Below are positions 1 through 64,000 of a stretch of 64,000 nucleotides of DNA, piece by piece. Within the stretch, counting starts at the first letter, position 1. Each line of letters opens with the position of its first letter. Below the pieces are notes generated by a model that worked only from the letters and a program-made list of their open reading frames with translations, did not search any database and had not been told where the DNA came from. Source of the stretch: Escherichia coli. GTDB taxonomy: Bacteria; Pseudomonadota; Gammaproteobacteria; Enterobacterales; Enterobacteriaceae. The stretch is taken from NCBI RefSeq assembly GCF_017348835.2, contig NZ_CP071375.1; one strand, 5' to 3'. The translations under genes were made by a program, and so were the position numbers.

Positions 1-32
1 GAGTAGTTAATGCCGTAGACCAGAATTTTCAT
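1..32 (-). CDS. wcaI: Colanic acid glycosyltransferase WcaI, 5' end only (runs off window start)
   Basis: Minus-strand ATG at 30-32 overlapping the gmm stop (ATGA); encoded [10 protein letters not shown] matches the remembered WcaI N-terminus; only about 11 codons are in the window. Confidence 0.5.
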
Positions 33-508
33 AATCCGGGTACTCCGGCACGCTTCTCAGCGAGAAAATAGGCGCGGCTGTTAGCGTGAACATTGTCACT
101 GGCGAGCAGTGCATCCGGCGTCAGCCAGCGGTAATCGTCATGCTGCTCATCCGGCAGTAACAGTTCTTCTTCCGCTACTCTGAAGCGAAAACCGAGCACC
201 ACATAGTGAGTGGTGAAATCCGTGCCAGAGAAGTTATCGTCATAAAAGTGCTGCCAGACACCGTAAAACTGGCCTGCTGTTATCGGCAGACGCAGCCCCA
301 GTTCCGCCATCGTCAGCCGCTCAAATGCGGCTTCCAGCGTTTCGTCTTTCTGCACGCGCCCTCCCGGCACAAACCAGTAACCCTGCGCCGGGCGGTTGGT
401 TCTTTTGCCAAGCAGAAACTCGCCGCGACTGTTCTCGACAATAAAGTCGAGAGAGACAAGCGGAGTGGAGCGCACTACCGTGGCAAAGTCTTCCTGACGT
501 AAAAACAT
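29..508 (-). CDS. gmm: GDP-mannose mannosyl hydrolase (NUDIX)
   Basis: ORF 29..511 translation (M)[26 protein letters not shown]... matches Gmm/WcaH; position between wcaI and fcl; start taken at the second ATG (159 aa) from memory of K-12. Confidence 0.85.
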
Positions 509-510
509 CA

Positions 511-1476
511 TTACCCCCGAAAGCGGTCTTGATTCTCAAGGAACCACTGGTAAGTGCTGGCAAGCCCCGCTTCCAGTGAGATTTCGTGATACCAGCCAAG
601 CTGATGCAGGCGCGTCACATCCAGCAGTTTGCGCGGCGTACCATCCGGTTTGCTGGCATCAAAAACCACCCGACCTTTGTAACCCACCACTTTGGCGATG
701 GTTTGCGCTAGCTCGCGGATAGTGCAGTCAACGCCCGTGCCGACGTTAATGTGTGACAGCATCGGCTGGGTGTTTTCCAGCCAGACTTCGTGCGCCAGCT
801 CCATCACATGAATGCTCGCCGCCGCCATATCATCGACGTGCAGAAATTCACGCATCGGTGTACCACTGCCCCACACCACCACGTCCGGCGCATTCTGTGC
901 CGTCGCCTCGTGGAAGCGACGCAGCAATGCTGGGATCACATGCGAATTACTCGGGTGGAAGTTGTCATGCGGCCCGTACAGGTTGGTCGGCATGACAGAG
1001 CGGTAATCGCGTCCATACTGGCGGTTGTAAGATTCGCACAGTTTGATCCCGGCGATTTTGGCAATGGCGTAAGGCTCGTTGGTCGGCTCCAGCGTGCCCT
1101 GCAATAACTCGCTTTCTGCCATCGGCTGTTTTGCCAGTTTCGGGTAGATGCAGGACGATCCAAGAAACAGCAGTTTGTTCACGTCGTTCTGATGCGCGGC
1201 GTGAATGATGTTGCTCTCAATCATCATGTTCTGGTAGATGAAATCCGCCGGATAGGTGTTGTTGGCAACAATGCCGCCCACTTTCGCCGCCGCCAGATAG
1301 ACCTGGTCAATACGTTCGCTGGCAAAGAAATCATGCACGGCGCGGCTGTCCAGCAGGTTCAGCTCGTCGCGGGTGCGTAATACCAGTTCCACATCACCGC
1401 GCTGTTCGAGCTGCCGCCTGATGGCAGAACCGACCATCCCGCGATGGCCAGCGATAAAAATGCGTTGTCTACTCAT
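511..1476 (-). CDS. fcl: GDP-L-fucose synthase
   Basis: 321-aa [24 protein letters not shown]..., NAD(P)-binding Rossmann motif, epimerase/reductase; conserved position downstream of gmd. Confidence 0.92.
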
Positions 1477-1478
1477 GC

Positions 1479-2600
1479 TTATGACTCCAGCGCGATCGCC
1501 ACGTCGTAGCCGTGAGATTTCAGCAGAGAGTGTTTTTTCGCCGCTTCGAGGTCATTAGCCACCATTTCAGACACCATCTCTCTGAGGGTGATTTCCGGTT
1601 TCCAGCCCAGTTTTTCGTGCGCTTTGGTCGGGTCGCCGAGCAGCGTTTCAACTTCTGCCGGACGGAAGTAACGCGGGTCAACGGCGATAATCACATCACC
1701 CGGTTTAACGCCCGGCGCGTCATGCCCGGTGACGGAAACCACAATGCCCTTCTCTTCAACACCCGTGCCTTCAAAGCGCAGTTTGATGCCCAGCTGTGCT
1801 GCCGCCATTTCCACGAACTGACGTACGGAGTACTGAACGCCGGTAGCAATAACGAAATCTTCCGGCTGTTCCTGTTGCAGCATCATCCACTGCATTTTGA
1901 CGTAGTCTTTGGCATGGCCCCAGTCACGCAGGGAATCCATATTGCCGAGGTACAGGCACGACTCCAGCCCCTGGGCGATGTTGGCGATTGCGCGGGTGAT
2001 TTTGCGGGTAACGAAGGTTTCGCCGCGGCGCGGGGATTCATGGTTGAAGAGAATACCGTTACAAGCGTACATGCCATAGGATTCGCGGTAGTTAACGGTG
2101 ATCCAGTAGGCGTACAGTTTGGCGACCGCATACGGAGATCGCGGGTAGAACGGCGTGGTTTCTTTCTGCGGAATTTCCTGCACCAGACCGTACAGTTCAG
2201 AGGTGGAAGCCTGATAGAAACGGGTTTTCTTTTCCAGACCGAGGAAGCGGATCGCCTCCAGCAGGCGCAGCGTACCCATCGCGTCGACGTCAGCGGTATA
2301 TTCCGGTGACTCAAAAGAAACCGCAACGTGGCTCATTGCGCCCAGGTTGTACACTTCATCCGGCTGCACTTCACGCAAAATGCGCGTCAGGTTGGAGGTA
2401 TCACTCAGGTCGCCATAATGCAGATGGAATTTCGGGTTGCAGGTGTGCGGATCCTGATAAATGTGATCCACGCGCTCGGTGTTGAATGACGATGCACGAC
2501 GCTTAATACCATGCACCTCGTAACCTTTTTCCAGCAGAAACTCTGCCAGGTAAGAACCGTCTTGTCCGGTTACACCGGTGATGAGAGCGACTTTTGACAT
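1479..2600 (-). CDS. gmd: GDP-mannose 4,6-dehydratase
   Basis: 373-aa [34 protein letters not shown]...; classic Gmd N-terminus and SDR fold. Confidence 0.93.
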
Positions 2601-2626
2601 GTCTTATTCCTCTGTATTTTTTGAAT

Positions 2627-3175
2627 TTATTCAGTTTCAACGCGTTCGCGTATCACCACTGCGGGATTCCCCCGGCAAACCACATTTGCCGGAAGCGATT
2701 TAAAAACACTGCTTCGTGCACCCACGACGGTGCCGTCGCCAATCGTGACGCCAGGGGCAACAAAAACATCTGTCGCCAGCCAGCATTTCTCGCCAATCAC
2801 AATAGGCGTGGCGTTAATGGTGAAATGTTGACTTGCATGGTCGTGGCTCCCGGTGCATAAATAACTTTTTTGCGATATCACCGAATGTGCGCCAATGGTT
2901 ATTTCACCGAGGGTATATAAATTGACGTCATCGCCGACCCACGCGTAATCACCTAAGGTTAATTTCCACGGATAGGTAATTTTTACTGACGGCCGAATAA
3001 CTACGTTTTTTCCTATTTTTGCGCCGAATAAACGTAATAAAAATGCCCGCCAGCGATACAATACTTGTGGCGACCAGGCAAATAATGTTGCCTGTACTGC
3101 CCACCACAATTGCACTTTAATAGCGTTGCCACCCCGGAACCCTTTCGGCACCGAGAAACCGCTTAAATCCTGCAT
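2627..3175 (-). CDS. wcaF: Colanic acid biosynthesis acetyltransferase (hexapeptide-repeat)
   Basis: 182-aa ORF with left-handed beta-helix hexapeptide repeats; synteny in the wca cluster. Confidence 0.85.
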   Translation of the reverse strand: MQDLSGFSVPKGFRGGNAIKVQLWWAVQATLFAWSPQVLYRWRAFLLRLFGAKIGKNVVIRPSVKITYPWKLTLGDYAWVGDDVNLYTLGEITIGAHSVISQKSYLCTGSHDHASQHFTINATPIVIGEKCWLATDVFVAPGVTIGDGTVVGARSSVFKSLPANVVCRGNPAVVIRERVETE

Positions 3176-3190
3176 CGTTTTCCCTTATAT

Positions 3191-3937
3191 TCAGCTTTTG
3201 TTATATAAGGCTTTCGTCTTTGAGGTAGTACGCTGGCGTAAATGCCAGGATAATTCTGCCCAGAAGCCAGGCACATGTAATATTTGCCGTTGGACTTTTT
3301 TGGCGTCAGCACACAATTCCATATTATTGGTGGTTGATACCCCACCCATGGAAAACTCAGACACCAGGCCATTGAGTTTTTTAAATGCATAACCGGCTTT
3401 ATACATTTTAGCCGCCAGCGCGTAATCGGAAGAAACTTTATATTCCAGGTCATAACGCCATTTTTTCAAACCGGATACCGGGAAAAATATCGCCTGATGA
3501 CTGGCGGGCAGGCTGTGATAAATATACCAACCCGGTTTGGCGCTACGTTTAATTTTATGCCCGTCGCCAAAATCCAGCAGCGCATCGCCGGTGATCATCA
3601 CGTTATCTTTTTGCATTTTTAACTTACGGACAAAATTTGCGGCATCCTGATGAAAAATATCGCCCGAGTTGAGAAACAACGCGAACTTGCCTTGTGCCAT
3701 CGCAATGCCTTTGTTCATGGCGTCGTAGATACCGTTATCTGGCTCGCTGACAAAGCGTAGGTTATAGATACCATTGAGATTTTCCAGATACTCACGGGTA
3801 CCGTCGTTGGAACCGCCATCGACAACAATCCATTCGAAGCTGATATCGTCCGCCTGCGCCAGATGCGCCAGCGAGGCATGTGTTTTGACTATTCCTTCGA
3901 GGTTACGAAACGCGACAGTGATTATGCTAAGCAACAT
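3191..3937 (-). CDS. wcaE: Colanic acid biosynthesis glycosyltransferase (GT2)
   Basis: 248-aa ORF, GT2-like (DxD-type) motifs; synteny. Confidence 0.85.
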
Positions 3938-3947
3938 GTTCTTATTC

Positions 3948-5165
3948 TTACCTCGTAATATTTAACGCTTTTCGCAAAATAAACGGACAGACGATTAAAA
4001 ATGCATATTCCGGGCTAAATATCGAACCGGTAAAAAACAGCGATACCGGAGTAAAAAGATATAATTGCACGCGAAAATTGCGGTTATCACCAAAAGCGTT
4101 GATCATCATTTTTATCACTTTCCCCATGTACCACAGCGATAAAAACACCGCGAACCAGGAAAAATAAATAATCAGCAGATACAAACCATTGTCTATGGTT
4201 TTTCCGACATCCGCACCGTTAAATATTCCGAATGATGCGACATATTCATAAAGTGAGCCAAATCTGACTACACCGTCAATATGGGTCAAAGAATAACCGA
4301 CCATCACCAGCGGACCGACAATACGATAATACGATGACGATCCTTCCGTACCTAAATCGCCCAGGCGGGTGGAAATATAAGGAAATGCAATTACCACACC
4401 AACCAGGAATACAGCCAGAGAAATCAATGCTAACGGTAACTTTTTCTTAATCGCCTCTTTATTCAGATATTGAAATGCCCACTCCAGCAAATAAAACAGG
4501 ATAAAGGTCATAACCCCTGAAAACGATCCGGATAATATTATCCCTACGAGAATCATAGCATCTGTTTTAGGCGTTTTGATACCAAACTGTTTGATGCTGA
4601 GCCAAATTGAGATTAATGCCAGAGCGAAAAATGCCGGTTCGAAATAAAGTGCTGTCGTGCGCTTGCCGCCGAATTTGATGAAATTCAGCACATAGCTGTT
4701 GCTGTAAATCAGATATTTCGAAATCGACTCCATAATACTGCTGCCGCCGGTGAGGATAATTTGCGCCATCTCCATCGCCGCCAGCGCCACCACCAGCCCG
4801 ACCACCAGATAAAAGAAACGTAAAATCTTGCGATGGTTGTGTGGCGAAATTGTTTTAAAACGAATACTCCACACCATGCCAATAATGATCACAATATAGA
4901 CAAACAGCATGGTTGAAGTGACGTATTTACTGGCATCCAGCGACTGACCAAACAGATAGTTAAACGCCGTGAGTCCCGCACCAATCCCTAAGGCAATCAT
5001 CAATTTTTTAACGCTGATGCGTTCTAAAAACAGCAGTAACAAGACAGGTAAAAAAGTGACGATGGTGATGGGGAAACTTTCGCCAAGCTGGGCGATTTTG
5101 ACGTTAACCAGCAGGTAGATCAGCGGCAGCAGCAGGTAGCTACAGATTCTGATAGAAGTTGACAT
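3948..5165 (-). CDS. wcaD: Colanic acid polymerase, multi-pass membrane protein
   Basis: ORF track gives 429 aa; internal ATG at 5163-5165 gives the 405-aa product starting [13 protein letters not shown]...; highly hydrophobic polytopic sequence; synteny. Confidence 0.85.
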
Positions 5166-6357
5166 ACTCCTCCAGCATCTGTTGTCCACTGTAGGCCGCG
5201 CGGCTGCGTTGGCTGAACTCAGCCAGCGTGGTACCAAATATCGCCTGCGCGATTTCCGGTTTGCTTAACTGCACCAGTTGAAGCACGTCTTCTTCGCTGA
5301 CGGTTTTACCGCCGGATTTTTGCAACACTTCCCGCGCCGCATCGCTATGGGTGGCAATCACCGGCACGCCAATTGATAACGCCTCACACAAAATCAGCGG
5401 GTAGTTATCGACGCGAGAACTGAATACCAGCGCATCCATCTGATTGAGCGCGCTCATCAACTTGCGCTTGTCAGTTTCAAAGCCGTGATTAACCACGTTG
5501 CCAGCGGTGAACGGCGAGAACTTACCAAAGGTATGCAGTTCGATTTTGTCGCCCAGCGCCATCATCTCACGCACCAGTTGCTGGTTAGTTTTGCCGTCGT
5601 AACGCAGGTCATGCGCCACCACCGCGATTTTCGGCTTGCCCTGGGTTTCGCGCACCGGAGGCAAGTCCGCCAGAATCGCCTCGGTTGCCATATCAATACC
5701 GTTATTGATAATCCGGCAACGCCCTGGACCGTACAGGCTATTGAAAGCGTCAGCCACATGCTGGCTGGGGGAAATAAACTGACAGCCCAGCGCCAGCATC
5801 TCACGGAATAACTGGCGTTTGCCCGCCACCAGTTGGTGTGCGCGATCAATCTTCACCGGCGGATAATTATTTAAGGTCGGGCATTTCTGGCAGCCCGTTT
5901 TCCAGCCTTCGCAACCGTCGGTAAAGGCGCAGCGTCCGGTTACACTCCAGTGGTCGTGCAGCGTCCAGACCAGAGTGACGTCCGGTTTGTGGTTTTTCAC
6001 CTTTTCGCAAAAGCGCACCACGCTCTTAAGATTTAGCCAGTAGCTGTGCAGCACATGAAAATGCAGGACCACCGGACCCGGTGTGCGAGTAATGGTGCGA
6101 TATAACTCATTGAAATTGCCAAACAGATCGCGATTAAACAGACGAAACAGGGCAATATTCGCCATTGCGGTCATCCGCGGCGTATGTTTGATTACCTGCG
6201 GATAGTTCTGATGGCTGACGCTCTCTTTGCCGCCTTTGCCGTAGCCGTAGACAAAATGTGACGCCAGCCCCTGTTGCAGCGCGCGCTGGTGGAGATCTAA
6301 CGCCACACCTGCTGCCCCGCCTTCCGCCAGTCGCACATTAAATTGCAGAATATTCAT
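5140..6357 (-). CDS. wcaC: Colanic acid biosynthesis glycosyltransferase (GT4-like)
   Basis: 405-aa ORF MNILQFNVRLAEGGAAGVALDLHQ...; overlaps wcaD start by 26 nt; synteny. Confidence 0.88.
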   Translation of the reverse strand: MNILQFNVRLAEGGAAGVALDLHQRALQQGLASHFVYGYGKGGKESVSHQNYPQVIKHTPRMTAMANIALFRLFNRDLFGNFNELYRTITRTPGPVVLHFHVLHSYWLNLKSVVRFCEKVKNHKPDVTLVWTLHDHWSVTGRCAFTDGCEGWKTGCQKCPTLNNYPPVKIDRAHQLVAGKRQLFREMLALGCQFISPSQHVADAFNSLYGPGRCRIINNGIDMATEAILADLPPVRETQGKPKIAVVAHDLRYDGKTNQQLVREMMALGDKIELHTFGKFSPFTAGNVVNHGFETDKRKLMSALNQMDALVFSSRVDNYPLILCEALSIGVPVIATHSDAAREVLQKSGGKTVSEEDVLQLVQLSKPEIAQAIFGTTLAEFSQRSRAAYSGQQMLEEYVNFYQNL

Positions 6358-6842
6358 TTAATTACCTTCACTCGCGCTTTTTCTCCCACCACCAGCGCGT
6401 TGTCCGGGACAGAGTCGAGCACCACGCTGCCCGCGCCCACGGTGACGTTGTTACCAAGCGTGATATCACCAAGAATAATGACGTTGGCACCGAGTTCGAC
6501 GCCGTTGCCAATGTGTGGACATGCCATGTTATCGGCACCCCGATTGCCGATAGTGACTCCGTGGCGAATGGTGAAATCATCCCCCGCCACCACGTTTTTA
6601 TTGATCACTACGGCGTAACCGTGATGGATAGTAAAGCGGCGGCCAATGGTCGCGGCGGCCTGGATTTCATAACCGAAAAAGCATTCGGTGATAATGCGAT
6701 ACAGCACCAGCAGCGGGGCCGCCCACAGATTGTTGAGGACGTTCTTTTTGCGCCACACTGAACAAAAATGAGCAACACGATAGGCAAGTACCATGCAGCA
6801 CGGGCGTAAACTCCAGCTGTTGGCGCGCAGATCTTCCAGCAT
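6354..6842 (-). CDS. wcaB: Colanic acid biosynthesis acetyltransferase (serine acetyltransferase-like hexapeptide)
   Basis: 162-aa ORF with hexapeptide-repeat region; 4-nt overlap with wcaC. Confidence 0.88.
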   Translation of the reverse strand: MLEDLRANSWSLRPCCMVLAYRVAHFCSVWRKKNVLNNLWAAPLLVLYRIITECFFGYEIQAAATIGRRFTIHHGYAVVINKNVVAGDDFTIRHGVTIGNRGADNMACPHIGNGVELGANVIILGDITLGNNVTVGAGSVVLDSVPDNALVVGEKARVKVIK

Positions 6843-6844
6843 CT

Positions 6845-7684
6845 TTAGCGCCCCCGAATACCATCAGCCAGACGTTTGCCGTTACGCACCGACAGCAGCG
6901 TCAGCAAAGTGCGCCAGGTCATATGTTTATTGCGGATCTGGTAGAGGGTAAACAGCTGATATTTTTTGCTGGCGCGGTCAAATTTGTCTTTGTGCTTGCG
7001 GTAAAAGTGGAAGTATCCGGAGAATTTTTTCGGTGACGAGGTGATCTGCATTTCACCGTGATTGATATGCAGGATCTGCGTCGCCTCTTCCACTTTCCAC
7101 GGTTCGCCGTACTCCACCACCATCCGCAGGAAGATGTCGTAATCCTGTGCCGCTTTCAGTTCGGTATCGAACAAACACTCTTTGAAACGCCATGCCCAGG
7201 TAAAGACCTGATTGCCAATGATATTGCGTTTATAGAACAGGCGGCGTGAGTACGGCGATTTGGGATACAGTGGTAAGCTTGCCGGTTGGGAATAAACTTC
7301 TCCCTGGCATACGTAGTCGTTAGCGTACAAAAAGGCGTGAGTGACCAGTTGCTGTTTATGGGCGAGGAAGACGCTCAGGCGGTTGGGGGTCCATTCGTCA
7401 TCGTCATCGATCCCGGTAATGTATTCCCCTTGCGCCAGCATAATCGCCTGGTTACGTACCGCGCACGCCCCGCTGTTAATGTCGTTGTGAATGTAGGTAA
7501 TACGCGGATCGTTGAGGGCGGTGACGTACTGTTGCAGTTGTTCCCAGGAGGTGGAGCAATCATCCACGATGATCATCTCCCAGTTGCTGTAGTCCTGGCG
7601 CAAGACCGATTTTATCGCCCGAATCGCCAGTTGTTGGCGGTTCCAGGTCGGCATATAGATTGAGATCAGCGGATTGTCTTTCAT
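6845..7684 (-). CDS. wcaA: Colanic acid biosynthesis glycosyltransferase (GT2)
   Basis: 279-aa ORF MKDNPLISIYMPTWNRQQLAIRAIKSVLRQ... with GT2 N-terminal signature and DDDD motif. Confidence 0.9.
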   Translation of the reverse strand: MKDNPLISIYMPTWNRQQLAIRAIKSVLRQDYSNWEMIIVDDCSTSWEQLQQYVTALNDPRITYIHNDINSGACAVRNQAIMLAQGEYITGIDDDDEWTPNRLSVFLAHKQQLVTHAFLYANDYVCQGEVYSQPASLPLYPKSPYSRRLFYKRNIIGNQVFTWAWRFKECLFDTELKAAQDYDIFLRMVVEYGEPWKVEEATQILHINHGEMQITSSPKKFSGYFHFYRKHKDKFDRASKKYQLFTLYQIRNKHMTWRTLLTLLSVRNGKRLADGIRGR

Positions 7685-7714
7685 AGGTTGTTCTCCCGGC
7701 TTATGAGCTGGTTT

Positions 7715-7775
7715 GCTTGCCGGATGCGGCGTGAGCGCCTTATCCGGCCTACGGGGCGGTGCGAATGCAGGCGTC
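7715..7775. repeat. REP (repetitive extragenic palindrome) element between wcaA and wzc
   Basis: gccggatgcggcgtgagcgccttatccggcctacg, the typical E. coli REP consensus. Confidence 0.7.
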
Positions 7776-7776
7776 G

Positions 7777-9939
7777 TTATTTCGCGTCCGACTTATATTC
7801 GTATTCGTAATAGCCATAATCCTGATACGCGCTGGCGCGGCGGAAGATGGAGTTCAGAATCACCCCTTTCACCGGAATACCGTTTTGCTCAAAGCGGCTC
7901 AGACTGGTTTCCACTTCTTTCAATGTGTTGACCGCATAACGCGCCACCATTAACGTGGTTCCGACATGACGACCAACAATTGCCGCATCGGTCACTGCCA
8001 GAATCGGCGGCGTATCAATCAACACCAGGTCATAGTTTTTACTCGCCCAGTTCACCAGTTCGGCAAAGCGTTCGCTCATTAACAGTTCAGAAGGATTTGG
8101 CGGCACCTGACCGCGCGGGATCAGGTCAAATTTGGCAATAGAGGTCGGTTTAGCTACGGTAGTAATATCGCCCTGACCAATCAGAATTTCCGACAGGCCA
8201 TTAACGTTATTAGTGCCCAACAGCTCATGGGTGTAGCCTTTGCGCATATCGCAGTCGATCAACAACACCCGTTTATTGGTCTGGCTGATCACTGCCGCCA
8301 GGTTGGCGCAGACAAAGGTTTTACCGATTGACGGGCTAACCCCGGTCATCATCAACACATTGTTCTGCGCCTGCATCATCGCGAAGTGCAGACTGGTACG
8401 CAGACTACGGATGGCTTCAATCGCCAGATCGGTTGGATTCCCCACCGCCAGTAGCTGGCTCTGTTTATAGCGTTTAATCCCTTTGATGGTTTTGACGCTA
8501 TCGCGCGCTTTCTGCCACTCCGACAGCGGGATGCTGGCATAGACGCTGATACCGTGTTCTTCCAGCACCTGCGGGCTTTCGATGCCGCGATTAAACAACG
8601 AGCGCAGCAGCACACCCACGATAGAGAGCATCAGGCCAAGGATAATCGCGCCGAGGATAATCAGCCCTTTCTTCGGTTTTAGCACGCCAGGCTGGGTGAT
8701 TGCCGGGTCAACAATGCGCACATCGCCGACGGTGCTGGCTTCGGTGATTTTCAGCTCCTGCTCTTTATTCAGCAGTTGCATATAGACCTGCTGACCAGAC
8801 TCGACATCGCGGGTCAGGCGCACAATCTCCTGCTGGGTTTTCGGCATCGCCGTTACGCGACCGTTAAGTTTGGCTTTCTCTTCTTCCAGCGCCTGACGTT
8901 TCTCCAGCAGCGTGCGGTACGCCGGGTGAACTTTGGTGTACAGCTTGGAGATTTCCGCCTCTTTAAAGGTCAGTTCGTTCAACTGCGCGTCGATGTTCAC
9001 CATCGAATCGAGCACCGCTTTCGCTTCCAGCGGCAGATCAACAGAATCTTTATCCTGACGGAAGGCATTCAGTTTGTTTTCGGCAACATCAAGGCGGCTA
9101 CGTACTTCCGGTAACTGTTGCGCGAGGAAAGCGAGGCTTTTCGACGCTTCCGCCGATTTGCGCTCAATATTTTGTTCCTGATAGTTACGGGCGATGCTGT
9201 TAAGAATGTCGCGGATCTGTTCGCGATCTTCACCGGTATAAGTCAGGCTCAGTACGCCTGCGTCTTTGCCGTTCTCCGTTACCGTCAGGCTGTTTTGCAG
9301 TTGGTTGATCATCCCCAGCTTGGAGTATTTGGTGATGGTAAACTCACTGCCCGGGCTGGCGTGAATAGCTTCAACCATCAGCGTGACGCCTTCTTTTGTC
9401 AGCATCTGGCCCGCTTGCCCACGGGCGCTAAAGCCGCCATCGCTGCTCAGAGTGTAGTTTTTATCGTCCAGCACATTAAGCGTAAACACCTGATCCGCCA
9501 TCTCTTTCGGACGGTTAAAGGTAGTCACTTTCACCGTCTCGTTCTGGCGTCCCATCAGACGATCCCAGCCCGCACCGAAAATCGGGAACGTGTTTTTGCT
9601 CACCGCAATATCGAGGTCGAGATCGTCCACCGTTTTACCAAGCACCAGGCGCGAACGAATCAACTGGATCTCGGCGTCCGATGCAGGCGGTTTGTTGGCT
9701 AACGCCGATCCGATATCCTGCACTAACGAATTGCCGCTGCTTTGCTCGATTTGTACCAGTGCGTCGGCACTATAAATCGGCGTGGCGAAGAAGGTGTAAA
9801 CCACGGCACAGAGGGCAAATACGGCGGTGATGCCAATCACCCACCAGCGCGCTTCAATGACGGTGCCGACCAGGCGACCAATATCGATTTCATCACTGCC
9901 CGTTACCGGAGCGGCATGTTGTTTTACTTTTTCTGTCAT
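7777..9939 (-). CDS. wzc: Tyrosine autokinase / polysaccharide co-polymerase Wzc
   Basis: ORF track 732 aa; ATG at 9937-9939 gives the 720-aa product MTEKVKQHAAPVTGSDEIDIGRLVG...; Walker A (GVSPSIGKT) and C-terminal Tyr-rich tail (YQDYGYYEYEYKSD). Confidence 0.93.
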   Translation of the reverse strand: MTEKVKQHAAPVTGSDEIDIGRLVGTVIEARWWVIGITAVFALCAVVYTFFATPIYSADALVQIEQSSGNSLVQDIGSALANKPPASDAEIQLIRSRLVLGKTVDDLDLDIAVSKNTFPIFGAGWDRLMGRQNETVKVTTFNRPKEMADQVFTLNVLDDKNYTLSSDGGFSARGQAGQMLTKEGVTLMVEAIHASPGSEFTITKYSKLGMINQLQNSLTVTENGKDAGVLSLTYTGEDREQIRDILNSIARNYQEQNIERKSAEASKSLAFLAQQLPEVRSRLDVAENKLNAFRQDKDSVDLPLEAKAVLDSMVNIDAQLNELTFKEAEISKLYTKVHPAYRTLLEKRQALEEEKAKLNGRVTAMPKTQQEIVRLTRDVESGQQVYMQLLNKEQELKITEASTVGDVRIVDPAITQPGVLKPKKGLIILGAIILGLMLSIVGVLLRSLFNRGIESPQVLEEHGISVYASIPLSEWQKARDSVKTIKGIKRYKQSQLLAVGNPTDLAIEAIRSLRTSLHFAMMQAQNNVLMMTGVSPSIGKTFVCANLAAVISQTNKRVLLIDCDMRKGYTHELLGTNNVNGLSEILIGQGDITTVAKPTSIAKFDLIPRGQVPPNPSELLMSERFAELVNWASKNYDLVLIDTPPILAVTDAAIVGRHVGTTLMVARYAVNTLKEVETSLSRFEQNGIPVKGVILNSIFRRASAYQDYGYYEYEYKSDAK

Positions 9940-9941
9940 TC

Positions 9942-10385
9942 TTATACCTGCTCTGCGTTCAATGCCTGCGCCCACTGGCGGGCAGACCGTTCAAGTAATG
10001 TGTACACCGCTGCAAACGTTTCCCGGCTTTTGCGATACGGATCGGGGATTTCACATTCGTTATCCCAGTGACCAAACAGCATCACTTTGCCGCGCATCTC
10101 CGGTGCCATCTCGCATAAGCGTTCGATATGGCGCTTTTCCATGGTCAAAATCAGGTCGTAGTTGCGACACAGACGGCGGCTGATTTGACGGGCACAGTGA
10201 CCTTCCAGAGACAGTTGATGTTCTGCGGCGACGCTGATAGCGGTAGGATCAGCGCCCTTACCGACCAGCGCGCCGAGTCCAGCGGACTCCACTTTCAGCT
10301 CCGGGTGATAACGTTGCAGTAAGCGTTCCGCCGTCGGGGAACGGCAAATATTGCCGACACAGACAACTAATATGTTGTTAAACAT
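9942..10385 (-). CDS. wzb: Low-molecular-weight protein-tyrosine phosphatase Wzb
   Basis: 147-aa ORF MFNNILVVCVGNICRSPTAERLL..., the CX5R LMW-PTP P-loop. Confidence 0.93.
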   Translation of the reverse strand: MFNNILVVCVGNICRSPTAERLLQRYHPELKVESAGLGALVGKGADPTAISVAAEHQLSLEGHCARQISRRLCRNYDLILTMEKRHIERLCEMAPEMRGKVMLFGHWDNECEIPDPYRKSRETFAAVYTLLERSARQWAQALNAEQV

Positions 10386-10390
10386 GACGA

Positions 10391-11530
10391 TTACCAGTTA
10401 TGAATGTCGCTGGCTGTATCCGTCATGTAACGGACACCGCTAATAGTTGGCAGCAACTGATTGATCAGACGGTTCCAGCGGGAAACCGGGGCGGTGGTGA
10501 CATACACCACGTCATAAGGTTGCAGGCGGAATTCTGTCGCCATCACCAGCGACGTGGCATCGGACATATCCAGCTGGTAGATATTGGCAATCTTGCCGTT
10601 ACGCCCGCCCTCGCCTTTCAGCGGACGAATGACAAAGATGCCGCTGGCGTTGGAGGTGGTCATGTCGATGCCTTCAGCATTGCCCAGGGCTTCGGTCAGG
10701 GTCATGCCGCTAAAGTCCATTTTCAGGGTGCTCTGTTTCTTCACTTCACCCATCACAAATACTTTCAGATCATCATTACGCGGCACGTAGAGAATATCGC
10801 CGGGGTAAAGCAGTCGATTCTGGTTGAGGTCGCCGTTTTGCATCAGCGCCTGCAAAGAAATGCGCTCTTCACGACCATTGTGTGTTAGCACCACGTTGCG
10901 CCAGTCAGCGGTGTCGGTCAGGCCACCTGCGGCGTTGATGGCATCGAGAATGGTCAGTGGTACGTTGGTAATCGCCTGTTGACCGGATTTATTCACCTGG
11001 CCGGAGATATAGGCTTTTTGCGAGCGGAAGGCGGCGATATTAACGTCCACCTGCGGGTCAGCGATGTACGTCGCTAAGCGCCCGGTAATATCACTGCGGA
11101 TTTCAGCGAGCGTTTTCCCGACTACGTGAACCTTGCCGATATACGGGTAAAACATAGTGCCGTCAGGCTGTACCCAGTTGCCGGTGTCGCTGGAGCTGCG
11201 GTACTGACCGGCTGGCGTGGTGAGTTCCGGGTGATCCCAGACGGTGACATTCAGAACGTCCCCCGGCCCGACGCGATACTGGTAATTCGCGATCTCACTT
11301 TCCAGCGTCATATTGGGGCGCGCTACATTCGGGCGTGGGCGTAATTGGTCAATCAGGCGCGGGGTCAGCGGATAAACATTCACCATTTTGTCGAGATCGA
11401 AATCAGCGTCCTGCTGTTTGATGACGTCTTTGCCCATCGTCGACATATTGCTGCCCGGAAGTACTGTGCAACCGCTTATCAAGGTTACTGACACCAATAA
11501 TGGCATCAATTTCATTTTGGATTTCATCAT
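10391..11530 (-). CDS. wza: Outer-membrane polysaccharide export lipoprotein Wza
   Basis: 379-aa ORF with lipoprotein signal peptide (…[11 protein letters not shown]…); first gene of the wza-wzb-wzc-wca operon. Confidence 0.93.
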
Positions 11531-11708
11531 TGTTTATTTATCACTTTGGCAGAGTTATTATCCTGTGCACTATTAATAGCAATGTCGCCATGCACATTTA
11601 CCTTGCAGTTAATTGAATAAAAATTTAACTGGCATCAGTCCTAAAAAAATTGATTTCATCCGCAGGCTATTGACAGAATAATTCAGACTGGTCTTTCAGG
11701 CATCCAGA

Positions 11709-11720
11709 CACGCTACCGCC
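11709..11720 (-). promoter_or_regulatory. ops element (RfaH recruitment site) within the JUMPstart sequence of the wza leader
   Basis: Plus strand reads cacgctaccgcc, whose reverse complement is GGCGGTAGCGTG, the ops consensus; lies in the long untranslated leader upstream of wza. Confidence 0.7.
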
Positions 11721-11933
11721 CCTGGCTTTTTAGCTACCAATACACTGATTTAGCTTAATTTTTCAAACCCTCTCAACATACAGTCGTTGATGAGAAAGGG
11801 TTATTGTGGAAATTAACTTCCGAATATAAGGTGACATTATGGTAATTGAATATTGGCTCTCCAATAATGCAGGAGGAAGTGTTACAGCTAACGGAATAGC
11901 AGGCAAGGTAACAATTCGGCAATTGGCTATTTT

Positions 11934-11947
11934 TAAGAATTATATTA
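11934..11947. promoter_or_regulatory. Candidate RcsAB box upstream of the colanic acid operon promoter
   Basis: TAAGAATTATATTA resembles the remembered RcsAB-box consensus (TaAGaatatTCctA); placement upstream of wza is appropriate; exact site not verified. Confidence 0.3.
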
Positions 11948-12188
11948 AGTGTCATTCAATATAGTTTTTAGGAATTTCTTTAGATTGACAATAATTAATA
12001 TAGCGTCTCCACATGCGATATTTCTTAAATAATATTTTATTATTACCACTTTTAATTCAGGGATAATGCGATGTTCTAGCCCTCAAATAATGTGAGATAA
12101 ATAGTGCTGTGACATTGCATTTTTGCCCTGATTTATCCATGATCGAATTGTGACATTTGTCATACAACGAATAGGTTTTGTACTTACT

Positions 12189-13772
12189 ATGGAATGGATT
12201 GCCGATCCGTCTATCTGGGCCGGGTTAATCACGCTGATTGTGATCGAACTGGTCCTCGGCATTGATAACCTGGTCTTTATTGCCATCCTCGCCGAAAAAC
12301 TACCGCCGAAGCAGCGCGACCGCGCACGGGTTACCGGGCTGCTGCTGGCGATGTTAATGCGCCTGTTACTGCTGGCGTCAATCTCCTGGCTGGTCACCCT
12401 GACTCAACCGCTGTTCAGCTTCCGCTCGTTTACCTTTAGCGCCCGCGACTTAATCATGCTGATTGGTGGTTTCTTCCTGTTGTTCAAAGCCACGATGGAG
12501 CTGAACGAACGGCTGGAAGGGAAAGACAGCAATAATCCCACACAACGCAAAGGTGCGAAGTTCTGGGGCGTGGTGACACAAATTGTGGTACTGGACGCCA
12601 TCTTCTCACTCGACTCAGTGATTACCGCCGTCGGGATGGTCGACCATTTACTGGTCATGATGGCCGCCGTGGTTATCGCTATCAGCCTGATGTTGATGGC
12701 CAGCAAGCCGTTAACGCAATTTGTTAACAGTCACCCGACGATCGTTATTCTCTGCTTAAGCTTCCTGTTGATGATTGGCTTTAGTCTGGTGGCAGAAGGT
12801 TTCGGTTTCGTCATTCCGAAAGGCTACCTGTACGCTGCCATTGGTTTCTCGGTGATGATCGAGGCGCTCAATCAGTTGGCTATCTTTAACCGGCGACGTT
12901 TTCTTTCCGCTAACCAGACGCTGCGCCAGCGGACTACCGAAGCGGTAATGCGCCTGCTTAGCGGGCAAAAAGAGGATGCGGAACTGGACGCCGAAACCGC
13001 GTCCATGCTGGTGGATCATGGTAACCAGCAGATCTTTAATCCGCAGGAACGGCGGATGATTGAGCGGGTACTTAATCTTAACCAGCGTACCGTCAGCAGC
13101 ATTATGACGTCGCGCCACGATATTGAGCATATCGATCTCAACGCGCCGGAAGACGAGATCCGCCAGTTGCTGGAGCGAAATCAGCATACGCGGCTGGTGG
13201 TTACCGACGGTGATGACGCAGAAGATTTGCTCGGTGTTGTTCACGTTATCGACCTGCTACAACAGTCACTGCGCGGCGAACCGCTCAACCTGCGGGTGTT
13301 GATTCGCCAGCCGCTGGTGTTCCCGGAAACCTTGCCATTGTTACCTGCCCTGGAGCAGTTCCGTAATGCCCGCACACACTTTGCTTTTGTGGTGGATGAG
13401 TTTGGTTCAGTGGAAGGGATTGTGACATTAAGTGACGTCACTGAAACCATTGCCGGTAACTTACCGAACGAAGTGGAAGAGATCGACGCCCGCCATGATA
13501 TTCAGAAGAATGCGGACGGATCCTGGACGGCGAATGGTCATATGCCGCTGGAAGATCTGGTGCAATATGTGCCGCTGCCGCTGGATGAAAAACGTGAATA
13601 TCACACCATTGCCGGGCTGTTGATGGAGTATTTGCAGCGTATTCCAAAACCTGGCGAAGAAGTTCAGGTGGGGGATTATTTGCTTAAAACGTTGCAGGTA
13701 GAAAGCCATCGCGTGCAGAAGGTGCAAATTATTCCGCTTCGTAAGGATGGCGAGATGGAGTACGAGGTGTGA
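12189..13772 (+). CDS. yegH: Inner-membrane protein YegH (TerC-family membrane domain plus CBS pair and CorC/HlyC C-terminal domain)
   Basis: ORF track 540 aa; ATG at 12189 gives the 527-aa product [30 protein letters not shown]... Confidence 0.9.
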
Positions 13773-13781
13773 TAAAACATC

Positions 13782-13818
13782 AAATGCGCAGGTTCAAACT
13801 GCGCATTTGATTTATACA
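13782..13818 (+). terminator. Intrinsic terminator after yegH
   Basis: Hairpin caaatgcgcag-(gttcaaa)-ctgcgcatttg followed by a T-rich tract. Confidence 0.55.
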
Positions 13819-13846
13819 AAATTTAGTATAATCTAAGGATGGAGTA

Positions 13847-14185
13847 ATGAGAAAAAAGCTGGCTTTTCTTGATACCAGTCTTGACGATTTACGCGCATTT
13901 CCAGAATCGTCTCGACAGGAAATTGGCTATCAACTCGACAGGATCCAACAAGGGTTAAACCCATACGACTGGAAACCTTTTTCAACTATCGGCCCTGGTG
14001 TGCGAGAGATTCGTACTCGCGATGCTGATGGGATCTATCGCGTCATGTATGTCGCAAAATTTGAAGAAGCGGTTTACGTATTGCATTGTTTTCAAAAGAA
14101 AACACAGACTACCAGTCAATCGGATATTGATTTAGCCAAACGACGCTATAAAGAACTTGTTCAGGAGCGGAAAAATGAAAATTGA
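13847..14185 (+). CDS. Type II toxin, RelE/ParE superfamily, HigB-like (phage Gp49-like)
   Basis: 112-aa ORF MRKKLAFLDTSLDDLRAFPESSRQEIGYQLDRIQQGL...VYVLHCFQKKTQ; small basic protein, toxin-first gene order, overlaps the following HTH gene; RBS aaggatgga upstream. Confidence 0.65.
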   Translation: MRKKLAFLDTSLDDLRAFPESSRQEIGYQLDRIQQGLNPYDWKPFSTIGPGVREIRTRDADGIYRVMYVAKFEEAVYVLHCFQKKTQTTSQSDIDLAKRRYKELVQERKNEN

Positions 14186-14465
14186 AACCTTTGATAGTGT
14201 GTGGGATGCGGTGAGTGACACCCCTGAACAAGCGGAAAATATGCGGATCCGTGCCGAGCTTGTAACGATCATTAATAACTGGATTGAACAACAAGGGATT
14301 AGCCAGGCTCAGGCAGCTTCTGCTTTAGGGGTCACTCAACCTCGCATCTCTGAACTTGCCAGAGGTAAAATCCAGATCTTTAGTATCGATAAATTGATCA
14401 CCATGATGGCTCATGCAGGACTACATATTCAACGTATTGAAGTTCAATATCCACATGCTGCTTAG
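14175..14465 (+). CDS. Type II antitoxin, XRE-family helix-turn-helix, HigA-like
   Basis: ORF 14157..14465; likely start at ATG 14175 (MKIETFDSVW..., RBS ggagcgg); HTH motif ISQAQAASALGVTQPRISELARGK; overlaps the toxin stop by 11 nt. Confidence 0.65.
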   Translation: MKIETFDSVWDAVSDTPEQAENMRIRAELVTIINNWIEQQGISQAQAASALGVTQPRISELARGKIQIFSIDKLITMMAHAGLHIQRIEVQYPHAA

Positions 14466-14477
14466 TGCTATAAATAC

Positions 14478-14505
14478 AGATGGCGACAAATTGATGCCGC
14501 CATCT
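14478..14505. terminator. Hairpin between convergent higA-like gene and asmA (likely bidirectional terminator)
   Basis: agatggcg-(12 nt loop)-cgccatct palindrome flanked by A/T-rich sequence on both sides. Confidence 0.4.
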
Positions 14506-14517
14506 ATATAACTTGTC

Positions 14518-16371
14518 TTACATCTTCTCCAGCAACTTCTTCACATCTTTGCCATTGCGGGAATCTTTATTCCGCTCGGCCCAGTCATTCAGGCGACGTT
14601 TCGCTTCGTCCTGTAGATGTTTGCGCAGTAACTGATCCACTTGCAGACTGTAATTGAGTTGCTGCCAGTTGCCATAAACCCGCAGCGGTACTGGCGTTTC
14701 TTTGAGGAAATCAATCAGTTTGCTTTCCCCGTTCCAGCCACCCACGACCCGAATATCAAACTGGGTGTCGCAGGTTTGATCTGCCAGATTCAACATACCT
14801 TCCCCTGTCAACGCCAGCACAGGCGATTGACCTTGCATGTCGTTTAACGTCACGACGCCATCCTTCAACGTCAAATCGGTGGTAAAGCGGTCAAGACGCG
14901 TCACGTTATCGAAGTTTTCAGCGGCCTTCACATCACCACCATTACGTTCTACCGCTTGCTGAATCATCTGCTGGAAGTTCATCCCTTCCATGCGCGTATC
15001 GGCCATTTCGACATGCGCCGTCCCCTGCCAGTTGTGGCGGAATGCGTCGGCATCTATGTCAGCACCGGAGAAATCACCAGCCAGTGACATCTTTCCGGTC
15101 AACGAAATCGGATAGTTAAACGCCTTCAGAATGGTGCCAATCTCAACGTTTTCCAGCCGTGGCTGGAAGTTTATCCGCGGATTTATTGATGTCGCGTCCA
15201 GCGTGCCCGGCAGTGAAACCTGTCCACCGTTAAGTTTGCCCTGCAGTTGAGTAATTTCCAGCAAACCCGACTTGTTGGTCATTTGCGTGGCAACATCTGT
15301 AAAATTCATTCCGCGCCAGCGCACGTTACTGGCCTGCAACAAAATATCAGCCGTAAAGCCTTGCAGTCCCTGATAGGCCGGTTCATCAATACGCGAAGAA
15401 ATGACCGGGCGCGGCAACGTTGATTGGCTCTGCCCCTGCTGCGCGGCACCGTTTTCACCATTCGCGGTTTCATTAAGCGGGATGAGGTTGTCAAGATTCA
15501 GTTGCGGGAATTGCAGCCTCAGCTGCCATTCCGGTTTCTCTGTCAGCGTGACCTGTGCTTGCCCGCTCAGCGTACTATCATTGGCGGTCAAACTAATTTG
15601 GTTAAATGAAAGGCGTTTATGTGACTCCTGCCACTGGGCCTGGAAACTCCCCTGCCCCTGAATACCTTGTTTTGGTAAATCTGCACCCTGCAACTGCCAG
15701 TTAATTTGTTCAATAGCCGCCGTTAAATCATGCGGATAATCAGAAGCATCTACCGTACCGTTAAGGGATATCGTGAGATCGCGCTGATCGCGATTAACCC
15801 GCCCGGAGAACTCAAATGAGCCACGATGTTGGGGATCTTGTTCCATTTGCAGGCGGATATTGCGGATTGTCACCTGCTCGTCATCTTCATGCTGGAACAC
15901 CAGAACGCTGTCCGCCACCTTAAGACTGGATATATCAAACGACCATCCGCGATCGTCTGACAGATCCGGCAAGGTATTGTCGCGCGGTGCAACCGGAGCG
16001 TCTTCACTGCGCACCGCTTCCGTCTGCGGCGTCAGTTGGATCACTGCCCCTTTTAGCATCACCTGCTTAACGCTCAGTTGATGACTCAGTAGTGGTAAAA
16101 GCGCCACGTCCAGGCGCATGTTGTCGGCGCGAACCAGTGGCTGGCTCGCGCCCTGGGCGGTGAGAGACATTCGCCCGGAGAGGATACTAAGCTGCGGCCA
16201 GACGTGCCAACGCAGTGGCCCGTCGAGCTGCAATTGATAACCGCTACGTGCAGCAACTTGCTTGACCATATAGTCGCGGAAATCATTCGGATTCACCAGC
16301 AACACTAACGCAGATAACCCGGCCACCAGCACGACCAGGAGTATCATCAGCGTCGTCAGAAATCGTCTCAT
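14518..16371 (-). CDS. asmA: Outer-membrane protein assembly factor AsmA
   Basis: 617-aa ORF MRRFLTTLMILLVVLVAGLSALVLLVNPNDFRDYMVKQV...; N-terminal anchor plus long periplasmic domain. Confidence 0.92.
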   Translation of the reverse strand: MRRFLTTLMILLVVLVAGLSALVLLVNPNDFRDYMVKQVAARSGYQLQLDGPLRWHVWPQLSILSGRMSLTAQGASQPLVRADNMRLDVALLPLLSHQLSVKQVMLKGAVIQLTPQTEAVRSEDAPVAPRDNTLPDLSDDRGWSFDISSLKVADSVLVFQHEDDEQVTIRNIRLQMEQDPQHRGSFEFSGRVNRDQRDLTISLNGTVDASDYPHDLTAAIEQINWQLQGADLPKQGIQGQGSFQAQWQESHKRLSFNQISLTANDSTLSGQAQVTLTEKPEWQLRLQFPQLNLDNLIPLNETANGENGAAQQGQSQSTLPRPVISSRIDEPAYQGLQGFTADILLQASNVRWRGMNFTDVATQMTNKSGLLEITQLQGKLNGGQVSLPGTLDATSINPRINFQPRLENVEIGTILKAFNYPISLTGKMSLAGDFSGADIDADAFRHNWQGTAHVEMADTRMEGMNFQQMIQQAVERNGGDVKAAENFDNVTRLDRFTTDLTLKDGVVTLNDMQGQSPVLALTGEGMLNLADQTCDTQFDIRVVGGWNGESKLIDFLKETPVPLRVYGNWQQLNYSLQVDQLLRKHLQDEAKRRLNDWAERNKDSRNGKDVKKLLEKM

Positions 16372-16392
16372 GGTATCCTCAATGGGCCTGAA

Positions 16393-16974
16393 TTAGTCTT
16401 TATCGATTCGGCTGGCTACCGCGCCCTGCTGGTTGCGATATTTCGCATCTTCACGGCGGTTGTAAGGTCGCGCCGCCGGGCCGGAAAGCGGCTCAAAGCT
16501 CAGCGCACCAATTAACATGCCCGGACGTAGCGCCAGCGGCAGCTTACCGGAGTTGTAGAACTCCAGCACAATGCAGCCAGACCAGCCCGGATCGATGCGG
16601 TGCGCGGTGACGTGCACCATCAGCCCCAGACGCGCCAAGGAGGAACGCCCGTCCAGCCAGCCCACCAGATCGGCTGGCAGCGTCACCGACTCCAGCGTCA
16701 CCGCCAGCGCCAGCTCTCCTGGGTGAAGATAGAACGCCTCGCTTTCATCGAGAACGATCTCATCGCTCATCACGCGATCAAGCGCGGCGCTCACTTCATC
16801 TTTGGGACCGCTCAGATCGATAAACGCTGCCGTGTGACCACGGAAGGTACGAAATTTATTGCCCAGGCGTACATCCACCGTCGCGCCGTTAATACGCTCC
16901 ACTGGCGGACGTGGGTTGATCGACAAACGGCCTTCATCAAGCCAGGCTTCAATATCTCGGTCACACAGACGCAT
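16393..16974 (-). CDS. dcd: dCTP deaminase
   Basis: 193-aa [26 protein letters not shown]... Confidence 0.95.
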
Positions 16975-17065
16975 GGCATTTTCTCCTTTCGCGCATCACT
17001 CCCTTAACGCCAATTACGTCAAGGGCATACCAGGTTATCACTGAACGGTACACAATTTATCAAGC

Positions 17066-17707
17066 TTATTCAAAGAACTGACTTATTTTCGCTTTCAATA
17101 TATCGATCGCGATGCGGTTTTTCCCGCCGCGCGGCACGATAATGTCCGCATATTGTTTAGAAGGCTCAATGAATTGCAGGAACATTGGGCGCACGGTTTT
17201 TTGATATTGCGCCATCACGGAATCCATTGAACGCCCACGCTCGTTAACGTCACGCTTGATGCGGCGCATCAGGCAGATATCCAGCGGGGTATCAACGAAA
17301 ATGGAGAAGTTAAGTTCGTCACGCAAACGCGCATCCGTCAGCAACAAAATGCCTTCGAGAATGATGACTTTCTTCGGCTCAACCGTCACCGTTTCTTTCA
17401 TACGCGTATGTTCAACATAGCTGTAAACCGGCAGGTCAATTGCCGAGCCGCGTTTCAACGCTTGTAAATGCTCAAGCAACAGGCTGTGATCCATCGCGCT
17501 GGGATGGTCGTAGTTGGTCTTAACGCGTTCTTCCATCGACAGATGGCTTTGATCTTTGTAATAGCAGTCTTCGGGAATTACGCCGATGTGTTCATCACCG
17601 ACTTGCTCACGTAATTCACGATAAAGGGTACTGGCAATAAGACTCTTGCCGGAAGCCGATGCGCCAGCGATACCGATAATGACGCACTGATGAGACTGAT
17701 CAGTCAT
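17066..17707 (-). CDS. udk: Uridine/cytidine kinase
   Basis: ORF track 234 aa; ATG at 17705-17707 gives the 213-aa product [27 protein letters not shown]... (P-loop). Confidence 0.93.
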
Positions 17708-18024
17708 ATATTTAGCGACCTGATTAACCTGGATGTTAGGAAGGGGGCGACGAAGCGCCAAACGCGGCAATTATAGGGATTTCATCCGCCTGATACCAGT
17801 CGAATAGCGTTGCCGCGCGCTCAGAGTTAATTGTTGACGAAGAATTCCCGGTGGCAAATTACGTTGATCAGTTTTATACAAGGTAAAAATTGTTATACGC
17901 AGTTGCGCAAATTATCCGCCTTTACGTCACTTTATGAGCAATTCGCATATAAAATGTAAAACTTTTGTACTAGCATAAACACAGAAACGAATACTGGCGA
18001 CCTGGCCTTGCGGATAAAGCGGTA

Positions 18025-21000
18025 ATGAGCAAACAATCACAGCATGTATTAATTGCCCTGCCCCACCCGCTGCTTCACCTGGTCAGTTTAGGTTTAGTCT
18101 CGTTTATCTTCACCCTTTTCTCGCTTGAGCTTTCGCAGTTTGGCACCCAACTCGCCCCACTGTGGTTCCCGACGTCCATCATGATGGTGGCGTTTTATCG
18201 CCATGCCGGGCGCATGTGGCCGGGAATTGCGCTGAGCTGTTCGCTGGGAAATATCGCCGCATCCATCCTGCTTTTTTCCACCAGCTCGCTGAACATCACC
18301 TGGACGACCATCAATATTGTTGAAGCCGTGGTCGGGGCAGTGCTGCTACGTAAATTGCTGCCGTGGTATAACCCCTTGCAAAATCTGGCTGACTGGCTGC
18401 GTCTGGCACTCGGCAGCGCCATTGTTCCGCCTCTGTTGGGGGGTGTTCTTGTTGTCCTGCTGACGCCCGGAGACGATCCTCTCAGGGCATTTTTGATATG
18501 GGTACTGTCAGAATCCATCGGCGCTCTGGCACTGGTGCCGCTGGGATTGTTATTTAAACCACACTATCTGCTGCGCCATCGCAACCCACGGTTGCTTTTT
18601 GAGTCGCTGCTCACGTTAGCCATCACACTGACGTTAAGCTGGCTTTCGATGCTGTATCTGCCGTGGCCTTTTACTTTCATTATTGTGCTGTTGATGTGGA
18701 GCGCCGTGCGCCTGCCACGAATGGAAGCTTTTTTGATCTTCCTTACCACGGTGATGATGGTGTCACTGATGATGGCCGCGGATCCCTCCCTGCTTGCTAC
18801 GCCGCGTACGTACCTGATGAGCCATATGCCGTGGCTACCGTTTTTGCTGATCCTGCTGCCCGCCAACATCATGACCATGGTGATGTATGCCTTTCGTGCG
18901 GAACGCAAACACATTTCCGAAAGCGAAACCCGCTTTCGGAACGCGATGGAATATTCCGCTATCGGTATGGCGTTAGTGGGCACCGAGGGACAATGGCTGC
19001 AATCCAACAAAGCGCTCTGCCAGTTTCTCGGTTACAGTCAGGAAGAGCTGCGCGGACTCACCTTTCAGCAACTGACCTGGCCGGAGGATCTCAATAAAGA
19101 TCTCCAACAGGTTGAAAAGCTGATAAGCGGTGAAATAAACACCTATTCAATGGAAAAACGCTACTACAACCGTAATGGCGATGTTGTCTGGGCGTTGCTT
19201 GCCGTCTCACTGGTGCGCCACACGGATGGCACGCCGCTCTATTTTATCGCTCAGATTGAAGACATTAACGAGCTAAAACGCACCGAACAGGTGAATCAGC
19301 AACTGATGGAACGCATCACGCTGGCTAACGAAGCGGGCGGGATTGGCATCTGGGAGTGGGAGTTGAAGCCGAATATTTTTAGCTGGGATAAGCGGATGTT
19401 CGAGCTGTATGAAATTCCTCCACATATCAAACCGAACTGGCAGGTGTGGTACGAGTGCGTGCTGCCGGAAGATCGCCAGCATGCCGAAAAAGTGATTCGT
19501 GATTCGTTGCAATCACGCTCGCCCTTTAAACTGGAATTTCGCATTACCGTAAAAGACGGTATTCGCCATATCCGCGCCCTCGCCAACCGGGTACTGAATA
19601 AAGAAGGCGAAGTCGAACGCCTGCTCGGCATTAATATGGATATGACCGAGGTTAAACAGCTTAACGAGGCATTGTTTCAGGAAAAAGAGCGCCTGCACAT
19701 TACGCTTGATTCCATCGGTGAAGCCGTGGTCTGTATTGATATGGCGATGAAAATTACCTTTATGAATCCGGTGGCGGAGAAGATGAGCGGCTGGGCGCAG
19801 GAAGAAGTATTAGGTGTTCCGCTCCTGACGGTGTTGCATATTACTTTTGGCGACAACGGACCATTAATGGAGAACATTTACAGTGCCGACACCTCACGTT
19901 CCGCGATCGAACAAGATGTGGTGTTGCACTGTCGGAGCGGCGGCAGTTACGACGTGCATTACAGTATTACGCCGTTAAGTACTCTGGACGGCAGCAATAT
20001 TGGTTCGGTTCTGGTGATTCAGGACGTTACCGAATCACGCAAAATGCTGCGCCAGCTGAGCTACAGCGCCTCCCATGATGCACTGACGCATCTCGCCAAC
20101 CGCGCCAGTTTTGAGAAACAACTGCGTATCCTGCTGCAAACGGTAAACAGTACGCATCAGCGACATGCACTGGTGTTTATCGATCTTGATCGCTTTAAAG
20201 CGGTGAATGACAGCGCCGGGCATGCGGCGGGCGACGCTTTGCTGCGCGAACTGGCGTCGTTGATGCTGAGTATGCTGCGCTCCAGTGACGTGCTGGCGCG
20301 GCTCGGCGGTGATGAATTTGGTCTGCTGCTGCCAGACTGCAATGTTGAAAGCGCTCGTTTTATCGCTACACGTATTATCAGTGCTGTGAATGACTATCAC
20401 TTTATATGGGAAGGCCGGGTACATCGGGTAGGTGCCAGCGCCGGGATTACCTTGATCGATGACAACAATCATCAGGCGGCAGAAGTGATGTCGCAGGCTG
20501 ATATCGCCTGTTATGCCTCCAAAAATGGTGGACGGGGCCGGGTGACGGTTTACGAACCACAGCAAGCTGCCGCACATAGCGAACGGGCGGCGATGTCGCT
20601 TGATGAACAGTGGCGGATGATTAAAGAGAATCAGTTGATGATGATCGCCCACGGTGTCGCTTCGCCGCGGATCCCGGAAGCGCGTAATTTGTGGCTGATT
20701 TCACTTAAGCTCTGGAGTTGCGAAGGCGAGATTATTGATGAACAAACATTTCGTCGTAGCTTCAGCGATCCGGCGCTTAGCCATGCTCTTGACCGCCGGG
20801 TATTCCACGAATTTTTCCAGCAGGCCGCAAAAGCGGTTGCCAGTAAAGGCATAAGCATCGCCCTCCCCCTTTCCGTTGCCGGTTTGAGTAGCGCCATGCT
20901 GGTGAATGACCTGGTTGAGCAGCTGGAAAATAGCCCTCTACCACCACGGTTATTACATCTGATTATTCCGGCTGAAGCGATTTTAGATCACGCAGAAAGC

Positions 21001-21342
21001 GTGCAAAAACTGCGGCTGGCGGGATGTCGGATAGTGCTCAGCCAGGTGGGCCGCGATCTGCAAATCTTCAACTCGCTGAAAGCGAATATGGCAGATTACC
21101 TGCTACTTGATGGTGAGTTATGCGCCAACGTGCAGGGTAATTTGATGGATGAGATGCTGATTACGATTATTCAGGGGCACGCTCAGCGACTCGGGATGAA
21201 AACCATCGCCGGGCCAGTCGTTTTACCCTTAGTGATGGATACGCTTTCTGGCATCGACGTCGATCTGATTTATGGTGATGTGATTGCCGATGCCCAACCG
21301 CTGGATTTGCTGGTGAATAGTAGTTATTTCGCGATTAACTGA
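18025..21342 (+). CDS. dgcE: Diguanylate cyclase DgcE (MASE1 membrane domain, PAS domains, GGDEF, degenerate EAL)
   Basis: 1105-aa ORF; N-terminal multi-pass membrane region, PAS-like blocks, GGDEF signature (RLGGDEFGLLL) and a C-terminal EAL-like domain. Confidence 0.9.
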   Translation: MSKQSQHVLIALPHPLLHLVSLGLVSFIFTLFSLELSQFGTQLAPLWFPTSIMMVAFYRHAGRMWPGIALSCSLGNIAASILLFSTSSLNITWTTINIVEAVVGAVLLRKLLPWYNPLQNLADWLRLALGSAIVPPLLGGVLVVLLTPGDDPLRAFLIWVLSESIGALALVPLGLLFKPHYLLRHRNPRLLFESLLTLAITLTLSWLSMLYLPWPFTFIIVLLMWSAVRLPRMEAFLIFLTTVMMVSLMMAADPSLLATPRTYLMSHMPWLPFLLILLPANIMTMVMYAFRAERKHISESETRFRNAMEYSAIGMALVGTEGQWLQSNKALCQFLGYSQEELRGLTFQQLTWPEDLNKDLQQVEKLISGEINTYSMEKRYYNRNGDVVWALLAVSLVRHTDGTPLYFIAQIEDINELKRTEQVNQQLMERITLANEAGGIGIWEWELKPNIFSWDKRMFELYEIPPHIKPNWQVWYECVLPEDRQHAEKVIRDSLQSRSPFKLEFRITVKDGIRHIRALANRVLNKEGEVERLLGINMDMTEVKQLNEALFQEKERLHITLDSIGEAVVCIDMAMKITFMNPVAEKMSGWAQEEVLGVPLLTVLHITFGDNGPLMENIYSADTSRSAIEQDVVLHCRSGGSYDVHYSITPLSTLDGSNIGSVLVIQDVTESRKMLRQLSYSASHDALTHLANRASFEKQLRILLQTVNSTHQRHALVFIDLDRFKAVNDSAGHAAGDALLRELASLMLSMLRSSDVLARLGGDEFGLLLPDCNVESARFIATRIISAVNDYHFIWEGRVHRVGASAGITLIDDNNHQAAEVMSQADIACYASKNGGRGRVTVYEPQQAAAHSERAAMSLDEQWRMIKENQLMMIAHGVASPRIPEARNLWLISLKLWSCEGEIIDEQTFRRSFSDPALSHALDRRVFHEFFQQAAKAVASKGISIALPLSVAGLSSAMLVNDLVEQLENSPLPPRLLHLIIPAEAILDHAESVQKLRLAGCRIVLSQVGRDLQIFNSLKANMADYLLLDGELCANVQGNLMDEMLITIIQGHAQRLGMKTIAGPVVLPLVMDTLSGIDVDLIYGDVIADAQPLDLLVNSSYFAIN

Positions 21343-21351
21343 GGCGTGCTT

Positions 21352-21448
21352 CCCCATCGCCTGATGCGACGCTAACGCGTCTTATCATGCCTACAAATCG
21401 CTCATTCTCCAGGCCGGATAAGGCGCTCGCACCGCATCCGGCGACCAA
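21352..21448. repeat. REP/BIME element between dgcE and alkA
   Basis: cctgatgcgacgctaacgcgtcttatcatgcctac...ccggataaggcgctcgcaccgcatccggcg, inverted REP units. Confidence 0.65.
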
Positions 21449-21450
21449 CG

Positions 21451-22299
21451 TCATGCTTCGTCTGGTTGCCAGCCTTCCGTATACCAGATATGCAACAGCG
21501 CATAAGAACGCCAGGGCTTCCAGCGTTCGGCATAACGGCGGATTTGTGCTGGTGTCATTCCCGGAAATCGCTGTTTAATCAGATAATCATCCGGCAGGAA
21601 AACATCTTTCGCCTGCCAGCCACGCAAAGCGAAATAATTCGCCGTCCAGCGCCCGATACCCGGAAAAGTTTGCAGCGTTTTCATCGCTTGTTCTACGTCG
21701 CCCGGTATTGTCATTGGTAAGGTGCCCTCCAGCGCCGCATTTGCCAGATGAATCAGCGCCTCTGCCCGTTTCAACGGCATGCCTAACGCTTTTAATGCCT
21801 GCGGGTCGGCTGCTGCCAGCCGCTGAGGCGTGGGGAAGCAGATATACTCCGGAAAATCATCCAGCCGTTCGCCATAAAGCTGTGCCACTCTGGCGGTCAA
21901 TTTTGCCGCCATCGCCACGCTCACCAGTTGGCCTAAAATCGCCCGCACGCCCTGCTCAAAAGCATCAACACTGCCGGGTAAACGCAATCCAGGCCGCGCC
22001 GCGCCTAACTTGCCCAACGCACCGTTAACAATCTGCGGGTTACATTGCAGATCAAGCAGGCGGCTCATTTTCGCCAGACACTCTGCGGCAACGGGTTCTA
22101 AATCTGCACTTAAATTTATGTGCAGAGTATGGCGGGCTATATCCGGAATAGCAGTCACCACGCCGCGATATTCGCCCACCGCCAGACTACGGGCATAATA
22201 ATCGTCAGCGACCGTTTCCACACCACTCACCGCACGGGCGGCGAGAAATCCCAACATCCACGACCAGTCATACGGCGGCTGCCAGTTCAGGGTATACAT
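21451..22299 (-). CDS. alkA: 3-methyladenine DNA glycosylase II
   Basis: 282-aa ORF MYTLNWQPPYDWSWMLGFLAARAVSGVETV... Confidence 0.95.
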   Translation of the reverse strand: MYTLNWQPPYDWSWMLGFLAARAVSGVETVADDYYARSLAVGEYRGVVTAIPDIARHTLHINLSADLEPVAAECLAKMSRLLDLQCNPQIVNGALGKLGAARPGLRLPGSVDAFEQGVRAILGQLVSVAMAAKLTARVAQLYGERLDDFPEYICFPTPQRLAAADPQALKALGMPLKRAEALIHLANAALEGTLPMTIPGDVEQAMKTLQTFPGIGRWTANYFALRGWQAKDVFLPDDYLIKQRFPGMTPAQIRRYAERWKPWRSYALLHIWYTEGWQPDEA

Positions 22300-22432
22300 C
22301 GCATCTCCTTATTCATCCGCTTTCAGCATAAACGTTATTCAGACGCTGCGCTTTGCTTTCATATTCCGGTTGTCGCGACGGCAACATTTCGCTAAAGTCA
22401 CGCCCCTTCTTCACCGGCATGGGGATTATTTC

Positions 22433-23785
22433 GTGTTTATTGGTTTTGATTACGGTACAGCAAACTGTTCAGTGGCGGTCATGCGTGACGGTAAACCGCA
22501 TTTGCTAAAAATGGAAAACGACAGCACGCTGCTGCCTTCAATGCTTTGCGCGCCAACGCGTGAAGCGGTAAGCGAATGGCTGTACCGCCATCATGATGTT
22601 CCGGCAGACGACGATGAAACGCAGGCGCTGTTGCGTCGGGCGATTCGTTATAACCGCGAAGAAGATATCGATGTTACAGCGAAAAGCGTGCAGTTCGGTC
22701 TTTCCTCACTGGCACAGTACATTGATGATCCAGAAGAAGTGTGGTTTGTGAAATCACCAAAATCGTTCCTCGGTGCCAGCGGCTTAAAACCGCAGCAGGT
22801 AGCGCTGTTTGAGGATCTGGTCTGCGCAATGATGTTGCACATTCGCCAGCAGGCGCAGGCGCAGCTGCCAGAAGCGATTACTCAGGCGGTGATTGGTCGC
22901 CCGATCAACTTCCAGGGGCTGGGCGGCGATGAAGCAAACGCCCAGGCGCAAGGGATTCTGGAACGCGCGGCGAAGCGTGCCGGGTTTAAGGATGTGGTAT
23001 TCCAGTACGAGCCGGTAGCGGCAGGGCTGGATTACGAAGCGACTTTGCAGGAAGAAAAACGGGTGCTGGTGGTGGATATCGGCGGTGGTACGACTGACTG
23101 TTCATTGCTGCTGATGGGGCCGCAGTGGCGTTCGCGTCTCGATCGTGAAGCCAGCCTGCTGGGTCACAGTGGTTGCCGTATTGGCGGTAACGATCTGGAT
23201 ATCGCGCTGGCGTTTAAAAACCTGATGCCGTTACTGGGCATGGGTGGCGAAACCGAAAAAGGCATCGCCCTGCCGATTCTGCCGTGGTGGAATGCGGTTG
23301 CCATCAACGACGTACCTGCGCAGAGTGATTTCTACAGTAGTGCCAACGGTCGTCTGCTTAACGATCTGGTACGCGATGCCCGCGAACCGGAAAAAGTGGC
23401 CCTGCTACAGAAAGTCTGGCGTCAGCGTTTAAGCTATCGCCTGGTGCGTAGCGCAGAAGAGTGCAAAATTGCTCTTTCAAGCGTAGCGGAAACCCGCGCC
23501 TCACTGCCTTTTATCAGCGATGAACTGGCTACGCTGATTAGCCAGCAAGGGCTGGAAAGCGCCCTCAGCCAGCCACTGGCGCGGATTCTGGAACAGGTGC
23601 AACTGGCCCTCGATAACGCCCAGGAAAAACCGGACGTTATCTACCTGACCGGCGGAAGCGCCCGTTCGCCGCTGATTAAAAAAGCGCTGGCAGAACAGTT
23701 GCCGGGCATTCCGATTGCAGGCGGCGATGACTTTGGCTCCGTCACCGCCGGGCTGGCACGCTGGGCGGAAGTGGTGTTTCGTTAA
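22433..23785 (+). CDS. yegD: Hsp70-family (DnaK-like) protein YegD
   Basis: ORF track 471 aa; GTG at 22433 gives the 450-aa product (M)FIGFDYGTANCSVAVMRDGK..., the Hsp70 N-terminal phosphate-1 motif. Confidence 0.85.
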   Translation: MFIGFDYGTANCSVAVMRDGKPHLLKMENDSTLLPSMLCAPTREAVSEWLYRHHDVPADDDETQALLRRAIRYNREEDIDVTAKSVQFGLSSLAQYIDDPEEVWFVKSPKSFLGASGLKPQQVALFEDLVCAMMLHIRQQAQAQLPEAITQAVIGRPINFQGLGGDEANAQAQGILERAAKRAGFKDVVFQYEPVAAGLDYEATLQEEKRVLVVDIGGGTTDCSLLLMGPQWRSRLDREASLLGHSGCRIGGNDLDIALAFKNLMPLLGMGGETEKGIALPILPWWNAVAINDVPAQSDFYSSANGRLLNDLVRDAREPEKVALLQKVWRQRLSYRLVRSAEECKIALSSVAETRASLPFISDELATLISQQGLESALSQPLARILEQVQLALDNAQEKPDVIYLTGGSARSPLIKKALAEQLPGIPIAGGDDFGSVTAGLARWAEVVFR

Positions 23786-23797
23786 TTGAAAAATGGC

Positions 23798-25747
23798 TCA
23801 GCAGCGGCTTAAATCTGCCTGCGCCTGAGCCAGTTTTTCTGCCGCCTGACGTAACGGTTCCATCAACGGCATGGTCCGTGCTGGAGCATGAAGGCGGAAT
23901 CGCTGCAACTCTGTCGCGCCGACAGTCAACGCCGATTCCAGCCGATGTCGTTTGGCGGCCATTTTCGCCATTACCGCTTGTCTGTCTGCAGGCGTTACCG
24001 CTTCGTTCGGCCTGAACACAAAACGGCGTTCACAGCTCGCTTTCCAGTCGATAACCGCCTGGGTCAGATGATCACCAAACCCTTTAACTTGCTTAACCCC
24101 ACGACGGGTAACATCCGCGGCTGTTTCAATACCAAAAGACCGTAACGCCGCTTTACGCGCAGGGCCAACGCCGGGAATAGAGGCAGCATCAATAAAAAAT
24201 CCCTCCAGAAACTTCTGCTTCTGCCGTTCCCTTGCGGTGTCGTGAAGTGCTGCCAGAGCACGTTTTTCTTCTTCCGGTAACCCGAGAATTTCTTCCTTCA
24301 TTTTTTCGAGCATCGTCCGTTTGGCGATAAAACCTTCCAGCCCGCCCAACTGTTGGATCTGGCTGACTAAATGGTCATAGTCCATTTTCGCGCGATTAAA
24401 TGCCTCACGGCGTTGCTGGATTTCTGCTTTATAAGCTTTGCTTGTCAGACTGCCAATAATCCAGATAGCCGCCAGCACAGGAACCAAAATAATATAACGC
24501 GGTTCTGCCTGAAGGCCGCAAAGCAGCAGCGATACCGCTGACAGTGCGATCTCAATCAGGATGATGTATTCGCGCCGTAACAGGCCTGAAGGAAGCGGCC
24601 TGCCAGTCGGTTGGAAATGATCGGGTAATGGCAGTTGCAATGCTGGCGGCGCTACTGACGCCATCACCATCGCCCAGACTTTCGCCAGCACAAAATCACC
24701 GCTGGTGGTAATGACCTCTTCGCCGAGATCAATAAAATAGATAACGCCTTGATTATCCAGCGCACACCACGGGCAGTCAGTCAAATGAGCTGGGTAAACA
24801 TGCATTGCTGAAACGGTACATTTCTTTAACTGTTGGCGTAGAGAGTCCAGTGCCGCTACCCACGCTTTAGCCGTCGGACGCCCCGTTGCCACGCCACTTT
24901 CCGTGAATGCCTGCTGAAACATGGCTTCAACATCACTCGGTAACATCGATAGCGGAATAGATCGTGGCGGCGGTTTTAAACCACGTCGCTGATTATCTGA
25001 CGCGTAGGCATAACGGAAATGGGTAATATCCGTCTCCAGCGCATTACCCGCATCAGAGATAAGCGGCACACCAGAATAAGGATGCCGCCCACCAAACAAG
25101 ACGTGAAAAATCAGCAACGCAAGGCCAAAATTATCGTGATTCGCGGTACGTTCAAAACCGACAAATGATGGCAAGGTTTGTAGCTCTGGCGGCGTAAAAT
25201 GCGACACGCCGACTTCGCATAAATGCAGTGTGCCATTGGCGTTAATCTGAAAGGAGTCACTATCGATCAACACCACTTTGCTGTCGCGACCTACCATAAA
25301 GCTGTTCTGGTTTACGTCCCCCACGACGTGCCCGTGCTCGTGAACCGTAGCAAAAGATGAAGCAATATTGCGCGCAACATAGAGTAGAAAATCCCACGCA
25401 CAATGAGGGTAACGTTGACGACGATGTGCCGGGCTATAGATCATATGAATCGGTTCTTTACCAGAAACTTTTGGCATCATAAAACCGATAACTTTTCCGC
25501 CTCGTCCACCGTGAAGCGTTGCCTGCGGCCAGGCGACATAATTCAACAACTGCGCGTCAGCTGTCGCAGCCATAAAGGCAAGTTTGTCCTGTTTTAAGGC
25601 GGGTGGCGGCGTGTGATAAATCTTGGCGACGCTATCGACAAACTCATTGATATCATAAACCGCGCCTTCGCCACCTTTGCCCAGTTCACGGCCTGGCGTA
25701 ACGCACTCACCAGTAGCAGTATATAAAGTGGGTTTCATGGTAACCAC
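23798..25747 (-). CDS. yegI: Hanks-type Ser/Thr protein kinase-like membrane protein YegI
   Basis: 649-aa ORF; kinase-like N-terminal region, central transmembrane segment(s), C-terminal helix-hairpin-helix-like region (GVGPARKAALRSFGIE). Confidence 0.85.
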   Translation of the reverse strand: MVTMKPTLYTATGECVTPGRELGKGGEGAVYDINEFVDSVAKIYHTPPPALKQDKLAFMAATADAQLLNYVAWPQATLHGGRGGKVIGFMMPKVSGKEPIHMIYSPAHRRQRYPHCAWDFLLYVARNIASSFATVHEHGHVVGDVNQNSFMVGRDSKVVLIDSDSFQINANGTLHLCEVGVSHFTPPELQTLPSFVGFERTANHDNFGLALLIFHVLFGGRHPYSGVPLISDAGNALETDITHFRYAYASDNQRRGLKPPPRSIPLSMLPSDVEAMFQQAFTESGVATGRPTAKAWVAALDSLRQQLKKCTVSAMHVYPAHLTDCPWCALDNQGVIYFIDLGEEVITTSGDFVLAKVWAMVMASVAPPALQLPLPDHFQPTGRPLPSGLLRREYIILIEIALSAVSLLLCGLQAEPRYIILVPVLAAIWIIGSLTSKAYKAEIQQRREAFNRAKMDYDHLVSQIQQLGGLEGFIAKRTMLEKMKEEILGLPEEEKRALAALHDTARERQKQKFLEGFFIDAASIPGVGPARKAALRSFGIETAADVTRRGVKQVKGFGDHLTQAVIDWKASCERRFVFRPNEAVTPADRQAVMAKMAAKRHRLESALTVGATELQRFRLHAPARTMPLMEPLRQAAEKLAQAQADLSRC

Positions 25748-26496
25748 AGCGCCAGTGCCAACGTTTTATCATCATCGGTACGCTCGTTTACCGCTGGGCT
25801 CGACAAAAACTGCTTTAACAATTCAGGTAATAAATCGAGTTGTTCCTGCGTTGCTGCCGCCAGTCCATTGAAAAAAGAGGTAAAGAAAGGCACATGGGGA
25901 GAATTATCCAGCATATTTAACGCCAGTCGCTGGATACCATCCGTAAATGCTGCAACTTTATGCACACGCTCAGTGCTGGTGAAAGTTTCCAGTCTGGAAA
26001 CGGCATCTTCATCGGTAATGAAGTGCGTCATATTGGCATATTCACCCACCATCGGCGTGAGCGGCAGTTCCAGACCACGACCAAAATCCACCACTACACC
26101 GCCGTCGCCAATTTGCATAATCAATGTGCCGTTAGCCGATGAAATCAATCCCAGAAACGTGCAGGCAAAATCGCGAACCGCTAATGCTTTGGCTTCCGCC
26201 TCGGCAAAAAGTCGCTGACGAATGGTCAGCACAATATCCGTGGCGAGGACATCATTAACCCCCAATTCACCGCCCTGTACTTTTTGCATCATAAACGCCA
26301 TCGCTTCATTGACGGCGAGCGTCGCGCCTTCTCCTCCCTGCGAAACGCTACCTGCGCCATCAGCAAGGAACATCACCAGTAATGGTTGCTGGTCGTTTAG
26401 CCAGGCAACCTGCATCTGGCAGGCATCCTGACAAGGTAAATCAGCGCTAATGTGCGACGTTCCAACAGCGGATGCATAAACCAGACGCCAGCTCAC
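25735..26496 (-). CDS. yegK: PP2C-family Ser/Thr protein phosphatase YegK
   Basis: 253-aa [30 protein letters not shown]...FLADGAGS..., PP2C metal-binding motifs; overlaps yegI start by 13 nt. Confidence 0.85.
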
Positions 26497-27152
26497 ACTG
26501 ACGTCCAGCCTTTTGGCGCTTCCAGCACAACTTCCGTTCCCGGCGTGGAGCGGGAAACCGAACGCAGCGAACTGGATAACCAGCTAAACAGTTCACGGAA
26601 TTGTAATCCCTGCAGTGGCAAAGGCTGACGAACGCTGATTTGTGCCAGCGTCTTCATATCCGCCCCCTGAACACCGATGGAAAAGAAGGCAAACTTCTTA
26701 TCTTCTTCCCCCTGAAACACTTTGTTGGCGGCAGCCTGCCACTCATCGGTTGGAGCGCCATCGGTGATCAGGAAAATCCACGGGCGATAATACGAAATAC
26801 CATTTGCGCGGTACTCACGTTTCCTCTCTTCAACCATATCCAGGGCTTTGGTAATGGCGGCCCCCATAGGCGTATCCCCCTGGGCAAACAGGATGGGCGG
26901 GAAAAAGTTAGCGGCGCTGGTAAAGGGTTGTTCCACATGCACCGGGCCGAACGTCACAATGCCGAGTTCCACTCTTTTTAAAGCCAGCGGATCAGCAAGC
27001 AGTTCATCACGAAAGGTAACCAATCCGGCGTTAAGTTCATTAATAGGTCTGCCGCTCATCGAGCCAGAAACATCCAGCAGCAGAATGCAGGGGCAACGTG
27101 GTTCCGGGTTACTGGCAAAATCGCTGGTGGCAAACGTGATTTGTTCGCTCAT
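26493..27152 (-). CDS. yegL: von Willebrand factor A (vWA) domain protein YegL
   Basis: 219-aa ORF with vWA MIDAS motif ([10 protein letters not shown]); 4-nt overlap with yegK. Confidence 0.85.
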
Positions 27153-27333
27153 AAGAAATCCTTTCTTAGAGAATTATTGAGGTCCGGTATCATACCGACT
27201 GCAATAATGAAATAAGAGCAGGCAAAGCAACTTTCAGAATTCGGCCCGGCGGCGCAGAAAATTTTGCTATTCGCCTCGCAAGAACGGAGAGCCGTCGATT
27301 GACACTAAGGGCGGAGTGACATAATTTCAGGAG

Positions 27334-27482
27334 TGAGGGTTAGGGAGAGGTTTCCCCCTCCCCCTGGTGTTCTTAGTAAGCCTGGAAGCTAATCACTAAG
27401 AGTATCAGCAGTATGATGACGTGCTTCATCATAACCCTTTCCTTATTAAAAGCCCTCTTCTCCGGGAGAGGGTTTCCCGTTT
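27334..27482 (+). ncRNA. sibA: Sib antisense sRNA, copy 1 (approximate ends)
   Basis: Plus-strand transcript fully overlapping the ibs ORF; candidate -35 ttgaca at 27299-27304 and terminator hairpin gccctcttctccgggagaggg + T-tract near 27450-27482. Ends inferred, not mapped. Confidence 0.6.
27373..27432 (-). CDS. ibsA: Ibs type I toxin, copy 1 (19 aa, MMKHVIILLILLVISFQAY)
   Basis: Hand translation of the reverse complement of 27373-27432; hydrophobic membrane peptide typical of Ibs toxins. Confidence 0.7.
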   Translation of the reverse strand: MMKHVIILLILLVISFQAY

Positions 27483-27667
27483 CAGCGTCCCGCTGAAATC
27501 GTCGGCTTACCTCCTTTCGCCCTGAATGCAGTCTATCGCTAACGCGTGAACAAAATAGTTCCCTCTGTGATTATTGCGTAACGACTCGCAAAGAATATTT
27601 GCTGGCAGGATCGCAGACTGCAAAGCCTGCAGATTGACAATCTTATCGTGAAGGCATACTTTCAGGA

Positions 27668-27811
27668 GTGAGGGTAGAGTGGGGTTTCCCCCGCCCTGGT
27701 AGTCTTAGTAAGCCGGGAAGCTTATGACTAAGAGCACCACGATGATGATCCACTTCATCATGACCCTTTCCTTATTTAAGGCCCCTTCCTCGGGAGGGGC
27801 TTTCCCGTTTC
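27668..27811 (+). ncRNA. sibB: Sib antisense sRNA, copy 2 (approximate ends)
   Basis: Candidate -35 ttgaca at 27634-27639, -10-like tacttt; terminator ggccccttcctcgggaggggc + T-tract ending about 27811. Confidence 0.6.
27705..27761 (-). CDS. ibsB: Ibs type I toxin, copy 2 (18 aa, MMKWIIIVVLLVISFPAY)
   Basis: Hand translation of the reverse complement of 27705-27761. Confidence 0.65.
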   Translation of the reverse strand: MMKWIIIVVLLVISFPAY

Positions 27812-27994
27812 AGCGTCCCGCTGAAATCGTCGGCTTACCTCCTTTCGCCCTGAATTCAGTCTATCGCTAACGCGTGAACAAAATAGTTTCCTCTGTGATT
27901 ATTGCGTAACGTCTCGCAAAGAATATTTGCTGGCAGGATCGCAGACTGCAAAGCCTGCGGATTGACATTCTGAACGTGAAGGCATACTTTCAGG

Positions 27995-28138
27995 AGTGAG
28001 GGTAGAGCGGGGTTTCCCCCGCCCTGGTAGTCTTAGTATGCTGGGTAGCTAATCACTAAGAGCACCACGATGATGAGTATCTTCATCATGACCCTTTCCT
28101 TATTTATGGCCCCTTCCTCGGGAGGGGCTTTCCCGTTT
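27995..28138 (+). ncRNA. Sib antisense sRNA, copy 3 (extra copy relative to the two I remember at this K-12 locus; approximate ends)
   Basis: Third repeat unit with the same promoter-like ttgaca…tacttt and terminator hairpin ggccccttcctcgggaggggc + T-tract. Confidence 0.55.
28033..28089 (-). CDS. Ibs type I toxin, copy 3 (18 aa, MMKILIIVVLLVISYPAY)
   Basis: Hand translation of the reverse complement of 28033-28089. Confidence 0.6.
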   Translation of the reverse strand: MMKILIIVVLLVISYPAY

Positions 28139-28296
28139 CAGCGTCCCGCTGAAATCGTCGGCTTACCTCCTTTCGCCATGCAAGCAGTCTATCGCTAACG
28201 CGTAGATAAAATAGTTTCCTGTGTTATTACTGGATGCGTGCTCGCAAATGTGCCCGCCATTCAGACGATTCCCGATAGTGTTTCATAATTCCTCCA

Positions 28297-28314
28297 TTTT
28301 TCTCCCTTATTGGC
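28297..28314 (+). promoter_or_regulatory. BaeR box upstream of mdtA
   Basis: TTTTTCTCCCTTATTGGC closely matches the remembered BaeR consensus TTTTTCTCCATDATTGGC; about 55 bp upstream of the mdtA start. Confidence 0.55.
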
Positions 28315-28367
28315 TGGCTACACTAGTATCATTCCGCGAAACGTTTCAGGAAGAGAAACTCTTAACG

Positions 28368-29615
28368 ATGAAAGGCAGTTATAAATCCCGTTGGGTAATC
28401 GTAATCGTGGTGGTTATCGCCGCCATCGCCGCATTCTGGTTCTGGCAAGGCCGCAATGACTCCCAGAGTGCAGCCCCAGGGGCGACGAAACAAGCGCAGC
28501 AATCGCCAGCGGGTGGTCGCCGTGGTATGCGTTCCGGCCCATTAGCCCCGGTTCAGGCGGCGACCGCCGTAGAACAGGCAGTTCCGCGTTACCTCACCGG
28601 GCTTGGCACTATTACCGCTGCTAATACTGTTACGGTGCGTAGCCGCGTGGACGGTCAACTGATGGCGTTACATTTCCAGGAAGGCCAGCAGGTCAAAGCA
28701 GGCGATTTACTGGCAGAAATTGACCCCAGCCAGTTCAAAGTTGCATTAGCACAAGCCCAGGGCCAACTGGCAAAAGATAAAGCCACGCTTGCCAACGCCC
28801 GCCGTGACCTGGCGCGTTATCAACAACTGGTAAAAACCAATCTCGTATCTCGTCAGGAACTGGATGCCCAACAGGCGCTGGTCAGTGAAACCGAAGGCAC
28901 CATTAAGGCTGATGAAGCAAGCGTCGCCAGCGCACAGCTGCAACTCGACTGGAGCCGCATCACCGCACCAGTCGATGGTCGCGTTGGTCTCAAGCAGGTT
29001 GATGTTGGTAACCAAATCTCCAGTGGTGATACCACCGGAATTGTGGTGATCACCCAGACGCATCCTATCGATTTGCTCTTTACCCTGCCGGAAAGCGATA
29101 TCGCTACCGTCGTGCAGGCGCAAAAAGCCGGGAAACCGCTTGTGGTAGAAGCCTGGGATCGCACCAACTCGAAGAAATTAAGTGAAGGCACGCTGTTAAG
29201 TCTCGATAACCAAATCGATGCCACTACCGGTACGATTAAAGTGAAAGCACGCTTTAATAATCAGGATGATGCGCTGTTTCCCAATCAGTTTGTTAACGCG
29301 CGCATGTTAGTCGACACCGAACAAAACGCCGTAGTGATCCCAACAGCCGCCCTGCAAATGGGCAATGAAGGCCATTTTGTCTGGGTGCTGAATAGCGAAA
29401 ACAAGGTCAGCAAACATCTGGTGACGCCAGGCATTCAGGACAGTCAGAAAGTGGTGATCCGTGCAGGTATTTCTGCGGGCGATCGCGTGGTGACAGACGG
29501 CATTGATCGCCTGACCGAAGGGGCGAAAGTGGAAGTGGTGGAAGCCCAGAGCGCCACCACTCCGGAAGAGAAAGCCACCAGCCGCGAATACGCGAAAAAA
29601 GGAGCACGCTCCTGA
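28368..29615 (+). CDS. mdtA: Multidrug efflux membrane-fusion (periplasmic adaptor) protein MdtA
   Basis: ORF track 464 aa; ATG at 28368 gives the 415-aa product [27 protein letters not shown]... Confidence 0.93.
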
Positions 29616-32600
29616 TGCAGGTGTTACCTCCGAGCAGCACAGGCGGCCCGTCGCGCCTGTTTATTATGCGTCCTGTCGCCACCACGCTGCTGATGGTGGC
29701 GATCTTACTCGCCGGGATTATCGGTTATCGCGCCCTGCCCGTTTCGGCGCTGCCGGAAGTGGACTATCCGACCATTCAGGTGGTCACGCTCTACCCAGGT
29801 GCGAGCCCGGATGTCATGACCTCTGCCGTTACCGCGCCGCTCGAACGCCAGTTCGGGCAGATGTCTGGTCTGAAACAGATGTCGTCGCAAAGTTCCGGCG
29901 GTGCGTCAGTTATCACTTTGCAGTTCCAGCTAACATTACCGCTGGATGTCGCCGAGCAGGAAGTACAGGCCGCGATTAACGCTGCGACCAACTTGTTGCC
30001 GAGCGATCTGCCTAACCCGCCGGTTTACAGCAAAGTGAACCCGGCAGATCCGCCGATCATGACGCTCGCCGTCACCTCAACAGCCATGCCGATGACGCAA
30101 GTGGAAGATATGGTGGAAACCCGCGTCGCGCAGAAAATCTCGCAGATTTCCGGCGTCGGCCTGGTGACGCTTTCCGGCGGCCAGCGTCCGGCTGTTCGCG
30201 TCAAACTTAACGCTCAGGCGATTGCCGCCCTCGGCCTGACCAGCGAAACCGTGCGAACCGCCATTACCGGCGCTAACGTTAACTCGGCAAAAGGTAGCCT
30301 CGACGGCCCTTCCCGTGCGGTCACGCTTTCCGCGAATGACCAAATGCAATCTGCGGAAGAATATCGCCAGTTGATTATCGCCTACCAGAACGGCGCGCCG
30401 ATTCGTCTGGGCGATGTCGCAACCGTAGAGCAAGGTGCAGAAAACAGCTGGCTCGGCGCGTGGGCGAATAAAGAACAGGCCATCGTGATGAATGTTCAGC
30501 GCCAGCCCGGTGCTAACATTATCTCCACCGCCGACAGCATCCGGCAGATGCTGCCACAGCTCACCGAGAGTCTGCCGAAATCGGTGAAGGTGACGGTACT
30601 TTCTGACCGTACCACCAATATCCGCGCATCCGTCGATGATACTCAGTTTGAATTGATGATGGCTATCGCGCTGGTAGTAATGATTATCTACCTGTTTTTG
30701 CGCAATATTCCGGCGACCATCATTCCCGGCGTCGCAGTGCCGCTGTCGTTAATCGGCACCTTCGCGGTCATGGTGTTTCTCGATTTTTCAATCAATAACC
30801 TGACGCTGATGGCGTTAACTATCGCCACCGGATTCGTGGTCGATGACGCCATCGTGGTGATCGAAAATATTTCCCGCTATATCGAAAAAGGCGAAAAACC
30901 GTTGGCGGCGGCGCTCAAAGGCGCAGGTGAAATCGGCTTTACCATTATCTCGCTGACCTTCTCGCTGATTGCGGTGTTGATCCCACTGCTGTTTATGGGC
31001 GATATCGTCGGGCGACTGTTCCGCGAATTTGCTATTACCCTGGCGGTAGCGATTTTAATCTCAGCCGTGGTGTCGCTAACCCTGACACCGATGATGTGCG
31101 CACGGATGCTCAGCCAGGAGTCGTTGCGTAAACAGAACCGCTTCTCCCGTGCCTCGGAAAAAATGTTCGACAGGATAATCGCCGCCTATGGTCGTGGACT
31201 GGCGAAAGTGCTGAATCATCCGTGGCTGACCTTAAGCGTGGCGCTCAGCACGCTGCTGCTTAGCGTTCTATTGTGGGTGTTCATTCCGAAAGGTTTCTTC
31301 CCGGTACAGGATAACGGCATTATTCAGGGCACTTTGCAGGCACCGCAATCCAGCTCCTTTGCCAATATGGCCCAGCGGCAACGCCAGGTCGCGGACGTGA
31401 TTTTGCAGGATCCGGCAGTGCAAAGTCTGACCTCATTTGTTGGCGTTGATGGCACTAACCCGTCGCTGAACAGTGCGCGTTTGCAGATCAACCTCAAACC
31501 GCTGGATGAACGTGATGATCGGGTGCAAAAAGTCATCGCCCGTCTGCAAACGGCGGTGGATAAAGTGCCGGGCGTCGATCTCTTCCTGCAACCAACGCAG
31601 GACCTGACCATCGATACTCAGGTCAGCCGCACCCAGTACCAGTTTACCTTGCAGGCCACGTCACTGGATGCGCTCAGTACCTGGGTGCCACAGTTGATGG
31701 AAAAACTCCAGCAGCTGCCACAGCTATCTGATGTCTCCAGCGACTGGCAGGACAAAGGGCTGGTGGCGTATGTCAATGTTGATCGCGACAGCGCCAGCCG
31801 TCTGGGGATCAGCATGGCGGACGTCGATAACGCCCTGTACAACGCGTTTGGTCAGCGGCTGATTTCCACTATTTATACTCAGGCTAACCAGTATCGCGTG
31901 GTGCTGGAGCACAACACCGAAAATACCCCAGGGCTTGCGGCGCTGGATACCATTCGCCTGACCAGTAGCGAAGGCGGCGTGGTGCCGTTAAGCTCAATTG
32001 CCAAAGTTGAACAGCGTTTTGCGCCGCTTTCCATCAACCATCTGGATCAGTTCCCGGTAACGACCATCTCTTTTAACGTGCCAGATAACTATTCGCTGGG
32101 CGATGCGGTGCAGGCGATTATGGACACCGAAAAGACGCTGAATCTGCCGGTGGATATCACCACGCAGTTCCAGGGCAGCACCCTCGCCTTCCAGTCGGCG
32201 CTGGGCAGCACTGTCTGGCTGATTGTCGCGGCGGTGGTGGCGATGTATATCGTGCTCGGCATTCTATACGAGAGCTTTATTCACCCGATCACCATTCTCT
32301 CGACGCTACCCACCGCAGGGGTCGGCGCACTGCTGGCGTTAATGATTGCCGGTAGCGAACTGGATGTGATTGCGATTATCGGCATTATTTTGCTGATCGG
32401 TATCGTGAAGAAGAACGCCATCATGATGATCGACTTCGCGCTGGCTGCTGAGCGCGAGCAAGGCATGTCGCCGCGCGATGCAATCTACCAGGCTTGTCTG
32501 TTGCGTTTTCGTCCGATCCTGATGACCACTCTGGCGGCTCTGCTTGGCGCGCTGCCGCTGATGTTGAGTACCGGGGTCGGCGCGGAACTGCGTCGTCCGT

Positions 32601-32737
32601 TAGGTATCGGCATGGTCGGCGGCCTGATTGTCAGCCAGGTGCTGACGCTGTTCACCACGCCGGTGATTTATCTGCTGTTCGACCGCCTGGCATTGTGGAC
32701 CAAAAGCCGCTTTGCCCGTCATGAAGAGGAGGCGTAA
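29615..32737 (+). CDS. mdtB: RND multidrug efflux transporter MdtB
   Basis: 1040-aa [42 protein letters not shown]..., 12-TM RND architecture. Confidence 0.95.
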
Positions 32738-35700
32738 GTGAAGTTTTTTGCCCTCTTCATTTACCGCCCGGTGGCGACGATTTTACTGTCGGTCGCCATT
32801 ACCCTGTGCGGCATACTGGGTTTCCGTATGCTGCCGGTCGCCCCGCTGCCGCAGGTCGATTTTCCGGTGATTATGGTCAGCGCCTCGCTGCCCGGTGCGT
32901 CGCCGGAGACAATGGCGTCTTCCGTTGCCACGCCGCTGGAGCGCTCACTTGGGCGCATTGCCGGGGTCAGTGAAATGACCTCCAGCAGTTCGCTCGGCAG
33001 CACGCGTATTATTTTGCAGTTTGATTTTGACCGGGATATCAACGGTGCGGCGCGTGATGTGCAGGCGGCGATCAACGCCGCACAAAGTCTGCTGCCCAGT
33101 GGGATGCCCAGCCGCCCGACTTATCGCAAAGCGAACCCGTCGGATGCGCCAATTATGATCCTGACGCTAACCTCCGATACTTATTCGCAGGGTGAATTGT
33201 ACGATTTCGCCTCGACGCAGCTGGCTCCGACGATTTCGCAAATCGACGGCGTCGGTGATGTCGATGTCGGCGGCAGCTCGCTGCCCGCCGTGCGCGTCAG
33301 GCTGAACCCGCAGGCGCTGTTTAATCAGGGCGTGTCGCTGGACGACGTACGCGCTGCCATCAGCAATGCCAACGTGCGTAAACCGCAGGGGGCGCTGGAA
33401 GATGGCACTCACCGCTGGCAGATCCAGACCAACGATGAACTGAAAACCGCCGCTGAATATCAGCCGTTGATTATTCATTACAACAACGGCGGCGCGGTTC
33501 GTCTGGGCGATGTGGCGACGGTGACCGACTCAGTGCAGGATGTGCGCAACGCCGGGATGACCAACGCCAAACCGGCTATTTTGCTGATGATCCGCAAGCT
33601 GCCGGAAGCCAATATTATCCAGACGGTTGACAGCATCCGGGCAAAATTACCGGAGTTGCAGGAAACCATTCCGGCGGCGATTGATCTGCAAATTGCTCAG
33701 GATCGCTCCCCCACCATTCGCGCCTCGCTGGAAGAAGTCGAGCAAACGCTGATTATCTCGGTGGCGCTGGTGATTCTGGTGGTGTTTTTATTCCTGCGCT
33801 CGGGTCGCGCCACTATTATTCCCGCCGTTGCGGTGCCGGTTTCGCTGATTGGTACGTTTGCGGCGATGTACCTGTGCGGATTCAGTCTCAATAACCTGTC
33901 GTTAATGGCGCTCACCATCGCCACAGGCTTTGTGGTGGATGACGCCATCGTGGTGCTGGAAAACATTGCCCGTCATCTGGAAGCGGGGATGAAACCACTA
34001 CAGGCCGCGCTACAAGGTACTCGCGAAGTCGGTTTTACGGTGCTGTCGATGAGTCTGTCACTGGTGGCGGTGTTCCTGCCGCTGCTGTTGATGGGCGGAT
34101 TGCCGGGACGACTGTTACGCGAGTTTGCCGTAACGCTTTCTGTCGCCATTGGTATTTCGTTGCTGGTTTCCCTGACGCTAACGCCGATGATGTGTGGCTG
34201 GATGCTGAAAGCCAGCAAGCCGCGCGAGCAAAAGCGACTACGTGGTTTTGGTCGCATGTTGGTAGCCCTGCAACAAGGCTACGGCAAGTCACTGAAATGG
34301 GTGCTCAATCATACCCGTCTGGTGGGCGTGGTGCTGCTTGGCACCATTGCGCTGAATATCTGGCTATATATCTCGATCCCGAAAACCTTCTTCCCGGAGC
34401 AGGACACTGGCGTGTTGATGGGCGGGATTCAGGCGGATCAGAGTATTTCGTTTCAGGCGATGCGCGGTAAGTTGCAGGATTTCATGAAAATTATCCGTGA
34501 CGATCCGGCAGTGGATAATGTCACCGGATTTACCGGCGGTTCGCGAGTGAACAGCGGGATGATGTTTATCACCCTCAAGCCACGCGACGAACGCAGCGAA
34601 ACGGCGCAGCAAATTATCGACCGTCTGCGCGTGAAGCTGGCGAAAGAACCGGGGGCGAATCTGTTCCTGATGGCGGTACAGGATATTCGCGTTGGTGGGC
34701 GTCAGTCGAACGCCAGCTACCAGTACACGTTGTTATCCGACGACCTGGCGGCACTGCGCGAATGGGAGCCGAAAATCCGCAAAAAACTGGCGACGTTGCC
34801 GGAACTGGCGGACGTGAACTCCGATCAGCAGGATAACGGCGCGGAGATGAATCTGGTTTACGACCGCGACACCATGGCACGGCTGGGAATCGACGTACAG
34901 GCCGCCAACAGTCTGTTAAATAACGCCTTCGGTCAGCGGCAAATCTCGACCATTTACCAGCCGATGAACCAGTATAAAGTGGTGATGGAAGTGGATCCGC
35001 GCTATACCCAGGACATCAGCGCGCTGGAAAAAATGTTCGTTATCAATAACGAAGGCAAAGCGATCCCGCTGTCGTATTTCGCTAAATGGCAACCGGCGAA
35101 TGCCCCGCTGTCGGTGAATCATCAGGGATTATCGGCGGCCTCGACCATCTCGTTCAACCTACCGACCGGAAAATCGCTCTCGGACGCCAGTGCGGCGATC
35201 GATCGCGCAATGACCCAGCTTGGTGTGCCTTCGACGGTGCGCGGTAGTTTTGCCGGCACGGCGCAGGTGTTCCAGGAGACGATGAACTCGCAGGTGATCC
35301 TGATTATCGCCGCCATCGCTACGGTGTATATCGTGCTGGGTATCCTTTACGAGAGTTACGTACATCCGCTGACGATTCTCTCCACCCTGCCCTCGGCGGG
35401 CGTTGGAGCGCTGCTGGCGCTGGAGCTGTTCAATGCCCCGTTCAGCCTAATCGCCCTGATAGGGATCATGCTATTAATCGGCATCGTGAAGAAAAACGCC
35501 ATTATGATGGTCGATTTTGCGCTCGAAGCCCAACGGCACGGTAACCTGACGCCGCAGGAAGCTATTTTCCAGGCCTGTCTGCTGCGTTTTCGCCCGATTA
35601 TGATGACTACCCTGGCGGCGCTGTTTGGCACGCTGCCGCTGGTGTTGTCGGGCGGTGACGGCTCGGAGTTGCGCCAACCATTGGGGATCACCATTGTCGG

Positions 35701-35815
35701 CGGTCTGGTAATGAGCCAGCTCCTGACGCTGTATACCACGCCGGTGGTGTATCTCTTTTTCGACCGTCTGCGGCTGCGTTTTTCGCGTAAACCTAAACAA
35801 ACGGTAACCGAGTAA
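32738..35815 (+). CDS. mdtC: RND multidrug efflux transporter MdtC
   Basis: 1025-aa ORF (GTG start) [29 protein letters not shown]... Confidence 0.95.
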
Positions 35816-37231
35816 ATGACAGATCTTCCCGACAGCACCCGCTGGCAATTGTGGATTGTGGCTTTCGGCTTCTTTATGCAGTCGCTGGACACCACCATCG
35901 TAAACACCGCCCTTCCCTCAATGGCGCAAAGCCTCGGGGAAAGTCCGTTGCATATGCACATGGTCATTGTCTCTTATGTACTGACCGTGGCGGTGATGCT
36001 GCCCGCCAGCGGCTGGCTGGCGGACAAAGTCGGCGTGCGCAATATTTTCTTTACCGCCATCATGCTGTTTACTCTCGGTTCACTGTTTTGCGCGCTTTCC
36101 GGCACGCTGAACGAACTGTTGCTGGCACGCGCGTTACAGGGCGTGGGCGGTGCGATGATGGTGCCGGTCGGCAGGTTGACGGTGATGAAAATCGTACCGC
36201 GCGAGCAATATATGGCGGCGATGACCTTTGTCACGTTACCCGGTCAGGTCGGTCCGCTGCTCGGTCCGGCGCTTGGCGGTCTGCTGGTGGAGTACGCGTC
36301 GTGGCACTGGATCTTTTTGATCAACATTCCGGTGGGAATTATTGGTGCGATCGCCACATTGATGTTAATGCCGAACTATACCATGCAGACGCGGCGCTTT
36401 GATCTCTCCGGCTTTCTGTTGCTGGCGGTTGGCATGGCGGTATTAACCCTGGCGCTGGACGGCAGTAAAGGTACAGGTTTATCGCCGCTGGCGATTGCTG
36501 GCCTGGTCGCAGTTGGCGTGGTGGCACTGGTGCTTTATCTGCTGCACGCCAGAAATAACAACCGTGCCCTGTTCAGTCTGAAACTGTTCCGTACTCGTAC
36601 CTTTTCGCTGGGCCTGGCGGGGAGCTTTGCCGGACGTATTGGCAGTGGCATGTTGCCCTTTATGACACCGGTTTTCTTACAGATTGGCCTCGGTTTCTCA
36701 CCGTTTCATGCCGGACTGATGATGATCCCGATGGTGCTTGGCAGCATGGGAATGAAGCGAATTGTAGTTCAGGTGGTGAATCGCTTTGGTTATCGTCGGG
36801 TACTGGTAGCGACCACGCTGGGTCTGTCGCTGGTCACCCTACTGTTTATGACTACCGCTCTGCTGGGCTGGTACTATGTTTTGCCGTTCGTCCTGTTTTT
36901 ACAAGGAATGGTCAACTCGACGCGTTTCTCCTCTATGAACACCCTGACGCTGAAAGATCTCCCGGACAATCTGGCGAGCAGCGGCAACAGTCTGCTGTCG
37001 ATGATTATGCAATTGTCGATGAGTATCGGCGTCACCATCGCCGGGCTGTTGCTGGGACTTTTTGGTTCGCAGCATGTCAGCGTCGACAGCGGCACCACAC
37101 AAACCGTCTTTATGTACACCTGGCTTAGCATGGCGTTTATCATCGCCCTTCCGGCGTTCATCTTTGCCAGAGTGCCGAACGATACGCATCAAAATGTAGC
37201 TATTTCGCGGCGAAAAAGGAGCGCGCAATGA
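35816..37231 (+). CDS. mdtD: MFS transporter MdtD
   Basis: 471-aa [43 protein letters not shown]... Confidence 0.93.
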
Positions 37232-38631
37232 AGTTCTGGCGACCCGGTATTACCGGCAAACTGTTTCTGGCGATTTTCGCCACCTGCATTGTCTTGCTGA
37301 TCAGTATGCACTGGGCGGTGCGTATCAGTTTTGAGCGTGGCTTTATTGATTACATCAAGCATGGTAATGAACAGCGATTACAACTGTTAAGTGATGCGCT
37401 TGGCGAGCAGTATGCGCAGCATGGCAACTGGCGCTTCCTGCGCAACAATGATCGCTTTGTCTTTCAGATCCTGCGTTCATTTGAACACGATAATTCGGAA
37501 GATAAACCCGGCCCGGGTATGCCACCACACGGCTGGCGTACTCAGTTCTGGGTGGTTGATCAAAACAACAAGGTGCTGGTTGGTCCGCGAGCGCCGATTC
37601 CACCTGACGGTACACGGCGACCCATTCTGGTCAACGGTGCGGAAGTGGGCGCGGTGATTGCCTCCCCCGTTGAGCGGCTGACCCGCAATACTGATATCAA
37701 TTTCGATAAACAACAGCGGCAAACCAGCTGGCTGATTGTCGCCCTGGCAACGTTACTCGCGGCGCTCGCCACCTTTCTGCTGGCGCGTGGTCTTTTGGCC
37801 CCGGTCAAACGGCTGGTGGACGGCACGCACAAACTGGCGGCGGGCGATTTCACAACCCGCGTGACGCCCACCAGTGAAGATGAACTGGGCAAACTGGCGC
37901 AAGACTTCAACCAGCTTGCCAGCACGCTGGAGAAAAACCAGCAAATGCGGCGCGATTTTATGGCCGATATTTCTCACGAACTGCGTACGCCATTAGCGGT
38001 GCTGCGCGGTGAACTAGAAGCTATTCAGGATGGCGTGCGCAAATTCACGCCGGAGACGGTGGCGTCTTTACAGGCGGAGGTCGGTACACTGACCAAACTG
38101 GTTGACGATCTTCATCAGTTGTCGATGTCTGATGAAGGCGCTCTCGCCTATCAAAAAGCACCGGTAGATTTGATCCCACTGCTGGAAGTGGCGGGCGGCG
38201 CATTTCGCGAACGATTCGCCAGCCGTGGCCTGAAACTGCAATTTTCCCTGCCAGACAGTATTACCGTATTTGGCGATCGCGACCGTTTAATGCAGTTGTT
38301 CAATAATTTACTGGAAAACAGCCTGCGCTACACTGACAGCGGCGGCAGCCTGAAAATCTCTGCCGAGCAGCACGACAAAACGGTGCGCCTGACCTTTGCC
38401 GACAGTGCGCCAGGTGTCAGTGACGATCAGCTACAAAAATTGTTTGAACGTTTTTATCGCACCGAAGGTTCCCGCAACCGTGCCAGCGGCGGTTCCGGGC
38501 TGGGGTTGGCGATTTGCCTGAACATTGTTGAAGCACATAATGGCCGCATTATTGCTGCCCATTCGCCTTTTGGCGGGGTAAGCATTACAGTAGAGTTACC
38601 GCTGGAACGGGATTTACAGAGAGAAGTATGA
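37228..38631 (+). CDS. baeS: Envelope-stress sensor histidine kinase BaeS
   Basis: 467-aa ORF; HAMP domain, H-box ([10 protein letters not shown]) and HATPase_c motifs. Confidence 0.93.
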
Positions 38632-39350
38632 CCGAGTTACCAATCGACGAAAACACACCGCGTATTTTGATCGTGGAAGATGAACCGAAGCTGGGGCAGT
38701 TGCTCATTGATTATCTGCGTGCTGCGAGCTATGCGCCGACGCTTATCAGCCACGGCGATCAGGTACTGCCGTATGTGCGCCAGACACCACCGGATCTGAT
38801 CCTGTTGGATCTGATGCTCCCTGGCACCGATGGCTTGACGCTGTGCCGGGAAATTCGTCGTTTTTCTGACATTCCTATCGTGATGGTCACGGCAAAAATC
38901 GAAGAGATCGACCGCCTGCTCGGACTGGAGATTGGCGCAGATGATTATATCTGTAAGCCGTACAGCCCACGGGAAGTGGTAGCGCGCGTCAAAACCATTT
39001 TGCGCCGTTGCAAACCGCAGCGTGAGTTGCAGCAACAGGATGCTGAAAGCCCGTTGATTATCGACGAAGGTCGTTTTCAGGCTTCATGGCGCGGTAAAAT
39101 GCTTGACCTGACGCCTGCGGAATTTCGTCTGCTGAAAACGCTCTCTCACGAACCAGGAAAAGTGTTCTCCCGCGAGCAATTGCTCAATCATCTTTATGAC
39201 GACTACCGCGTAGTAACCGACCGCACCATCGACAGCCACATTAAAAACCTGCGCCGCAAGCTGGAATCTCTCGACGCCGAACAGTCATTTATCCGCGCCG
39301 TTTACGGCGTTGGTTACCGCTGGGAAGCCGACGCCTGCCGCATCGTTTAG
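38628..39350 (+). CDS. baeR: OmpR-family response regulator BaeR
   Basis: 240-aa ORF; receiver domain plus winged-helix domain; 4-nt overlap with baeS. Confidence 0.93.
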
Positions 39351-39540
39351 TTTTAGCGACATTACTTTGTTAGCCGGAGATGGCGTTCAGACCAGATCCG
39401 GCAACATTATCCCACGCATGGTCAGCAAACTGACATTATCTCTCCGCCCTGGCAGGCATCAGAAAATCGCTCATACTTTAATCGGTCAACAGCACCTTTA
39501 GATGCTGTTTTCGATAAGCAATTTCAATCAAGGAGTCATT

Positions 39541-39873
39541 ATGGCTGGTTGGTTTGAACTCAGTAAGAGCAGTGATAATCAGTTCCGGTTTGTGCTAAAA
39601 GCGGGCAATGGTGAGACTATCCTCACCAGCGAGCTGTATACCTCAAAAGCCTCTGCGGAAAAGGGCATCGCGTCGGTGCGTAGCAACAGCCCGCAAGAAG
39701 AACGCTATGAGAAAAAAACGGCAAGCAACGGCAAATTCTATTTCAATCTGAAAGCCGCCAATCATCAAATTATCGGCTCCAGCCAGATGTATGCTACCGC
39801 GCAATCTCGTGAAACCGGAATTGCCTCCGTTAAAGCCAATGGCACAAGCCAGACGGTGAAAGACAATACGTAA
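39541..39873 (+). CDS. yegP: UPF0339/DUF1508 tandem-domain protein YegP
   Basis: ORF track 123 aa; ATG at 39541 (RBS aaggag) gives the 110-aa product MAGWFELSKSSDNQFRFVLKAGNGE... with two internal repeats. Confidence 0.85.
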   Translation: MAGWFELSKSSDNQFRFVLKAGNGETILTSELYTSKASAEKGIASVRSNSPQEERYEKKTASNGKFYFNLKAANHQIIGSSQMYATAQSRETGIASVKANGTSQTVKDNT

Positions 39874-40116
39874 TTACGATGCCGGGCGTGGGTTGTTGGC
39901 GTCCGGCTTTATTTCCAAATAACGCTTATTTATTTACCTGCGCCATTAAAATAGTGGACACTGATGAATACTCATTGTGCTTTCTTTGTTTAACATCTCC
40001 ATGCTTATCCTCCTGAACATGTTCATCTGCCAAAATATCTTCTAATACTTTTCGTGACGCTATCCGGTTTATGACATACACTGATGTAAGATTTTTACTT
40101 ACAGGAGAGCATAAAC

Positions 40117-40368
40117 ATGGCCAGAACGATGACGGTTGATCTCGGCGATGAGTTGCGTGAATTTATCGAGTCCTTAATTGAATCCGGCGACTATCGCACC
40201 CAAAGCGAAGTGATCCGTGAGTCACTGCGCTTACTTCGAGAAAAGCAAGCAGAGTCTCGCCTGCAAGCGTTACGTGACATGCTTGCAGAAGGGTTGAGTA
40301 GTGGTGAAGCTCAGCCGTGGGAAAAGGACGCGTTTTTACGGAAGGTGAAAGCAGGGATAAGGAAATAA
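40117..40368 (+). CDS. parD: Type II antitoxin ParD (ribbon-helix-helix, CopG/ParD family)
   Basis: 83-aa ORF MARTMTVDLGDELREFIESLIESGDYRTQSEVIRESLRLLREKQ...; RBS acaggagag upstream. Confidence 0.75.
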   Translation: MARTMTVDLGDELREFIESLIESGDYRTQSEVIRESLRLLREKQAESRLQALRDMLAEGLSSGEAQPWEKDAFLRKVKAGIRK

Positions 40369-40369
40369 T

Positions 40370-40666
40370 GTGCGTATTATTAAACTCATGCCAAAAGCCA
40401 ATGAGGATTTAGAAGGCATCTGGTATTACAGTTATCACCATTTCGGCGAACCACAAGCCGACAGATATGTGGAACATCTTTCAGACGTTCTCCAGATTCT
40501 GAGTAACAATAATATAGGTACGCCCAGACCTGAATTAGGCGAAGGTATTTTTGTTCTTCCTTTTGAACGCCACGTAATTTATTTCCTGCAATCACCAGGG
40601 GAAATTATCGTCATTCGTACCCTTAACCAAAACCAGGACGCCACCAGACATTTACACTGGAGCTAA
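40370..40666 (+). CDS. parE: Type II toxin ParE (RelE/ParE superfamily)
   Basis: 98-aa ORF (GTG start one nt after the parD stop) …GTPRPELGEGIFVLPFERHVIYFLQSPGEIIVIRTLNQNQD…, typical ParE C-terminal block. Confidence 0.75.
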   Translation: MRIIKLMPKANEDLEGIWYYSYHHFGEPQADRYVEHLSDVLQILSNNNIGTPRPELGEGIFVLPFERHVIYFLQSPGEIIVIRTLNQNQDATRHLHWS

Positions 40667-40768
40667 ACCCGCCGATTGCGCTACAATGCCCGCCCTTAAA
40701 GTGGGGGCACTCCCCTAACCGCTTCATCAGGTGAAGCGGATCTGACCTGTCATCAGAACGAGAGAATT

Positions 40769-42130
40769 ATGTTTAAACCGGAACTCCTTTCCCCGGCGGG
40801 AACGCTGAAAAATATGCGTTACGCTTTCGCTTATGGCGCAGATGCTGTTTATGCGGGCCAGCCGCGTTACTCCCTGCGTGTGCGCAACAACGAATTCAAC
40901 CACGAAAACCTTCAGCTCGGCATCAATGAAGCCCACGCGCTGGGGAAAAAGTTTTATGTCGTGGTCAACATTGCACCGCACAACGCCAAGCTGAAAACCT
41001 TTATCCGTGACCTGAAACCGGTGGTGGAAATGGGGCCGGATGCGCTGATTATGTCCGATCCAGGGCTGATTATGCTGGTGCGTGAGCACTTCCCTGAAAT
41101 GCCGATCCACCTCTCGGTGCAGGCTAACGCCGTAAACTGGGCGACGGTGAAATTCTGGCAGCAAATGGGCCTGACCCGCGTGATCCTCTCTCGCGAGCTG
41201 TCGCTGGAAGAGATTGAAGAGATCCGTAATCAGGTGCCGGATATGGAGATCGAGATCTTCGTTCACGGCGCACTGTGCATGGCCTACTCCGGTCGCTGCC
41301 TGCTCTCTGGCTATATCAACAAGCGCGACCCGAACCAGGGTACCTGCACCAACGCCTGCCGCTGGGAGTACAACGTCCAGGAAGGGAAAGAAGATGAAGT
41401 TGGCAACATCGTACACAAGTACGAGCCGATTCCGGTGCAAAATGTTGAGCCGACGCTGGGTATCGGCGCGCCAACCGACAAAGTGTTTATGATCGAAGAG
41501 GCCCAGCGTCCGGGCGAGTATATGACCGCGTTTGAAGATGAGCACGGCACTTACATCATGAACTCGAAAGATCTGCGCGCCATCGCCCATGTAGAACGCC
41601 TTACCAAAATGGGCGTGCATTCGCTGAAAATCGAAGGTCGTACCAAATCTTTCTACTATTGCGCACGCACCGCACAGGTTTACCGCAAAGCTATCGATGA
41701 TGCCGCTGCGGGCAAACCGTTTGACACCAGCCTGCTGGAAACCCTGGAAGGTCTGGCGCATCGTGGCTATACCGAAGGTTTCCTGCGTCGTCATACTCAC
41801 GACGATTATCAGAACTACGAATACGGTTATTCAGTTTCTGACCGCCAGCAGTTTGTAGGTGAGTTTACCGGTGAGCGCAAGGGGGACCTCGCGGCGGTAG
41901 CGGTGAAAAATAAATTCTCCGTTGGCGACAGCCTTGAGCTGATGACGCCGCAAGGCAACATTAACTTTACCCTTGAGCACATGGAAAACGCCAAAGGTGA
42001 AGCGATGCCGGTCGCACCAGGCGATGGTTATACTGTGTGGCTCCCGGTCCCGCAGGATCTTGAGCTCAATTACGCTCTGCTGATGCGTAATTTCTCCGGG
42101 GAAACCACGCGTAACCCACACGGTAAGTGA
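40769..42130 (+). CDS. yegQ: Peptidase U32-family protein YegQ (TrhP, implicated in tRNA 5-hydroxyuridine synthesis)
   Basis: 453-aa ORF MFKPELLSPAGTLKNMRYAFAYGADAVYAGQPRYSLR... Confidence 0.9.
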   Translation: MFKPELLSPAGTLKNMRYAFAYGADAVYAGQPRYSLRVRNNEFNHENLQLGINEAHALGKKFYVVVNIAPHNAKLKTFIRDLKPVVEMGPDALIMSDPGLIMLVREHFPEMPIHLSVQANAVNWATVKFWQQMGLTRVILSRELSLEEIEEIRNQVPDMEIEIFVHGALCMAYSGRCLLSGYINKRDPNQGTCTNACRWEYNVQEGKEDEVGNIVHKYEPIPVQNVEPTLGIGAPTDKVFMIEEAQRPGEYMTAFEDEHGTYIMNSKDLRAIAHVERLTKMGVHSLKIEGRTKSFYYCARTAQVYRKAIDDAAAGKPFDTSLLETLEGLAHRGYTEGFLRRHTHDDYQNYEYGYSVSDRQQFVGEFTGERKGDLAAVAVKNKFSVGDSLELMTPQGNINFTLEHMENAKGEAMPVAPGDGYTVWLPVPQDLELNYALLMRNFSGETTRNPHGK

Positions 42131-42214
42131 TTAATTTCGATTATTTTTCCCGGATGGAAAATTCTTAGAAACCGATCACATACAGCTGCATTTATTAAGG
42201 TTATCATCCGTTTC

Positions 42215-42301
42215 GCTGAAAAACATAACCCATAAAATGCTAGCTGTACCAGGAACCACCTCCTTAGCCTGTGTAATCTCCCTTACACGGGCTTATTTTT
42301 T
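42215..42301 (+). ncRNA. cyaR: CyaR (RyeE) Hfq-dependent sRNA
   Basis: gctgaaaaacataacccataaaatgctagctgtaccaggaaccacctccttagcctgtgtaatctcccttacacgggcttatttttt matches my memory of CyaR, including the terminal hairpin and U-tract. Confidence 0.85.
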
Positions 42302-42459
42302 ATGCATAAGCCCTATCCCTGGTCACCGTCTTCCATTGACCACATCGATAGAATCTCCCTTCATAGCACGATGCCTTTCACGTAACGGCATCGTGCTCGC
42401 ACAGGTTCCGGCTAAGCACAACCAGAACGCGCATGTTTGACGCTTACCAAAAAATATTC

Positions 42460-42777
42460 TCACTCTCCACATTTGAATGTCAGACGAGCGACGCCATGTA
42501 ATCCTGCACCTTCTGTCTTCAGGTCAACTATCTGCATTTTTTTGCCCTGAGTAACACAGAAATGGGCTGCATCATTTTTTACTATATTTTCTGCACCAGA
42601 TATTCTACCCCTGGCTAAAGAAGCTTCGGCTTCGGTGTAGTATTGGTTATCGAGTTTACGCTGAATATTACTTTTATATGCAAGACCAAATTTACCGATA
42701 CTTGTCTCATCATTATGCACAGCACAACCAGACATAAGAAAAATACTAAATAATGATATAGCAACTATCTTTTTCAT
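42460..42777 (-). CDS. yegR: Small lipoprotein YegR
   Basis: 105-aa ORF MKKIVAISLFSIFLMSGCAVHNDE… with lipobox LMSGC. Confidence 0.8.
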   Translation of the reverse strand: MKKIVAISLFSIFLMSGCAVHNDETSIGKFGLAYKSNIQRKLDNQYYTEAEASLARGRISGAENIVKNDAAHFCVTQGKKMQIVDLKTEGAGLHGVARLTFKCGE

Positions 42778-43183
42778 CTCACCTTCCCCCCATTAAATAC
42801 CAACGACACGCCCTGGTGTTTAAATATAATAATGGCATGATTATTATAATTGAATAGGATTATAATAAATGTTCTGTACAACATTTCCTACATAAGTAGG
42901 AATTACGGACATGGAGGCCCTTCCGGGTAACTCTATGGGGGCTTTAATATATTATATTGAAGATGCCACTGTTTAGTTGAATATTAGGTATATGCTCTTT
43001 TTTGAAATTTATCGGTGGCTGCCGTTAGTATTCGCTGTCCCCATTGCAAGCTCCTGGTGGTAACCACTGAATCCTCCATACTTGAACTGACTATTTATCC
43101 TCCGACTTTCATCCTGTTCTGACTCCACCTTTTCTTTTCTGCTCTACACTATCTACAGACCAATCATAAAGGCACATACGATC

Positions 43184-44083
43184 ATGGCAGAATTTCCCGC
43201 CAGCTTACTGATTCTTAATGGCAAAAGTACTGACAATCTACCCTTGCGCGAAGCAATTATGCTGTTGCGTGAGGAAGGAATGACGATCCATGTGCGGGTC
43301 ACCTGGGAGAAAGGCGATGCCGCACGATATGTAGAGGAGGCCCGGAAGTTGGGCGTCGCAACGGTGATTGCCGGTGGTGGCGATGGCACCATTAATGAAG
43401 TTTCTACGGCGTTGATTCAGTGTGAGGGGGATGACATACCCGCGCTGGGAATTTTGCCATTAGGAACCGCCAATGATTTTGCCACCAGTGTAGGGATTCC
43501 TGAGGCACTGGATAAGGCGCTGAAACTGGCAATTGCCGGTAACGCCATTGCGATAGATATGGCGCAGGTCAACAAACAAACCTGTTTTATTAATATGGCG
43601 ACAGGCGGATTTGGGACGCGTATTACCACAGAAACGCCGGAAAAATTAAAAGCCGCGCTGGGTGGCGTCTCTTATATCATTCATGGCTTAATGCGCATGG
43701 ATACTCTGCAACCGGACCGTTGTGAAATCCACGGTGAAAACTTTCACTGGCAAGGTGACGCCCTGGTCATTGGTATTGGTAACGGGCGTCAGGCCGGTGG
43801 CGGTCAACAATTGTGCCCGAACGCGTTAATTAACGATGGCTTGCTGCAACTGCGCATTTTTACCGGCGATGAAATTCTTCCGGCTCTCGTATCAACCTTA
43901 AAATCTGACGAAGATAACCCGAATATTATCGAAGGCGCTTCGTCGTGGTTTGATATACAAGCCCCACACGAAATCACTTTTAATCTTGATGGCGAACCGT
44001 TGAGTGGGCAAAACTTCCATATTGAAATACTTCCGGCGGCGTTGCGTTGTCGATTACCACCAGATTGTCCATTATTGCGTTAA
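43184..44083 (+). CDS. yegS: Lipid kinase YegS (DAGK_cat family)
   Basis: 299-aa [49 protein letters not shown]...GGDGT…. Confidence 0.9.
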
Positions 44084-44120
44084 TCAAACTATTCTCTCTT
44101 GAACCAGGGAGAATCCGTAA

Positions 44121-44152
44121 TGCCGGATGCGGTGTAAACACCTTATCCGGCA
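44121..44152. repeat. REP element between yegS and gatR
   Basis: tgccggatgcggtgtaaacaccttatccggcatac. Confidence 0.65.
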
Positions 44153-44164
44153 TACAGAACAATA

Positions 44165-44944
44165 CTACACCGTAATTAATTTTACCCGTGTCTTCTGCAA
44201 TGCCAGTTTATCCACCTCTGACACGGCATCATCGGTAATAATAATGTCAATTTTTTCGATTGGCAGTACCTGATTAAAACCGCGACGATTAAATTTCGAT
44301 GAATCGAGAACGGCAATCACTTTATTTGCGGCGGTGACCATCGCCCCGCTAATCGAATAACCTTCATTAAAGGTCGTAATACCATTAACCGCATCAATAC
44401 CATCAGCACCGACAAACATTAAATCGGCATTAATATCCTGCAATGAACGCTCGGCAATGGAACCATGCATCGAGCGCGTTTTATGGCGGACCGTGCCACC
44501 ACAGACGACCAGAGTAATGTCTTTATTTTCGGAAAGGGCAAACGCTGCCGGGAGACTGTTGGTAATCACCGTGATATTTTTGGCGGTCATTAATCCTTCG
44601 GCGATAAGCATTGTCGTACTTCCGCTGTCGAGAATAACGGTCATCCCTTCGTGGATCATTTTGACTGCCGCCTGCGCTATTCTGTTTTTTGGCGCGCTGG
44701 CGAGCTGAAATCGCTCTTTAAACCCGACTTCCTGGGTCTCGGTTTCACTATTACCGGACATTATTTTCGCCGCACCGCCATGAAAGCGCGTAACCACGCC
44801 TTTTTGTTCGAGAAAGCGCAAATCGGCACGGATTGTCGCTTCCGAGGCAGCAAATACTCCCGCCAGATCCTGAACAAGCACGGTTCCCTGTTCATTCACT
44901 AATTGGATGATCTTATTCCTTCGCTCGAATGAATTCATCGTCAT
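44165..44944 (-). CDS. gatR: DeoR-family galactitol operon repressor GatR (apparently intact)
   Basis: 259-aa uninterrupted ORF MTMNSFERRNKIIQLVNEQGTVLVQDLAGVFAASEATIRADLRFLEQKG…; no IS element interrupts it. Confidence 0.88.
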   Translation of the reverse strand: MTMNSFERRNKIIQLVNEQGTVLVQDLAGVFAASEATIRADLRFLEQKGVVTRFHGGAAKIMSGNSETETQEVGFKERFQLASAPKNRIAQAAVKMIHEGMTVILDSGSTTMLIAEGLMTAKNITVITNSLPAAFALSENKDITLVVCGGTVRHKTRSMHGSIAERSLQDINADLMFVGADGIDAVNGITTFNEGYSISGAMVTAANKVIAVLDSSKFNRRGFNQVLPIEKIDIIITDDAVSEVDKLALQKTRVKLITV

Positions 44945-45043
44945 TTACCCATATTCAATTGTGGCTAGTGTAAACGAAGGGGGACCATTGGTGAATGATC
45001 TGTTTTGCACAATACCGGGCCAGCATCACGCTGGCCCGCGGTT

Positions 45044-46084
45044 TCAGGGAATGAGCAACACTTTGCCCGGCATAGCATTACGAGCGATGTCACGCACCGC
45101 CTGGGCGAAGCATTCAAAGCTTCCACGGTGAGCGATTAATGGCTCCAGGCTTAACTTACGTTCTGTCAGCAACCGGCTCGCCGTTTCCCACTCCTGCCCC
45201 GGCCAAGGGCTGGAGTAGTTCATCCAACTGCCGATAACCGTCAGCTCTTTACGCAATATTTTGCCAAACGTTGCCGATGTTAAATGCAGATCCTGATGCA
45301 ACGTCCCCACCAGCGCCAGTTGGGCATGAGGACCGGCAATCTCTACCGCCAGTTCCACAGTTTGCGGTACGCCAGCCGTCTCGAGGATAAGCTGATTAAA
45401 GCGCAGCTCGCGTAAAACGCCCTGCATTTGCGGCGCGCTCATTTCGCTACTGTTAAATGTTTGCATCGCACCGAAAGATTTTGCCAGTGCCAGTTTTTCT
45501 GAGCTAATGTCGATCGCCGTCACACTCTTTGCTCCCAGCGCGACAGCGCACTGAATAGCCAGCAGACCAATGGTTCCGGCACCAATAATAATAACGTTTT
45601 TATTCTCACAACCTTGCGCTAAATGAAAAGCATGCAGGCCAACGGTAATCGGTTCAATAAAAGCCCCATCCTCAATAGGCATATCCGTGGGTAGAGCAAA
45701 GACATTTTTCCGCTTAACGACAATATATTCGGCAAATCCACCATCACGCCGTGAGCCAATAAAATCATATTTTGCGCACTGGGAATAAAACCCTTTCAGA
45801 CACTCTGGACAAGTAAAACAAGGTAATAACGGCACACAGGCAACCGCATCGCCAGGGTGTAAATCATCAACACCGGATCCCACCACATCAATATAGCCGC
45901 TAAATTCATGGCCTAACGTTATTGGATAATAATGTGCACCATTTTTAAATATCCTGGGTAAATCGGAACCACATAAGCCCGAGCTGGCAATTTTTACCCG
46001 CACCTCATCCTGATGTTTAATTTCAGGAATGACGCTTTCTGCAACGCGCACGATACCATCAGTATCATTCACCACTGATTTCAT
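45044..46084 (-). CDS. gatD: Galactitol-1-phosphate 5-dehydrogenase
   Basis: 346-aa ORF, Zn-dependent MDR alcohol dehydrogenase motifs. Confidence 0.93.
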   Translation of the reverse strand: MKSVVNDTDGIVRVAESVIPEIKHQDEVRVKIASSGLCGSDLPRIFKNGAHYYPITLGHEFSGYIDVVGSGVDDLHPGDAVACVPLLPCFTCPECLKGFYSQCAKYDFIGSRRDGGFAEYIVVKRKNVFALPTDMPIEDGAFIEPITVGLHAFHLAQGCENKNVIIIGAGTIGLLAIQCAVALGAKSVTAIDISSEKLALAKSFGAMQTFNSSEMSAPQMQGVLRELRFNQLILETAGVPQTVELAVEIAGPHAQLALVGTLHQDLHLTSATFGKILRKELTVIGSWMNYSSPWPGQEWETASRLLTERKLSLEPLIAHRGSFECFAQAVRDIARNAMPGKVLLIP

Positions 46085-46131
46085 AAAAACTCCTGATTGT
46101 TAAGGGGGATAACCTCCCCCTCAGGTAAAAA

Positions 46132-47487
46132 TTATTCTGCGAGAACGGTTTTCTCTTGTTTAATAAAACCACGCGCTCTACGCCAGGTCATGAAAATACC
46201 GGTCAGATAAATTGCGCCGATAATAATGAAACCGGGAATATTTTGCGGGGAGAAAACCTGAATCAGTAACCAGGTAATGGGAGAACCGCCCTGATCCATT
46301 GAAGCCACCATACCCCCGGCTTTTAACGCCCCAGCATTAGCCGCCAGTTGGGTGTGCAAACCAATAGTTTGCGTCGCGATCCACAGGGTGATGCTCATAA
46401 TGATGACACCCGAGATTAAGGTGCGGAACAGATTTCCACGATGCACCGCGACCGCCATCGCCACGAAGAAGCCGATAGTGGCAAGATCGCCAAACGGCAG
46501 CACCTGATTACCCGGCACACAAACAGCAATTAAAATGGTGAGCGGGATAAAAATCAGGCTTGCCGATACCACCGCCGTATGCCCCAGCAGTAATGCGGGA
46601 TCCAGGCCAATCAGGAACTCCTGACCGCCGAACTTCGCCTGTAAACGACTACGGGCCTGCTTAGCGATGGGCGTTAAACCATCCATGATGGGTTTAATCA
46701 CCCGTGGCATTAGCAGCATCACCGCCGCCGTTTTTACCGCCAGCTGCAATACACCTTTGACATCGTAACCCGCGAGGATGCCGATAATCAGCCCCATCAC
46801 AAAACCCACGGTGACAGGCTCGCCAAAAGGGCCAAATTTGCGCTGAATATCATCGGCGCTAAATTTAATTCGGTTAACGCCTGGGATTTTCTCGATAATG
46901 GCATCGACCAGCACCGCAATCGGCCCCATATACGCCGACGTACCGTGCGGAATAGCAATGCCTTCCAGCTCAAAGAAATTTCGGGTATCGCGGGCAAACC
47001 AGTCGCCGAGCTTATAAACAAACGCCGCGTGAATTACCACACCCGCCATCCCTATCATCCATGAACCGGTTGCCAGGTGCAGCAACGCGCCGGTGAAGGT
47101 CATATGCCAGATATTCCAGATATCAACATTTACCACCCGCGTCATACGGGTCAGTAACATCGCCACGTTAACCAGAATCGCAATCGGAATCGCCACCAGC
47201 GCAATTTGCGACGCCCAGGTCATTGGTGAAGAGCCCGGCCAGCCAACATCGACCACATGCAGATTCAGGTCGAAATTTTCCGCCATCGCTTTCGCCGCCG
47301 GACCAATGGAATCCAGCATTAAGCCAATCACAAGGCCAATGCCAACAAAGCCAATCCCGATATGCAGACCCGCTTTAAAGCAATCGCCTGCCTTCATGCC
47401 TAATATTTTAGAAAAAATAATGATGACAATCGGCAGCATCACCGTAGGGCCGAGATCGAGAATATAACGCATGACTTCTGAAAACAT
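46132..47487 (-). CDS. gatC: PTS galactitol-specific EIIC
   Basis: 451-aa polytopic membrane ORF MFSEVMRYILDLGPTVMLPIVIII…. Confidence 0.93.
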   Translation of the reverse strand: MFSEVMRYILDLGPTVMLPIVIIIFSKILGMKAGDCFKAGLHIGIGFVGIGLVIGLMLDSIGPAAKAMAENFDLNLHVVDVGWPGSSPMTWASQIALVAIPIAILVNVAMLLTRMTRVVNVDIWNIWHMTFTGALLHLATGSWMIGMAGVVIHAAFVYKLGDWFARDTRNFFELEGIAIPHGTSAYMGPIAVLVDAIIEKIPGVNRIKFSADDIQRKFGPFGEPVTVGFVMGLIIGILAGYDVKGVLQLAVKTAAVMLLMPRVIKPIMDGLTPIAKQARSRLQAKFGGQEFLIGLDPALLLGHTAVVSASLIFIPLTILIAVCVPGNQVLPFGDLATIGFFVAMAVAVHRGNLFRTLISGVIIMSITLWIATQTIGLHTQLAANAGALKAGGMVASMDQGGSPITWLLIQVFSPQNIPGFIIIGAIYLTGIFMTWRRARGFIKQEKTVLAE

Positions 47488-47490
47488 AGG

Positions 47491-47775
47491 TCACCCCTGT
47501 AAGATAGTCAGAATTTTATTTTGTAATGCTTCGATACCGACACCAGAAACAAAAGGCATGCCGTGAACTAACGGAATATCGCCAAAACTACGATCCACCC
47601 TGGCAGTGGTACATATCAAATGCACACCATCCATATAGGTTTCTATTTCATTAACCCGACACTGGATTAATTCAACAGGAATATTATGACTCTGACACAA
47701 CTCTTTAATTTCTTCCGCCGCCATCGTAGAGGTCGCAACCGCGCCTCCGCAAGCGACAATAATCTTGCGTTTCAT
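47491..47775 (-). CDS. gatB: PTS galactitol-specific EIIB
   Basis: 94-aa [30 protein letters not shown]…. Confidence 0.93.
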
Positions 47776-47805
47776 AAATAGTCCTTTTTATTGTTACAGA
47801 GGGAT

Positions 47806-48258
47806 TTATTCGTCTGAATCTAAAACATACTTTGTGAAGTATTCCTTTAACTGGGTTTCAGGAAGAGTGATTAGTGTCTCGACGATATCGGGCTGTTGTA
47901 ACTTGCCAAATAAACAGCGTAAAAGTTTCAATTGCTGCTGCGGATTTTCCACAATCAACGCAATAACCAACGATACCGCCACGTCGTTATCATCATCCGC
48001 TTGCTGAAAATGAACTTTATTTGTTGGCCTTAACAGATAAATGGCTGACGACTTAGCATGAATCGCCTCACAATGCGGTATTGCAATGGCGTGCTGCTCA
48101 AGCATTATCCCGGTAGGGAATTCTGCTTCTCTGGCAATTAATGCCTGTGGCCAGGTATCATGAACCACACCTTTCGCGAGCATCTCATTACCGATATGGG
48201 TTAAAACTTCGCTACGATCGACAAAAGAAATTCCGCTACGAACAAACAGGTTAGTCAT
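47806..48258 (-). CDS. gatA: PTS galactitol-specific EIIA
   Basis: 150-aa ORF MTNLFVRSGISFVDRSEVLTHIGNEMLAKG…. Confidence 0.93.
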   Translation of the reverse strand: MTNLFVRSGISFVDRSEVLTHIGNEMLAKGVVHDTWPQALIAREAEFPTGIMLEQHAIAIPHCEAIHAKSSAIYLLRPTNKVHFQQADDDNDVAVSLVIALIVENPQQQLKLLRCLFGKLQQPDIVETLITLPETQLKEYFTKYVLDSDE

Positions 48259-48267
48259 ATACCGTCC

Positions 48268-49530
<1,263 letters not shown>

Positions 49531-49531
49531 A

Positions 49532-50467
<936 letters not shown>

Positions 50468-50572
50468 TTAAATGTCGAGATAACGATCACAAAAACGACA
50501 ATATGAAAAATTGTTCGAGGAGTGAAAGGCAAAAAAAACGGCCTCCCGATAGGGAAGCCGTAGCAAAGTGCG

Positions 50573-50712
50573 CGTTATTTTATGCCGGATGCAGTGTAAA
50601 CATACGTGGCAGCGCTGTGTAGGCATGATAAGACGCTTCAGCGTCGCATCAGGCATAGGTTGCCGGATGCAGCGTAAACGCCTTATCCGTCCTACGGGGT
50701 GGTGTTGTTCGT
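50573..50712. repeat. REP/BIME cluster between gatY and fbaB
   Basis: gccggatgcagtgtaaacatacg…gataagacgcttcagcgtcgcatcaggc…gccggatgcagcgtaaacgccttatccgtcctacg, multiple inverted REP units. Confidence 0.7.
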
Positions 50713-50722
50713 ATAAGGCGTA

Positions 50723-51775
50723 TCAGGCGATAGTAATTTTGCTATCGAGATAAACGTCCTGCACGGCGTTAATCAGTTTCACGCCGTCAGCCATCGATTT
50801 CTTGAACGCCTTACGTCCAAGAATCAGCCCCATTCCGCCAGCGCGTTTGTTGATAACCGCAGTACGCACTGCATCGCTGAGGTCAGTTTCACCGCCTGCA
50901 GCACCGCCGGAGTTTATCAACCCGGCCCGGCCCATATAGCAGTTAGCTAACTGATAACGCACCAGATCAATCGGGTTTTCGCTGGTCAACTTGCTGTACA
51001 CGCGATCGTCTGTATAACCGTAATTAACCGCTTTATAGCCGCCGTTATTTTCCGCCATTTTTTGTTTGACGATATCTGCACCTATGGTTGCCGCCAGATG
51101 GTTCGCCTGACCAGTCAGGTCGGCGGAGACATGGTAATCAACGCCATCTTTCTTAAAGGCGGAGTTACGCAAATAGGCCCACAGCACTGTCACCATGCCC
51201 AGCTCGTGCGCACGTTCAAAAGCCGCAGAAATTTCTTCAATCTGGCGACGTGACTCTTCCGAGCCAAAATAGATAGTCGCACCAACCGCCACCGCGCCCA
51301 TGTTGAACGCCTGCTCCACGCTGGCATACAGCGTTTGATCGTAGGTATTCGGGTAACTTAGCGTCTCGTTGTGATTAAGTTTGACGAGAAATGGAATGCG
51401 ATGCGCATAGCGCCGCGATACCGACGCCAACACGCCGTAAGTTGATGCCACACAGTTACAGCCCGCTTCGATCGCCAGTTCAACAATGTTTTTCGGGTCA
51501 AAGTAGAGCGGGTTAGCAGCAAATGAAGCTCCGGCAGAGTGCTCAACGCCCTGGTCAACCGGCAGAATAGAAAGATATCCTGTGCCAGCCAGACGCCCGG
51601 TGTTGTACAACGTCTGCATATTACGTAACACCGCTGGCGGGCGATTATTGTCAATCATCACGCGGTCTACGTAGTCATGTCCGGGGAGATAAAGCTGGTC
51701 AGAAGGAATAGTCATACAACGGTGCTGTAAAAGGTTGTCGGCGTCTTTGCCAAGCAACTGCGCAATATCTGTCAT
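50723..51775 (-). CDS. fbaB: Fructose-bisphosphate aldolase class I
   Basis: ORF track 374 aa; ATG at 51773-51775 gives the 350-aa product [32 protein letters not shown]…. Confidence 0.92.
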
Positions 51776-52031
51776 TACTATGCTCCCGTAAATTCCGATT
51801 GGATATCGGCTATGGATTGTCCTGGCCCGCCTTTTGCGGGCAATCATAATCCTGGTCGTTACGGGCGAGTTTTTCCATCTTTTGGATGTTTTTTCAGCGT
51901 TTTCTGTTGGCTCGATTCATCAGAAAAAATGTTAGCGCGGTCAAGTTTTCACCGCAAAGGTATTTAAAAGGTATTATTAAGTGGTATTGTCATCGCGTAC
52001 CTTACATTACCTGTCATGAAGGAATTAAAAG

Positions 52032-53309
52032 ATGAAAACAACAGCAAAGCTGTCGTTCATGATGTTTGTTGAATGGTTTATCTGGGGCGCGTGGTTTGTG
52101 CCATTGTGGTTGTGGTTAAGTAAAAGCGGTTTTAGTGCCGGAGAAATTGGCTGGTCCTATGCCTGTACCGCCATTGCGGCGATCCTGTCGCCAATTCTGG
52201 TTGGCTCCATCACTGACCGCTTTTTCTCGGCGCAAAAAGTGCTGGCGGTATTGATGTTCGCAGGCGCGCTGCTGATGTATTTCGCTGCGCAACAGACCAC
52301 TTTTGCCGGGTTCTTCCCGTTACTGCTGGCCTACTCGCTAACCTATATGCCGACCATTGCGCTGACTAACAGTATCGCTTTTGCCAACGTGCCGGATGTG
52401 GAGCGTGATTTCCCGCGCATTCGTGTGATGGGCACTATCGGTTGGATTGCCTCCGGTCTGGCATGTGGATTCTTGCCGCAAATGCTGGGGTATGCCGATA
52501 TCTCACCAACCAATATTCCATTACTGATTACCGCCGGAAGTTCTGCTCTACTCGGTGTGTTTGCGTTTTTCCTGCCCGACACGCCGCCAAAAAGCACCGG
52601 CAAAATGGATATTAAAGTCATGCTCGGCCTGGATGCGCTGATCCTGCTGCGCGATAAAAACTTCCTCGTTTTTTTCTTCTGTTCATTCCTGTTTGCGATG
52701 CCGTTGGCGTTCTATTACATCTTTGCCAATGGTTATCTGACCGAAGTCGGGATGAAAAACGCCACCGGCTGGATGACGCTCGGCCAGTTCTCTGAAATCT
52801 TCTTTATGCTCGCATTACCGTTTTTCACCAAACGCTTTGGTATCAAAAAGGTATTATTGCTTGGTCTGGTCACCGCTGCGATCCGCTATGGCTTCTTTAT
52901 TTACGGTAGTGCGGATGAATATTTCACCTACGCGTTACTGTTCCTCGGTATTTTGCTTCACGGCGTAAGTTACGATTTTTACTACGTTACCGCTTACATC
53001 TATGTCGATAAAAAAGCCCCCGTGCATATGCGTACCGCTGCGCAGGGGCTGATCACGCTCTGCTGCCAGGGCTTCGGCAGTTTGCTCGGCTATCGTCTTG
53101 GCGGTGTGATGATGGAAAAGATGTTCGCTTATCAGGAACCGGTAAACGGACTGACTTTCAACTGGTCCGGGATGTGGACTTTTGGCGCGGTGATGATTGC
53201 CATTATCGCCGTGCTGTTCATGATCTTTTTCCGCGAATCCGACAACGAAATTACGGCTATCAAGGTCGATGATCGCGATATTGCGTTGACACAAGGGGAA
53301 GTTAAATGA
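52032..53309 (+). CDS. yegT: Nucleoside permease-like MFS transporter YegT (NupG/XapB family)
   Basis: 425-aa polytopic ORF MKTTAKLSFMMFVEWFIWGAWFVPLWLWL…. Confidence 0.88.
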   Translation: MKTTAKLSFMMFVEWFIWGAWFVPLWLWLSKSGFSAGEIGWSYACTAIAAILSPILVGSITDRFFSAQKVLAVLMFAGALLMYFAAQQTTFAGFFPLLLAYSLTYMPTIALTNSIAFANVPDVERDFPRIRVMGTIGWIASGLACGFLPQMLGYADISPTNIPLLITAGSSALLGVFAFFLPDTPPKSTGKMDIKVMLGLDALILLRDKNFLVFFFCSFLFAMPLAFYYIFANGYLTEVGMKNATGWMTLGQFSEIFFMLALPFFTKRFGIKKVLLLGLVTAAIRYGFFIYGSADEYFTYALLFLGILLHGVSYDFYYVTAYIYVDKKAPVHMRTAAQGLITLCCQGFGSLLGYRLGGVMMEKMFAYQEPVNGLTFNWSGMWTFGAVMIAIIAVLFMIFFRESDNEITAIKVDDRDIALTQGEVK

Positions 53310-54310
53310 AAACAGAACGTATTCTCGGTGCTCTTTATGGGCAGGCGTTAGGGGATGCGATGGGGATGCCCTCCGAGCTTTGGCCACGCAGCCGCGTTAA
53401 AGCATACTTTGGCTGGATTGACCGTTTTCTGCCTGGACCAAAGGAGAATAACGCGGCCTGTTATTTTAACCGCGCCGAATTCACCGACGATACCTCGATG
53501 GCGCTGTGTCTGGCGGATGCGTTGCTGGAACGTGAAGGCAAGATCGATCCGGATCTGATTGGGCGTAATATCCTCGACTGGGCGCTGCGTTTCGACGCCT
53601 TCAACAAAAACGTGCTAGGTCCGACCTCGAAGATTGCGCTTAACGCCATTCGCGACGGTAAACCCGTTGCTGAACTGGATAACAACGGCGTGACCAACGG
53701 CGCAGCGATGCGCGTCTCGCCATTAGGTTGTTTGCTTCCGGCGCGTGATGTTGATTCCTTTATTGATGATGTGGCGCTGGCGTCCAGCCCGACCCATAAA
53801 TCCGATCTGGCGGTTGCAGGTGCGGTAGTCATCGCATGGGCGATTTCTCGTGCCATTGACGGAGAAAGCTGGTCAGCAATTGTTGATTCACTGCCTTCAA
53901 TTGCGCGACATGCACAGCAAAAACGCATCACTACCTTCAGCGCCTCACTGGCGGCGCGGCTGGAGATTGCGCTGAAAATTGTGCGCAATGCAGACGGCAC
54001 TGAATCCGCCAGCGAACAGCTTTACCAGGTCGTTGGCGCAGGTACCAGCACTATTGAGTCCGTTCCGTGCGCCATTGCGCTGGTTGAACTGGCACAAACC
54101 GACCCGAACCGTTGCGCCGTCCTCTGCGCTAACCTTGGCGGCGATACAGACACCATCGGTGCTATGGCGACGGCAATCTGCGGCGCGTTGCATGGCATTA
54201 ACGCTATCGATCCTGCGTTAAAGGCGGAACTGGATGCGGTAAATCAGCTTGATTTCAACCGCTATGCCACAGCGCTGGCGAAGTATCGTCAACAACGGGA
54301 GGCGGCATGA
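53306..54310 (+). CDS. yegU: ADP-ribosylglycohydrolase-family protein YegU
   Basis: 334-aa ORF MKTERILGALYGQALGDAMGMPSELW…, ARH family N-terminal signature; 4-nt overlap with yegT. Confidence 0.85.
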   Translation: MKTERILGALYGQALGDAMGMPSELWPRSRVKAYFGWIDRFLPGPKENNAACYFNRAEFTDDTSMALCLADALLEREGKIDPDLIGRNILDWALRFDAFNKNVLGPTSKIALNAIRDGKPVAELDNNGVTNGAAMRVSPLGCLLPARDVDSFIDDVALASSPTHKSDLAVAGAVVIAWAISRAIDGESWSAIVDSLPSIARHAQQKRITTFSASLAARLEIALKIVRNADGTESASEQLYQVVGAGTSTIESVPCAIALVELAQTDPNRCAVLCANLGGDTDTIGAMATAICGALHGINAIDPALKAELDAVNQLDFNRYATALAKYRQQREAA

Positions 54311-55272
54311 GCGGCGCTCGATTACACACGCTGCTGCCTGAATTAACCACGCGTCAGCCGGTTATGGTGATTGGCGCGGCAGTCATTGATGTGATCGCCG
54401 ACGCTTATGCCCTCCCCTGGCGTGGGTGCGATATCGAACTGAAACAGCAGAGCGTTAACGTTGGCGGCTGCGCACTGAATATTGCCGTGGCGTTAAAGCG
54501 CCTCGGCATCGAAGCGGGTAAAGCCTTGCCGCTCGGTCAGGGCGTGTGGGCGGAGATTATTCGCAACCGGATGGCAAAAGAGGGCTTAATCAGCCTGATC
54601 GATAACGCCGAAGGTGATAACGGCTGGTGTCTGGCGCTGGTTGAGCCGGATGGCGAACGCACTTTTATGTCATTCAGCGGTGTGGAAAATCAGTGGAATC
54701 GCCAGTGGCTGGCGCGATTAACCGTTGCGCCTGGCAGCCTGCTCTATTTTTCCGGTTATCAACTGGCCTCGCCCTGCGGCGAATTGTTAGTGGAATGGCT
54801 GGAAAAGCTGCAAGACGTGACGCCGTTTATCGATTTTGGCCCACGTATTGGCGATATCCCGGACGCATTACTGGCGCGGATCATGGCCTGTCGACCTTTA
54901 GTGTCACTCAATCGTCAAGAGGCTGAGATTGCCGCCGAACGTTTTGCTTTATCCGCAGAGATAACAACACTTGGCAAGCAATGGCAGGAGAAATTTGCCG
55001 CGCCGTTGATCGTTCGTCTCGATAAAGAAGGCGCATGGTATTTCAGCAACGACGCTTCTGGCTGCATTCCGGCATATCCAAGGCAAGTTGTAGATACCAT
55101 TGGGGCGGGCGACAGTCATGCAGGTGGCGTACTTGCCGGGCTGGCTTCTGGTCTGCCACTGGCGGATGCCGTATTACTGGGCAATGCAGTGGCGTCGTGG
55201 GTTGTCGGGCATCGGGGCGGTGATTGTGCGCCAACGCGCGAGGAACTACTCCTCGCACACAAAAACGTATAG
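54307..55272 (+). CDS. yegV: PfkB-family sugar/nucleoside kinase YegV
   Basis: 321-aa ORF with PfkB C-terminal signature (DTIGAGDSHAGG); 4-nt overlap with yegU. Confidence 0.85.
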   Translation: MSGARLHTLLPELTTRQPVMVIGAAVIDVIADAYALPWRGCDIELKQQSVNVGGCALNIAVALKRLGIEAGKALPLGQGVWAEIIRNRMAKEGLISLIDNAEGDNGWCLALVEPDGERTFMSFSGVENQWNRQWLARLTVAPGSLLYFSGYQLASPCGELLVEWLEKLQDVTPFIDFGPRIGDIPDALLARIMACRPLVSLNRQEAEIAAERFALSAEITTLGKQWQEKFAAPLIVRLDKEGAWYFSNDASGCIPAYPRQVVDTIGAGDSHAGGVLAGLASGLPLADAVLLGNAVASWVVGHRGGDCAPTREELLLAHKNV

Positions 55273-55992
55273 ATCGCTGCGACAGTGGCTAATGCTGTAC
55301 TCAATAGGCCGTTGCTGTTGGTCAAGCGCCACTTGCTTGATCACCAGCACCGGTATTTTGCTATCTAACTGAATATGTGACTGAAACTCGGCATCCGGCA
55401 TCCGGGCGCTAACGCGGGAACGCGTACGTTGTGGGTAAATGTGCTGGCTGCGGAAATAGTCATAAAGAGAAATTCCGATGGCATCAACATCATGAATTAA
55501 ATGCGCCGGAACCCACGATTCCTCAATCGATACCGCTTCTTCATCGACATAGCGAATACGCTTAAGCAAAAAGACATCACTTCCCGCTTCGACCGCCAGC
55601 TGCTGCGCGACTTCTTCGGGACATTTCACGACACGCTTGTTAACCCATAGCGTATCGGGCTTTTTCCCGCGCAATACCACCTGCTGAGAAAAACCTCGCG
55701 CTTCTTTCAACGAGTATTCGAAGATGTTGTTGATCTGCGTGCCGTAACCACGCGAACGCGTCACCACGCCCTCTTCTTCCAGCGCCTGCATCGCCTTGCG
55801 CACCGTAATGCGCGAAACGCCGGTTAACTGACTTAAATCACGCTCACCGGGCAAAATATTGCCATGCTCCAGCACCCCGCTGCGCACGGCATTTTTTACC
55901 GTTTCGGCAAACTTAATATAAAGCGGCGTGTTATCCGCCGCTAAAATACGCTCGTTCAGTTGGGCAATCAGCTGGGTATGCGCTTGTTCCAT
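55246..55992 (-). CDS. yegW: GntR-family (HutC subfamily) transcriptional regulator YegW
   Basis: 248-aa ORF; N-terminal winged HTH (LPGERDLSQLTGVSRITVRKAMQALEEEG) plus UTRA-like C-terminal domain. Confidence 0.85.
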   Translation of the reverse strand: MEQAHTQLIAQLNERILAADNTPLYIKFAETVKNAVRSGVLEHGNILPGERDLSQLTGVSRITVRKAMQALEEEGVVTRSRGYGTQINNIFEYSLKEARGFSQQVVLRGKKPDTLWVNKRVVKCPEEVAQQLAVEAGSDVFLLKRIRYVDEEAVSIEESWVPAHLIHDVDAIGISLYDYFRSQHIYPQRTRSRVSARMPDAEFQSHIQLDSKIPVLVIKQVALDQQQRPIEYSISHCRSDLYVFVCEE

Positions 55993-56039
55993 TTGTCTTT
56001 TTCCTGCCAGGGAGTCTGGTGGGAGTATATCACTGCTTC

Positions 56040-56870
56040 TTATTTAAGGCGTTTCTTTATCCCCTCAACGAATGCCTGCAACTCCTCCACCGTGCCATTA
56101 AATACATTAAAATCCACCGGACCATTGATGCCATCTACCTGTCCACGGTCGGAATGCTGCCAGAAGCGCCAGGCCATGCCGTCATTGTCCGGACGACGTT
56201 GATAGTAGTGCGCCACCCACCACGGATATTCATTGAAATAGCCCGCCAGATTGGTGTGATAAAAAACGGCTCCTGAGTAAATAATCGGCTTTTTTCCCGT
56301 ACTTTTTTCGACCATTTTTAGCCACTGACTTACCCGCTTGCGTAATTCTTTTGCCGATAATTTTCCCCGCTCTTCTACGTCCAGTACCGCAGGGAAATCG
56401 CCTTGTGAGAAATCCACCGTTTGCAGAAATAATCGCGCCTGAACCGGCGCTGCTACCGACGGGGAGAAATAATGATACGCCCCGCGCAGCAGGCCATTTT
56501 CGCGGCTTAGTTGCCAGTTACGCGAAAAATACGGGTCCACCAGCTTTTCGCCTTCCGTCGCCTTAATAAAAGCAAACTGTAAGCGGATACCGTTGTCGCG
56601 CATTTTTGCCACCCGCTGCCAGTCGATCCGCTCCTGCCAGCGCGAAACATCTATTCCGTGAATGGTGTAACTGGCAGGAATGCGAATAGCGAAAGATTTA
56701 ACCGGGCGATAACCGTAGAAGTGGATGTAGTCTTTAATCTGAATTGCTGTCGAATAGAAAAAATTCACCGTCTGACGCGGATAAATTGCAACGATGGAAA
56801 TTAGCCCAAGAGCGCATAATAGAGCGGTGAGTTTTTTTCGACTGGTAATGCTTAGCTGCATTGGTTTCAT
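56040..56870 (-). CDS. yegX: Glycoside hydrolase family 25 (lysozyme-like) protein YegX
   Basis: 276-aa ORF with signal/anchor sequence and GH25-like motif (GIDVSRWQERIDW); true start may be a few codons downstream. Confidence 0.8.
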   Translation of the reverse strand: MKPMQLSITSRKKLTALLCALGLISIVAIYPRQTVNFFYSTAIQIKDYIHFYGYRPVKSFAIRIPASYTIHGIDVSRWQERIDWQRVAKMRDNGIRLQFAFIKATEGEKLVDPYFSRNWQLSRENGLLRGAYHYFSPSVAAPVQARLFLQTVDFSQGDFPAVLDVEERGKLSAKELRKRVSQWLKMVEKSTGKKPIIYSGAVFYHTNLAGYFNEYPWWVAHYYQRRPDNDGMAWRFWQHSDRGQVDGINGPVDFNVFNGTVEELQAFVEGIKKRLK

Positions 56871-56925
56871 CCCTGAATGTCAGTGCCAAAGGCTGACAAT
56901 AACCAAAGCAGCTATAGTACGGTGC

Positions 56926-57726
56926 TCACCACCAGGCGTGGAAGTGGTGAACCGGACCAATACCGTGACCAACTTCCAGCGTGTCGGCCTGTGCTAACGC
57001 CGATGAAAGCCAGCTTTTTGCCTCCTGTACGGTGTCAGCCCAGTTTGTATGGCGCGGGCGTAGTGCAGCCAACGCCGCAGAGAGCGTACAACCAGTGCCG
57101 TGGGTGTTTTTGGTCATAATGCGCGGTGCAGTAAATCGTTGTTCTCCCTCACGAGTAAACAGCCAGTCCGGGCTTTGTTCAGCATCCAGATGACCACCTT
57201 TCATTAGCACTGCGCCACAGCCCATCGCCAACAGCGATCGCCCTTGTTCCAGCATTTCCTGTTCGGTGCGCGCGTGTGGCGCGTCGAGCAAGGCGGCTGC
57301 TTCGGGCAAGTTTGGCGTTATTAATGAAACCTGTGGCAATAATCGACTGCGTAGCGTGGCAACTGCCGAGGGTGAAAGCAGTGGGTCGCCGCTTTTTGCC
57401 AGCATAACGGTGTCGAGTACCACGTTTTGGATCTGATAACGTTGCAACCGTTCTGCCACCGCTTCAACAATATCGGTTTCCGCCAACATACCGATTTTAG
57501 TGGTGTCGATTCGCACATCGCTGAACACCGAATCGAGCTGGGCAGCGACAAAATCAGGCTCAATGCGATACACCGACTGTACGCCACGGGTGTTTTGCGC
57601 CACCAGAGCAGTAATAACTGAGCAACCATAAGCGCCAAGTGCCGAGAAGGTTTTAAGATCGGCCTGAATCCCCGCACCACCACTCGGATCAGTACCGGCA
57701 ATCGTCAGAGCGTTAATTCGTTTCAT
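56926..57726 (-). CDS. thiD: Hydroxymethylpyrimidine / phosphomethylpyrimidine kinase
   Basis: 266-aa [37 protein letters not shown]…. Confidence 0.95.
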
Positions 57727-58511
57727 GCCTGCACCTCCTGCGTCAATTGCCAGAGCGCATCAAGGAAATGTGGAACAAAACTGCCTGGCCCCTCGCTTCT
57801 GGCGACTGCGCGTTCTCCGGCTTGTTTCATCCAGTGACAGGCAGATGCGACATTTTCCAGCGTATCGCCTGGTAACGCACAGCAGGCAGCGACAACCGCC
57901 GATAATGCACAGCCAGTTCCTACCACTTTGGTCATTAACGGATCGCCACCGTGAATACCAATGATACGATGTCCATCGGTAACATAATCCATCTCTCCAG
58001 TGACCACGACGATTGCGCCGGTTTCCCGTGCCAGTGTTTGTGCAGCGGGTATCGCGTTAGCTGCGGCGTCAGTGGTATCCACTCCCCGTCCGCCATTAGC
58101 AATGCCAGCTAATGCCATGATTTCCGAAGCATTACCACGTATCGCTGCCGGTTTAAAAGATAAAAGTTCATGACAAAAATGGCGGCGATAATCGAGCGCA
58201 CCAACCGCTACTGGATCAAGCGTCCAGGGTGTTTGAGAGCTTTTTGCTTGCTCAACGGCAGCACGCATCGCCTGTGCGCGTGGCTGCGTCAGTGTGCCAA
58301 CGTTAATCAACAAGGCACTGGCGATAGCCGCAAACTGACTGGCCTCTTCGGTTTCGATAACCATCGCTGGCGATGCACCGAGCGCCAGCAAGGTATTGGC
58401 AGTAAAGGTTTGCACCACATCGTTGGTCATGCAGTGCACAAGAGGGGAATGTTGGTGAAAAAGGTGTAACGTGTGCGCAGATTGCGCGGAACTCAGCAGG
58501 TCGACTTGCAT
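57723..58511 (-). CDS. thiM: Hydroxyethylthiazole kinase
   Basis: 262-aa [37 protein letters not shown]…; 4-nt overlap with thiD. Confidence 0.95.
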
Positions 58512-58644
58512 AGTTTGCTCCTGCCATAACGTGAAGAAGCAATGACCTGGTGGTCCGTGACTTCCCTACGCTGGCATTATCCAGATCAGGTGATACGGGT
58601 ATTTCTCAGCCTTCACGCAGAAGGGCACCCCGAGTCGTTTGGTT
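58512..58644 (-). promoter_or_regulatory. TPP (THI-box) riboswitch in the thiM leader
   Basis: Minus strand reads aaccaaacgactcggggtgcccttctgcgtgaaggctgagaaatacccgtatcacctgatctggataatgccagcgtagggaag…ggcaggagcaaactATG, which matches the well-studied E. coli thiM aptamer and expression platform as I remember it. Confidence 0.9.
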
Positions 58645-58733
58645 GCGATGATAAATCGCAGAGGAGGATGGTAATGTCCAGCGCACCCGTTGTAAACGAG
58701 GAAAAACGGCAGTTTTACAATCGCGTTAATAAA

Positions 58734-59006
58734 TTATTTGATATATGAATCCAGCACCTTCAGAACGACATCCAGATCTTCTTCACGTTTTAGCTCATCC
58801 CCCTGGTGAACGATGTGTTCAGTTAGATGACCTTTAATCACTTCCCGCATCAGACCGTTTACCGCGCCACGGATAGCAGCAATCTGTTGTAAAACTGCAG
58901 CGCATTCGTGCGGCTCGTCGAGCATTTTCTTGAGCGCCACGACCTGGCCCTGAATCTTACTGGCACGTGCTTTCAGTTTCTGTTTATCACGGATTGTATG
59001 AGACAT
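58734..59006 (-). CDS. rcnR: Ni(II)/Co(II)-responsive repressor RcnR (CsoR/RcnR family)
   Basis: 90-aa [51 protein letters not shown]…. Confidence 0.93.
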
Positions 59007-59054
59007 GGCAACACCTGGTTAACAAGAACATGAAAAATCATAGCACTATTAATC

Positions 59055-59089
59055 TACTGGGGGGTAGTATCAGGTACTGGGGGGGAGTA
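59055..59089. promoter_or_regulatory. Two RcnR operator sites (TACT-G6/7-AGTA) in the rcnR-rcnA divergent promoter region
   Basis: tactggggggtagta (59055-59069) and tactgggggggagta (59075-59089), inverted TACT/AGTA half-sites around G-tracts. Confidence 0.8.
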
Positions 59090-59126
59090 GAATCAGATTG
59101 CCGAATTAATACTAAGAATTATTATC

Positions 59127-59951
59127 ATGACCGAATTTACAACTCTTCTTCAGCAAGGAAACGCCTGGTTCTTCATCCCCAGCGCCATCTTACTTGGTGC
59201 GCTTCATGGCCTGGAACCAGGGCACTCAAAAACGATGATGGCGGCGTTTATCATCGCCATCAAAGGCACCATTAAACAGGCGGTGATGCTCGGACTGGCA
59301 GCAACCATTTCGCATACCGCAGTGGTCTGGTTGATTGCCTTTGGCGGGATGGTGATCAGCAAGCGCTTTACTGCTCAATCAGCAGAACCGTGGCTCCAGT
59401 TGATTTCCGCAGTGATCATTATTGGCACCGCGTTCTGGATGTTCTGGCGTACCTGGCGCGGCGAACGCAACTGGCTGGAGAATATGCACGAGCATGATCA
59501 TGAGCATCATCACCACGATCACGAAGATCACCACGACCAAGGACATCATCACCATCACGAACATGGCGAGTATCAGGATGCCCATGCACGAGCCCATGCC
59601 AATGACATTAAACGACGCTTTGATGGTAGAGAGGTCACCAACTGGCAAATTTTGCTATTTGGCTTAACCGGTGGCCTTATCCCCTGCCCGGCAGCAATTA
59701 CCGTGCTGTTGATTTGCATTCAGTTGAAAGCCCTGACACTGGGCGCAACACTGGTCGTCAGTTTCAGCATTGGCCTGGCGTTAACGCTTGTCACCGTAGG
59801 CGTTGGCGCAGCAATCAGCGTTCAGCAGGTCGCAAAACGCTGGAGCGGATTTAACACTCTCGCTAAACGCGCCCCCTATTTTTCCAGTCTGTTGATTGGC
59901 TTAGTTGGTGTGTATATGGGCGTACATGGCTTCATGGGCATAATGCGATAA
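59127..59951 (+). CDS. rcnA: Nickel/cobalt efflux permease RcnA
   Basis: 274-aa ORF with His-rich cytoplasmic loop (HEHDHEHHHHDHEDHHDQGHHHHHEHGEYQDAHARAH) between transmembrane blocks. Confidence 0.93.
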   Translation: MTEFTTLLQQGNAWFFIPSAILLGALHGLEPGHSKTMMAAFIIAIKGTIKQAVMLGLAATISHTAVVWLIAFGGMVISKRFTAQSAEPWLQLISAVIIIGTAFWMFWRTWRGERNWLENMHEHDHEHHHHDHEDHHDQGHHHHHEHGEYQDAHARAHANDIKRRFDGREVTNWQILLFGLTGGLIPCPAAITVLLICIQLKALTLGATLVVSFSIGLALTLVTVGVGAAISVQQVAKRWSGFNTLAKRAPYFSSLLIGLVGVYMGVHGFMGIMR

Positions 59952-60169
59952 CTCAATCCTTTAGGCTTGCATGTTATCTTCAGCCCAGGATGATTCTTAA
60001 ATCAGCTATTTCCGCAGACTCTCTGCTCGCTAAGGATGCTTTTAGGGCATCCTTTCATTTACACTTTTTACGAAATCATGGGATCACTAACAAAATATCG
60101 CTTGTCAGTTATATTGTATGGCAGGAAAGATATGCGACTGATATTACAGATCCCCAAAGTGGAGAGTTT

Positions 60170-60508
60170 ATGACCATTCAAAATAAGATGTTGCTGGGTG
60201 TGCTTTTGCTAGTTACCAGTGCCGCCTGGGCCGCACCAGCCACCGCGGGTTCGACCAATACCTCGGGAATTTCTAAGTATGAGTTAAGCAGTTTCATTGC
60301 TGACTTTAAGCATTTCAAACCAGGCGATACCGTCCCAGAGATGTACCGCACCGATGAGTACAACATTAAGCAGTGGCAGTTACGTAACCTGCCCGCACCT
60401 GATGCCGGGACGCACTGGACCTATATGGGTGGCGCGTACGTGTTGATCAGCGACACCGACGGTAAAATCATTAAAGCCTACGACGGTGAGATTTTTTATC
60501 ATCGCTAA
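60170..60508 (+). CDS. rcnB: Periplasmic Ni/Co homeostasis protein RcnB (YohN)
   Basis: ORF track 172 aa; ATG at 60170 gives the 112-aa product MTIQNKMLLGVLLLVTSAAWAAP… with signal peptide. Confidence 0.85.
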   Translation: MTIQNKMLLGVLLLVTSAAWAAPATAGSTNTSGISKYELSSFIADFKHFKPGDTVPEMYRTDEYNIKQWQLRNLPAPDAGTHWTYMGGAYVLISDTDGKIIKAYDGEIFYHR

Positions 60509-60510
60509 AA

Positions 60511-60535
60511 AAAGCCCCCTCATCATGAGGGGGAA
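60511..60535 (-). terminator. Intrinsic terminator downstream of yehA (read on the minus strand)
   Basis: Minus strand reads ccccctcatgatgaggggg followed by ctttttttag; GC-rich hairpin plus U-tract. Confidence 0.6.
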
Positions 60536-60589
60536 ATGCAGACATCTTGTTATTTTTTATTATTAGCCACTTGCTCGTCTTGCTTGTTA

Positions 60590-61624
60590 TTAGTCGTATT
60601 TCACGTTGATTAGTGCGGTTGCCTGTAGTGCGCCAGATTTAACTTTGTTTGTATCGTAGACGTAGTAACTGGCTGTTATCGGAATTGAAACCGTTGTATC
60701 TGTAAGTTTTGACTTTGCCGCAATTTCTTTTAAATTTGTGTATCCTTTACTGCTGTTAGTGATATTTAAAAGTGTGACTGGCGAACCATTACTTTCAAGA
60801 ATAAATCCTACGCCATTATCTTCCGCACCTTTCAGTATTGTGTTGCTGTTGGTTAACAAGTCAGAACTTGATAAATACACCTGCATTTTCCGTGATGTTT
60901 GATTTTGTTGACCTAATAAATTTTTACAACGCAGAATAATATCCTCTTTTTTACTATTTATTGTTGCTTTGTTACCTGTCGCTGGTAATTGTGAAACGGG
61001 AATACTGTCTAAAGTAATTAATAAATCGTCCGGTTTGCAGGTTGTGGTTATCGGGTTGTATGACAATGTCAGATTAAAGGAATAGACACCTGCATTTTGT
61101 GCCAATGCATTTCTGTAGCTATTTACACATGCATCCCATGACTTACCACCTAATAAACACAGTAGAAATTGTACTGCGGCACTCCCGCGTGTCGATGATG
61201 AAGCACTGGATAATGTCGCAACTCCATTAATCATCACTGAACCGCCGCCCCCCGCAGAAACATTCACTTTTGCATTACTAGCCGCAGGTGTCACCGTTAC
61301 CGAATAACCACTGGTGAAACTGGTCTGATTATTTGACAACGTGATGTTGTTTTTATTGGTCCATTCAAAATGTAAATTTAATTTAATGGTATCGTTATAA
61401 AGTCCAACAATAATATCCGACGGGCTCATAGGGGTGATAGTATTTGTACTCACGCATGACGAATCATTAAAATTATGCTCATAGGTCGCCATTTGTGTTT
61501 GAGTAAGTGCAAAATCCCCCTGAACAACCAAGTTGTGCTGAACAGATAACTCACTATAACATGCTGCATAGCTCACTGGCATAACCATCATCATTAATAT
61601 AAATAGCATTATGCGAATTTTCAT
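60590..61624 (-). CDS. yehA: Fimbrial adhesin-like subunit YehA
   Basis: 344-aa ORF with signal peptide (MKIRIMLFILMMMVMPVSYA), Ser/Thr/Asn-rich, low GC; last gene of the yehDCBA chaperone-usher operon. Confidence 0.85.
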   Translation of the reverse strand: MKIRIMLFILMMMVMPVSYAACYSELSVQHNLVVQGDFALTQTQMATYEHNFNDSSCVSTNTITPMSPSDIIVGLYNDTIKLNLHFEWTNKNNITLSNNQTSFTSGYSVTVTPAASNAKVNVSAGGGGSVMINGVATLSSASSSTRGSAAVQFLLCLLGGKSWDACVNSYRNALAQNAGVYSFNLTLSYNPITTTCKPDDLLITLDSIPVSQLPATGNKATINSKKEDIILRCKNLLGQQNQTSRKMQVYLSSSDLLTNSNTILKGAEDNGVGFILESNGSPVTLLNITNSSKGYTNLKEIAAKSKLTDTTVSIPITASYYVYDTNKVKSGALQATALINVKYD

Positions 61625-61639
61625 AGAACCACCTGACTA

Positions 61640-64000
61640 TTACTGGCAAATATAATTTCTACTTTCATCAATCTCTTTACCGAAGATGATTGTGCATGAA
61701 AGTCCTTGTTGCTTATTAATTGCCACATTAACCGATGGCGGTACTTCATTGGTGCGAATAAATAACTGACTTCCCTGGCCGACAACGCCAATATTATGAC
61801 CGTGGATATCATTGACTTCATAACCAAACGTTAATGGTTGCCCATCCGCTCTTAACGCTTTTATAAACCAAGGCTTGCGCTGATCGGTATCAAAATTGAC
61901 CAGTACAACCGCGCCGCGATAAGGTGCGGCAATTTTCCGGTTACCGCGCAATTCTGCTTCGCTATCGCTTTGCGACACATCCAGCATCAGGTGATTTTCC
62001 CGATAAGGTGTCATTCCGTCGTATACCACCACTCCATTACGGTTTGTTGTGCGATATTTTTGCCCATTGACATAAGCATCTTTAATTCCTGGTGCATTCA
62101 TCACAGCAAACGTTTCGGAAAGACGGTTCGCCAGATTAACGCCACCCGACCAGGCGACAATGCCCCCTGAAACACTGGCTCCAGCCTGTCGATAAGTACT
62201 CGACTGACTATAACTGCCATTCACTGTTGCCACCGGCGCGTTCCAGGTTAAATTCGCTCCAGCTGTCGTTTCATTTCCCTGATGTTGATGACTCAGGTTG
62301 ACGCCATAATTGAACTGATCCCGACTCCCTACTGTTCCTGATAATCCCGTATTATTTGAGGCAAAACCCTGATCATCAAACGTCGTTGAGTTAGACATAT
62401 ATATTTGCCGACGAGGCGTCGTAACGTCATCACCCCAATCAAAGGGAATCGATATAAAAATATTAAAACGTTTCTCTTCATGATGATTCTCGTCATACGC
62501 CTGGCTTGCCGCGAGGGTATAGCTTATCCGTCGCAGGTTGTTGGAATAACTCAACTGATAATCCTTACTGCTGCCACTACGCCCCCAGTAATCTCGCCAT
62601 AACGTACTTAATGACACAGACCCCCAGCCTTCTGGCAATGACTGGCTCATATTGGCAGAAAAGCTATTTTTACGGCCAAAATCGTTCTGGTAATAATCGG
62701 CAATGTCATAGATATCGTTTTCATCACGGCGATAATTATCTTTATTGTTTGCCCAAACGTGATCGTTAAATGTCCGGTAATCACGCGACGAATAACGCCA
62801 GGCCGCCAGACCAAAACGCGTCGACCTTTGGCTCACAAATTTGTTGTAGGCAATTTGATAACTTTGCCCGTCAAACACATCGCCGTTGTCTTGTTTACTA
62901 TGCGACTTCGTGGCATCGACGGAAATTGCGCCAATGCGCGTGTTCCAACCTGTTCCGAGGGTAAACGCATAGTAATTATTAGCAACCATCGTGCCGCCAT
63001 ACAGCGTCAATAAGTTATTAAAACCATACTGATAACCTGCCTGGACAAAATCACTTTGCTTGCTCGCACCTTCAATATGACTACGGCCCGCTGCAAAATC
63101 ATATTTTGATACGCCAGGTTGCAACATATTAGGTACTGCCGCATAAGGCACCAGATAGGTGGTTACCGAACCGTCCGCCTCTTTCACGCTGACATCAAGA
63201 TCTGCTCCACCACCGGCCAACTGCAAATCTGTAATCGCAAACGGGCCAGGAGGAACCTCTTTCTGATAAACCACAAAACCGTTCTGTTCAATAGTTACCA
63301 GCGCGTTACTCTGAGCAATCCCCTGCACCCGTGGCGTAAAATTTTGTTTCGAGTTAGGCAACATCTGCATATCACGAAACAACCGCACACCGCTGAAGCG
63401 AACAGAATCAAAAATATCGCTTGATGTGTACATATCACCCACGCGAAGCGTGCCGAGAAGTTGGGCAAATCCACGTTCCAGATACAGGGTATTGCTTTTC
63501 CACGCCCCTGGATTGTTATTTGTTTTACTGAAACTGGCATCAGAATGCAGTTGCCACCCCAGTAAATTTAACCCGCTGTTAAAACGTACATATGTACTCT
63601 TACTATTACCCGACGCTTTATAGTCGCTGTAATACTGACTTACGTAATAAGACGTATAAAACGCATTGATTCCCCGCTCCCAGTTTTCTGGCGGAACGTA
63701 ACCATTTTCCAGCTCTTCAACCCAGGCTTGCGGAACAGCGAGATCCAAACGAAAAATCCCAATATCCCAGGAGTAGCTTCCGCCCTGAACAAGTTGCTCA
63801 AATGTTAAACACTGATTTTCGCATGCAAAATTATCGCTATTTATACCTAACCGCTTTACAATTTCACGCGTCAGGCAAGTTTCATGTGGGTTATCTTTGA
63901 CGATAATCTCATATTTTCCACGCCATTGTTTATTGACATAAATATCAATGTCGTACTGCCCAGGTAAAGGCTGATTATCATCAAGACGCAAATTTGTTAC
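61640..64000 (-). CDS. yehB: Fimbrial outer-membrane usher YehB (3' portion; N-terminus lies beyond the window end)
   Basis: Open frame from the window edge to the stop at 61640; translation …CTIIFGKEIDESRNYICQ, usher C-terminal Cys pair and beta-barrel-like composition. Confidence 0.85.
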   Translation of the reverse strand, partial: VTNLRLDDNQPLPGQYDIDIYVNKQWRGKYEIIVKDNPHETCLTREIVKRLGINSDNFACENQCLTFEQLVQGGSYSWDIGIFRLDLAVPQAWVEELENGYVPPENWERGINAFYTSYYVSQYYSDYKASGNSKSTYVRFNSGLNLLGWQLHSDASFSKTNNNPGAWKSNTLYLERGFAQLLGTLRVGDMYTSSDIFDSVRFSGVRLFRDMQMLPNSKQNFTPRVQGIAQSNALVTIEQNGFVVYQKEVPPGPFAITDLQLAGGGADLDVSVKEADGSVTTYLVPYAAVPNMLQPGVSKYDFAAGRSHIEGASKQSDFVQAGYQYGFNNLLTLYGGTMVANNYYAFTLGTGWNTRIGAISVDATKSHSKQDNGDVFDGQSYQIAYNKFVSQRSTRFGLAAWRYSSRDYRTFNDHVWANNKDNYRRDENDIYDIADYYQNDFGRKNSFSANMSQSLPEGWGSVSLSTLWRDYWGRSGSSKDYQLSYSNNLRRISYTLAASQAYDENHHEEKRFNIFISIPFDWGDDVTTPRRQIYMSNSTTFDDQGFASNNTGLSGTVGSRDQFNYGVNLSHQHQGNETTAGANLTWNAPVATVNGSYSQSSTYRQAGASVSGGIVAWSGGVNLANRLSETFAVMNAPGIKDAYVNGQKYRTTNRNGVVVYDGMTPYRENHLMLDVSQSDSEAELRGNRKIAAPYRGAVVLVNFDTDQRKPWFIKALRADGQPLTFGYEVNDIHGHNIGVVGQGSQLFIRTNEVPPSVNVAINKQQGLSCTIIFGKEIDESRNYICQ

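Follow-up and report, generated by a model that had tools for sequence, protein, structure and literature searches.

Among the closest described systems to the locus considered here are the chromosomal Sib/Ibs type I toxin-antitoxin loci of Escherichia coli K-12. The antitoxin RNA SibC has two domains, each acting independently, by which it recognizes ibsC mRNA, namely TRD1 (+46 to +68, in the P5 loop and within the ibs ORF) and TRD2 (+99 to +115, in J1/7 and across the translation-initiation region); these fall where the Sib family varies most, and their exchange alters specificity (Han 2010, PMC2943612). In the passages of that paper that cite Fozo 2008, repression is described as restricted to the cognate pair, with ibsA as the exception (PMC2943612). 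As pairing spreads, translation is stopped and the Sib/ibs duplex is exposed to RNase III (Wen and Fozo 2014, PMC4147584), and the IbsC peptide depolarizes the membrane, with toxicity requiring residues 6-19 and the N-terminal residues being largely dispensable (PMC8309996). For the K-12 alleles it is known that an overproduced Ibs peptide is toxic and that the Sib RNA relieves this toxicity. The ibs-sib genes have been duplicated inside one intergenic region and their numbers differ among strains, with seven Ibs genes present in O157:H7 Sakai (Fozo 2010, PMC2887945).

At the yegL-mdtA locus, K-12 MG1655 possesses only sibA/ibsA and sibB/ibsB. In the 64,000-nt stretch of E. coli DNA that was analysed (contig NZ_CP071375.1; the window), the corresponding gap holds three tandem Sib/Ibs units at spacings of 335 and 328 bp, which are positioned, oriented, and organized as in K-12 but number three instead of two, as the original prediction had it. 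A single array with a period of 328, 2.8 copies, 90% matches, and a score of 1436 is placed at 27320-28229 by Tandem Repeats Finder, and a repeat search of the window recovers three-copy families with spacings of 328-335 bp (repeat families D1-D5, of which the third copy of D2 reaches 28248), both of which bear out the three direct repeats of ~330 bp that had been described. Unit starts were set at the Sib -35 hexamer, found at 27299, 27634, and 27962, where a promoter-like ttgaca had been expected for each unit (Table 1). Because the repeats, the three ORFs, and three full-length SIB_RNA matches are all present, the array is confirmed well beyond chance. The assignment to the Sib/Ibs type I toxin-antitoxin family is backed by Rfam, by the RefSeq annotation of strain PE164, and by alignment with MG1655 sibA/ibsA and sibB/ibsB. 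The reading that we favor, with a probability of roughly 0.92, is a three-unit tandem array of the E. coli chromosomal Sib/Ibs type I toxin-antitoxin module that works as it does in K-12, the expression, toxicity, and repression of the window alleles being extrapolated from experiments in K-12.

Table 1. Features of the three-unit sib/ibs array between yegL and mdtA, with positions counted from the first nucleotide of the window.
Feature	Position	Strand	Description	Basis
yegL	26493-27152	-	Left flank of array	
Whole sib/ibs array	27299..28248	.	Three units	Repeat search and alignment
Sib1 promoter	27299..27327	+	-35 TTGACA 27299-27304, 17-nt spacer, -10 TAATTT 27322-27327	Same as K-12 sibA promoter
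Sib1 antitoxin RNA	27335..27478	+	SibA orthologue, 144 nt	MG1655 sibA ends; Rfam match 27299-27447, 143 bits; fold z = -4.4
ibs1 toxin ORF	27373..27432	-	MMKHVIILLILLVISFQAY, 19 aa, IbsA variant V9L	RefSeq WP_072149481.1 "type I toxin-antitoxin system toxin IbsA" (same PE164 position)
Sib1 intrinsic terminator	27450..27482	+	Hairpin 27450-27475, then UUUCCCGUUU tail	Fold; annotated SibA 3' end inside tail
Presumed ibs1 promoter and 5' UTR segment	27479..27560	-		Alignments
Sib2 promoter	27634..27662	+	TTGACA 27634-27639, 17-nt spacer, -10 TACTTT 27657-27662	Hexamers same as K-12 sibB promoter
Sib2 antitoxin RNA	27670..27805	+	SibB-like, 136 nt	MG1655 sibB ends; Rfam match 27634-27776, 138 bits; fold z = -4.1
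ibs2 toxin ORF	27705..27761	-	MMKWIIIVVLLVISFPAY, 18 aa	RefSeq WP_012767741.1, Ibs family toxin
Sib2 terminator	27778..27810	+	Hairpin 27778-27803 and U-rich tail	Fold
Presumed ibs2 promoter and 5' UTR segment	27806-27888	-	Unit 2	Alignments
Sib3 promoter	27962..27990	+	TTGACA 27962-27967, 17-nt spacer, -10 TACTTT 27985-27990	Sequence reading and alignment
Sib3 antitoxin RNA	27998..28133	+	136 nt	MG1655 sibB ends; Rfam match 27962-28104, 140 bits; fold z = -3.7
ibs3 toxin ORF	28033..28089	-	MMKILIIVVLLVISYPAY, 18 aa	RefSeq WP_012767742.1, Ibs family toxin
Sib3 terminator	28108..28138	+	Hairpin 28108-28129 and U-rich tail	Fold
Presumed ibs3 promoter and 5' UTR segment	28134-28215	-	Unit 3	Alignments
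mdtA	28368-29615	+	Right flank of array	

All three antitoxin RNAs match the Rfam model SIB_RNA (RF00113) on the plus strand over the entire model (positions 1-147 of 147), with E-values of about 1e-29 to 1e-31 and scores to be read against a gathering score of 56 bits, and a rerun over the whole window returned the same matches. The ends of the Sib RNAs were placed by alignment transfer from the MG1655 sibA/sibB annotation, and in each unit the Sib starts 8 nt past the -10 hexamer. Based on homology, the Sib1 promoter probably functions as its K-12 counterpart does, and its geometry agrees with the annotated 5' end of MG1655 sibA. The three Sibs have a common predicted fold, composed of a P1 closing stem, a P5 stem-loop, a P6 hairpin formed by AUGAUGA/UCAUCAU, and a single-stranded J1/7 (fold z-scores, -3.7 to -4.4), and each terminates in a GC-rich hairpin of 9-11 bp followed by UUUCCCGUUU, so that the predicted GC-hairpin/U-tract terminator is seen in all three folds, with a U-tract that is interrupted. 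In alignment with MG1655 sibA/sibB, the promoter, the P1/P5/P6 fold, and the intrinsic terminator of the experimentally defined K-12 Sib RNAs are all kept. A generic promoter/terminator consensus scan called none of the Sib promoters or terminators; the -10 hexamers (TAATTT or TACTTT) agree with the consensus at only three of six positions and are weak by that measure. As the sequences equal the annotated sibA/sibB elements of K-12, this miss is not counted against either class of element. A literature search on Sib expression in O157 gave nothing specific.

Three ORFs in the Sib-sense direction (27413-27496, 27724-27870, and 28070-28198) were rejected as genes; their starts lie within the P6-stem palindrome ATGATGA/TCATCAT, their lengths are unequal across the units, and those of units 2 and 3 overrun the Sib terminator.

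Each of the hydrophobic ibs ORFs (18-19 aa) lies wholly inside its Sib in antisense orientation, with the Shine-Dalgarno (SD) sequence AAGGAAAGGG ahead of the ATG and both facing the 3' portion of the Sib, and the three minus-strand peptides given in the original prediction match these ORFs exactly. For peptides of <20 aa, membership in the Ibs family is taken as probable from the RefSeq naming and from identities of 18/19 residues (IbsA) and 16/18 residues (IbsB). Between the peptides of units 2 and 3, residues 4, 5, and 15 are the only differences, while the unit 1 peptide differs from both at more positions, is one residue longer, and has Q for P third from the C-terminus. These positions slightly correct the statement that the toxins differ at positions 4-9 and in the C-terminal tripeptide. 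The SD sequence and the ~75 nt upstream of it are near-invariant across the units, and the upstream/5' UTR region of ibs3 is identical to that of K-12 ibsB. The consensus scan located no ibs promoter in the A/B-type units; the start site of ibsC is 18 nt beyond the 3' end of SibC (Han 2010, PMC2943612).

All three ORFs are intact with an SD sequence and a start codon, each Sib is complete and keeps the conserved architecture and terminator, and the promoter sequences equal those of the expressed K-12 sibA/sibB, all of which makes it very improbable that at least one of the units is a decaying, non-functional remnant, with a silent promoter or a non-toxic peptide, that is kept by tandem-repeat homogenization. 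Such a remnant would suit the weak Sib -10, the lack of an ibs promoter from the scan, and the ease with which units are gained and lost, and a K-12 strain without any of its five sib/ibs loci is said (in work of 2008 by Fozo) to have no phenotype. It would be harder to reconcile with the recurrence of the same peptides, unchanged, in lineages as distant as O157:H7, the B strain, and ExPEC blood isolates.

The array sits at a locus that is nearly universal by megablast, with matches in 5,419 of 5,426 complete E. coli genomes, and its copy number was explored in a sample of 60 evenly spaced records, 59 of which were usable and among which partly covered cases were checked separately. Three units collinear with the window were found in 24 of the 59 genomes and two units in 26, while four or five units (seven genomes) and a single unit (two genomes) were less frequent. 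Given these 24 genomes, the sharing of the array with O157:H7, and the statements of Fozo 2010, the three-unit array is a common and already known copy-number polymorphism, occurring in ~40% of complete E. coli genomes, a frequency close to that of the K-12 state. That copy number would be strain-variable and prone to recombination had been anticipated, and arrays of 1 to 5 units in which units are shuffled and duplicated agree with this. Although short reads can lead to wrong assembly of ~330-bp tandem repeats, a third copy that is an artefact of assembly is exceedingly improbable and is rejected, because the units of the window differ by 7-25% and are not collapsed or expanded identical copies, and because a single collinear three-unit match recurs in the 24 complete genomes of the sample, including an independent genome with 100% identity and many O157:H7, and the arrangement is met in thousands of complete genomes overall.

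Within the window, positions 25600-29900 are 100% identical to E. coli PE164, in which PGAP calls all three ORFs IbsA or Ibs family toxins. The locus was therefore known beforehand, with its exact sequence and its three toxin genes standing in RefSeq, and is neither a new kind of system nor a new variant. The O157:H7 locus has the same unit order, identical peptides in units 2 and 3, and 97% DNA identity over the locus; the three-unit array of the O157:H7 type differs from that of the window only by IbsA V9L and a few SNPs. The protein encoded by ibs2 (WP_012767741) recurs in O157:H7, BAP1, 21AR0303, and GN06156.

Compared with K-12, unit 1 is the orthologue of SibA/IbsA, with Sib1 differing from SibA at 2 of 144 nt, while units 2 and 3 are SibB/IbsB-type paralogues whose counterparts in the B strain, with its array of four, are units 3 and 4. 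Sib2 differs from K-12 SibB at 7 of 136 nt and Sib3 at 6 of 136 nt, five of them in TRD1, and both the ibs2 and the ibs3 peptide are identical to IbsB at 16 of 18 residues; the K-12 IbsB peptide itself, MMKLLIIVVLLVISFPAY, is encoded by neither unit 2 nor unit 3 of the window. Instead, K-12 SibB joins a TRD1 like that of window unit 2 to a TRD2 end and downstream spacer like those of window unit 3. The B-strain derivative BAP1 has four units, namely IbsA, the K-12 IbsB, and then the two of the window, with units 2 and 3 of the window matching BAP1 units 3 and 4 at 100% over the spacer and at 97-100% over the Sib, and Sib3 identical to BAP1 unit 4. ExPEC GN06156 has four units in the order A-742-741-901 (742/741 = WP_012767742/WP_012767741), and ExPEC 21AR0303 has five, one of which is a duplicate. 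Across these four- and five-unit arrays (BAP1, GN06156, and 21AR0303) the extra units are IbsB type, MMKILIIVVLLVISFPAY, and MMKLLIIVVLLVISYPAY, and the order is shuffled or units are duplicated. The remaining K-12 loci, sibC/ibsC and sibD/E-ibsD/E, belong to the same Rfam family, share the antisense nesting, and have TRD1/TRD2 positions that can be aligned with those of the window Sibs, but they are separated from the window Sibs by 38-63 differences and their ibs upstream/promoter regions are unrelated.

If the array works as in K-12, each minus-strand ibs mRNA would encode a hydrophobic inner-membrane peptide of 18-19 aa that depolarizes the membrane when overproduced, and each plus-strand Sib RNA (~136-144 nt), made constitutively, would be complementary throughout to both the ibs ORF and its ribosome-binding site. 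The first contact between Sib and ibs would be made through two exposed elements, with TRD1 (the P5 loop) facing the ibs ORF at its 3' end and TRD2 (the single-stranded J1/7) facing the SD sequence and start codon, from which pairing would spread, translation would be blocked, and the duplex would be cut by RNase III, leaving the toxin off.

Alignment was used to place TRD1 and TRD2 on the Sibs of the window. Of 136 positions, 11 distinguish Sib2 from Sib3 (five in TRD1, four in the P6 loop, one in TRD2, and one elsewhere), and ten of these differences fall within the published elements (TRD1, P6 loop, and TRD2; 53 of 136 nt; hypergeometric P = 3.5e-4). Four of the five TRD1 changes between ibs2 and ibs3 are synonymous, with F15Y as the fifth, a ratio expected under constraint on the peptide and a further point against a decayed unit, and the P6-loop changes alter ibs residues 4-5; the divergence is therefore mostly at the level of the RNA or in the dispensable N-terminus. 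The original prediction had proposed that each toxin co-varies with its cognate Sib, and the variable sites do coincide with the published target-recognition domains. Compensatory evolution, however, is not needed for this, because toxin and Sib are opposite strands of one DNA segment, so that their complementarity is automatic and their co-variation trivially true. The point of interest is the divergence of paralogues at the recognition elements, not the co-variation of toxin and Sib.

For units 2 and 3, with TRD2 nearly identical, the strict one-to-one specificity implied by assigning each toxin its own cognate Sib is not assured. Sib2 and Sib3 differ at 1 of 17 TRD2 positions, share an uninterrupted identical run of 26 nt across TRD2, and contain an identical J1/7 stretch, UCCUUAUU, that is predicted to be single-stranded in both folds. 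TRD1 and TRD2 act independently, a SibC mutant with a contiguous 25-bp TRD2 helix to ibsD repressed ibsD, and ibsA is recognized by non-cognate Sibs (Han 2010, PMC2943612). Because 26 nt and J1/7 are shared and a 25-bp TRD2 helix sufficed in that study, it is plausible, if at clearly less than even odds, that units 2 and 3 are non-orthogonal, with Sib2 repressing ibs3 and Sib3 repressing ibs2, and that the Sibs form a partly redundant antitoxin pool instead of three private pairs. Such cross-repression is not confidently predicted because SibD and SibE of K-12 share a 36-nt run into TRD2 and yet are reported to discriminate; SibA and SibE share 24 nt, and despite these runs repression in K-12 is cognate-only, with SibA not repressing ibsE, in the passages of Han 2010 that treat specificity (PMC2943612). 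Further, the lone TRD2 difference, A/T, lies at the foot of the terminator stem and may have an effect, and TRD1 (five mismatches) and the P6 loop (four mismatches) differ as much as in K-12 pairs that are discriminated. Cross-repression stands opposed to the pairing of each toxin with its cognate Sib and not to the family assignment.

The relationships among the B-type units were followed in 15 copies, with 11 distinct Sib sequences, from six genomes. Only 14 columns vary, with three haplotypes at TRD1, three at the P6 loop (ibs codons 4-5: WI, LL, and IL), and the A/T site at the TRD2 end. These haplotypes reassort, with T1b and T1c each occurring with both GAGTAG and GAGTAT and the A/T site found on all backgrounds, and a four-gamete test is positive, a result that depends on P6 haplotypes one nucleotide apart. 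As a difference of a single nucleotide leaves recurrent mutation possible, the pattern is held as suggestive, and it suggests that a small number of TRD1 and P6 haplotypes have been combined, mosaic fashion, in the units of the various strains. The K-12 sibB unit offers independent support for mosaicism; its Sib part is 99% identical to BAP1 unit 2 and its downstream spacer is 98% identical to BAP1 unit 4, which suggests the hybrid that an unequal crossing-over deletion between units 2 and 4 would leave. The two-unit state of K-12 and the three-unit state of the window may then represent alternative outcomes of unequal recombination inside the array.

More speculative still, and on balance doubtful, is the view of the array as a recombining cassette system in which unequal crossing-over or gene conversion would redistribute a few TRD1, P6-loop, and TRD2-end variants among the tandem units to form a partly cross-reacting Sib/ibs network, a consequence that would follow from mosaic units given that TRD1 and TRD2 each suffice for repression. 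Were this the case, Sib2 and Sib3 would cover each other's toxin via the shared TRD2, and the network would buffer the cell against the loss or gain of units and explain the drift in copy number from 1 to 5.

Under the favored reading of an array that works as in K-12, the importance of the locus beyond its correct annotation is small, in that it belongs to a textbook type I family, and RefSeq already lists the extra copy, which natural E. coli commonly carry. The third antitoxin gene is left unlabelled because PGAP genomes annotate the ibs ORFs and not the Sib RNAs. The model of Han 2010, in which TRD1 and TRD2 discriminate among targets, could be tested on the naturally occurring units that differ from those of K-12, and Sib2 and Sib3 are a useful test pair because they differ in TRD1 and in the P6 loop and hardly at all in TRD2.

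Among the arrays of BAP1 (a B strain), MG1655 (K-12), 21AR0303 and GN06156, the sequences suggest that the B-type sib/ibs units, those resembling SibB/IbsB, may be mosaics of a few haplotypes of the Sib recognition elements TRD1, P6 loop and TRD2 end, the mixing of which would result in the five distinct 18-aa peptides found in these units (WI-F, LL-F, IL-Y, IL-F and LL-Y). The yegL-mdtA arrays span one to five units, with the order shuffled and one unit duplicated. The PGAP annotations of PE164, O157:H7 and the other PGAP-annotated records, BAP1, 21AR0303 and GN06156 among them, list ibs CDSs, and none of the Sib RNAs is given there as an ncRNA. As sibA and sibB are annotated only in the MG1655 record among those compared, RefSeq lacks an annotation for the antitoxin gene of each extra unit.

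Just past each Sib terminator, the alignments reveal a ~75-nt segment that is nearly invariant across all of the units and strains compared, exceeding the conservation of the Sib/ibs overlap itself. The ibs-sense strand of this segment contains a hairpin (UUUCAGCG-GGAC-GCUGAAA) and a Shine-Dalgarno-like AAAGGAGGU, and the segment presumably represents the ibs promoter and 5' UTR; a generic promoter/terminator consensus scan located no ibs promoter within it. The corresponding region of ibsC, ibsD and ibsE is unrelated to that of the array units. On the Sib-sense strand, three ORFs have their start in the P6-stem palindrome ATGATGA; they were judged spurious based on this start, their unequal lengths and the extension of those in units 2 and 3 past the Sib terminator.

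Within 23798-26496 (minus strand), the end of pphC is directly overlapped by the yegI ORF, such that yegL-pphC-yegI form a single contiguous minus-strand block. PE164, O157:H7 and BAP1 share this layout, while in K-12 and GN06156 a plus-strand yegJ sits between pphC and yegI. This yegJ presence/absence polymorphism adjoins the sib/ibs array. Elsewhere in the window, four Rfam matches fit the K-12 gene order of this chromosomal region.

Features located in the window
Feature	Position	Strand	Basis
JUMPstart element	11709-11747	-	Rfam match
yegI kinase ORF, 649 aa	23798-25747	-	
pphC	25735-26496	-	
Sib-sense ORF, 27 aa	27413-27496	+	
Post-terminator segment, unit 1	27479-27560		alignments
Sib-sense ORF, 48 aa	27724-27870	+	
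Post-terminator segment, unit 2	27806-27888		alignments
Sib-sense ORF, 42 aa	28070-28198	+	
Post-terminator segment, unit 3	28134-28215		alignments
CyaR/RyeE sRNA	42213-42298	+	Rfam match
naRNA4 (REP-derived)	50622-50692	-	Rfam match
TPP riboswitch	58546-58642	-	Rfam match

Follow-up and report, generated by a model that had tools for sequence, protein, structure and literature searches.

The gap between yegP and yegQ in the stretch of Escherichia coli DNA analysed here (64,000 nucleotides, referred to below as the window) contains two small genes, parD and parE, which very probably form a functional two-gene type II toxin–antitoxin operon of the ParD(PF03693)/ParE family. In such an operon ParD would neutralise ParE and repress the operon, and free ParE would poison DNA gyrase. 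The pair is of an already known kind: its family, architecture and mechanism are textbook, and the RefSeq annotation already names the pair in over 1800 complete genomes of E. coli. The features discussed below are collected in Table 1.

Table 1. Features of the yegP–yegQ region. Positions are those of the window unless another locus is named.
Feature	Position	Strand	Description and basis
yegP	39541–39873		Left neighbour of the pair; baeS and baeR also lie on the left side
yegP intrinsic terminator	39881–39916	+	Stem GCCGGGCG...CGTCCGGC and T-rich tail; read from the sequence
Strain-specific segment (leader, parD, parE)	39907–40677	+	771 bp in place of 22 bp (CGCTTTACCAGAGCCCCCCACA) in K-12; alignment
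Non-coding leader	39908–40116	+	Approximately 210 bp, 34.8% GC; six-allele alignment
Perfect 12-bp palindrome TGAACATGTTCA	40014–40025		Approximately 100 bp 5′ of parD
Candidate sigma-70 promoter	40054–40082	+	−35 GTGACG (40054–40059), 17-nt spacer, −10 TACACT (40077–40082)
RefSeq/PGAP parD "frameshifted" flag	40071–40120; L012 598–895; L010 555–852		Region concerned in the window and in two further loci
Palindrome tacactgatgta (TACA-CTGA-TGTA) of the sequence-only reading	40077–40088		4-bp arms, 4-nt spacer; overlaps the candidate −10
Inverted repeat TGTAAG-ATTTTTA-CTTACA	40085–40103		Perfect 6-bp arms, 7-nt AT spacer
parD	40117–40368	+	PF03693, TIGR02606, PDB PrpA 7ycs_D
parE	40370–40666	+	PF05016, PDB sequence matches, AF2 model and Foldseek
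yegQ/trhP	40769–42130		Right neighbour; NCBIfam NF011996 (TrhP), 876 bits
CyaR	42213–42298		Intact in the window; Rfam scan

The sequence and the list of open reading frames place both genes on the plus strand. The first encodes 83 amino acids, from an ATG at 40117 to a TAA at 40366–40368, and the second 98 amino acids, from a GTG at 40370 to a stop at 40664–40666, so that a single nucleotide (40369) separates the parD stop from the parE start. parD is preceded by a Shine–Dalgarno-like AGGAG at 40103–40107, 9 nt 5′ of its ATG. The corresponding sequence for parE, AAGGA at 40359–40363, is 6 nt 5′ of the GTG and lies within the 3′ end of parD. Two small co-oriented genes, with the antitoxin first and a 1-nt gap, constitute the layout of a type II system. 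An Rfam scan of 38000–45000 found no RNA element besides CyaR.

The 83-residue protein matches the Pfam family PF03693 (ParD_antitoxin) from its first residue, with an E-value of 4.7e-19 over model positions 1–76 of 81, and it exceeds the curated cut-off of NCBIfam TIGR02606 (46.2) with a score of 88.4 bits over model positions 1–69 of 70. Its closest match in the PDB is the antitoxin PrpA (7ycs_D, E = 1.9e-27), to which it is 61% identical (47/77) over ParD residues 2–78. An isolated ribbon-helix-helix (RHH) fragment of PrpA in the PDB aligns to residues 2–53, there is a weak RHH_1 match at residues 6–42, and the RHH β-strand, RTMTVD, is the same in PrpA and ParD. By homology, ParD is predicted to consist of an N-terminal RHH domain for DNA binding and dimerisation, followed by a toxin-binding C-terminal region.

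The 98-residue protein matches PF05016 (ParE_toxin) with an E-value of 2.5e-12 over model positions 1–88 of 89, while an NCBIfam scan found no model that matches it. An earlier sequence-only reading of this DNA had described an 83-residue frame followed one nucleotide on by a 98-residue frame with a GTG start, and both are exactly as described; the close spacing and the GTG start to which it drew attention are borne out. It had also proposed profile searches for the two proteins, and these gave the ParD models for the first and the ParE model for the second. When the PDB was searched by sequence, ParD/ParE pairs were the sole matches for both proteins: PrpA/PrpT of Pseudoalteromonas rubra (7ycs; E = 1.9e-27 and 6.4e-12), M. 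tuberculosis ParDE1 (8c24), Caulobacter ParDE1 (3kxe), Vibrio cholerae ParDE2 (7r5a and 7b22) and Mesorhizobium ParDE3 (5ceg). ParE is 33% identical to PrpT (31/93).

Because PF05016 covers RelE-type RNases as well, the fold of the toxin was also compared. Among 1.84 billion cluster representatives searched, 1602 are related to ParE at E ≤ 1e-3, and an 81-sequence alignment of these was used to build an AlphaFold (AF2) model, which has a mean pLDDT of 94.5. The model consists of a long α1–α2 hairpin (residues 8–25 and 27–46) packed on a three-stranded antiparallel sheet (60–65, 68–74 and 78–86). In a Foldseek comparison with the PDB, ranks 1–22 are all ParE toxins, with TM scores of 0.73–0.87 and E-values of 1e-8 to 1e-4, and the best match is again PrpT (TM 0.87–0.90, rmsd 1.1 Å). 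Below the top 22 come mainly RelE, YoeB and YafQ, from rank 24 onwards (TM 0.5–0.68, E ≥ 6.6e-4), together with M. tuberculosis ParE2 (8c26, TM 0.56). The profile and PDB matches of the two proteins and the fold of the toxin therefore place the pair in the ParD(PF03693)/ParE family by each feature that is open to computational testing.

The residues that are near-invariant in the family (A10, D13, Y20, Y33, H68 and R83) are all kept in the window ParE. Residue 25, in the hairpin loop, is Phe both in the window ParE and in PrpT; among the 81 relatives this position is Trp in 42 and Phe in 34. It corresponds to the gyrase-contacting Trp25 of VcParE2, where a change from Trp to Phe lowers toxicity (bioRxiv 10.1101/2025.07.24.666505).

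The leader of the operon presumably contains its promoter and operator. An alignment of six alleles indicates that the 5′ half of the leader differs among them, including a 13-bp indel, and that the 3′ half (approximately 40003–40116) is conserved among the E. coli alleles and in E. whittamii. Two short reading frames in the leader were considered and rejected as genes: a 51-residue frame on the minus strand (39926–40081), which would have been a third gene and which carries 1-nt indels between alleles, and a 9-codon frame on the plus strand, which is disrupted or absent in other alleles. A standard promoter scan of the plus strand (at least 9 of 12 consensus positions) found no promoter in the leader. 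A lenient scan identified the candidate sigma-70 promoter listed in Table 1, which matches at 8 of 12 positions and whose hexamers are invariant across alleles; its predicted transcription start would be at about 40089–40090. A 9/12 candidate (ATGACA at 40071 and TTTACT at 40094) was rejected, as it is without A at position 2 of the −10 hexamer and its start would fall inside the Shine–Dalgarno sequence.

The best candidate for the ParD operator is the inverted repeat TGTAAG-N7-CTTACA, which sits between the candidate −10 hexamer and the Shine–Dalgarno sequence, and does not differ among the E. coli alleles examined; in E. whittamii it has one arm mismatch. We suggest an operator role for it because RHH antitoxins generally act at such sites, as in the footprint of PrpA (PMC7848731). 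The leader has more inverted repeats with 6-bp arms than chance would give: there are five, compared to an expectation of 0.72, and only 7 of 1000 shuffled sequences reach five. Three of the five form an AT-rich cluster beside the yegP terminator. Further upstream, the perfect palindrome TGAACATGTTCA is invariant in the six aligned alleles, including that of E. whittamii, though adjacent positions vary; it is possibly a second operator or a site for a host factor.

The sequence-only reading had instead put forward an imperfect palindrome near 40085–40100 as the site of ParD autoregulation. This palindrome, tacactgatgta, does exist, but at 40077–40088, and we do not favour it as the operator. 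The leader holds 11 perfect 4-bp inverted repeats with a spacer of up to 4, compared to 5.1 expected from shuffled sequences, so tacactgatgta individually is not above chance; its right arm reads CGTA in E. whittamii, and it has no match to the PrpA motif. An operator in its neighbourhood is nevertheless plausible. The PrpA operator motif RTTTGWAATR has no match anywhere in the leader, and allowing up to two mismatches gives 2 matches against 2.5 expected; the motif is absent although the DNA-reading β-strand of the two antitoxins is identical. The direct repeat ACACTGATG (39958 and 40078) was also considered as a pair of ParD half-sites; neither the common allele nor E. whittamii has kept it, and it was set aside as a chance occurrence.

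The alleles of parD fall into two classes. Three substitutions and a 1-nt indel immediately 5′ of the ATG set them apart (AGGAGAGCATAAACATG versus AGGCGGGCGTAAA-ATG). These differences are clustered within approximately 12 nt at the parD ribosome-binding site (40103–40116 in the window and 1740–1753 in locus L002), and may alter the rate at which ParD is translated. The window type (AGGAGAGCATAAAC) occurs in 104 genomes and is the form shared with E. whittamii, while the common type (AGGCGGGCGTAAA) occurs in 1676. In the common type the indel, a deletion, puts an upstream ATG in frame and adds a 15-codon extension, giving the 98-residue ParD that RefSeq annotates for that allele. In genomes with the window allele, including O55:H7 RM12579 and PE164 (which matches the window at 100% identity), RefSeq/PGAP flags parD as "frameshifted". 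The flag is most likely an artefact of the over-extended 98-residue reference, and the 83-residue frame the real gene, because both profile models begin at residue 1–4 of the 83-residue form, PrpA is itself 86 residues long, E. whittamii has the 83-residue form, and the alleles do not share the upstream frame.

The module is absent from K-12, in line with the sequence-only reading: in BW25113 the yegP–yegQ gap is 146 bp long and contains no genes. The segment that is specific to carriers has a GC content of 42.9% (34.8% in the leader), compared to approximately 54% in baeSR and yegQ. Its left boundary is at the 3′ edge of the yegP terminator, which is kept 5′ of the module; a terminator scan places the inner stem at 39895–39907, followed by TTTATTTCCA, and the alignment of the window with K-12 diverges past ...GCGTCCGG. 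The possibility that the 22-bp K-12 segment is the scar of a parDE deletion was rejected as unsupported, since the scores of its local alignments against the insert and against the last 35 nt of the insert were reached by 1551 and 501 of 2000 shuffles respectively. By eye, the TTTAC...GAGCC of K-12 looks like the 3′ end of parE, a resemblance that is not backed by the shuffle test.

We counted the 550-bp coding region at 95% identity or more in complete E. coli genomes, and found it in 1843 of 5426 (34%), always as a single chromosomal copy. The pair is thus not near-universal in the species; with its absence from K-12 and the profile matches of both proteins, neither of the outcomes that the sequence-only reading had named as refuting it was observed. 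In these genomes the RefSeq product name of parD is "type II toxin-antitoxin system ParD family antitoxin", and that of parE is "RelE/ParE family toxin". The exact ParD and ParE protein sequences occur on at least 1000 and 623 public contigs, respectively. On plasmids, relatives of ParE were found in 2516 records, but they are at most 63–65% identical, the closest being on conjugative plasmids of Salmonella, Klebsiella and Citrobacter; two plasmid matches at 98% were set aside as megabase-sized records that are evidently chromosomal. Since the plasmid relatives are no more than 65% identical, the chromosomal parDE lineage is distinct from the plasmid copies. Presence in 34% of E. coli, low GC and the existence of plasmid relatives together make up the distribution of an accessory, horizontally mobile element.

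Outside E. coli, one representative per species was scanned. E. whittamii has an intact module at the same locus, with a ParE that is 94% identical to that of the window. The codon changes between the two are mostly synonymous (synonymous to non-synonymous 8:1 in parD and 8:5 in parE), and this excess indicates that both genes are under purifying selection, as judged from the sequence comparison. In Escherichia sp. E1V33 the yegP–yegQ gap is 344 bp long (L007 1357–1700) and joins the start of the leader directly to the last approximately 130 nt of parE; this remnant of an internal deletion shows the module to be older than that lineage. Pluralibacter gergoviae has a parE homologue, 67% identical, between alr and tyrB (L006 3001–3294), which is a pseudogene, interrupted by a stop at codon 44 and by changes of frame. 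In E. coli HH97 (L009 556–1142) the annotation gives the two genes of the module as frameshifted, either through real decay or through assembly error.

A third state of the locus is seen in E. coli A0 34/86 (NZ_CP120567.1; L011 307–5633), where a 5.3-kb island fills the yegP–yegQ gap. It comprises four genes, encoding a PcfJ-domain protein, DUF1266 and DUF4034 proteins and a hypothetical protein, and it had no convincing match in PADLOC (best PDC-S32, E = 4.8e-4). On either side of the island stand the first approximately 62 nt of the parDE leader and the last 21 nt of parE, remnants which show that it replaced a parDE module. This state is found in 298 complete E. coli genomes. The gap is therefore a three-state hotspot (empty, parDE, or the 5.3-kb island with parDE remnants), and seems to act as a replaceable landing pad; the second occupant also bears out the hotspot character of the site. 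Plasticity of toxin–antitoxin insertion sites has been described in reviews (PMC7167474), and covers the behaviour seen here. In E. coli Z142-7 yegQ is followed immediately on its 3′ side by a P2-like prophage with ogrK and a late control D gene (L003 4726–6091), in agreement with an earlier remark on a yegQ–cyaR–yegR hotspot.

On the downstream side, a terminator scan from parE to yegQ/trhP (40648–40768) predicted no intrinsic terminator. In addition, the sequence at the −35 position 5′ of a conserved TACAAT (40682–40687) that precedes yegQ/trhP is TTTACC in K-12 and GGAGCT in the window. With no predicted terminator after parE and a changed −35 sequence, yegQ may be expressed differently in strains that carry the module and in those that lack it. 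In its folding the yegQ leader does not stand out (z = −0.86). The gene trhP encodes a tRNA U34 hydroxylase, and read-through into it from a ParD-autoregulated promoter would couple tRNA modification to the toxin–antitoxin state and make the module more than a selfish insert; we regard this as quite improbable.

The mechanism that we propose is as follows. A single transcript would start in the leader, within its conserved 3′ half, and encode ParD and then ParE. ParD would dimerise through its N-terminal RHH domain, and its C-terminal part would wrap around ParE and neutralise it, as seen in the crystal complexes PrpA2–PrpT2 and ParD2–ParE2. Alone or together with ParE, ParD would also repress its own promoter by way of the inverted repeats near the −10 hexamer and transcription start. 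ParD is probably labile, and on its depletion free ParE would poison DNA gyrase, leading to a block in replication, the SOS response and filamentation. The analysis itself demonstrates how the genes are organised, which family and fold they belong to, that they are intact and under purifying selection, and how they are distributed in the population; toxicity, the gyrase target, the lability of ParD, autoregulation and the choice of operator are carried over from the family. The gyrase step is drawn from the characterised relatives CcParE1, VcParE2, MtParE1 and RK2 ParE, and some ParE homologues are only weakly toxic. PrpT is toxic to E. coli and causes filamentation, and is neutralised by PrpA, which represses and footprints its own prpAT promoter (PMC7848731). 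The target of PrpT was not reported as gyrase in the two PrpTA papers (PMC7848731, PMC9731233). A literature search found no experimental paper on the yegP–yegQ parDE locus.

Three other readings have to be weighed against this. Neither PF05016 nor the RefSeq name "RelE/ParE family" separates ParE from RelE, and the Foldseek matches include structures of RelE, YoeB and YafQ, so the toxin might be thought to resemble RelE and to cleave mRNA on the ribosome instead of poisoning gyrase. This is extremely improbable: the RelE-type structures fall below the 22 ParE chains in both TM score and E-value, no RelE-type chain was returned by the PDB sequence search at E-values up to 1, the model has the long N-terminal α-hairpin typical of ParE, and the partner of the toxin is a PF03693 ParD and not RelB. 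We also consider it very unlikely that the module is decaying or non-functional in the window strain, with parD a frameshifted pseudogene and parE inactive or silent. The PGAP annotation of PE164 and O55:H7 RM12579 would suggest this, as would the decay seen elsewhere, in the frameshifts of HH97, the remnants in E1V33 and A0 34/86 and the Pluralibacter pseudogene. However, the supposed frameshift falls in the 15-codon upstream extension, which exists in the common allele only. The 83-residue frame covers the Pfam and TIGR02606 models from the first position, matches the 86-residue PrpA end to end, is the form present in E. whittamii and has a good AGGAG Shine–Dalgarno sequence; synonymous changes greatly outnumber non-synonymous ones, and the toxin retains every near-invariant residue.

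The remaining reading accepts ParDE biochemistry and supposes that the pair is kept for a different role, which might be anti-addiction against the 63–65% identical plasmid parDE, defence against phage by abortive infection, or regulation of other targets by ParD. There are indications in its favour in the many plasmids that carry ParE relatives, in the second, non-operator DNA target of PrpA, namely plasmid iterons (PMC7848731), in matches to phage protein families (phrog_18611, 6.5e-14), and in the persistence of the module in Escherichia, at the same locus in E. whittamii. PADLOC, however, found no defence model that matches ParD or ParE, and the module has been repeatedly lost or replaced, as expected of a dispensable selfish element. 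On balance we consider such a role unlikely.

The closest characterised relative of the proposed toxin–antitoxin operon is PrpA/PrpT from the P. rubra plasmid pMBL6842 (7YCS; PMC7848731, PMC9731233). The two systems have the same two Pfam families with the antitoxin first, and similar sizes (86 and 98 residues for PrpA/PrpT, 83 and 98 for the window pair). They differ in that the window module is chromosomal and intergenic whereas PrpA/PrpT is on a conjugative plasmid, in that the window genes are 1 nt apart whereas prpA and prpT overlap by 8, and in that the PrpA motif (G/A)TTTG(T/A)AAT(A/G) is not matched in the window leader. As the module is not on a plasmid, there are no plasmid iterons for the window ParD to act on.

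CcParDE1 (3KXE), VcParDE2 (7R5A) and MtParDE1 (8C24) are chromosomal and have gyrase as their proven target. They share with the window pair a PF03693/RHH ParD and the same ParE fold (E-values of 1.6e-7 to 3.6e-6, TM 0.83–0.84), but the identity between the toxins is only 26–30%, and at the hairpin loop VcParE2 has the gyrase-contacting Trp in place of Phe25. The founding member, ParD/ParE of RK2/RP4, has a toxin of the same PF05016 family and the same type II logic. Its antitoxin, RK2 ParD, belongs to PF09386, which is unrelated in sequence to the PF03693 antitoxins (PMC7848731). The PaaR-PaaA-ParE systems of E. coli O157:H7 prophages (5CZF, 5CW7) also have a toxin of ParE fold (TM approximately 0.77), which is however only 16–17% identical, and they are prophage-borne and consist of three components with a separate regulator, whereas the window system has two components and an RHH antitoxin and does not lie in a prophage.

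The finding matters little beyond bookkeeping, as it adds a correctly recognised member to one of the largest and best-studied families of toxin–antitoxin systems. Some practical value lies in three results: the pseudogene flag on parD in RefSeq is most likely an artefact, the yegP–yegQ gap is a hotspot with three states, and there is a chromosomal lineage at most 65% identical to the plasmid copies. This lineage appears to be experimentally unstudied, and offers a ParE that would be easy to test in its natural host species.

Follow-up and report, generated by a model that had tools for sequence, protein, structure and literature searches.

The 3' end of the small RNA gene cyaR in the Escherichia coli DNA analysed here (the window, a stretch of 64,000 nucleotides) coincides with a 27-bp sequence (42275-42301) which, on sequence identity, is an intact and empty chromosomal attachment site (attB) of bacteriophage P2 and its relatives. 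As a whole, the locus is very probably best explained by an empty P2 attB in the cyaR terminator, with an older P2-like residue lying beyond the core. That the 3' end of cyaR is a P2 attB is textbook-level and already known. The relic of a P2-type P arm next to the core and the boundaries of the segment that it opens represent a small and modest addition, of which we found no description; the 1992 paper on locI of E. coli C, reportedly by Barreiro and Haggard-Ljungquist in J Bacteriol, was outside the literature searched.

The original prediction had placed cyaR directly between yegQ and yegR, about 160 bp from the latter, with no P2-like remnant in between. Both parts of this description stood: the order yegQ–CyaR–yegR was found in the window with 158 bp (42302-42459) separating the end of CyaR from the yegR stop codon, and the window contained one copy of the att core and no ogrK or yegZ DNA. 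CyaR was matched by the Rfam model RF00112 (CyaR_RyeE) at 42213-42298 on the + strand with a score of 100.7 bits (gathering score 47), covering model positions 1-85 of 85, and a permissive Rfam search (E ≤ 1) of the interval 42100-43250 returned no RNA gene besides CyaR. In K-12 and Salmonella, transcription of this sRNA is CRP-cAMP-dependent and the RNA binds Hfq. RefSeq annotation of identical or near-identical genomes gave the same yegQ, yegR and yegS calls (Table 1). The sRNA gene lies downstream of yegQ, the end of which is 82 bp 5' of CyaR, and among the 120 Enterobacterales loci listed in our cyaR survey this yegQ-cyaR synteny was kept wherever upstream sequence exists, with 82-100% protein identity of the YegQ encoded beside cyaR.

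Table 1 Features of the yegQ-yegS interval, in window coordinates
Feature	Position	Strand	Description and basis
yegQ (trhP), conserved left flank	40769..42130	+	453-aa ORF; RefSeq annotation of identical DNA, strain PE164
yegQ-cyaR spacer, putative cyaR promoter	42131..42212	+	82 bp, 32.9% GC; position inferred from Rfam-defined 5' end
CyaR (RyeE) sRNA gene including terminator U-tract	42213..42301	+	RF00112 full-length match
CyaR intrinsic terminator hairpin	42266..42293	+	11 pairs, 6-nt loop; terminator scan, RNA fold, Rfam structure line
Unoccupied P2-type attB core AATCTCCCTTACACGGGCTTATTTTTT	42275..42301	+	27/27 identity to P2 attP core
Putative P2-type attP P-arm relic	42302..42352	+	Local alignment to P2; Int arm-binding homologue at 42319-42348
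E. coli-specific segment, att core to ancestral yegS leader	42302..43102		801 bp, 40.4% GC
Inverted repeat (hairpin) in cyaR-yegR spacer	42365..42397		14-bp arms, 93% complementary
170-bp insertion/deletion site, lineage-specific	42455..42456		Extra DNA in Nissle and other strains, absent in the window
yegR, predicted lipoprotein	42460..42777	-	105-aa ORF, lipobox LMSGC; RefSeq 'protein/lipoprotein YegR'
AT-rich non-coding part of the segment with divergent promoter-like sites	42778..43102		38.5% GC
Ancestral yegS leader	43103..43183	+	Common to Escherichia lineages without the segment
yegS (lipid kinase), conserved right flank	43184..44083	+	299-aa ORF; RefSeq annotation

All 27 positions at 42275-42301 were identical to the sequence annotated as 'attP' and 'Int attP core' in the P2 genome (AF063097, 24356-24382). 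Within the CyaR terminator, the core takes in the final two bases of the 5' arm and everything downstream of them (loop, complete 3' arm and U-tail), and its being intact and single-copy in the window marks it as an empty attB. The P2 tyrosine integrase carries out strand exchange within the core. A prophage integrated at this position would sit between cyaR and yegR with ogr toward cyaR and int toward yegR, and the cyaR terminator would be kept after insertion because the phage supplies an identical core. The preferred site of P2, called locI in E. coli C, has the same 27-bp core with no core difference, lies next to the position of the K-12 ogr-D' remnant and has the same prophage orientation. 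With the core placed at exact coordinates, prophage boundaries at the cyaR locus can be called to the base. The arrangement belongs to the same class as other integrations at the 3' ends of tRNA, tmRNA and sRNA genes (ssrA, or rybB in the case of other P2-like prophages; PMC3032704), with which it shares an att core overlapping the end of the sRNA terminator and an element that restores this end on insertion, and there is nothing unusual about it in this respect.

Occupancy of the site was estimated by aligning short junction-specific queries to 5,426 complete RefSeq E. coli genomes, a phylogenetically unbalanced collection. The uninterrupted junction, as seen in the window, was present in 4,204 genomes (77.5%), and a P2-type attR junction (P' arm, core and E. 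coli flank) in 817 (15.1%). The K-12-type junction with a truncated core after D' (the ogr-D' remnant) was found in 358 (6.6%), a count inflated by K-12 laboratory derivatives, and by subtraction about 47 genomes (about 0.9%) had other states at the cyaR site. The empty site is therefore the majority state in E. coli, as in this strain, and K-12 is the exception, which explains a difference between K-12 and wild strains that recurs in every E. coli comparison.

In a K-12-type genome, approximately 600 bp of extra DNA at this position correspond to ogrK and a truncated 'phage late control D family' pseudogene (yegZ). Alignment to K-12 and inspection of its junction for direct repeats, both proposed with the original prediction, placed this remnant exactly at the core inside the CyaR terminator, the core being complete toward cyaR and truncated toward yegR. 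The order in K-12 is cyaR, the full core, P2-like P-arm DNA (ACGCGTAATACAATGAAATAAAAGGATT...), ogrK, D' and the truncated core TACACGGGCTTATTTTTTT, beyond which the sequence rejoins that of the window. Such a structure would be explained by a deletion with one end in gene D and the other in the right-hand core, and with this core truncated the remnant cannot excise. The insertion point and flanks of ogrK-yegZ (the 'ogr-D'' of PMC3032704) are thus the same as those of the window site, which differs in having no remnant and a core that is whole and single.

Fuller occupancy was seen in an O157:H7 strain, where int, C and cox lie on the yegR side behind the P' arm and a full core, with approximately 31.7 kb between the two junctions. 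In other genera, ogr or int homologues were located 3' of cyaR in Citrobacter youngae, Enterobacter and Buttiauxella. Table 2 of Archer et al. 2011 (PMC3032704) gives 'cyaR RNA' as a P2 insertion site, occupied by Wphi2 (P2) in strain W, by 'ogr-D'' in K-12 and by P2*B in strain B, with nothing in Crooks, and the main part of our finding is therefore already known. The interval is polymorphic among strains, whereas identity in all of them would have counted against the original prediction. Its idea of an integration hotspot at the 3' end of an sRNA gene was supported by the intact P2 core, the K-12 remnant located there and the genomes with a P2-type attR.

Most of the DNA between the core and yegS appears to be a foreign insertion specific to E. 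coli. Homology to the window in E. whittamii, Escherichia sp. E1V33 and strain E69, in all of which yegS directly follows cyaR, ended at 42301-42305 (the end of the core) and returned at 43099-43103 (CGACTTTCATCC...), with 6-8 bp in between; resumption of homology at CGACTTTCATCC was seen in E. albertii as well. This break and return identify 42302-43102 as an insertion. The resulting 801-bp segment consists of yegR, the 158-bp spacer downstream of it and 325 bp of the AT-rich interval upstream, has a GC content of 40.4% compared to 51.2% for the window, and is taxonomically restricted, being absent from the three non-coli Escherichia above and from the 120 cyaR loci listed. Within E. coli, none of the 5,426 complete genomes showed a contiguous junction free of the segment.

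The wider survey employed a conserved CyaR pattern with one genome per species, and recovered at least 120 Enterobacterales loci. The start of yegS was 73-233 bp past the core-equivalent position in 60 of the 120 loci listed, from many genera. The gap was 251-1,000 bp in a further 18 and exceeded 1 kb in five. Homologues of P2 ogr or int followed cyaR in six (Citrobacter youngae, Enterobacter, Buttiauxella and one contaminant contig); 21 had no yegS within the sequence at hand, and in 10 the downstream sequence was too short to judge. None of the 120 loci listed encoded YegR. The branch on which the segment was gained is not fixed by the lineages sampled, a set without E. fergusonii and several cryptic clades.

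No more than 1 bp separates the start of the segment from the core edge, and its first approximately 50 bp resemble the P arm of P2 attP. The initial eight positions, 42302-42309 (ATGCATAA), matched the phage sequence ACGCGTAA at 6 of 8 positions; a stretch of approximately 16 bp belonging to the IHF site is absent from the relic, and 42319-42348 (CTGGTCACCGTCTTCCATTGACCACATCGA) was identical at 27 of 31 positions to P2 CTGGTCACGTCCACACATTGACCACATCGA, which contains the annotated Int P-arm binding site. The score of this alignment was 38, compared to 17.3 ± 2.4 (maximum 27) for shuffled sequences, and none of 500 shuffles reached 38. MAFFT independently produced the same alignment, with the P-arm relic collinear with the core. 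A segment that opens at the core edge with a P-arm relic suggests that the 'empty' attB probably represents the attL of a P2-like prophage of older date, now decayed.

We consider it probable that the 801-bp segment as such was left by an earlier P2-like prophage and became fixed in E. coli. On balance we also favour the fuller reading, in which the P2 site would be an ancient prophage attL with a fixed residue made up of the P-arm relic, yegR and a spacer that is H-NS-bound in K-12. The decayed insertion scar suggested originally for the yegR-yegS spacer thus returned in a wider form, the whole of 42302-43102 being apparently foreign and starting with the P-arm relic. Neither blastn against the phage collection nor short-word blastn against P2-like DNA revealed phage genes or phage-like DNA in 42353-43102, and the relic reading consequently rests on approximately 50 bp and the position of the boundary.

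No significant second att core was detected at the right junction (around 43070-43100): a degenerate candidate was rejected with an alignment score of 14 against a background of 10.4 ± 2.4, a value reached by 13% of random windows. A 10-bp repeat (AATCTCCCTT, the first 10 bases of the core) at 42352 was likewise not accepted as another att site; several other places in the window score equally, and MAFFT set it against the left arm of the ogr terminator of P2. The hairpin at 42365-42397 occupies the position of the P2 ogr/F-operon terminator, with unlike sequence.

The same slot in E. albertii holds 3.4 kb between cyaR and yegS with cdtABC (identified by Pfam matches) flanked by a full attL and a full attR. 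Its left edge consists of the core and P arm, and its right edge of the P' arm, a near-perfect core, TGTACCG and CGACTTTC. P2-like prophages are known to carry cdt-V (PMC6823313), and both the E. albertii cdtABC slot and the O157 cdt-V P2-like prophages likewise combine small cargo, the cyaR-yegS slot, and a core with P arm. E. albertii has kept both att copies and the P' arm with a toxin operon as cargo, whereas the E. coli yegR segment has kept only the left core and P-arm relic with a lipoprotein gene as cargo. By analogy, the cdtABC slot shows what would be an earlier stage of the same prophage decay, and how a P2-like prophage can be reduced to a few kb of cargo.

Judging from its sequence, yegR is a real gene. 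Its family (PF27694) is nearly confined to E. coli and Shigella, and 22 columns of the family alignment are invariant, among them two cysteines of the mature protein. Homologues with 40-79% identity were found in unrelated chromosomal contexts, where DNA similarity ends within 10 bp of the ORF, and also on about 89 plasmids with flanking IS elements. Searches of YegR against local copies of Pfam and NCBIfam produced no match above threshold. The AlphaFold model (mean pLDDT 78.7) gave no significant Foldseek match in the PDB, the best having E = 0.07 with TM below 0.4. Alignment of YegR to 50,697 phage records by tblastn recovered only ON470606 and AY639599, both of which include host DNA, and no true phage homologue. 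A match of YegR to phrog_21109 (E = 1e-70) was discarded as a probable artefact of phage records with host flanks, such as ON470606. At least these two public 'phage' records carry host DNA from the cyaR site.

The interval between yegR and yegS (42778-43183) had been described in the original prediction as markedly AT-rich and devoid of a credible ORF, and possibly an H-NS-bound regulatory region. Its GC content was 39.2% compared to 51.2% for the window, within the lowest 2.6% of 406-bp windows, which makes it AT-rich rather than extreme, yegR itself being lower still at 38.1%. The longest ORFs in the spacer encode 31-39 aa, and each is interrupted, by a stop codon or a frameshift, in one or more of the strains K-12, Nissle and FDAARGOS_1077. 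They were rejected as genes, none being conserved across the four comparison strains, and the description of the interval therefore held. Promoter-like hexamers were present on both strands, TAAACA-18-TATATT at 42975-42946 (- strand) and TTTAAA-17-TATTAT at 42819-42847 (+ strand), and the same two sets are given as the K-12 promoters of yegR and yegS, respectively (PMC3946193). In Table 1 of that work (Shimada et al. 2014), the K-12 yegR-yegS spacer binds RpoD holoenzyme in genomic SELEX, and it is flagged as containing an H-NS site (PMC3946193). Across this stretch the window is 96.7% identical to K-12. The published data on H-NS and RNA polymerase support the H-NS reading directly for K-12; the shared hexamers and this level of identity would extend it to the present strain. 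The AT-rich part would now carry divergent yegR and yegS promoters together with an H-NS site, as in the K-12 literature.

A different origin of the segment was also weighed, namely that it arrived independently of P2, for instance through illegitimate recombination or with some other element, and that the resemblance to the P arm goes back to a P2-like ancestor which took up host DNA adjacent to attB by imprecise excision, giving 30 bp of P-arm-like sequence. We regard this as unlikely, although the segment lacks a right-hand core copy and phage genes, and homologues of YegR move on plasmids and among IS elements and not in phages. In P2, the P-arm sequence serves as a functional, annotated binding site of the integrase, and its repeat motif is found again in the P' arm; the attL of E. 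albertii contains the P arm, which is absent beside cyaR in segment-free Escherichia lineages. Descent from a P2-like prophage, the preferred reading, also agrees with a segment beginning within 1 bp of the core edge, which argues against an unrelated route.

Much less probable is that the spacer represents a native, vertically inherited regulatory region of yegS and that yegR and the spacer were lost elsewhere. Promoter-like sites for both genes, RNA polymerase binding in K-12 and presence of the spacer in essentially all E. coli would fit such a history. However, the short distance from the cyaR terminator to yegS (73-233 bp) in half of the loci listed, spread over many genera, and the lack of YegR in any of the 120 would mean that many separate losses had all produced the same two boundaries, and the GC content is 10 points below that of the flanks. 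Finally, the view that no real hotspot exists and that the K-12 remnant was a one-off accident can practically be dismissed: the site is empty in more than three-quarters of E. coli genomes, as this view would have it, but the 817 genomes with a P2-type attR and the 358 with the remnant refute it, E. albertii, Citrobacter, Enterobacter and Buttiauxella have this slot in use as well, and the site appears in a published list.

If the attachment site is an old attL, every new lysogen would have an attR whose core is flanked by the P' arm on one side and by a degenerate P arm on the other, and such a double-armed attR could bear on how integrase binds, on excision or on the site being used repeatedly. 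The locus would then also offer a worked example of an att site re-used after an earlier prophage had decayed to one cargo gene, and would date yegR as a lineage-specific acquisition.

Two further differences within the segment were observed in other strains. In FDAARGOS_1077, a deletion bounded by 12-bp repeats (at 42415 and 42721) has removed yegR. The 170 bp of extra DNA in Nissle and other strains lie 5 bp past the yegR stop codon and were found in 948 of the 5,426 genomes. The notion that this indel of B2-type strains is a repeated mobile element was rejected, since it is single-copy and always confined to this one locus.

The slot between cyaR and yegS, which in the window carries an empty P2-type att core (42275-42301) within the CyaR terminator, is occupied in E. 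albertii NBRC 107761 by a cdtABC toxin operon flanked by P2-type attL and attR sites. This segment is a decayed P2-like prophage in which the toxin cargo alone has been retained. Coordinates of this and other features of the region are collected in the table.

Features in and around the yegQ-cyaR-yegR-yegS locus (window positions unless a comparison sequence is named)
Feature	Coordinates	Remarks
ParD/ParE toxin-antitoxin pair	40117-40666	Between yegP and yegQ; assigned by family matches
170-bp extra DNA	L002 1057-1226; window junction 42455/42456	5 bp past the yegR stop codon
gatR, DeoR-family repressor gene	44165-44944	Intact, 259 aa
cdtABC toxin operon	L011 4930-8332	E. albertii NBRC 107761, cyaR-yegS slot

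At the right edge of the att core (42290-42313), GGGCTTAT, which makes up the terminator's 3' arm in CyaR, is a perfect inverted repeat of ATAAGCCC, located immediately past the core. Their pairing could produce an alternative hairpin across this edge; the hairpin was not present in the MFE fold.

Two records deposited as phages were found to contain E. coli chromosomal DNA of the cyaR locus. One of these, ON470606.1, extends through yegR, yegS and gatR. The other, AY639599.1 ('Phage TP'), is a cyaR-ogr remnant resembling that of K-12, and what it names a 'putative protease' is yegQ. The existence of a PHROG family for YegR (phrog_21109) is probably explained by phage records carrying host DNA in this manner. 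On a contig (L109) from a metagenome-assembled genome labelled Collinsella sp., cyaR occurs together with an exact copy of the P2 core and an Ogr of 100% identity. This is DNA of E. coli or P2 that was placed in the bin of an actinobacterium, and contamination is the likely cause.

Length variation was also evident around yegR. The AT-rich, single-copy 170-bp segment was present in 948 genomes of B2-type strains, Nissle and ATCC 25922 among them, and carries a 41-aa ORF in the annotation of one phage record. Strain FDAARGOS_1077 has lost most of yegR through a deletion of window positions 42427-42720, with endpoints at 12-bp direct repeats (AGCACAACCAGA, 42415-42426 and 42721-42732).

The ParD/ParE pair (antitoxin TIGR02606, 88 bits; toxin PF05016) is absent from the K-12-type locus and was detected in 2,138 of 5,426 complete RefSeq E. 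coli genomes, with one chromosomal copy in each. In PE164, a strain with identical DNA at the locus, the antitoxin is flagged as frameshifted in the RefSeq annotation. Finally, gatR is truncated and adjoins an IS3 element in the K-12-type arrangement, whereas the copy in the window is whole.

Follow-up and report, generated by a model that had tools for sequence, protein, structure and literature searches.

The locus described here is the known Escherichia coli operon yegTUV with its repressor gene yegW (ggaR), and its gene content is best read as pointing to a riboside-like substrate. We give an even chance to the view that yegTUV is a repressor-controlled cassette for the uptake and breakdown of a non-canonical environmental riboside, in which the kinase would act before the hydrolase. 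The same operon and repressor have been published (GgaR; Saito et al. 2024, PMC10819704), as has a crystal structure of YegT (2025, PMC11979927), and the module can no longer be called uncharacterised, as it was in the first-pass annotation of this DNA.

Organization of the yegTUV locus

The analysed window, 64 kb of E. coli chromosome, contains a 6 kb stretch with 100% identity to E. coli PE164, whose annotation carries exactly the gene names yegT, yegU, yegV, yegW and yegX. All but two of 5426 complete E. coli genomes (5424) contain the locus. All five open reading frames were found where the first-pass annotation had placed them, and its family assignments are borne out by strong profile scores. 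On the plus strand, yegT (52032..53309) encodes an NHS-family (MFS) proton symporter of 425 amino acids, yegU (53306..54310) a 334-residue hydrolase with an ARH fold (ADP-ribosylglycohydrolase family), and yegV (54307..55272) a PfkB-family kinase of 321 residues. The minus strand carries yegW (55246..55992), which encodes a GntR/HutC-type repressor of yegTUV (248 amino acids), and yegX (56040..56870), which encodes a GH25 muramidase-like protein with an N-terminal membrane anchor; RefSeq starts yegX at 56861, 9 nt later than the ORF call. Both genes are thus convergent toward yegTUV and not divergent, a term that the first-pass annotation itself contradicted in its text.

The yegT/yegU and yegU/yegV junctions, read off the sequence, are both 4-nt ATGA start/stop overlaps, and a 3.3 kb Northern band corresponds to the yegTUV mRNA (PMC10819704), in agreement with the operon proposed earlier. 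yegTUV is a single transcription unit controlled by YegW. The yegV and yegW reading frames overlap tail to tail by 27 bp (55246..55272), which leaves no space for a terminator between them, and the overlap has the same length in 23 Enterobacteriaceae and Pectobacterium loci. On the basis of RNA-seq coverage, yegV and yegW have been listed as an excludon (PMC12288877).

yegX was previously grouped with the other four genes, and a gap of 47 bp does separate it from the downstream yegW, which has the same orientation. YegX has a clear GH25 domain (PF01183, 5e-54) with Asp-74 and the Asp-164-Val-Glu-166 motif present; GH25 enzymes cut peptidoglycan, not ribosides. A tblastn search of 80 fetched loci returned yegX matches in E. 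coli loci only, and in every non-E. coli locus examined yegX is absent beside yegW while yegTUVW synteny persists, with thiD directly following yegW in other genera. The thiD/yegX spacer holds an RpoD-holoenzyme SELEX site of its own (PMC3946193), and the sole chromosomal target of GgaR is at yegT, with no YegW binding near yegX (PMC10819704). We conclude that yegX is an unrelated, Escherichia-specific neighbour outside the yegTUV module, and that a single functional module of all five genes is extremely improbable.

Repression by YegW and a candidate operator

The gene divergent from yegT is fbaB, and the 256-bp spacer between them (51776..52031, 42% GC) forms the yegTUV control region, which also holds a CRP SELEX site (PMC3105977). 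Deletion of yegW derepresses yegTUV about 30-fold, and published RT-qPCR, ChIP-chip and gel-shift data identify GgaR as a single-target repressor; its primary ChIP-chip and gel-shift site is within 190 bp 5' of yegT (PMC10819704). Control by YegW, as anticipated from the DNA, is thereby confirmed, and the DNA-binding and effector tests suggested at that stage were published in 2024, with ADP-glucose as an in vitro effector and a glycogen phenotype (PMC10819704). The HutC repressor, the 3.3 kb mRNA and the two binding regions of that report all map onto our window; the report gives neither an operator sequence nor enzyme reactions, and three ligands were tested.

We propose GGTAT-N6-GGTAT as a candidate YegW operator, which is new here. 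The motif occurs exactly twice in the 64 kb (0.02 copies expected), and both copies fall within the two published GgaR-binding regions. Candidate operator O1 (51959..52001, plus strand) comprises GGTATTTAAAAGGTATTATT, in which GGTAT is repeated at an 11-bp distance, together with a further GGTAT at 51983 and GTACC in inverted orientation at 51997-52001; it is located within the published probe-2. The putative auxiliary operator O2 (52839..52858, plus strand, GGTATCAAAAAGGTATTATT) lies 880 bp downstream inside yegT (nt 808-827 of the ORF), shares 18 of 20 bases with O1 and is contained in probe-5 (nt 571-869), a weaker GgaR binder (PMC10819704). Of 32 orthologous loci, 29 carry GGTAT-N6-GGTAT upstream of yegT, over a range that extends from E. 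coli to Vibrio, Budvicia, Hafnia and Rahnella. Of 30 orthologues, 13 keep O2; the FGIKKVLL peptide encoded there is invariant, and the motif is preserved by the choice among synonymous codons. A promoter-like site (TTCACC, 18-nt spacer, TATTAT; 51948..51977, plus strand), which is a consensus match only, overlaps O1; its assignment is tentative, since the region contains five such sites with 4.8 expected by chance. YegW would hold the operon off by binding the tandem GGTAT repeats across this site, with a second contact at O2.

YegW is composed of GntR and UTRA domains, and its nearest solved structure is NagR/YvoA. NagR is a sugar-phosphate sensor, and YegW retains R-x-R and S-[IL]-Y elements aligned with those of its phosphate site. 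Judged by this alignment, the YegW effector would carry phosphate. A phosphate-bearing ligand would release the repressor, as ADP-glucose does in vitro, and the physiological inducer may be the product of YegV.

Transporter, kinase and hydrolase

YegT scores far into the NHS family (PF03825, 9e-184; TIGR00889 score 654.7, cutoff 446.1) and has the GxxxD motif at Gly-311 to Asp-315. Isothermal titration calorimetry revealed no binding of U, A, C or G (PMC11979927), and uridine, cytidine, xanthosine and gemcitabine are not transported (PMC11241209), which argues that the yegTUV substrate is not a common nucleoside. The literature searched reports no substrate (PMC11979927, PMC11241209, PMC12506659). 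The riboside-like substrate postulated in the first-pass annotation stands as the best reading, while nothing points to ADP-ribose itself.

YegV is a PfkB protein (PF00294, 4e-55) with Asp-28, NRQE (202-205) and GAGD (266-269) in place. Among its named matches, ribokinases rank highest (TIGR02152, 1e-22; a PDB ribokinase, 3e-15), but its score of 80.5 against the ribokinase equivalog model falls well below the cutoff of 299.65. In ribokinase, Asn14, Lys43 and Glu143 are the positions facing ribose O1 and O4. The Asn of N-x-D, the Lys of GGK and the aligned Glu are replaced by Val, Cys and Ala in YegV; Val-26 and Cys-55 are conserved in 64 members of the YegV clade, and the Glu-aligned position is variable. 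By its signature (a hydrophobic residue at position 26, Cys-55 and Gly-150-Tyr-151) the YegV clade is distinct from ribokinase, and YegV appears to lack the residues that touch O1 of free ribose.

YegU matches the ARH family (PF03747, 3e-66), and its AF2 model (pLDDT 97.8) superimposes in Foldseek with TM scores of 0.81 on the uncharacterised MJ1187, its nearest structure, and 0.76-0.78 on ARH3 and DraG. Metal-binding and catalytic residues are intact (Asp-17, Glu-24, Thr-60-Asp-61-Asp-62-Thr-63, Gly-132, His-164 and Asp-280-Thr-281-Asp-282-Thr-283 are conserved). Ordinary nucleotides are beta-linked. Cleavage by ARH1 and ARH3 is confined to alpha-linked ribose (PMC6309922), so that either the substrate would be unusual or YegU would differ from the characterised ARH enzymes. 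The invariant His-164 and the nearly invariant Gly-132 align with a buried His and Gly through which ARH1 and ARH3 bind the pyrophosphate at C5'' of the distal ribose (PMC6309922).

YegU and YegV are evolutionarily tightly coupled. Nine of ten long YegU relatives are ARH-PfkB fusions, found in both domain orders, with YegV-like kinase halves (E-values down to 8e-38). In a set of 38 distant loci, whose YegU is less than 60% identical, a YegV-like gene lies at most three genes away in 30 and a HutC-type regulator is present in 18. Some lineages, which speak against the cassette model, have YegU with the regulator and no kinase or transporter nearby. YegU and YegV stay neighbours in different phyla, with transporters that vary between NHS, NCS1 (14 loci), PnuC-family (15 loci, above the TIGR01528 cutoff), ECF and ABC types, and nucleoside phosphorylase genes adjoin in two contexts; both observations favour a riboside-type substrate.

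Proposed order of reactions and competing readings

In the proposed pathway, YegT would import the riboside with protons, YegV would phosphorylate its ribose 5'-OH, and YegU, with two bound metal ions, would hydrolyse the ribosyl bond of the 5'-phosphate to yield ribose 5-phosphate and the free aglycone. We infer the kinase-first order from the ribokinase residues lost in YegV, from His-164 and Gly-132 of YegU, and by analogy with Salmonella stm4065-stm4066-stm4067. That cluster likewise consists of a permease, a kinase (AIRs kinase) and a putative ARH, but it is analogous, not orthologous, to yegTUV, and the PDB matches of YegV at E<=1e-5 do not include the solved AIRs kinase. The PfkB protein of the Salmonella cluster has been proven to phosphorylate a riboside (AIRs) at the 5' position, and the ARH protein is important for persistence in the pig gut (PMC3161100). 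The pseudouridine operon psuT-psuK-psuG (yeiM-yeiC-yeiN) of E. coli would follow the same logic, although its glycosidase PsuG, a protein of another family, acts on a C-glycoside, and YegT, which does not transport uridine, offers no pseudouridine-like clue. In psuTKG, a nucleoside transporter is combined with a PfkB kinase that forms the 5'-phosphate and a glycosidase that releases ribose 5-phosphate and base.

The reverse order envisaged in the first-pass annotation, in which YegU frees ribose and aglycone from the imported riboside and YegV then acts as a ribokinase, is possible but unlikely. It would suit the ribokinase matches of YegV, and in Bacteroidetes Rus loci ribokinases do occur together with ARH-family enzymes described as 'nucleoside-cleaving' (bioRxiv 10.1101/574913); fusions and adjacency are compatible with either order. 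Rus loci resemble yegTUV in their ribokinase-family kinases, variable ribose-releasing hydrolases, transporter and regulator, but are SusC/D-type systems that sense and import free ribose, whereas yegTUV has a cytoplasmic hydrolase and a non-ribokinase-like kinase. The sub-cutoff score, the residue changes (the first two clade-wide), the retained 5''-phosphate contacts of YegU and the presence of RbsK in E. coli all argue against the hydrolase-first order. YegU could also be a genuine ADP-ribosylhydrolase that reverses protein or nucleic acid ADP-ribosylation, since its catalytic set is complete and it has in common with ARH3, ARH1 and DraG the fold, a site for two metals, the catalytic Glu and the His and Gly that touch phosphate. 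Such a role is very improbable: YegU lies far under the DraG and Tri1 equivalog cutoffs and below every other, it does not conserve the Phe and Tyr with which ARH3 stacks adenine, there is no ADP-ribosyltransferase gene nearby, and the linked genes encode a transporter, a HutC repressor of catabolic type and a kinase, relatives of YegU being also fused to kinases.

In the published GgaR model, yegTUV uses or supplies ADP-glucose, the true effector of YegW, and promotes glycogen. At 10-100 uM, ADP-glucose frees GgaR from the spacer probe in vitro, while ADP and glucose do not, and ggaR deletion raises glycogen 2-3 times with poor growth on minimal glucose (PMC10819704); a yegV deletion is glycogen-deficient on ADP-glucose-containing medium (PMC6195507). 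The effector result and the yegV deletion phenotype, two independent observations, are covered by the riboside model only as indirect or analogue effects. Even so, we regard the GgaR model as rather improbable. The three-ligand panel was without ADP-ribose, nucleotides and ribosides, and no ARH hydrolase and PfkB kinase reaction making or using ADP-glucose has been proposed. Overexpression by 30-fold might also account for the glycogen changes as a side effect, for instance through AMP or fructose-1,6-bisphosphate, both allosteric effectors of GlgC. In Clostridia, Bacilli, Lactobacillales and Negativicutes, YegU-YegV pairs occur with PnuC, NCS1, ECF and ABC importers, which points to an imported small riboside.

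Beyond the published GgaR work, our analysis offers a candidate operator built of GGTAT repeats, evidence from gene fusions and genomic context, and the removal of yegX from the module. If yegTUV serves a non-canonical riboside, candidate substrates would be pyridine ribosides, imidazole ribosides, modified nucleosides and cobamide-derived benzimidazole or purine alpha-ribosides.

Layout of the yegTUV-yegW locus

The window derives from the E. coli chromosome, and the 6 kb around the locus are 100% identical to strain PE164 and are matched in 5424 of 5426 complete E. coli genomes. As annotated, the genes run from the fbaB flank through yegT, yegU, yegV, yegW and yegX to the thiD flank. Our ORF calls place yegT (52032-53309), yegU (53306-54310) and yegV (54307-55272) on the plus strand and yegW (55246-55992) and yegX (56040-56870; the RefSeq start is 56861) on the minus strand, and bear out the five ORFs of the first-pass annotation. 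The start/stop overlaps that it described for yegTUV can be read directly from the sequence, as two ATGA junctions. The observation itself is confirmed, and the locus is already known, yegTUV-yegW having been published. The description of yegW and yegX as divergent has to be corrected: both are minus-strand genes, convergent with yegTUV, and the divergent neighbour of yegT is fbaB. At the fbaB side of the locus, gatY (49559-50419) is split into two ORFs of 140 and 142 amino acids, and the PE164 annotation treats it as a pseudogene interrupted by an internal stop.

The yegV and yegW ORFs overlap tail to tail by 27 bp (55246-55272). The overlap has the same length in 23 loci from Enterobacteriaceae and Pectobacterium (among the fetched genome loci L006-L026, L042, L054 and L076), and in Budvicia, Tatumella, Gilliamella and Rahnella the spacing is looser, from -4 to +165 bp. 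Transcription of induced yegTUV could enter yegW in the antisense direction and result in positive feedback; an RNA-seq survey lists yegV-yegW as an excludon (PMC12288877).

YegX is a GH25 protein (PF01183, 5e-54) with the catalytic D74 and D164-V-E166 (D-x-E) in place, and it matches GH25 lysozymes in the PDB at 1e-32. The first-pass annotation had grouped it with the module, a grouping that does not hold across genera. Among the 80 loci fetched, tblastn located YegX only in E. coli, and in other genera thiD directly follows yegW with no yegX between them. We found neither co-conservation nor co-regulation of yegX with yegTUV: the single target of YegW (GgaR) lies at yegT, and an RpoD-holoenzyme SELEX site is located in the thiD/yegX spacer. 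yegX is an unrelated insertion. The thiamine salvage kinase genes thiD and thiM (56926-58511) directly follow yegW throughout the Enterobacteriaceae (L008-L026), yegX intervening in E. coli only; the kinase of an analogous Salmonella operon phosphorylates AIRs, a thiamine precursor riboside. A TPP riboswitch is found outside the module, upstream of thiM at about 58546-58642 (from the annotation of the identical reference strain, L001 11047-11143).

Regulation by YegW and a candidate operator

The first-pass annotation envisaged uptake, deglycosylation and phosphorylation of a nucleoside-like substrate under YegW control, an interpretation that finds partial support and has in part been overtaken by published work, its regulatory half being already answered in print. 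ChIP-chip mapped YegW to only one chromosomal target, and the protein was renamed GgaR (Saito et al. 2024, PMC10819704). The main binding site falls in the 190 bp that precede yegT in the fbaB/yegT spacer, and a weaker one inside yegT (ORF nt 571-869), and yegTUV is transcribed as a single mRNA of 3.3 kb (PMC10819704). Deletion of yegW derepresses yegTUV ∼30-fold, leaves fbaB unaffected, raises glycogen 2-3 times and causes poor growth on minimal glucose; of three ligands in all, ADP-glucose (10-100 μM) frees GgaR from DNA, and ADP and glucose do not (PMC10819704). A yegV deletion is glycogen-deficient on medium containing ADP-glucose (PMC6195507).

YegW combines an N-terminal GntR winged helix-turn-helix (PF00392, 3e-16) with a C-terminal UTRA effector domain (PF07702, 2e-36), and its closest solved structure is NagR/YvoA (6e-22). 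Aligned to NagR, YegW retains the R-x-R and S-L-Y elements. These would fit a phosphate-bearing effector, and ADP-glucose may therefore be an analogue of the true inducer.

The GgaR paper gives no operator motif (PMC10819704). We find that GGTATNNNNNNGGTAT occurs exactly twice in the 64-kb window, compared with 0.02 occurrences expected by chance, and that each of the two published GgaR-binding regions contains one copy of GGTATN6GGTAT. We propose this direct repeat, new in this analysis, as a candidate YegW operator. The first copy (O1, at 51959) lies in the spacer (51776-52031) and overlaps a promoter-like -10, part of a match that is no better than chance. The second (O2, 52839-52858) falls within the yegT ORF at nt 808-827, a stretch covered by the weaker of the published binding probes, and the two 20-mers are identical in 18 of 20 bases. 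Of the 32 loci that have an orthologue of YegT, 29 carry the direct repeat ahead of that gene, in hosts ranging from Escherichia to Budvicia, Hafnia, Rahnella, Pectobacterium and Vibrio. The spacer around it is otherwise diverged, with a third GTAT and an inverted GTACC downstream of the repeat. The peptide encoded by O2, FGIKKVLL, is invariant, and specific synonymous codons preserve the site itself in 13 of 30 orthologues. In some lineages, O2 appears to be an auxiliary site.

Two other regulatory elements were considered for the spacer. A palindromic operator of the HutC type (GT.TA.AC or GGT...ACC) is not present there, the conserved element being the direct repeat. As a pattern, a CRP site is likewise rejected: TGTTAGCGCGGTCAAG (51930-51945) has three mismatches to the consensus, and the window shows no enrichment of the pattern. 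Lying shortly before the promoter-like -35, this sequence forms a weak CRP-like half-palindrome. It is not significant as a pattern alone, and its only support comes from conservation of the TGTTA...TCA block among enteric spacers and from a CRP SELEX site published for the fbaB/yegT spacer.

YegT, YegU and YegV and their relatives across bacteria

The family assignments of the first-pass annotation are upheld by strong scores, and none of YegU, YegV and YegW reaches the curated cutoff of an NCBIfam equivalog. YegT belongs to the NHS family (PF03825, 9e-184; TIGR00889, 654.7 against a cutoff of 446.1), and its TM10 carries the GxxxD motif (G311-V-S-Y-D315) with the protonatable D315, in agreement with Asp315 in the YegT structure paper (PMC11979927). 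In that crystal structure, YegT does not share the residues with which NupG binds uridine, and ITC experiments show no binding of U, A, C or G (PMC11979927). Uridine, cytidine, xanthosine and gemcitabine are not transported (PMC11241209).

YegU has an ARH domain (PF03747, 3e-66), and its AF2 model (pLDDT 97.8) matches MJ1187 with a Foldseek TM score of 0.81 and ARH3 and DraG with scores of 0.76-0.78. All ligands of both metal ions and the catalytic Glu are present (E24, T60-D61-D62 and D280-T281-D282-T283) and are invariant or nearly so in 99 relatives; they align with residues of ARH3 that we take to be E41, T76-D77-D78 and D314-D316-T317. None of these 99 relatives departs from H164, which corresponds to the ARH3 His in the alignment, and at least 90% of them share G132. 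In ARH1 and ARH3, the pyrophosphate attached to C5'' of the distal ribose is contacted by a buried His and a Gly (PMC6309922), and H164 and G132 align with these phosphate-contacting residues. The adenine-stacking Phe and Tyr of ARH3 are absent from YegU, the aligned positions being non-aromatic or gapped, which is only weakly informative as adenosine binding also differs between ARH1 and ARH3. YegU remains well below the DraG and Tri1 equivalog cutoffs (77.6 versus 337 and 67.4 versus 490), and neither sequence nor Foldseek searches returned a solved, characterized ARH enzyme acting on a substrate other than ADP-ribose, the best match being the uncharacterized MJ1187.

YegV is a PfkB protein (PF00294, 4e-55), in which the diol-binding D28, the NXXE motif (N202-E205) and the catalytic GAGD (G266-A-G-D269) are invariant in 64 clade members. 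It scores 80.5 against the ribokinase equivalog TIGR02152, whose cutoff is 299.65. Compared with ribokinase, N-x-D is changed to V-x-D, GGK to GGC and an aligned Glu to Ala; presumably, the corresponding Asn, Lys and Glu of RbsK face the anomeric OH (O1) and O4 of free ribose. The Val and Cys changes are kept in the 64 clade members, together with an invariant Gly-Tyr pair. We considered orthology of YegV to the Salmonella AIRs kinase STM4066 and rejected it: the solved AIRs kinase is absent from the 36 PDB matches at E ≤ 1e-5, and yegTUV and the Salmonella operon are thus analogous only. YegV was named an “uncharacterized sugar kinase” as late as 2025 (PMC12506659).

A search of 1.84 billion protein representatives returned 236 YegU relatives at E ≤ 1e-30. 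Nine of the ten relatives longer than 590 amino acids are ARH and PfkB fusions, which occur in both domain orders and whose kinase halves are closer to YegV (E-values down to 8e-38) than YegV is to any solved ribokinase. One relative, P0160 (692 amino acids), is a tandem ARH-ARH protein. A YegU-like ORF could be called in 75 of 80 genome loci, and 62 of these 75 have a YegV-like gene at most three genes away. Among the 38 distant loci (YegU identity below 60%), 30 contain a YegV-like gene within three genes and 18 a HutC-type regulator.

The transporter partner varies by lineage: NHS proteins are found in Enterobacterales and Vibrio, NCS1 proteins in 14 loci (Aeromonas, Chromobacterium, Bacilli, Lactobacillales and Dialister) and PnuC-family proteins above the TIGR01528 cutoff in 15 Clostridia loci, and some ARH-PfkB fusions adjoin ECF or ABC systems. 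One locus (L088, 7511-8500) has, in addition to such a fusion, a second ARH paralogue that stands alone, next to a sugar-type ABC importer and a GntR/UTRA regulator. In two contexts, the neighbouring genes include nucleoside phosphorylases. We found no conserved additional enzyme that would point to the fate of the aglycone, as beyond the PnuC-family and NCS1 proteins no gene cluster recurs in a same-strand operon run in more than two loci. In three loci from Edwardsiella and Serratia marcescens (L035, L037 and L038), an orthologue of YegU at 62-64% identity is accompanied by a HutC-type regulator, with neither kinase nor transporter nearby; on visual inspection, the neighbouring genes resemble housekeeping genes, namely a phoP-like response regulator and a purB-like lyase. 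The hydrolase evidently can persist at this site without the rest of the cassette.

A possible riboside route and its alternatives

The literature searched (gene names, ARH with kinase or operon, PnuC with ARH) contains no substrate or reaction for yegTUV. We infer a substrate of the riboside type, and favour an order in which the riboside would be imported, then 5′-phosphorylated by the PfkB kinase YegV, and finally hydrolyzed by YegU to ribose 5-phosphate and an aglycone. We favour the kinase-first order because of the phosphate-contact residues of YegU, the residue changes in YegV and the precedent of the Salmonella stm4065-67 operon, in which an ARH gene is paired with a PfkB protein whose riboside kinase activity is proven. 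The same logic, kinase and then glycosidase, is seen in psuK/psuG. Ribose scavenging with the hydrolase acting first, as in the Bacteroidetes Rus loci, is a less likely alternative. The published link to ADP-glucose and glycogen has to be reckoned with, as it comes from two independent observations, but it offers no reaction chemistry and leaves the association with riboside- or vitamin-type importers across phyla unexplained. That YegU is a true ADP-ribosylhydrolase is unlikely in the setting of yegTUV.

Going beyond the order of steps, we tentatively suggest, as a possibility rather than a probability, that YegU and YegV form a widespread, unrecognized two-enzyme route, in which an ARH-fold, small-molecule riboside-5′-phosphate glycohydrolase plays a metabolic role unrelated to ADP-ribosylation and acts on a non-canonical, possibly α-linked riboside. 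The α-linkage is suggested by the fact that characterized ARHs cleave only α-linked ribose, and vitamin-related candidates by partner transporters of the vitamin type (PnuC, NCS1 and ECF). For such a glycohydrolase, the substrates could possibly include lower-ligand ribosides of cobamides such as α-ribazole, or pyridine or imidazole ribosides.

Among the operons of the E. coli core genome, yegTUV is one of those still without an assigned reaction, and its YegU-YegV pair is retained, at times as a fusion, in Proteobacteria, Firmicutes and Actinobacteria, with many gut organisms among the hosts. Our results narrow the search to unusual ribosides and their 5′-phosphates, over common nucleosides or free ribose, and to a specific 20-bp candidate operator; the overall interest is modest, and the substrate question is now more directly testable. 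The substrate of yegTUV, once found, would represent the first catabolic small-molecule activity of the ARH family, and would also explain the changes in glycogen, growth and pressure resistance that accompany derepression of the operon.

Follow-up and report, generated by a model that had tools for sequence, protein, structure and literature searches.

The TPP riboswitch of the thiM leader in an Escherichia coli genome and integrations into its aptamer in other strains

Background

The closest described system is the TPP riboswitch in the thiM leader of E. coli K-12. The literature on it includes Winkler 2002 and the crystal structure of Serganov 2006, both as cited in PMC2018614, as well as Bastet 2017 (PMC5499598). 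Its RNA has been the subject of published structural, kinetic, probing and reporter work, and its binding of TPP has been measured (PMC2018614; PMC4841613). A TPP-free fold with an extended 3' helix was described by Rentmeister et al., as summarised in PMC2018614. TPP-induced repression of translation also triggers Rho-dependent termination inside thiM codons 20-34 (PMC5499598).

The thiC and tbpA/thiB riboswitches of E. coli belong to the same Rfam family as thiM and respond to the same ligand. According to PMC5234074 and PMC11487190, they are translational OFF switches with extra Rho and pausing layers, and they differ from thiM in that they occupy other loci and have different expression platforms and pause checkpoints.

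Comparison with the K-12 thiM leader

The window (the whole stretch of DNA that was analysed, 64,000 nucleotides) was compared with E. coli K-12 MG1655. The region 58512..58644 is 100% identical to K-12, and over 58735..58480 there are three differences, at 58687, 58493 and 58488. The substitution at 58687 lies in the promoter spacer. The other two lie in thiM codons 7 and 8, and the first of them changes Gly7 to Ser in our own translation. These codons fall in nt 151-172, which Bastet et al. count as expression-platform structure. The comparison reached 58480, and 58487..58480 is again identical to K-12; 58493 and 58488 are located upstream of the Rho region. The helices, the triad of anti-anti-SD, anti-SD and SD, the ACCA loop, the downstream genes thiM and thiD and the upstream gene rcnR are all the same as in K-12 thiM.

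Judged by its sequence, the element is the known thiM TPP riboswitch of E. coli, already described and ordinary, and we infer that the window RNA binds TPP from its 100% identity to the K-12 RNA on which binding was measured. The sequence-only reading had described a well-studied thiM THI-box and known biology, which the identity to the K-12 RNA bears out. It had also put the element forward as a positive control for the reading of non-coding elements. This control succeeded, since riboswitch, platform and start codon had been placed within a few bases.

Locus and leader

The genes controlled by the leader are the following.

57723..58511, minus strand: thiM, hydroxyethylthiazole kinase, the regulated gene (TIGR00694, 341 bits, cutoff 256.4; ORF list)
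58511..58509, minus strand: ATG start codon of thiM (from the sequence)
56926..57726, minus strand: thiD, HMP/HMP-P kinase, second gene of the operon (TIGR00097, 361.6 bits)

The two genes overlap by 4 nt (57723..57726). Upstream of the thiM leader lies rcnR (58734..59006), rcnA is a further neighbour, and the THI-box is found on the minus strand between rcnR and thiM. With thiM and thiD directly downstream, it occupies the same-strand 5' leader of a thiamine biosynthesis or transport gene, the location that is characteristic of RF00059 members. The claim that the leader directly precedes a thiM ATG at 58511 was thus correct, as the open reading frame 57723..58511 and its 341 bits to TIGR00694 confirm. 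At the homologous locus in E. coli genomes the RefSeq label is "riboswitch", "thiM", and the 256-nt stretch 58735..58480 was matched in 5424 of the 5426 complete E. coli genomes.

Upstream of the aptamer, a promoter, the transcription start and a terminal hairpin could be placed.

58668..58696, minus strand: predicted sigma70-like thiMD promoter (consensus scan, 9/12 matches)
58696..58691 and 58673..58668, minus strand: its -35 hexamer TTTACA and -10 hexamer TACCAT, separated by a spacer of 17 nt (consensus scan)
58661, minus strand: transcription start, nt 1 of the 150-nt leader, which begins with CUGC (mapped from the numbering in PMC5499598)
58660..58655 with 58649..58644, minus strand: 5'-terminal hairpin UGCGAU-UUAUC-AUCGCA (present in every predicted fold)

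In the thiM numbering of Bastet et al. 2017, the AUG is nt 151-153, the RBS contains G142 and transcription is primed with CUGC (PMC5499598). The AUG position and the CUGC start together put nt 1 at 58661 (CTGC = 58661..58658) and give a leader of 150 nt. The position of the predicted promoter agrees with this published start, which falls 7 nt after the -10 hexamer. The range 58512..58644 that had been given for the riboswitch spans both aptamer and expression platform, but the 17 nt at the start of the transcript (start at 58661, hairpin 58660..58644) are not part of it. The 6-bp hairpin at 58644..58660 immediately precedes the aptamer and falls narrowly outside the type B repeat described below. 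No role for it was found in the thiM riboswitch literature that we examined.

The TPP aptamer

A covariance-model scan with RF00059, which had been proposed as the check, yielded a significant match that, at 71.2 bits, exceeds the gathering score of 54.3. Over both strands of the 64-kb window (128 kb searched) its E-value is 5.1e-12, and in a local scan 4.8e-14. This is the only TPP match in the whole 64-kb window, and no other Rfam family was matched within 58300..58900 at E<=1. The canonical TPP aptamer that had been read in the minus-strand thiM leader is thereby substantiated by a match over the full length of the model.

58642..58546, minus strand: TPP aptamer (THI-box; full RF00059 model, positions 1-105, not truncated)
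58636..58633 / 58562..58559, minus strand: helix P1
58632..58629 / 58599..58596, minus strand: helix P2
58626..58620 / 58614..58609, minus strand: helix P3
58590..58587 / 58568..58565, minus strand: helix P4
58584..58581 / 58574..58571, minus strand: helix P5

All 22 pairs of this assignment are canonical (22/22), and the helices P1-P5 are arranged around a three-way junction, as is typical of the family. Two non-canonical pairs are flagged by Infernal, one at the outermost position of P1 and one in P3. The latter is a register artefact: GCC-C-UUC and GAA-GGC pair at six positions, all of them canonical, and leave one C bulged out. The thiM aptamer has no P3a stem, which is optional in the Rfam consensus. 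Both sensor segments, CUGAGA and ACCUGAUCUGGAUAAUGCCAGCG, occur verbatim in the leader and are invariant in 47 homologous leaders, parts of both having been demanded by the homologue search pattern itself.

Expression platform and two-state folding

The published nucleotide numbers of Lang et al. (PMC2018614) were converted to window positions as nt n = 58647 - n. Together with folding, this places the platform as follows.

58561..58564, minus strand: anti-anti-SD GAAG, published nt 83-86, overlapping the 3' strand of P1 (mapped from PMC2018614)
58544..58555, minus strand: GACC-ACCA-GGUC hairpin of the TPP-free extended 3' helix (predicted free fold)
58533..58542, minus strand: anti-SD strand UUGCUUCUUC, core CUUC at 58539..58536 = published nt 108-111 (PMC2018614 mapping and folding)
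58515..58525, minus strand: SD strand GGCAGGAGCAA, SD GGAG at 58521..58518 = published nt 126-129 (PMC2018614 mapping and folding)
58410..58454, minus strand: thiM codons 20-34, needed for TPP-dependent Rho termination in K-12 (coordinates mapped from PMC5499598)

The ACCA loop at 58551..58548 corresponds to the published ACCA tetraloop, nt 96-99 (PMC2018614), and the Shine-Dalgarno sequence AGGAG (58522..58518) ends 6 nt before the ATG.

Nucleotides 1-165 were folded under three regimes: without constraints, with P1-P5 imposed to imitate the TPP-bound state, and with the 5' strands of P1 and P2 blocked. Without constraints, the partner of the anti-SD is the anti-anti-SD (P=0.89), and the extended helix to which they belong is closed off by the GACC-ACCA-GGUC hairpin, as in the TPP-free fold of Rentmeister et al.; of the SD, the first three bases (GGA) stay unpaired in the minimum free energy (MFE) structure. 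Enforcing the aptamer shifts the anti-SD to the SD (P=0.99), and its pairing with the anti-anti-SD drops to P=0; the probability that the SD is unpaired is then 0.002, as against 0.34 in the free RNA. Blocking the 5' strands of P1 and P2 raises anti-SD:anti-anti-SD pairing to P=0.99. The two pairings of the anti-SD are mutually exclusive, which is the hallmark of a translational OFF riboswitch, and their positions equal the published ones. The SD-sequestering expression platform of the sequence-only reading was therefore supported both by constrained folding and by the match to the positions in PMC2018614. The MFE of the whole leader is no more stable than that of shuffled sequences (z = -1.27), a value that is uninformative because a bistable RNA is expected to show it.

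These folds reproduce the two-state model of the literature. With the Rho step taken from PMC5499598, the most probable mechanism is the following. When TPP is scarce, GGGAAG in the 3' part of the aptamer pairs with CUUCUU of the anti-SD to form the extended helix with its ACCA cap, leaving the SD GGAG free so that thiM can be translated. When TPP is bound, the aptamer closes P1-P5, and P1 absorbs part of the anti-anti-SD; the anti-SD set free in this way then pairs with the SD, and the resulting helix prevents ribosome binding. The untranslated thiM mRNA is open to Rho, leading to termination within codons 20-34, and the level of thiM mRNA falls as well.

Conservation in homologous leaders of other genera

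With the aptamer core as anchor, a single DNA-pattern scan gave 120 loci, 53 of which (53/120) have a thiM homologue directly downstream, with protein identities of 40-91%. Alignment A1 combines 46 of these leaders with that of the window (47 in total); the 46 ThiM proteins are 57-87% identical to that of the window. The aptamer is almost invariant across A1, including GACTCGGGGTGCCC, which was not among the pattern requirements. Due to this near-invariance, P1, P2, P4 and P5 are uninformative on covariation. P3 shows three compensatory pairs across genera.

Turning to the platform, the CTTCTT motif of the anti-SD is kept across the 47 thiM leaders. The whole OFF structure is 92% paired, compared with 37-57% in slid controls. 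Its anti-SD:SD helix is 75% paired, with core pairs that hold in 33-47 of 47 leaders, and one outer pair is compensatory, being CG in 14 sequences and UA in 5. For the ON helix, pairing reaches 69% (39-57% when slid), and its GGGAAG/CUUCUU core is likewise found in 33-47 of 47; it cannot covary, because one of its sides is the aptamer. More generally, the platform shows modest covariation, since each of its helices has one partner under constraint, either the invariant aptamer or the SD. As read from these alignments, the cross-species support for the platform appears real but modest.

Each leader was also folded with and without aptamer constraints. A clean switch of the E. coli type (SD occlusion below 0.1) was obtained in about 17 of the 47 leaders and many other registers occurred, in what is a weak test that we do not count against the two-state model. 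Indels make A1 unreliable in the platform region, and the platforms of several genera hold an additional GC-rich hairpin, which the energy model does not resolve. This extra hairpin (e.g. UGUCCGG...CCGGACA) is seen in many leaders from outside Escherichia, in A1 columns ~95-135 (e.g. L074, L087 and L060), where it encloses the anti-SD and abuts the SD. It suggests a platform architecture unlike the two-helix model of E. coli.

Assessment of the regulatory mode

Taken together, we consider the leader to be a TPP-sensing OFF switch of thiM that combines SD sequestration with Rho termination, with a probability of about 0.97. Of this reading, the aptamer match, the identity to the RNA of K-12 and the two alternative pairings as computed are results of the present analysis; TPP binding, translational repression and the Rho step come from the literature (PMC2018614; PMC4841613; PMC5499598). 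No evidence contradicting it was encountered.

The alternative that survives best, and that we regard as unlikely, is a switch that controls translation initiation only and leaves transcription and the amount of mRNA untouched. It is the original model of Winkler, as summarised in PMC2018614, and it would suit a platform that holds SD-sequestering pairings alone and has no intrinsic terminator. However, transcriptional fusions containing at least 34 thiM codons show a TPP-dependent, bicyclomycin-sensitive loss (Bastet et al. 2017, PMC5499598), and Rho termination sites have been mapped to nt 231-262 (PMC5499598). It is also unlikely that the substitutions at 58493 and 58488 abolish Rho loading in the window, because they are positioned upstream of the mapped rut region. 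The purely translational control that was implicit in the sequence-only reading thus holds for the sequestration of the SD but lacks the Rho layer in codons 20-34 (PMC5499598).

Premature intrinsic (Rho-independent) termination, as in many Gram-positive THI-box elements, is highly improbable: a scan of 58300..59200 found no terminator-like hairpin with a T-run on either strand, and the platform ends in the SD and AUG, not in a U-tract. The lack of an intrinsic terminator is consistent with control at the ribosome-binding site and by Rho (PMC5499598). That the covariance-model match is a chance resemblance with no regulatory role can be dismissed, given its E-value of 5e-12 over 128 kb, the right gene context and strand, the identity to an experimentally characterised RNA, and an aptamer that stays nearly invariant in 47 leaders whose ThiM proteins are only 57-87% identical.

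Integrations at the thiM riboswitch in other E. coli strains

The site discussed in this section is empty in the window, but the thiM riboswitch is an occupied integration site in about one tenth of the complete E. coli genomes. The 256-nt query is unbroken in 4727 of the 5426 genomes and a 161-nt query in 4952 genomes, the latter with 5732 places in 5424 genomes. The figure of about 700 split genomes was rejected as a prophage count, since it takes in the promoter replacement of the O157 type. Retrieval of both element ends revealed two different elements, with repeats of 14 bp and 82 bp, here called type A and type B; a single prophage with a 43-nt core was rejected on these grounds.

Type A was found in strain A41 (L004/L005) as an island of 14.7 kb (RefSeq annotation). 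It encodes an integrase of 406 aa with the domains Arm-DNA-bind_3 and Phage_integrase, DUF6387, HTH and Icd-like proteins, a primase and an SSB, and a head module consisting of HK97-type capsid, protease, portal, connector, HNH, TerS and TerL. The RefSeq annotation of the A41 island shows neither tail nor lysis genes. Elements termed cf-PICI are defined by a size of 10-18 kb, an integrase, replication and regulation modules, their own capsid, protease, portal, connector, HNH, TerS and TerL genes, and the absence of tail and lysis genes (bioRxiv 10.1101/2025.02.11.637232). Judged by the gene annotation of A41, the type A island agrees with this definition.

58593..58606, minus strand: 14-bp core AGAAATACCCGTAT, type A attachment site, empty in the window (junction sequences)
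L004 3593-3608; L005 20909-20922; L001 4001-4014: the 14-bp core in occupied sites

The 14-bp direct repeat AGAAATACCCGTAT spans J3/2 and the 3' strand of P2, and the junctions read ...GAGAAATACCCGTAT/TTTCTCATT and ...AAATTAGTA/AGAAATACCCGTATCACC (slash = point of junction). Integration of type A splits the aptamer. The half on the thiM side scores 33 bits to RF00059 and has lost the promoter; our folding predicts that it stays trapped in the anti-SD:anti-anti-SD pairing (P=0.99), which would leave the SD roughly half open and make the RNA blind to TPP. The left junction was detected in 76 of 5426 complete E. coli genomes and the right-end flank in 134, 76 of which cover at least 80% of the query. 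An ST131 strain carries the same right end beside different cargo. Among phages, the best relative found for the type A integrase shares 50.7% identity with it. Near each end of type A, direct repeats of TGTGTGGTCA(G) occur twice (L001 3909-3932; L004 3734-3758) and may be candidate arm-type binding sites of the integrase.

Type B, from strain CE0007a (L002/L006), is an island of 7.9 kb that lies between two annotated TPP riboswitches. It codes for an integrase of 435 aa, an HNH endonuclease, an HTH protein, a recombinase-family protein, several hypothetical proteins and an HTH_73 protein.

58564..58645, minus strand: 82-bp block that is duplicated at both ends of type B, empty in the window (junction sequences)
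L006 129-224 and 8019-8115; L003 3501-3606: riboswitch copies at type B

On the rcnR side, the native promoter is followed by the aptamer up to ...CGTAGGG and then by island DNA, with the integrase ATG 67 nt past this junction. Despite its replaced P1 3' strand, this copy scores 61.9 bits to RF00059. The copy next to thiM is a complete riboswitch, but upstream of 58645 there is island DNA throughout, in place of the native promoter. Counted over genomes, 126 contain the integrase junction and 468 the right-end junction; for the latter, 313 match at >=99% identity, and O157:H7 and O55:H7 are included. In these two serotypes the order is rcnR, unrelated genes, an HTH-like gene and then the riboswitch.

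No close relatives of either element were found among deposited phages, the integrase region of type B had no near DNA match there, and the exact attP patterns of both elements had no match in viral contigs. A consensus scan for sigma70 promoters on the thiM strand found none at the right ends of the two elements.

The integrations in the thiM aptamer are directly seen in the sequences. At slightly less than even odds, we propose that tyrosine-integrase elements of at least two unrelated kinds recurrently use the aptamer as their chromosomal attachment site. Of these, the cf-PICI-like island splits the aptamer and would leave thiMD TPP-blind, and the 7.9-kb island swaps the upstream region, with a remnant fixed in O157:H7/O55:H7. 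A search of a limited literature, main texts only, found neither thiM nor a riboswitch named as an att site. It is uncertain that the integration site is undescribed and that it alters thiamine regulation. If mobile elements routinely target a riboswitch, the regulation of thiamine salvage would vary among E. coli lineages, including O157:H7, and would be masked by annotation labels, and riboswitch aptamers would count, alongside tRNA-like genes, among the conserved sites at which islands and phage satellites land.

Other RNA elements in the window

The Rfam scan of the 64-kb window gave further matches above threshold.

27299..28104, plus strand: three tandem SIB RNA copies, about 330 nt apart (RF00113; 143, 138 and 140 bits)
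42213..42298, plus strand: CyaR/RyeE sRNA (100.7 bits)
50622..50692, minus strand: naRNA4 (64.5 bits)
11709..11747, minus strand: JUMPstart element (57.3 bits)

SIB RNAs are the antitoxin RNAs of the Ibs/Sib type I toxin-antitoxin modules. At the equivalent locus K-12 presumably has two copies.

Comparison with known attachment sites

Until now it is stable RNA genes, those for tRNA and tmRNA among them, that have been linked to the role of attachment site. Like the att sites in tRNA and tmRNA genes and in the ffs gene for 4.5S RNA (PMC12540744), the thiM site undergoes tyrosine-integrase recombination inside a conserved structured RNA, with a direct repeat at both ends. Riboswitches are not among the classes of att sites given in PMC12540744. 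The thiM site differs from the tRNA, tmRNA and ffs sites in two respects: the target is a cis-regulatory mRNA leader and not a stable RNA gene, and one of the two elements fails to restore its target, leaving the aptamer split.

Follow-up and report, generated by a model that had tools for sequence, protein, structure and literature searches.

The two 15-bp elements that lie between the divergent genes rcnR and rcnA in a window of 64 kb (the whole stretch of Escherichia coli DNA analyzed, 64 000 nt) are the already described tandem operators of RcnR and not new ones; the new point is that the run of guanines in the rcnA-proximal element (site 2) is one base longer or shorter in some lineages of E. 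coli. Considering all observations, we assign a probability of roughly 90% to the explanation that the elements are RcnR operators, present in the window as the canonical allele, and that +1 and -1 changes of site 2 are occasional mutational variants and not a regulated switch.

The RcnR operator has been described as TACT-G6-N-AGTA, with two copies in the rcnR–rcnA intergenic region (PMC7055735; PMC3902906; PMC7105576), a definition which two of these papers credit to Iwig & Chivers 2009 (J Mol Biol 393:514) and Blaha et al. 2011 (Biochimie 93:434) (PMC7055735; PMC7105576). Metal-free RcnR binds each site, contacting the TACT/AGTA inverted repeats and recognizing the G tract, which is unbroken and A-form-like, by its shape, and Ni(II) or Co(II) releases the protein so that rcnA(B) and rcnR are de-repressed (PMC7055735; PMC3902906; PMC7105576). 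Operators of the CsoR/RcnR (DUF156) family, to which CsoR, FrmR, InrS and CstR also belong, are of type 1 or type 2. The RcnR sites, which occur in tandem, are of type 1: the tract is single and unbroken, and each site takes one RcnR tetramer. The type 2 sites of CsoR have split tracts, a spacing of ∼11 bp and two tetramers per site instead; throughout the family, type 1 sites show an inverted-repeat spacing of 6–9 bp and G/C tracts of 3–8 (PMC3902906).

Both sites in the window match TACT-G6-N-AGTA with 0 mismatches, and a search of the 64 kb with TACTGGGGGGNAGTA, allowing at most 2 mismatches, returned 2 matches, namely sites 1 and 2 (Table 1), where 0.15 were expected by chance and 1 of 100 shuffled sequences reached 2. 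The coordinates, the 20-bp spacing and the placement between rcnR and rcnA given in a first-pass annotation of this DNA agree exactly with the sequence, and its designation of the sites as operators of the rcnR–rcnA divergent promoter region is in line with the published recognition sequence. That annotation had also read one site as a G7 tract with no spacer base and the other as G6 followed by T. The letters are right but the difference in length is not, as both sites are TACT-N7-AGTA with N being G or T; the N of the published motif is G in site 2, and therefore the absent spacer base simply means N = G. The G7 run of site 2 is the only G/C homopolymer of at least 7 nt in the window, and four runs of exactly 6 were found (at 18438, 42786, 59059 and 61248); G/C homopolymers are thus scarce in this DNA, and both operator tracts stand out.

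Table 1. Operators, putative promoter elements and genes of the rcnR–rcnA locus, in positions of the window
Feature	Position	Strand	Sequence or description
rcnR CDS	58734..59006	-	90-aa ORF; Ni/Co-responsive repressor, CsoR/RcnR family; Pfam PF02583, E = 3.5e-21
Putative rcnR extended -10	59037..59045	-	TGCTATGAT (TGnTATGAT); from conservation
RcnR operator site 1	59055..59069	.	TACTGGGGGGTAGTA = TACT-GGGGGG-T-AGTA; G6 run 59059-59064
Inter-site spacer	59070..59074	.	TCAGG, 5 bp; start-to-start spacing of the sites 20 bp
RcnR operator site 2	59075..59089	.	TACTGGGGGGGAGTA = TACT-GGGGGGG-AGTA; G7 run 59079-59085
Putative rcnA -10	59087..59092	+	TAGAAT; overlaps AGTA half of site 2; from conservation
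rcnA leader / ribosome-binding stretch	59108..59126	+	ATACTAAGAATTATTATC before ATG; conserved
rcnA CDS	59127..59951	+	274-aa ORF; Ni/Co efflux protein, His-rich loop; Pfam NicO PF03824, E = 6e-70
rcnB	60170..60508	+	Periplasmic accessory protein; Pfam RcnB PF11776; RefSeq annotation

According to the list of open reading frames, a gap of 120 bp (59007–59126) separates rcnR on the minus strand from rcnA on the plus strand, and rcnB follows downstream of rcnA in the same orientation. The RcnR protein of the window is 100% identical to that of E. coli RcnR loci; other E. coli genomes carry, at the corresponding position, WP_000019944.1, which is named RcnR in RefSeq, and where the intergenic sequence matches nearly identically the gene order is rcnR/rcnA/rcnB with thiMD and yehA as flanks. 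Among the few strains fetched, at least six RefSeq protein accessions were seen for RcnA, including one length variant (810 versus 825 nt), and a single RcnR protein, WP_000019944.1, throughout; the His-rich loop of rcnA lies around codons 120–160. A TPP riboswitch (Rfam RF00059, 71 bits) is located upstream of thiM at 58546–58642 on the minus strand, just downstream of the rcnR stop codon, and the same element is annotated in RefSeq genomes. This is the sole Rfam match and lies outside the gap, and the idea of an RNA element between rcnR and rcnA was dropped.

Compared with K-12 (strain DH1), the window has the same base at every position of the two sites and of the stretch that separates them. 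It carries the canonical operator allele, and the E. coli K-12 RcnR operators, with the same locus, the same genes and the same two 15-bp sites, represent the known system from which the feature itself does not differ. Over the whole 120-bp intergenic region a single difference was observed, C in the window versus T in K-12 at 59029. Most E. coli share the T of K-12, and C is common to O157:H7 and assorted lineages.

We then looked at conservation beyond E. coli in 80 loci encoding RcnR relatives (76–100% identity), fetched with one genome per species from Escherichia, Citrobacter, Salmonella, Raoultella, Kosakonia, Rahnella, Hafnia, Erwinia, Edwardsiella, Morganella and one Vibrio; 79 of the loci were readable, and 75 distinct orthologous sequences were used for an anchored profile of the intergenic region. 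At least one RcnR site is present in 78 of the 79 readable loci. The core between the half-sites measures 7 nt in site 2 of 76 of the 79 loci (8 nt in two, 6 nt in one) and in site 1 of 68 of the 70 loci having at least two sites, and the start-to-start distance of 20 bp is kept in 67 of these 70. The combination of 7-nt spacer, 20-bp spacing and asymmetry of the two sites (typically G6T in site 1 and G7 in site 2) is found in ∼95% of the 79 loci. Site 1 shows substitutions within the tract in several genera (GGGTGG, GGGCAG, GGGGGA, AGGGGG and CGGGGG), all without a change in length, and site 2 is nearly always an uninterrupted G7. In contrast to these constant lengths, the 5 bp between the sites and the bulk of the other intergenic DNA diverge freely in the 75-sequence profile, from which we infer that selection maintains the core length, the distance between the sites and an uninterrupted run of G on the rcnA side. 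By this comparison the operator geometry is under strong purifying selection across the Enterobacterales, and conservation of the two sites in about 75 other species rules out a chance origin. The near-invariance of the 7-nt spacer in the 79 loci likewise indicates selection against changes in length, and argues against a tuning knob that is used routinely.

Some loci deviate in the number of sites. In Kosakonia, Phytobacter and some Enterobacter, AACTGGGGGGGAGTT forms an additional, site-like element 21 bp upstream of site 1, towards rcnR and ∼52–66 nt from the start codon of that gene, which brings the number of tandem elements to three in nine loci; a single site is present in Morganella, Erwinia psidii, Edwardsiella anguillarum and Enterobacter sp. 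CC120223-11. The rcnR–rcnA pair is repeatedly reported alongside mcr-9 on IncHI2 plasmids in the titles of published papers, and among 5362 places of the E. coli intergenic region we found one plasmid copy. Since the pair can be plasmid-borne, part of the operator similarity between species could reflect horizontal transfer.

The same profile points to the position of both divergent promoters. On the rcnA side, TAnnnT is kept in one register in nearly all of the 75 sequences (as TAGAAT, TATAAT, TACAAT, TAGATT or TAAAAT), and TAGAAT is the candidate -10 box of PrcnA. On the minus strand upstream of site 1, the conserved positions are precisely the TG, the TA and the final T of TGnTAnnnT, which makes TGCTATGAT the probable extended -10 element of PrcnR, with the putative -10 box proper at 59042–59037. 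If this element is correctly placed, position 59029 falls about at the start of the rcnR transcript. In front of rcnA, cTAAGAAt.ATT.TCATG is conserved across genera, and the 15–20 nt upstream of this motif are not. With these assignments, site 2 would lie at about -24 to -10 of PrcnA with its G7 run at about -20 to -14, i.e. in the promoter spacer, and site 1 at about -44 to -30 of PrcnA and about -39 to -25 of PrcnR. Site 2 would thereby cover the PrcnA spacer and the first part of the -10 box, and site 1 the -35 zone of both promoters, so that a single pair of sites could block the two of them. PrcnA has a poor -35 region, in keeping with the published description of the native promoter as weak (PMC7105576). 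A generic sigma-70 scan, which requires a spacing of 16–18 nt and 4 of 6 matches per hexamer, gave no hit at the conserved -10 elements because of these limits and the poor -35 boxes; three hits of that scan were dropped (one inside the rcnR coding sequence, one far upstream, one ending 1 nt before the rcnA ATG). No terminators were found in a scan for them.

In order to determine whether the tracts vary within the species, as the first-pass annotation had supposed, we analyzed a collection of 5426 complete E. coli genomes, 5360 of which contain the 120-bp region. Alleles were counted as exact matches to short queries spanning both sites; the 64-mer queries cover 5207 and not 5360 genomes due to low-complexity filtering, and the query for G7 in site 1 had a longer left flank. 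The canonical 64-mer was matched exactly in 4397 genomes. In site 2, G8 was matched exactly in at least 98 genomes and G6 in at least 118. In site 1, out of ∼5360 genomes, G7 was matched exactly in 27 and G5 occurs in 36 (17 exact matches and 19 that show an additional difference). In the genomes that are left, point substitutions elsewhere than in the sites account for most cases, such as C>A at 59094 or G>T at 59073. Tract length does vary between E. coli strains, as supposed, and the one-base difference of the site-2 run in some lineages is directly observed; nevertheless, ∼95% of the E. coli genomes and 96% of the species keep exactly 7 nt. A literature search on rcnA/rcnR together with homopolymers, phase variation or laboratory evolution surfaced nothing relevant, which is not proof of absence.

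Larger changes were observed as well. E. coli WW2 (NZ_CP081881.1, 2501–2643 of the fetched locus) has a 23-bp tandem duplication, TACTGGGGGGGAGTAGAATCAGG, corresponding to window positions 59075–59097, which results in three RcnR sites, a doubled TAGAAT box and an intergenic region of 143 bp; its rcnA measures 810 and not 825 nt. In E. coli 097H6 (NZ_CP187781.1, 1467–1581 of the fetched locus) a 5-bp deletion of GAGTA (window 59085–59089) removes the AGTA half-site of site 2 together with the two leading bases of the putative rcnA -10 box, making this strain a predicted natural operator/promoter mutant. Like the G6 and G8 alleles, the three-site duplication and the half-site deletion belong to other E. 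coli strains and are absent from the window. Escherichia whittamii Sa2BVA5 has a 150-bp deletion corresponding to window 59007–59156, with its junction in an imperfect 17-nt direct repeat (CATGGCAACACCTGGTT / CAAGGAAACGCCTGGTT; window 59004–59020 / 59154–59170). It is left without the intergenic region and the first 10 rcnA codons, and rcnR and rcnA stand head to head without promoters.

The alleles of site 2 were then followed through haplotypes. A query of 4063 bp from O111:H- 11128 was identical over its whole length, G6 included, in 45 genomes from many laboratories, which where labelled are O111:H8, O111:NM, O111:H- and one O111:H2. The next matches, O26:H11 where labelled, are identical save one extra base, and direct comparison of 11128 with O26:H11 11368 showed the two to differ, over 4 kb, by a single G of the site-2 run. 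With a query of 4065 bp from an O121:H19-type genome we found ten genomes of the same length, i.e. with G8 (eight identical, one with a single difference and one near-identical genome labelled O103). G8 is present in 9 of 9 genomes of the O121:H19 haplotype, to which the nearest G7 haplotype is 99.8% identical, and a second G8 clade comprises four genomes. As a control we used the G6 run within the dgcE coding sequence (18438–18443), this being the length of control run that the window offers, as it contains no G7 control. In the same collection the run is one base shorter in 7 genomes and one base longer in 0–1, i.e. rates of ∼0.14% and at most 0.02%, respectively, approximate counts read from alignment spans and identity ties; compared with site 1, which has the same length, this is ∼5-fold fewer losses and at least 25-fold fewer gains. 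The dgcE haplotype of the window (80-nt stretch) is rare, with two genomes matching exactly. The G5 allele in the seven genomes would frameshift the diguanylate cyclase, and these may be either true pseudogenes or errors of assembly. Judging from the haplotypes, some tract alleles are real and fixed in clades, namely G6 in O111:H8/NM and G8 in O121:H19.

What do such alleles do? In our model, the G7 of site 2 is a slippage-prone homopolymer that has repeatedly given rise to +1 and -1 alleles in E. coli. Such a change would bring the AGTA half-site 1 bp closer to TACT or move it 1 bp further away and, given the promoter assignment, would shorten or lengthen the PrcnA spacer between -35 and -10 to the same extent, and might in this way modestly alter basal or induced rcnA expression. 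An effect of tract length on rcnA is plausible in view of the deep conservation of the 7-nt core and of the predicted location within the PrcnA spacer. A measurable effect of the alleles on rcnA regulation, the tuning of Ni/Co de-repression which the first-pass annotation had in mind, is nonetheless a tentative proposal that we hold to be rather improbable, and we are just as reserved about the broader idea that the site-2 run is a recurrent mutational hot spot whose +1 and -1 alleles are heritable variants in the expression of the Ni/Co efflux pump.

The alternative which survives best is that the alleles are real and functionally neutral, i.e. that RcnR is loose in its reading of tract shape and tolerates a core of 6–8 nt, and slippage causes drift with no consequence for Ni/Co homeostasis; we regard this as a serious possibility, at somewhat below even odds. 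It would explain the fixation of the alleles in clones that are epidemiologically successful, it is compatible with the 6–9-bp spacing and the G/C tracts of 3–8 of type 1 sites across the family (PMC3902906), and site 1 tolerates substitutions within its tract in several genera. Against this, the spacer stays at 7 in 76 of 79 and 68 of 70 sites even where the tract has changed and the flanks diverge, and a length that is constant despite sequence change is therefore likely to be selected. Moreover, the variants sit at the tips, in single species or clones, as would be the case for mildly deleterious or condition-specific alleles. The near-invariance across genera thus argues that changes in core length are probably not neutral in the long term, while the fixation in successful clones and the family range of 6–9 bp argue that +1 and -1 changes are at most mildly consequential.

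A contingency locus, in which the G7 of site 2 switches at high frequency within a strain and gives rise to subpopulations with Ni/Co efflux ON/OFF or high/low, would be a more far-reaching interpretation. Phase-variable homopolymers in promoters are exemplified by the poly-G/C tracts of Neisseria meningitidis porA and opc and the poly-C tract of Bordetella pertussis fim. The rcnA run resembles these tracts in being a G/C run between the putative -35 and -10 elements whose length differs between isolates, +1 and -1 alleles recur independently in several lineages, and no other G/C run of at least 7 nt occurs in the 64 kb. Unlike the Neisseria and Bordetella tracts, which comprise ∼9–15 nt, it has only 7 nt, is stable within clones (45 of 45 O111 and 10 of 10 O121-type genomes), is held at a single length from genus to genus and at the same time forms the core of a repressor site. 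In an enteric bacterium with intact mismatch repair, 7 nt is a short run for slippage at high frequency. Together with the large majority of E. coli genomes and species that keep exactly 7 nt, these points leave within-strain switching with very little probability, and the +1 and -1 alleles look like occasional mutational variants and not like a regulated switch.

Tract-length variation in public assemblies mixes real alleles with errors, and a part of it is certainly assembly error. G/C homopolymers are error-prone in long-read assemblies; both tracts are one base short in at least four genomes, several variants cluster by sequencing project (an ET frog/sediment series and a CDC PacBio series), and the K-12 derivative ER2683 has G6 in site 2. 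Within the haplotype of the window itself (C at 59029), G6 is found in just 12 genomes, which are scattered across lineages and not fixed in a clade, and we rejected G6 as a lineage marker within this haplotype. The extreme version of this argument, in which every length difference is a sequencing or assembly error and the tract is biologically invariant, is highly unlikely and untenable as a complete explanation because of the clade pattern (G6 in the 45 O111:H8/NM genomes from many laboratories against G7 in O26:H11 on the same 4-kb haplotype, G8 throughout the nine O121:H19-haplotype genomes, the O103 genome and the second, four-genome clade), and the low rates of the coding G6 control speak against it as well.

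For the RcnR operators, the comparative data add a quantitative picture of constraint, in which core, spacing and the G6T/G7 asymmetry fit the published shape-readout model, and the conservation profile in addition suggests where both divergent promoters are placed. For homopolymer polymorphisms in public assemblies in general, they call for caution, as real alleles and assembly errors occur side by side. The natural one-base alleles fixed in major Shiga-toxin-producing lineages bear on how the distance between half-sites affects a repressor of the CsoR/RcnR family and on whether the set-points of metal efflux differ between pathogenic clones. If the tract alleles do change the expression of the pump, O26:H11 and O111:H8 would provide a ready-made isogenic comparison with one base of difference in 4 kb, and the EHEC clones O111:H8/NM (G6) and O121:H19 (G8) would represent naturally arisen regulatory mutants with a changed basal level of rcnA expression, which might show altered Ni/Co tolerance or an altered supply of nickel to hydrogenases.
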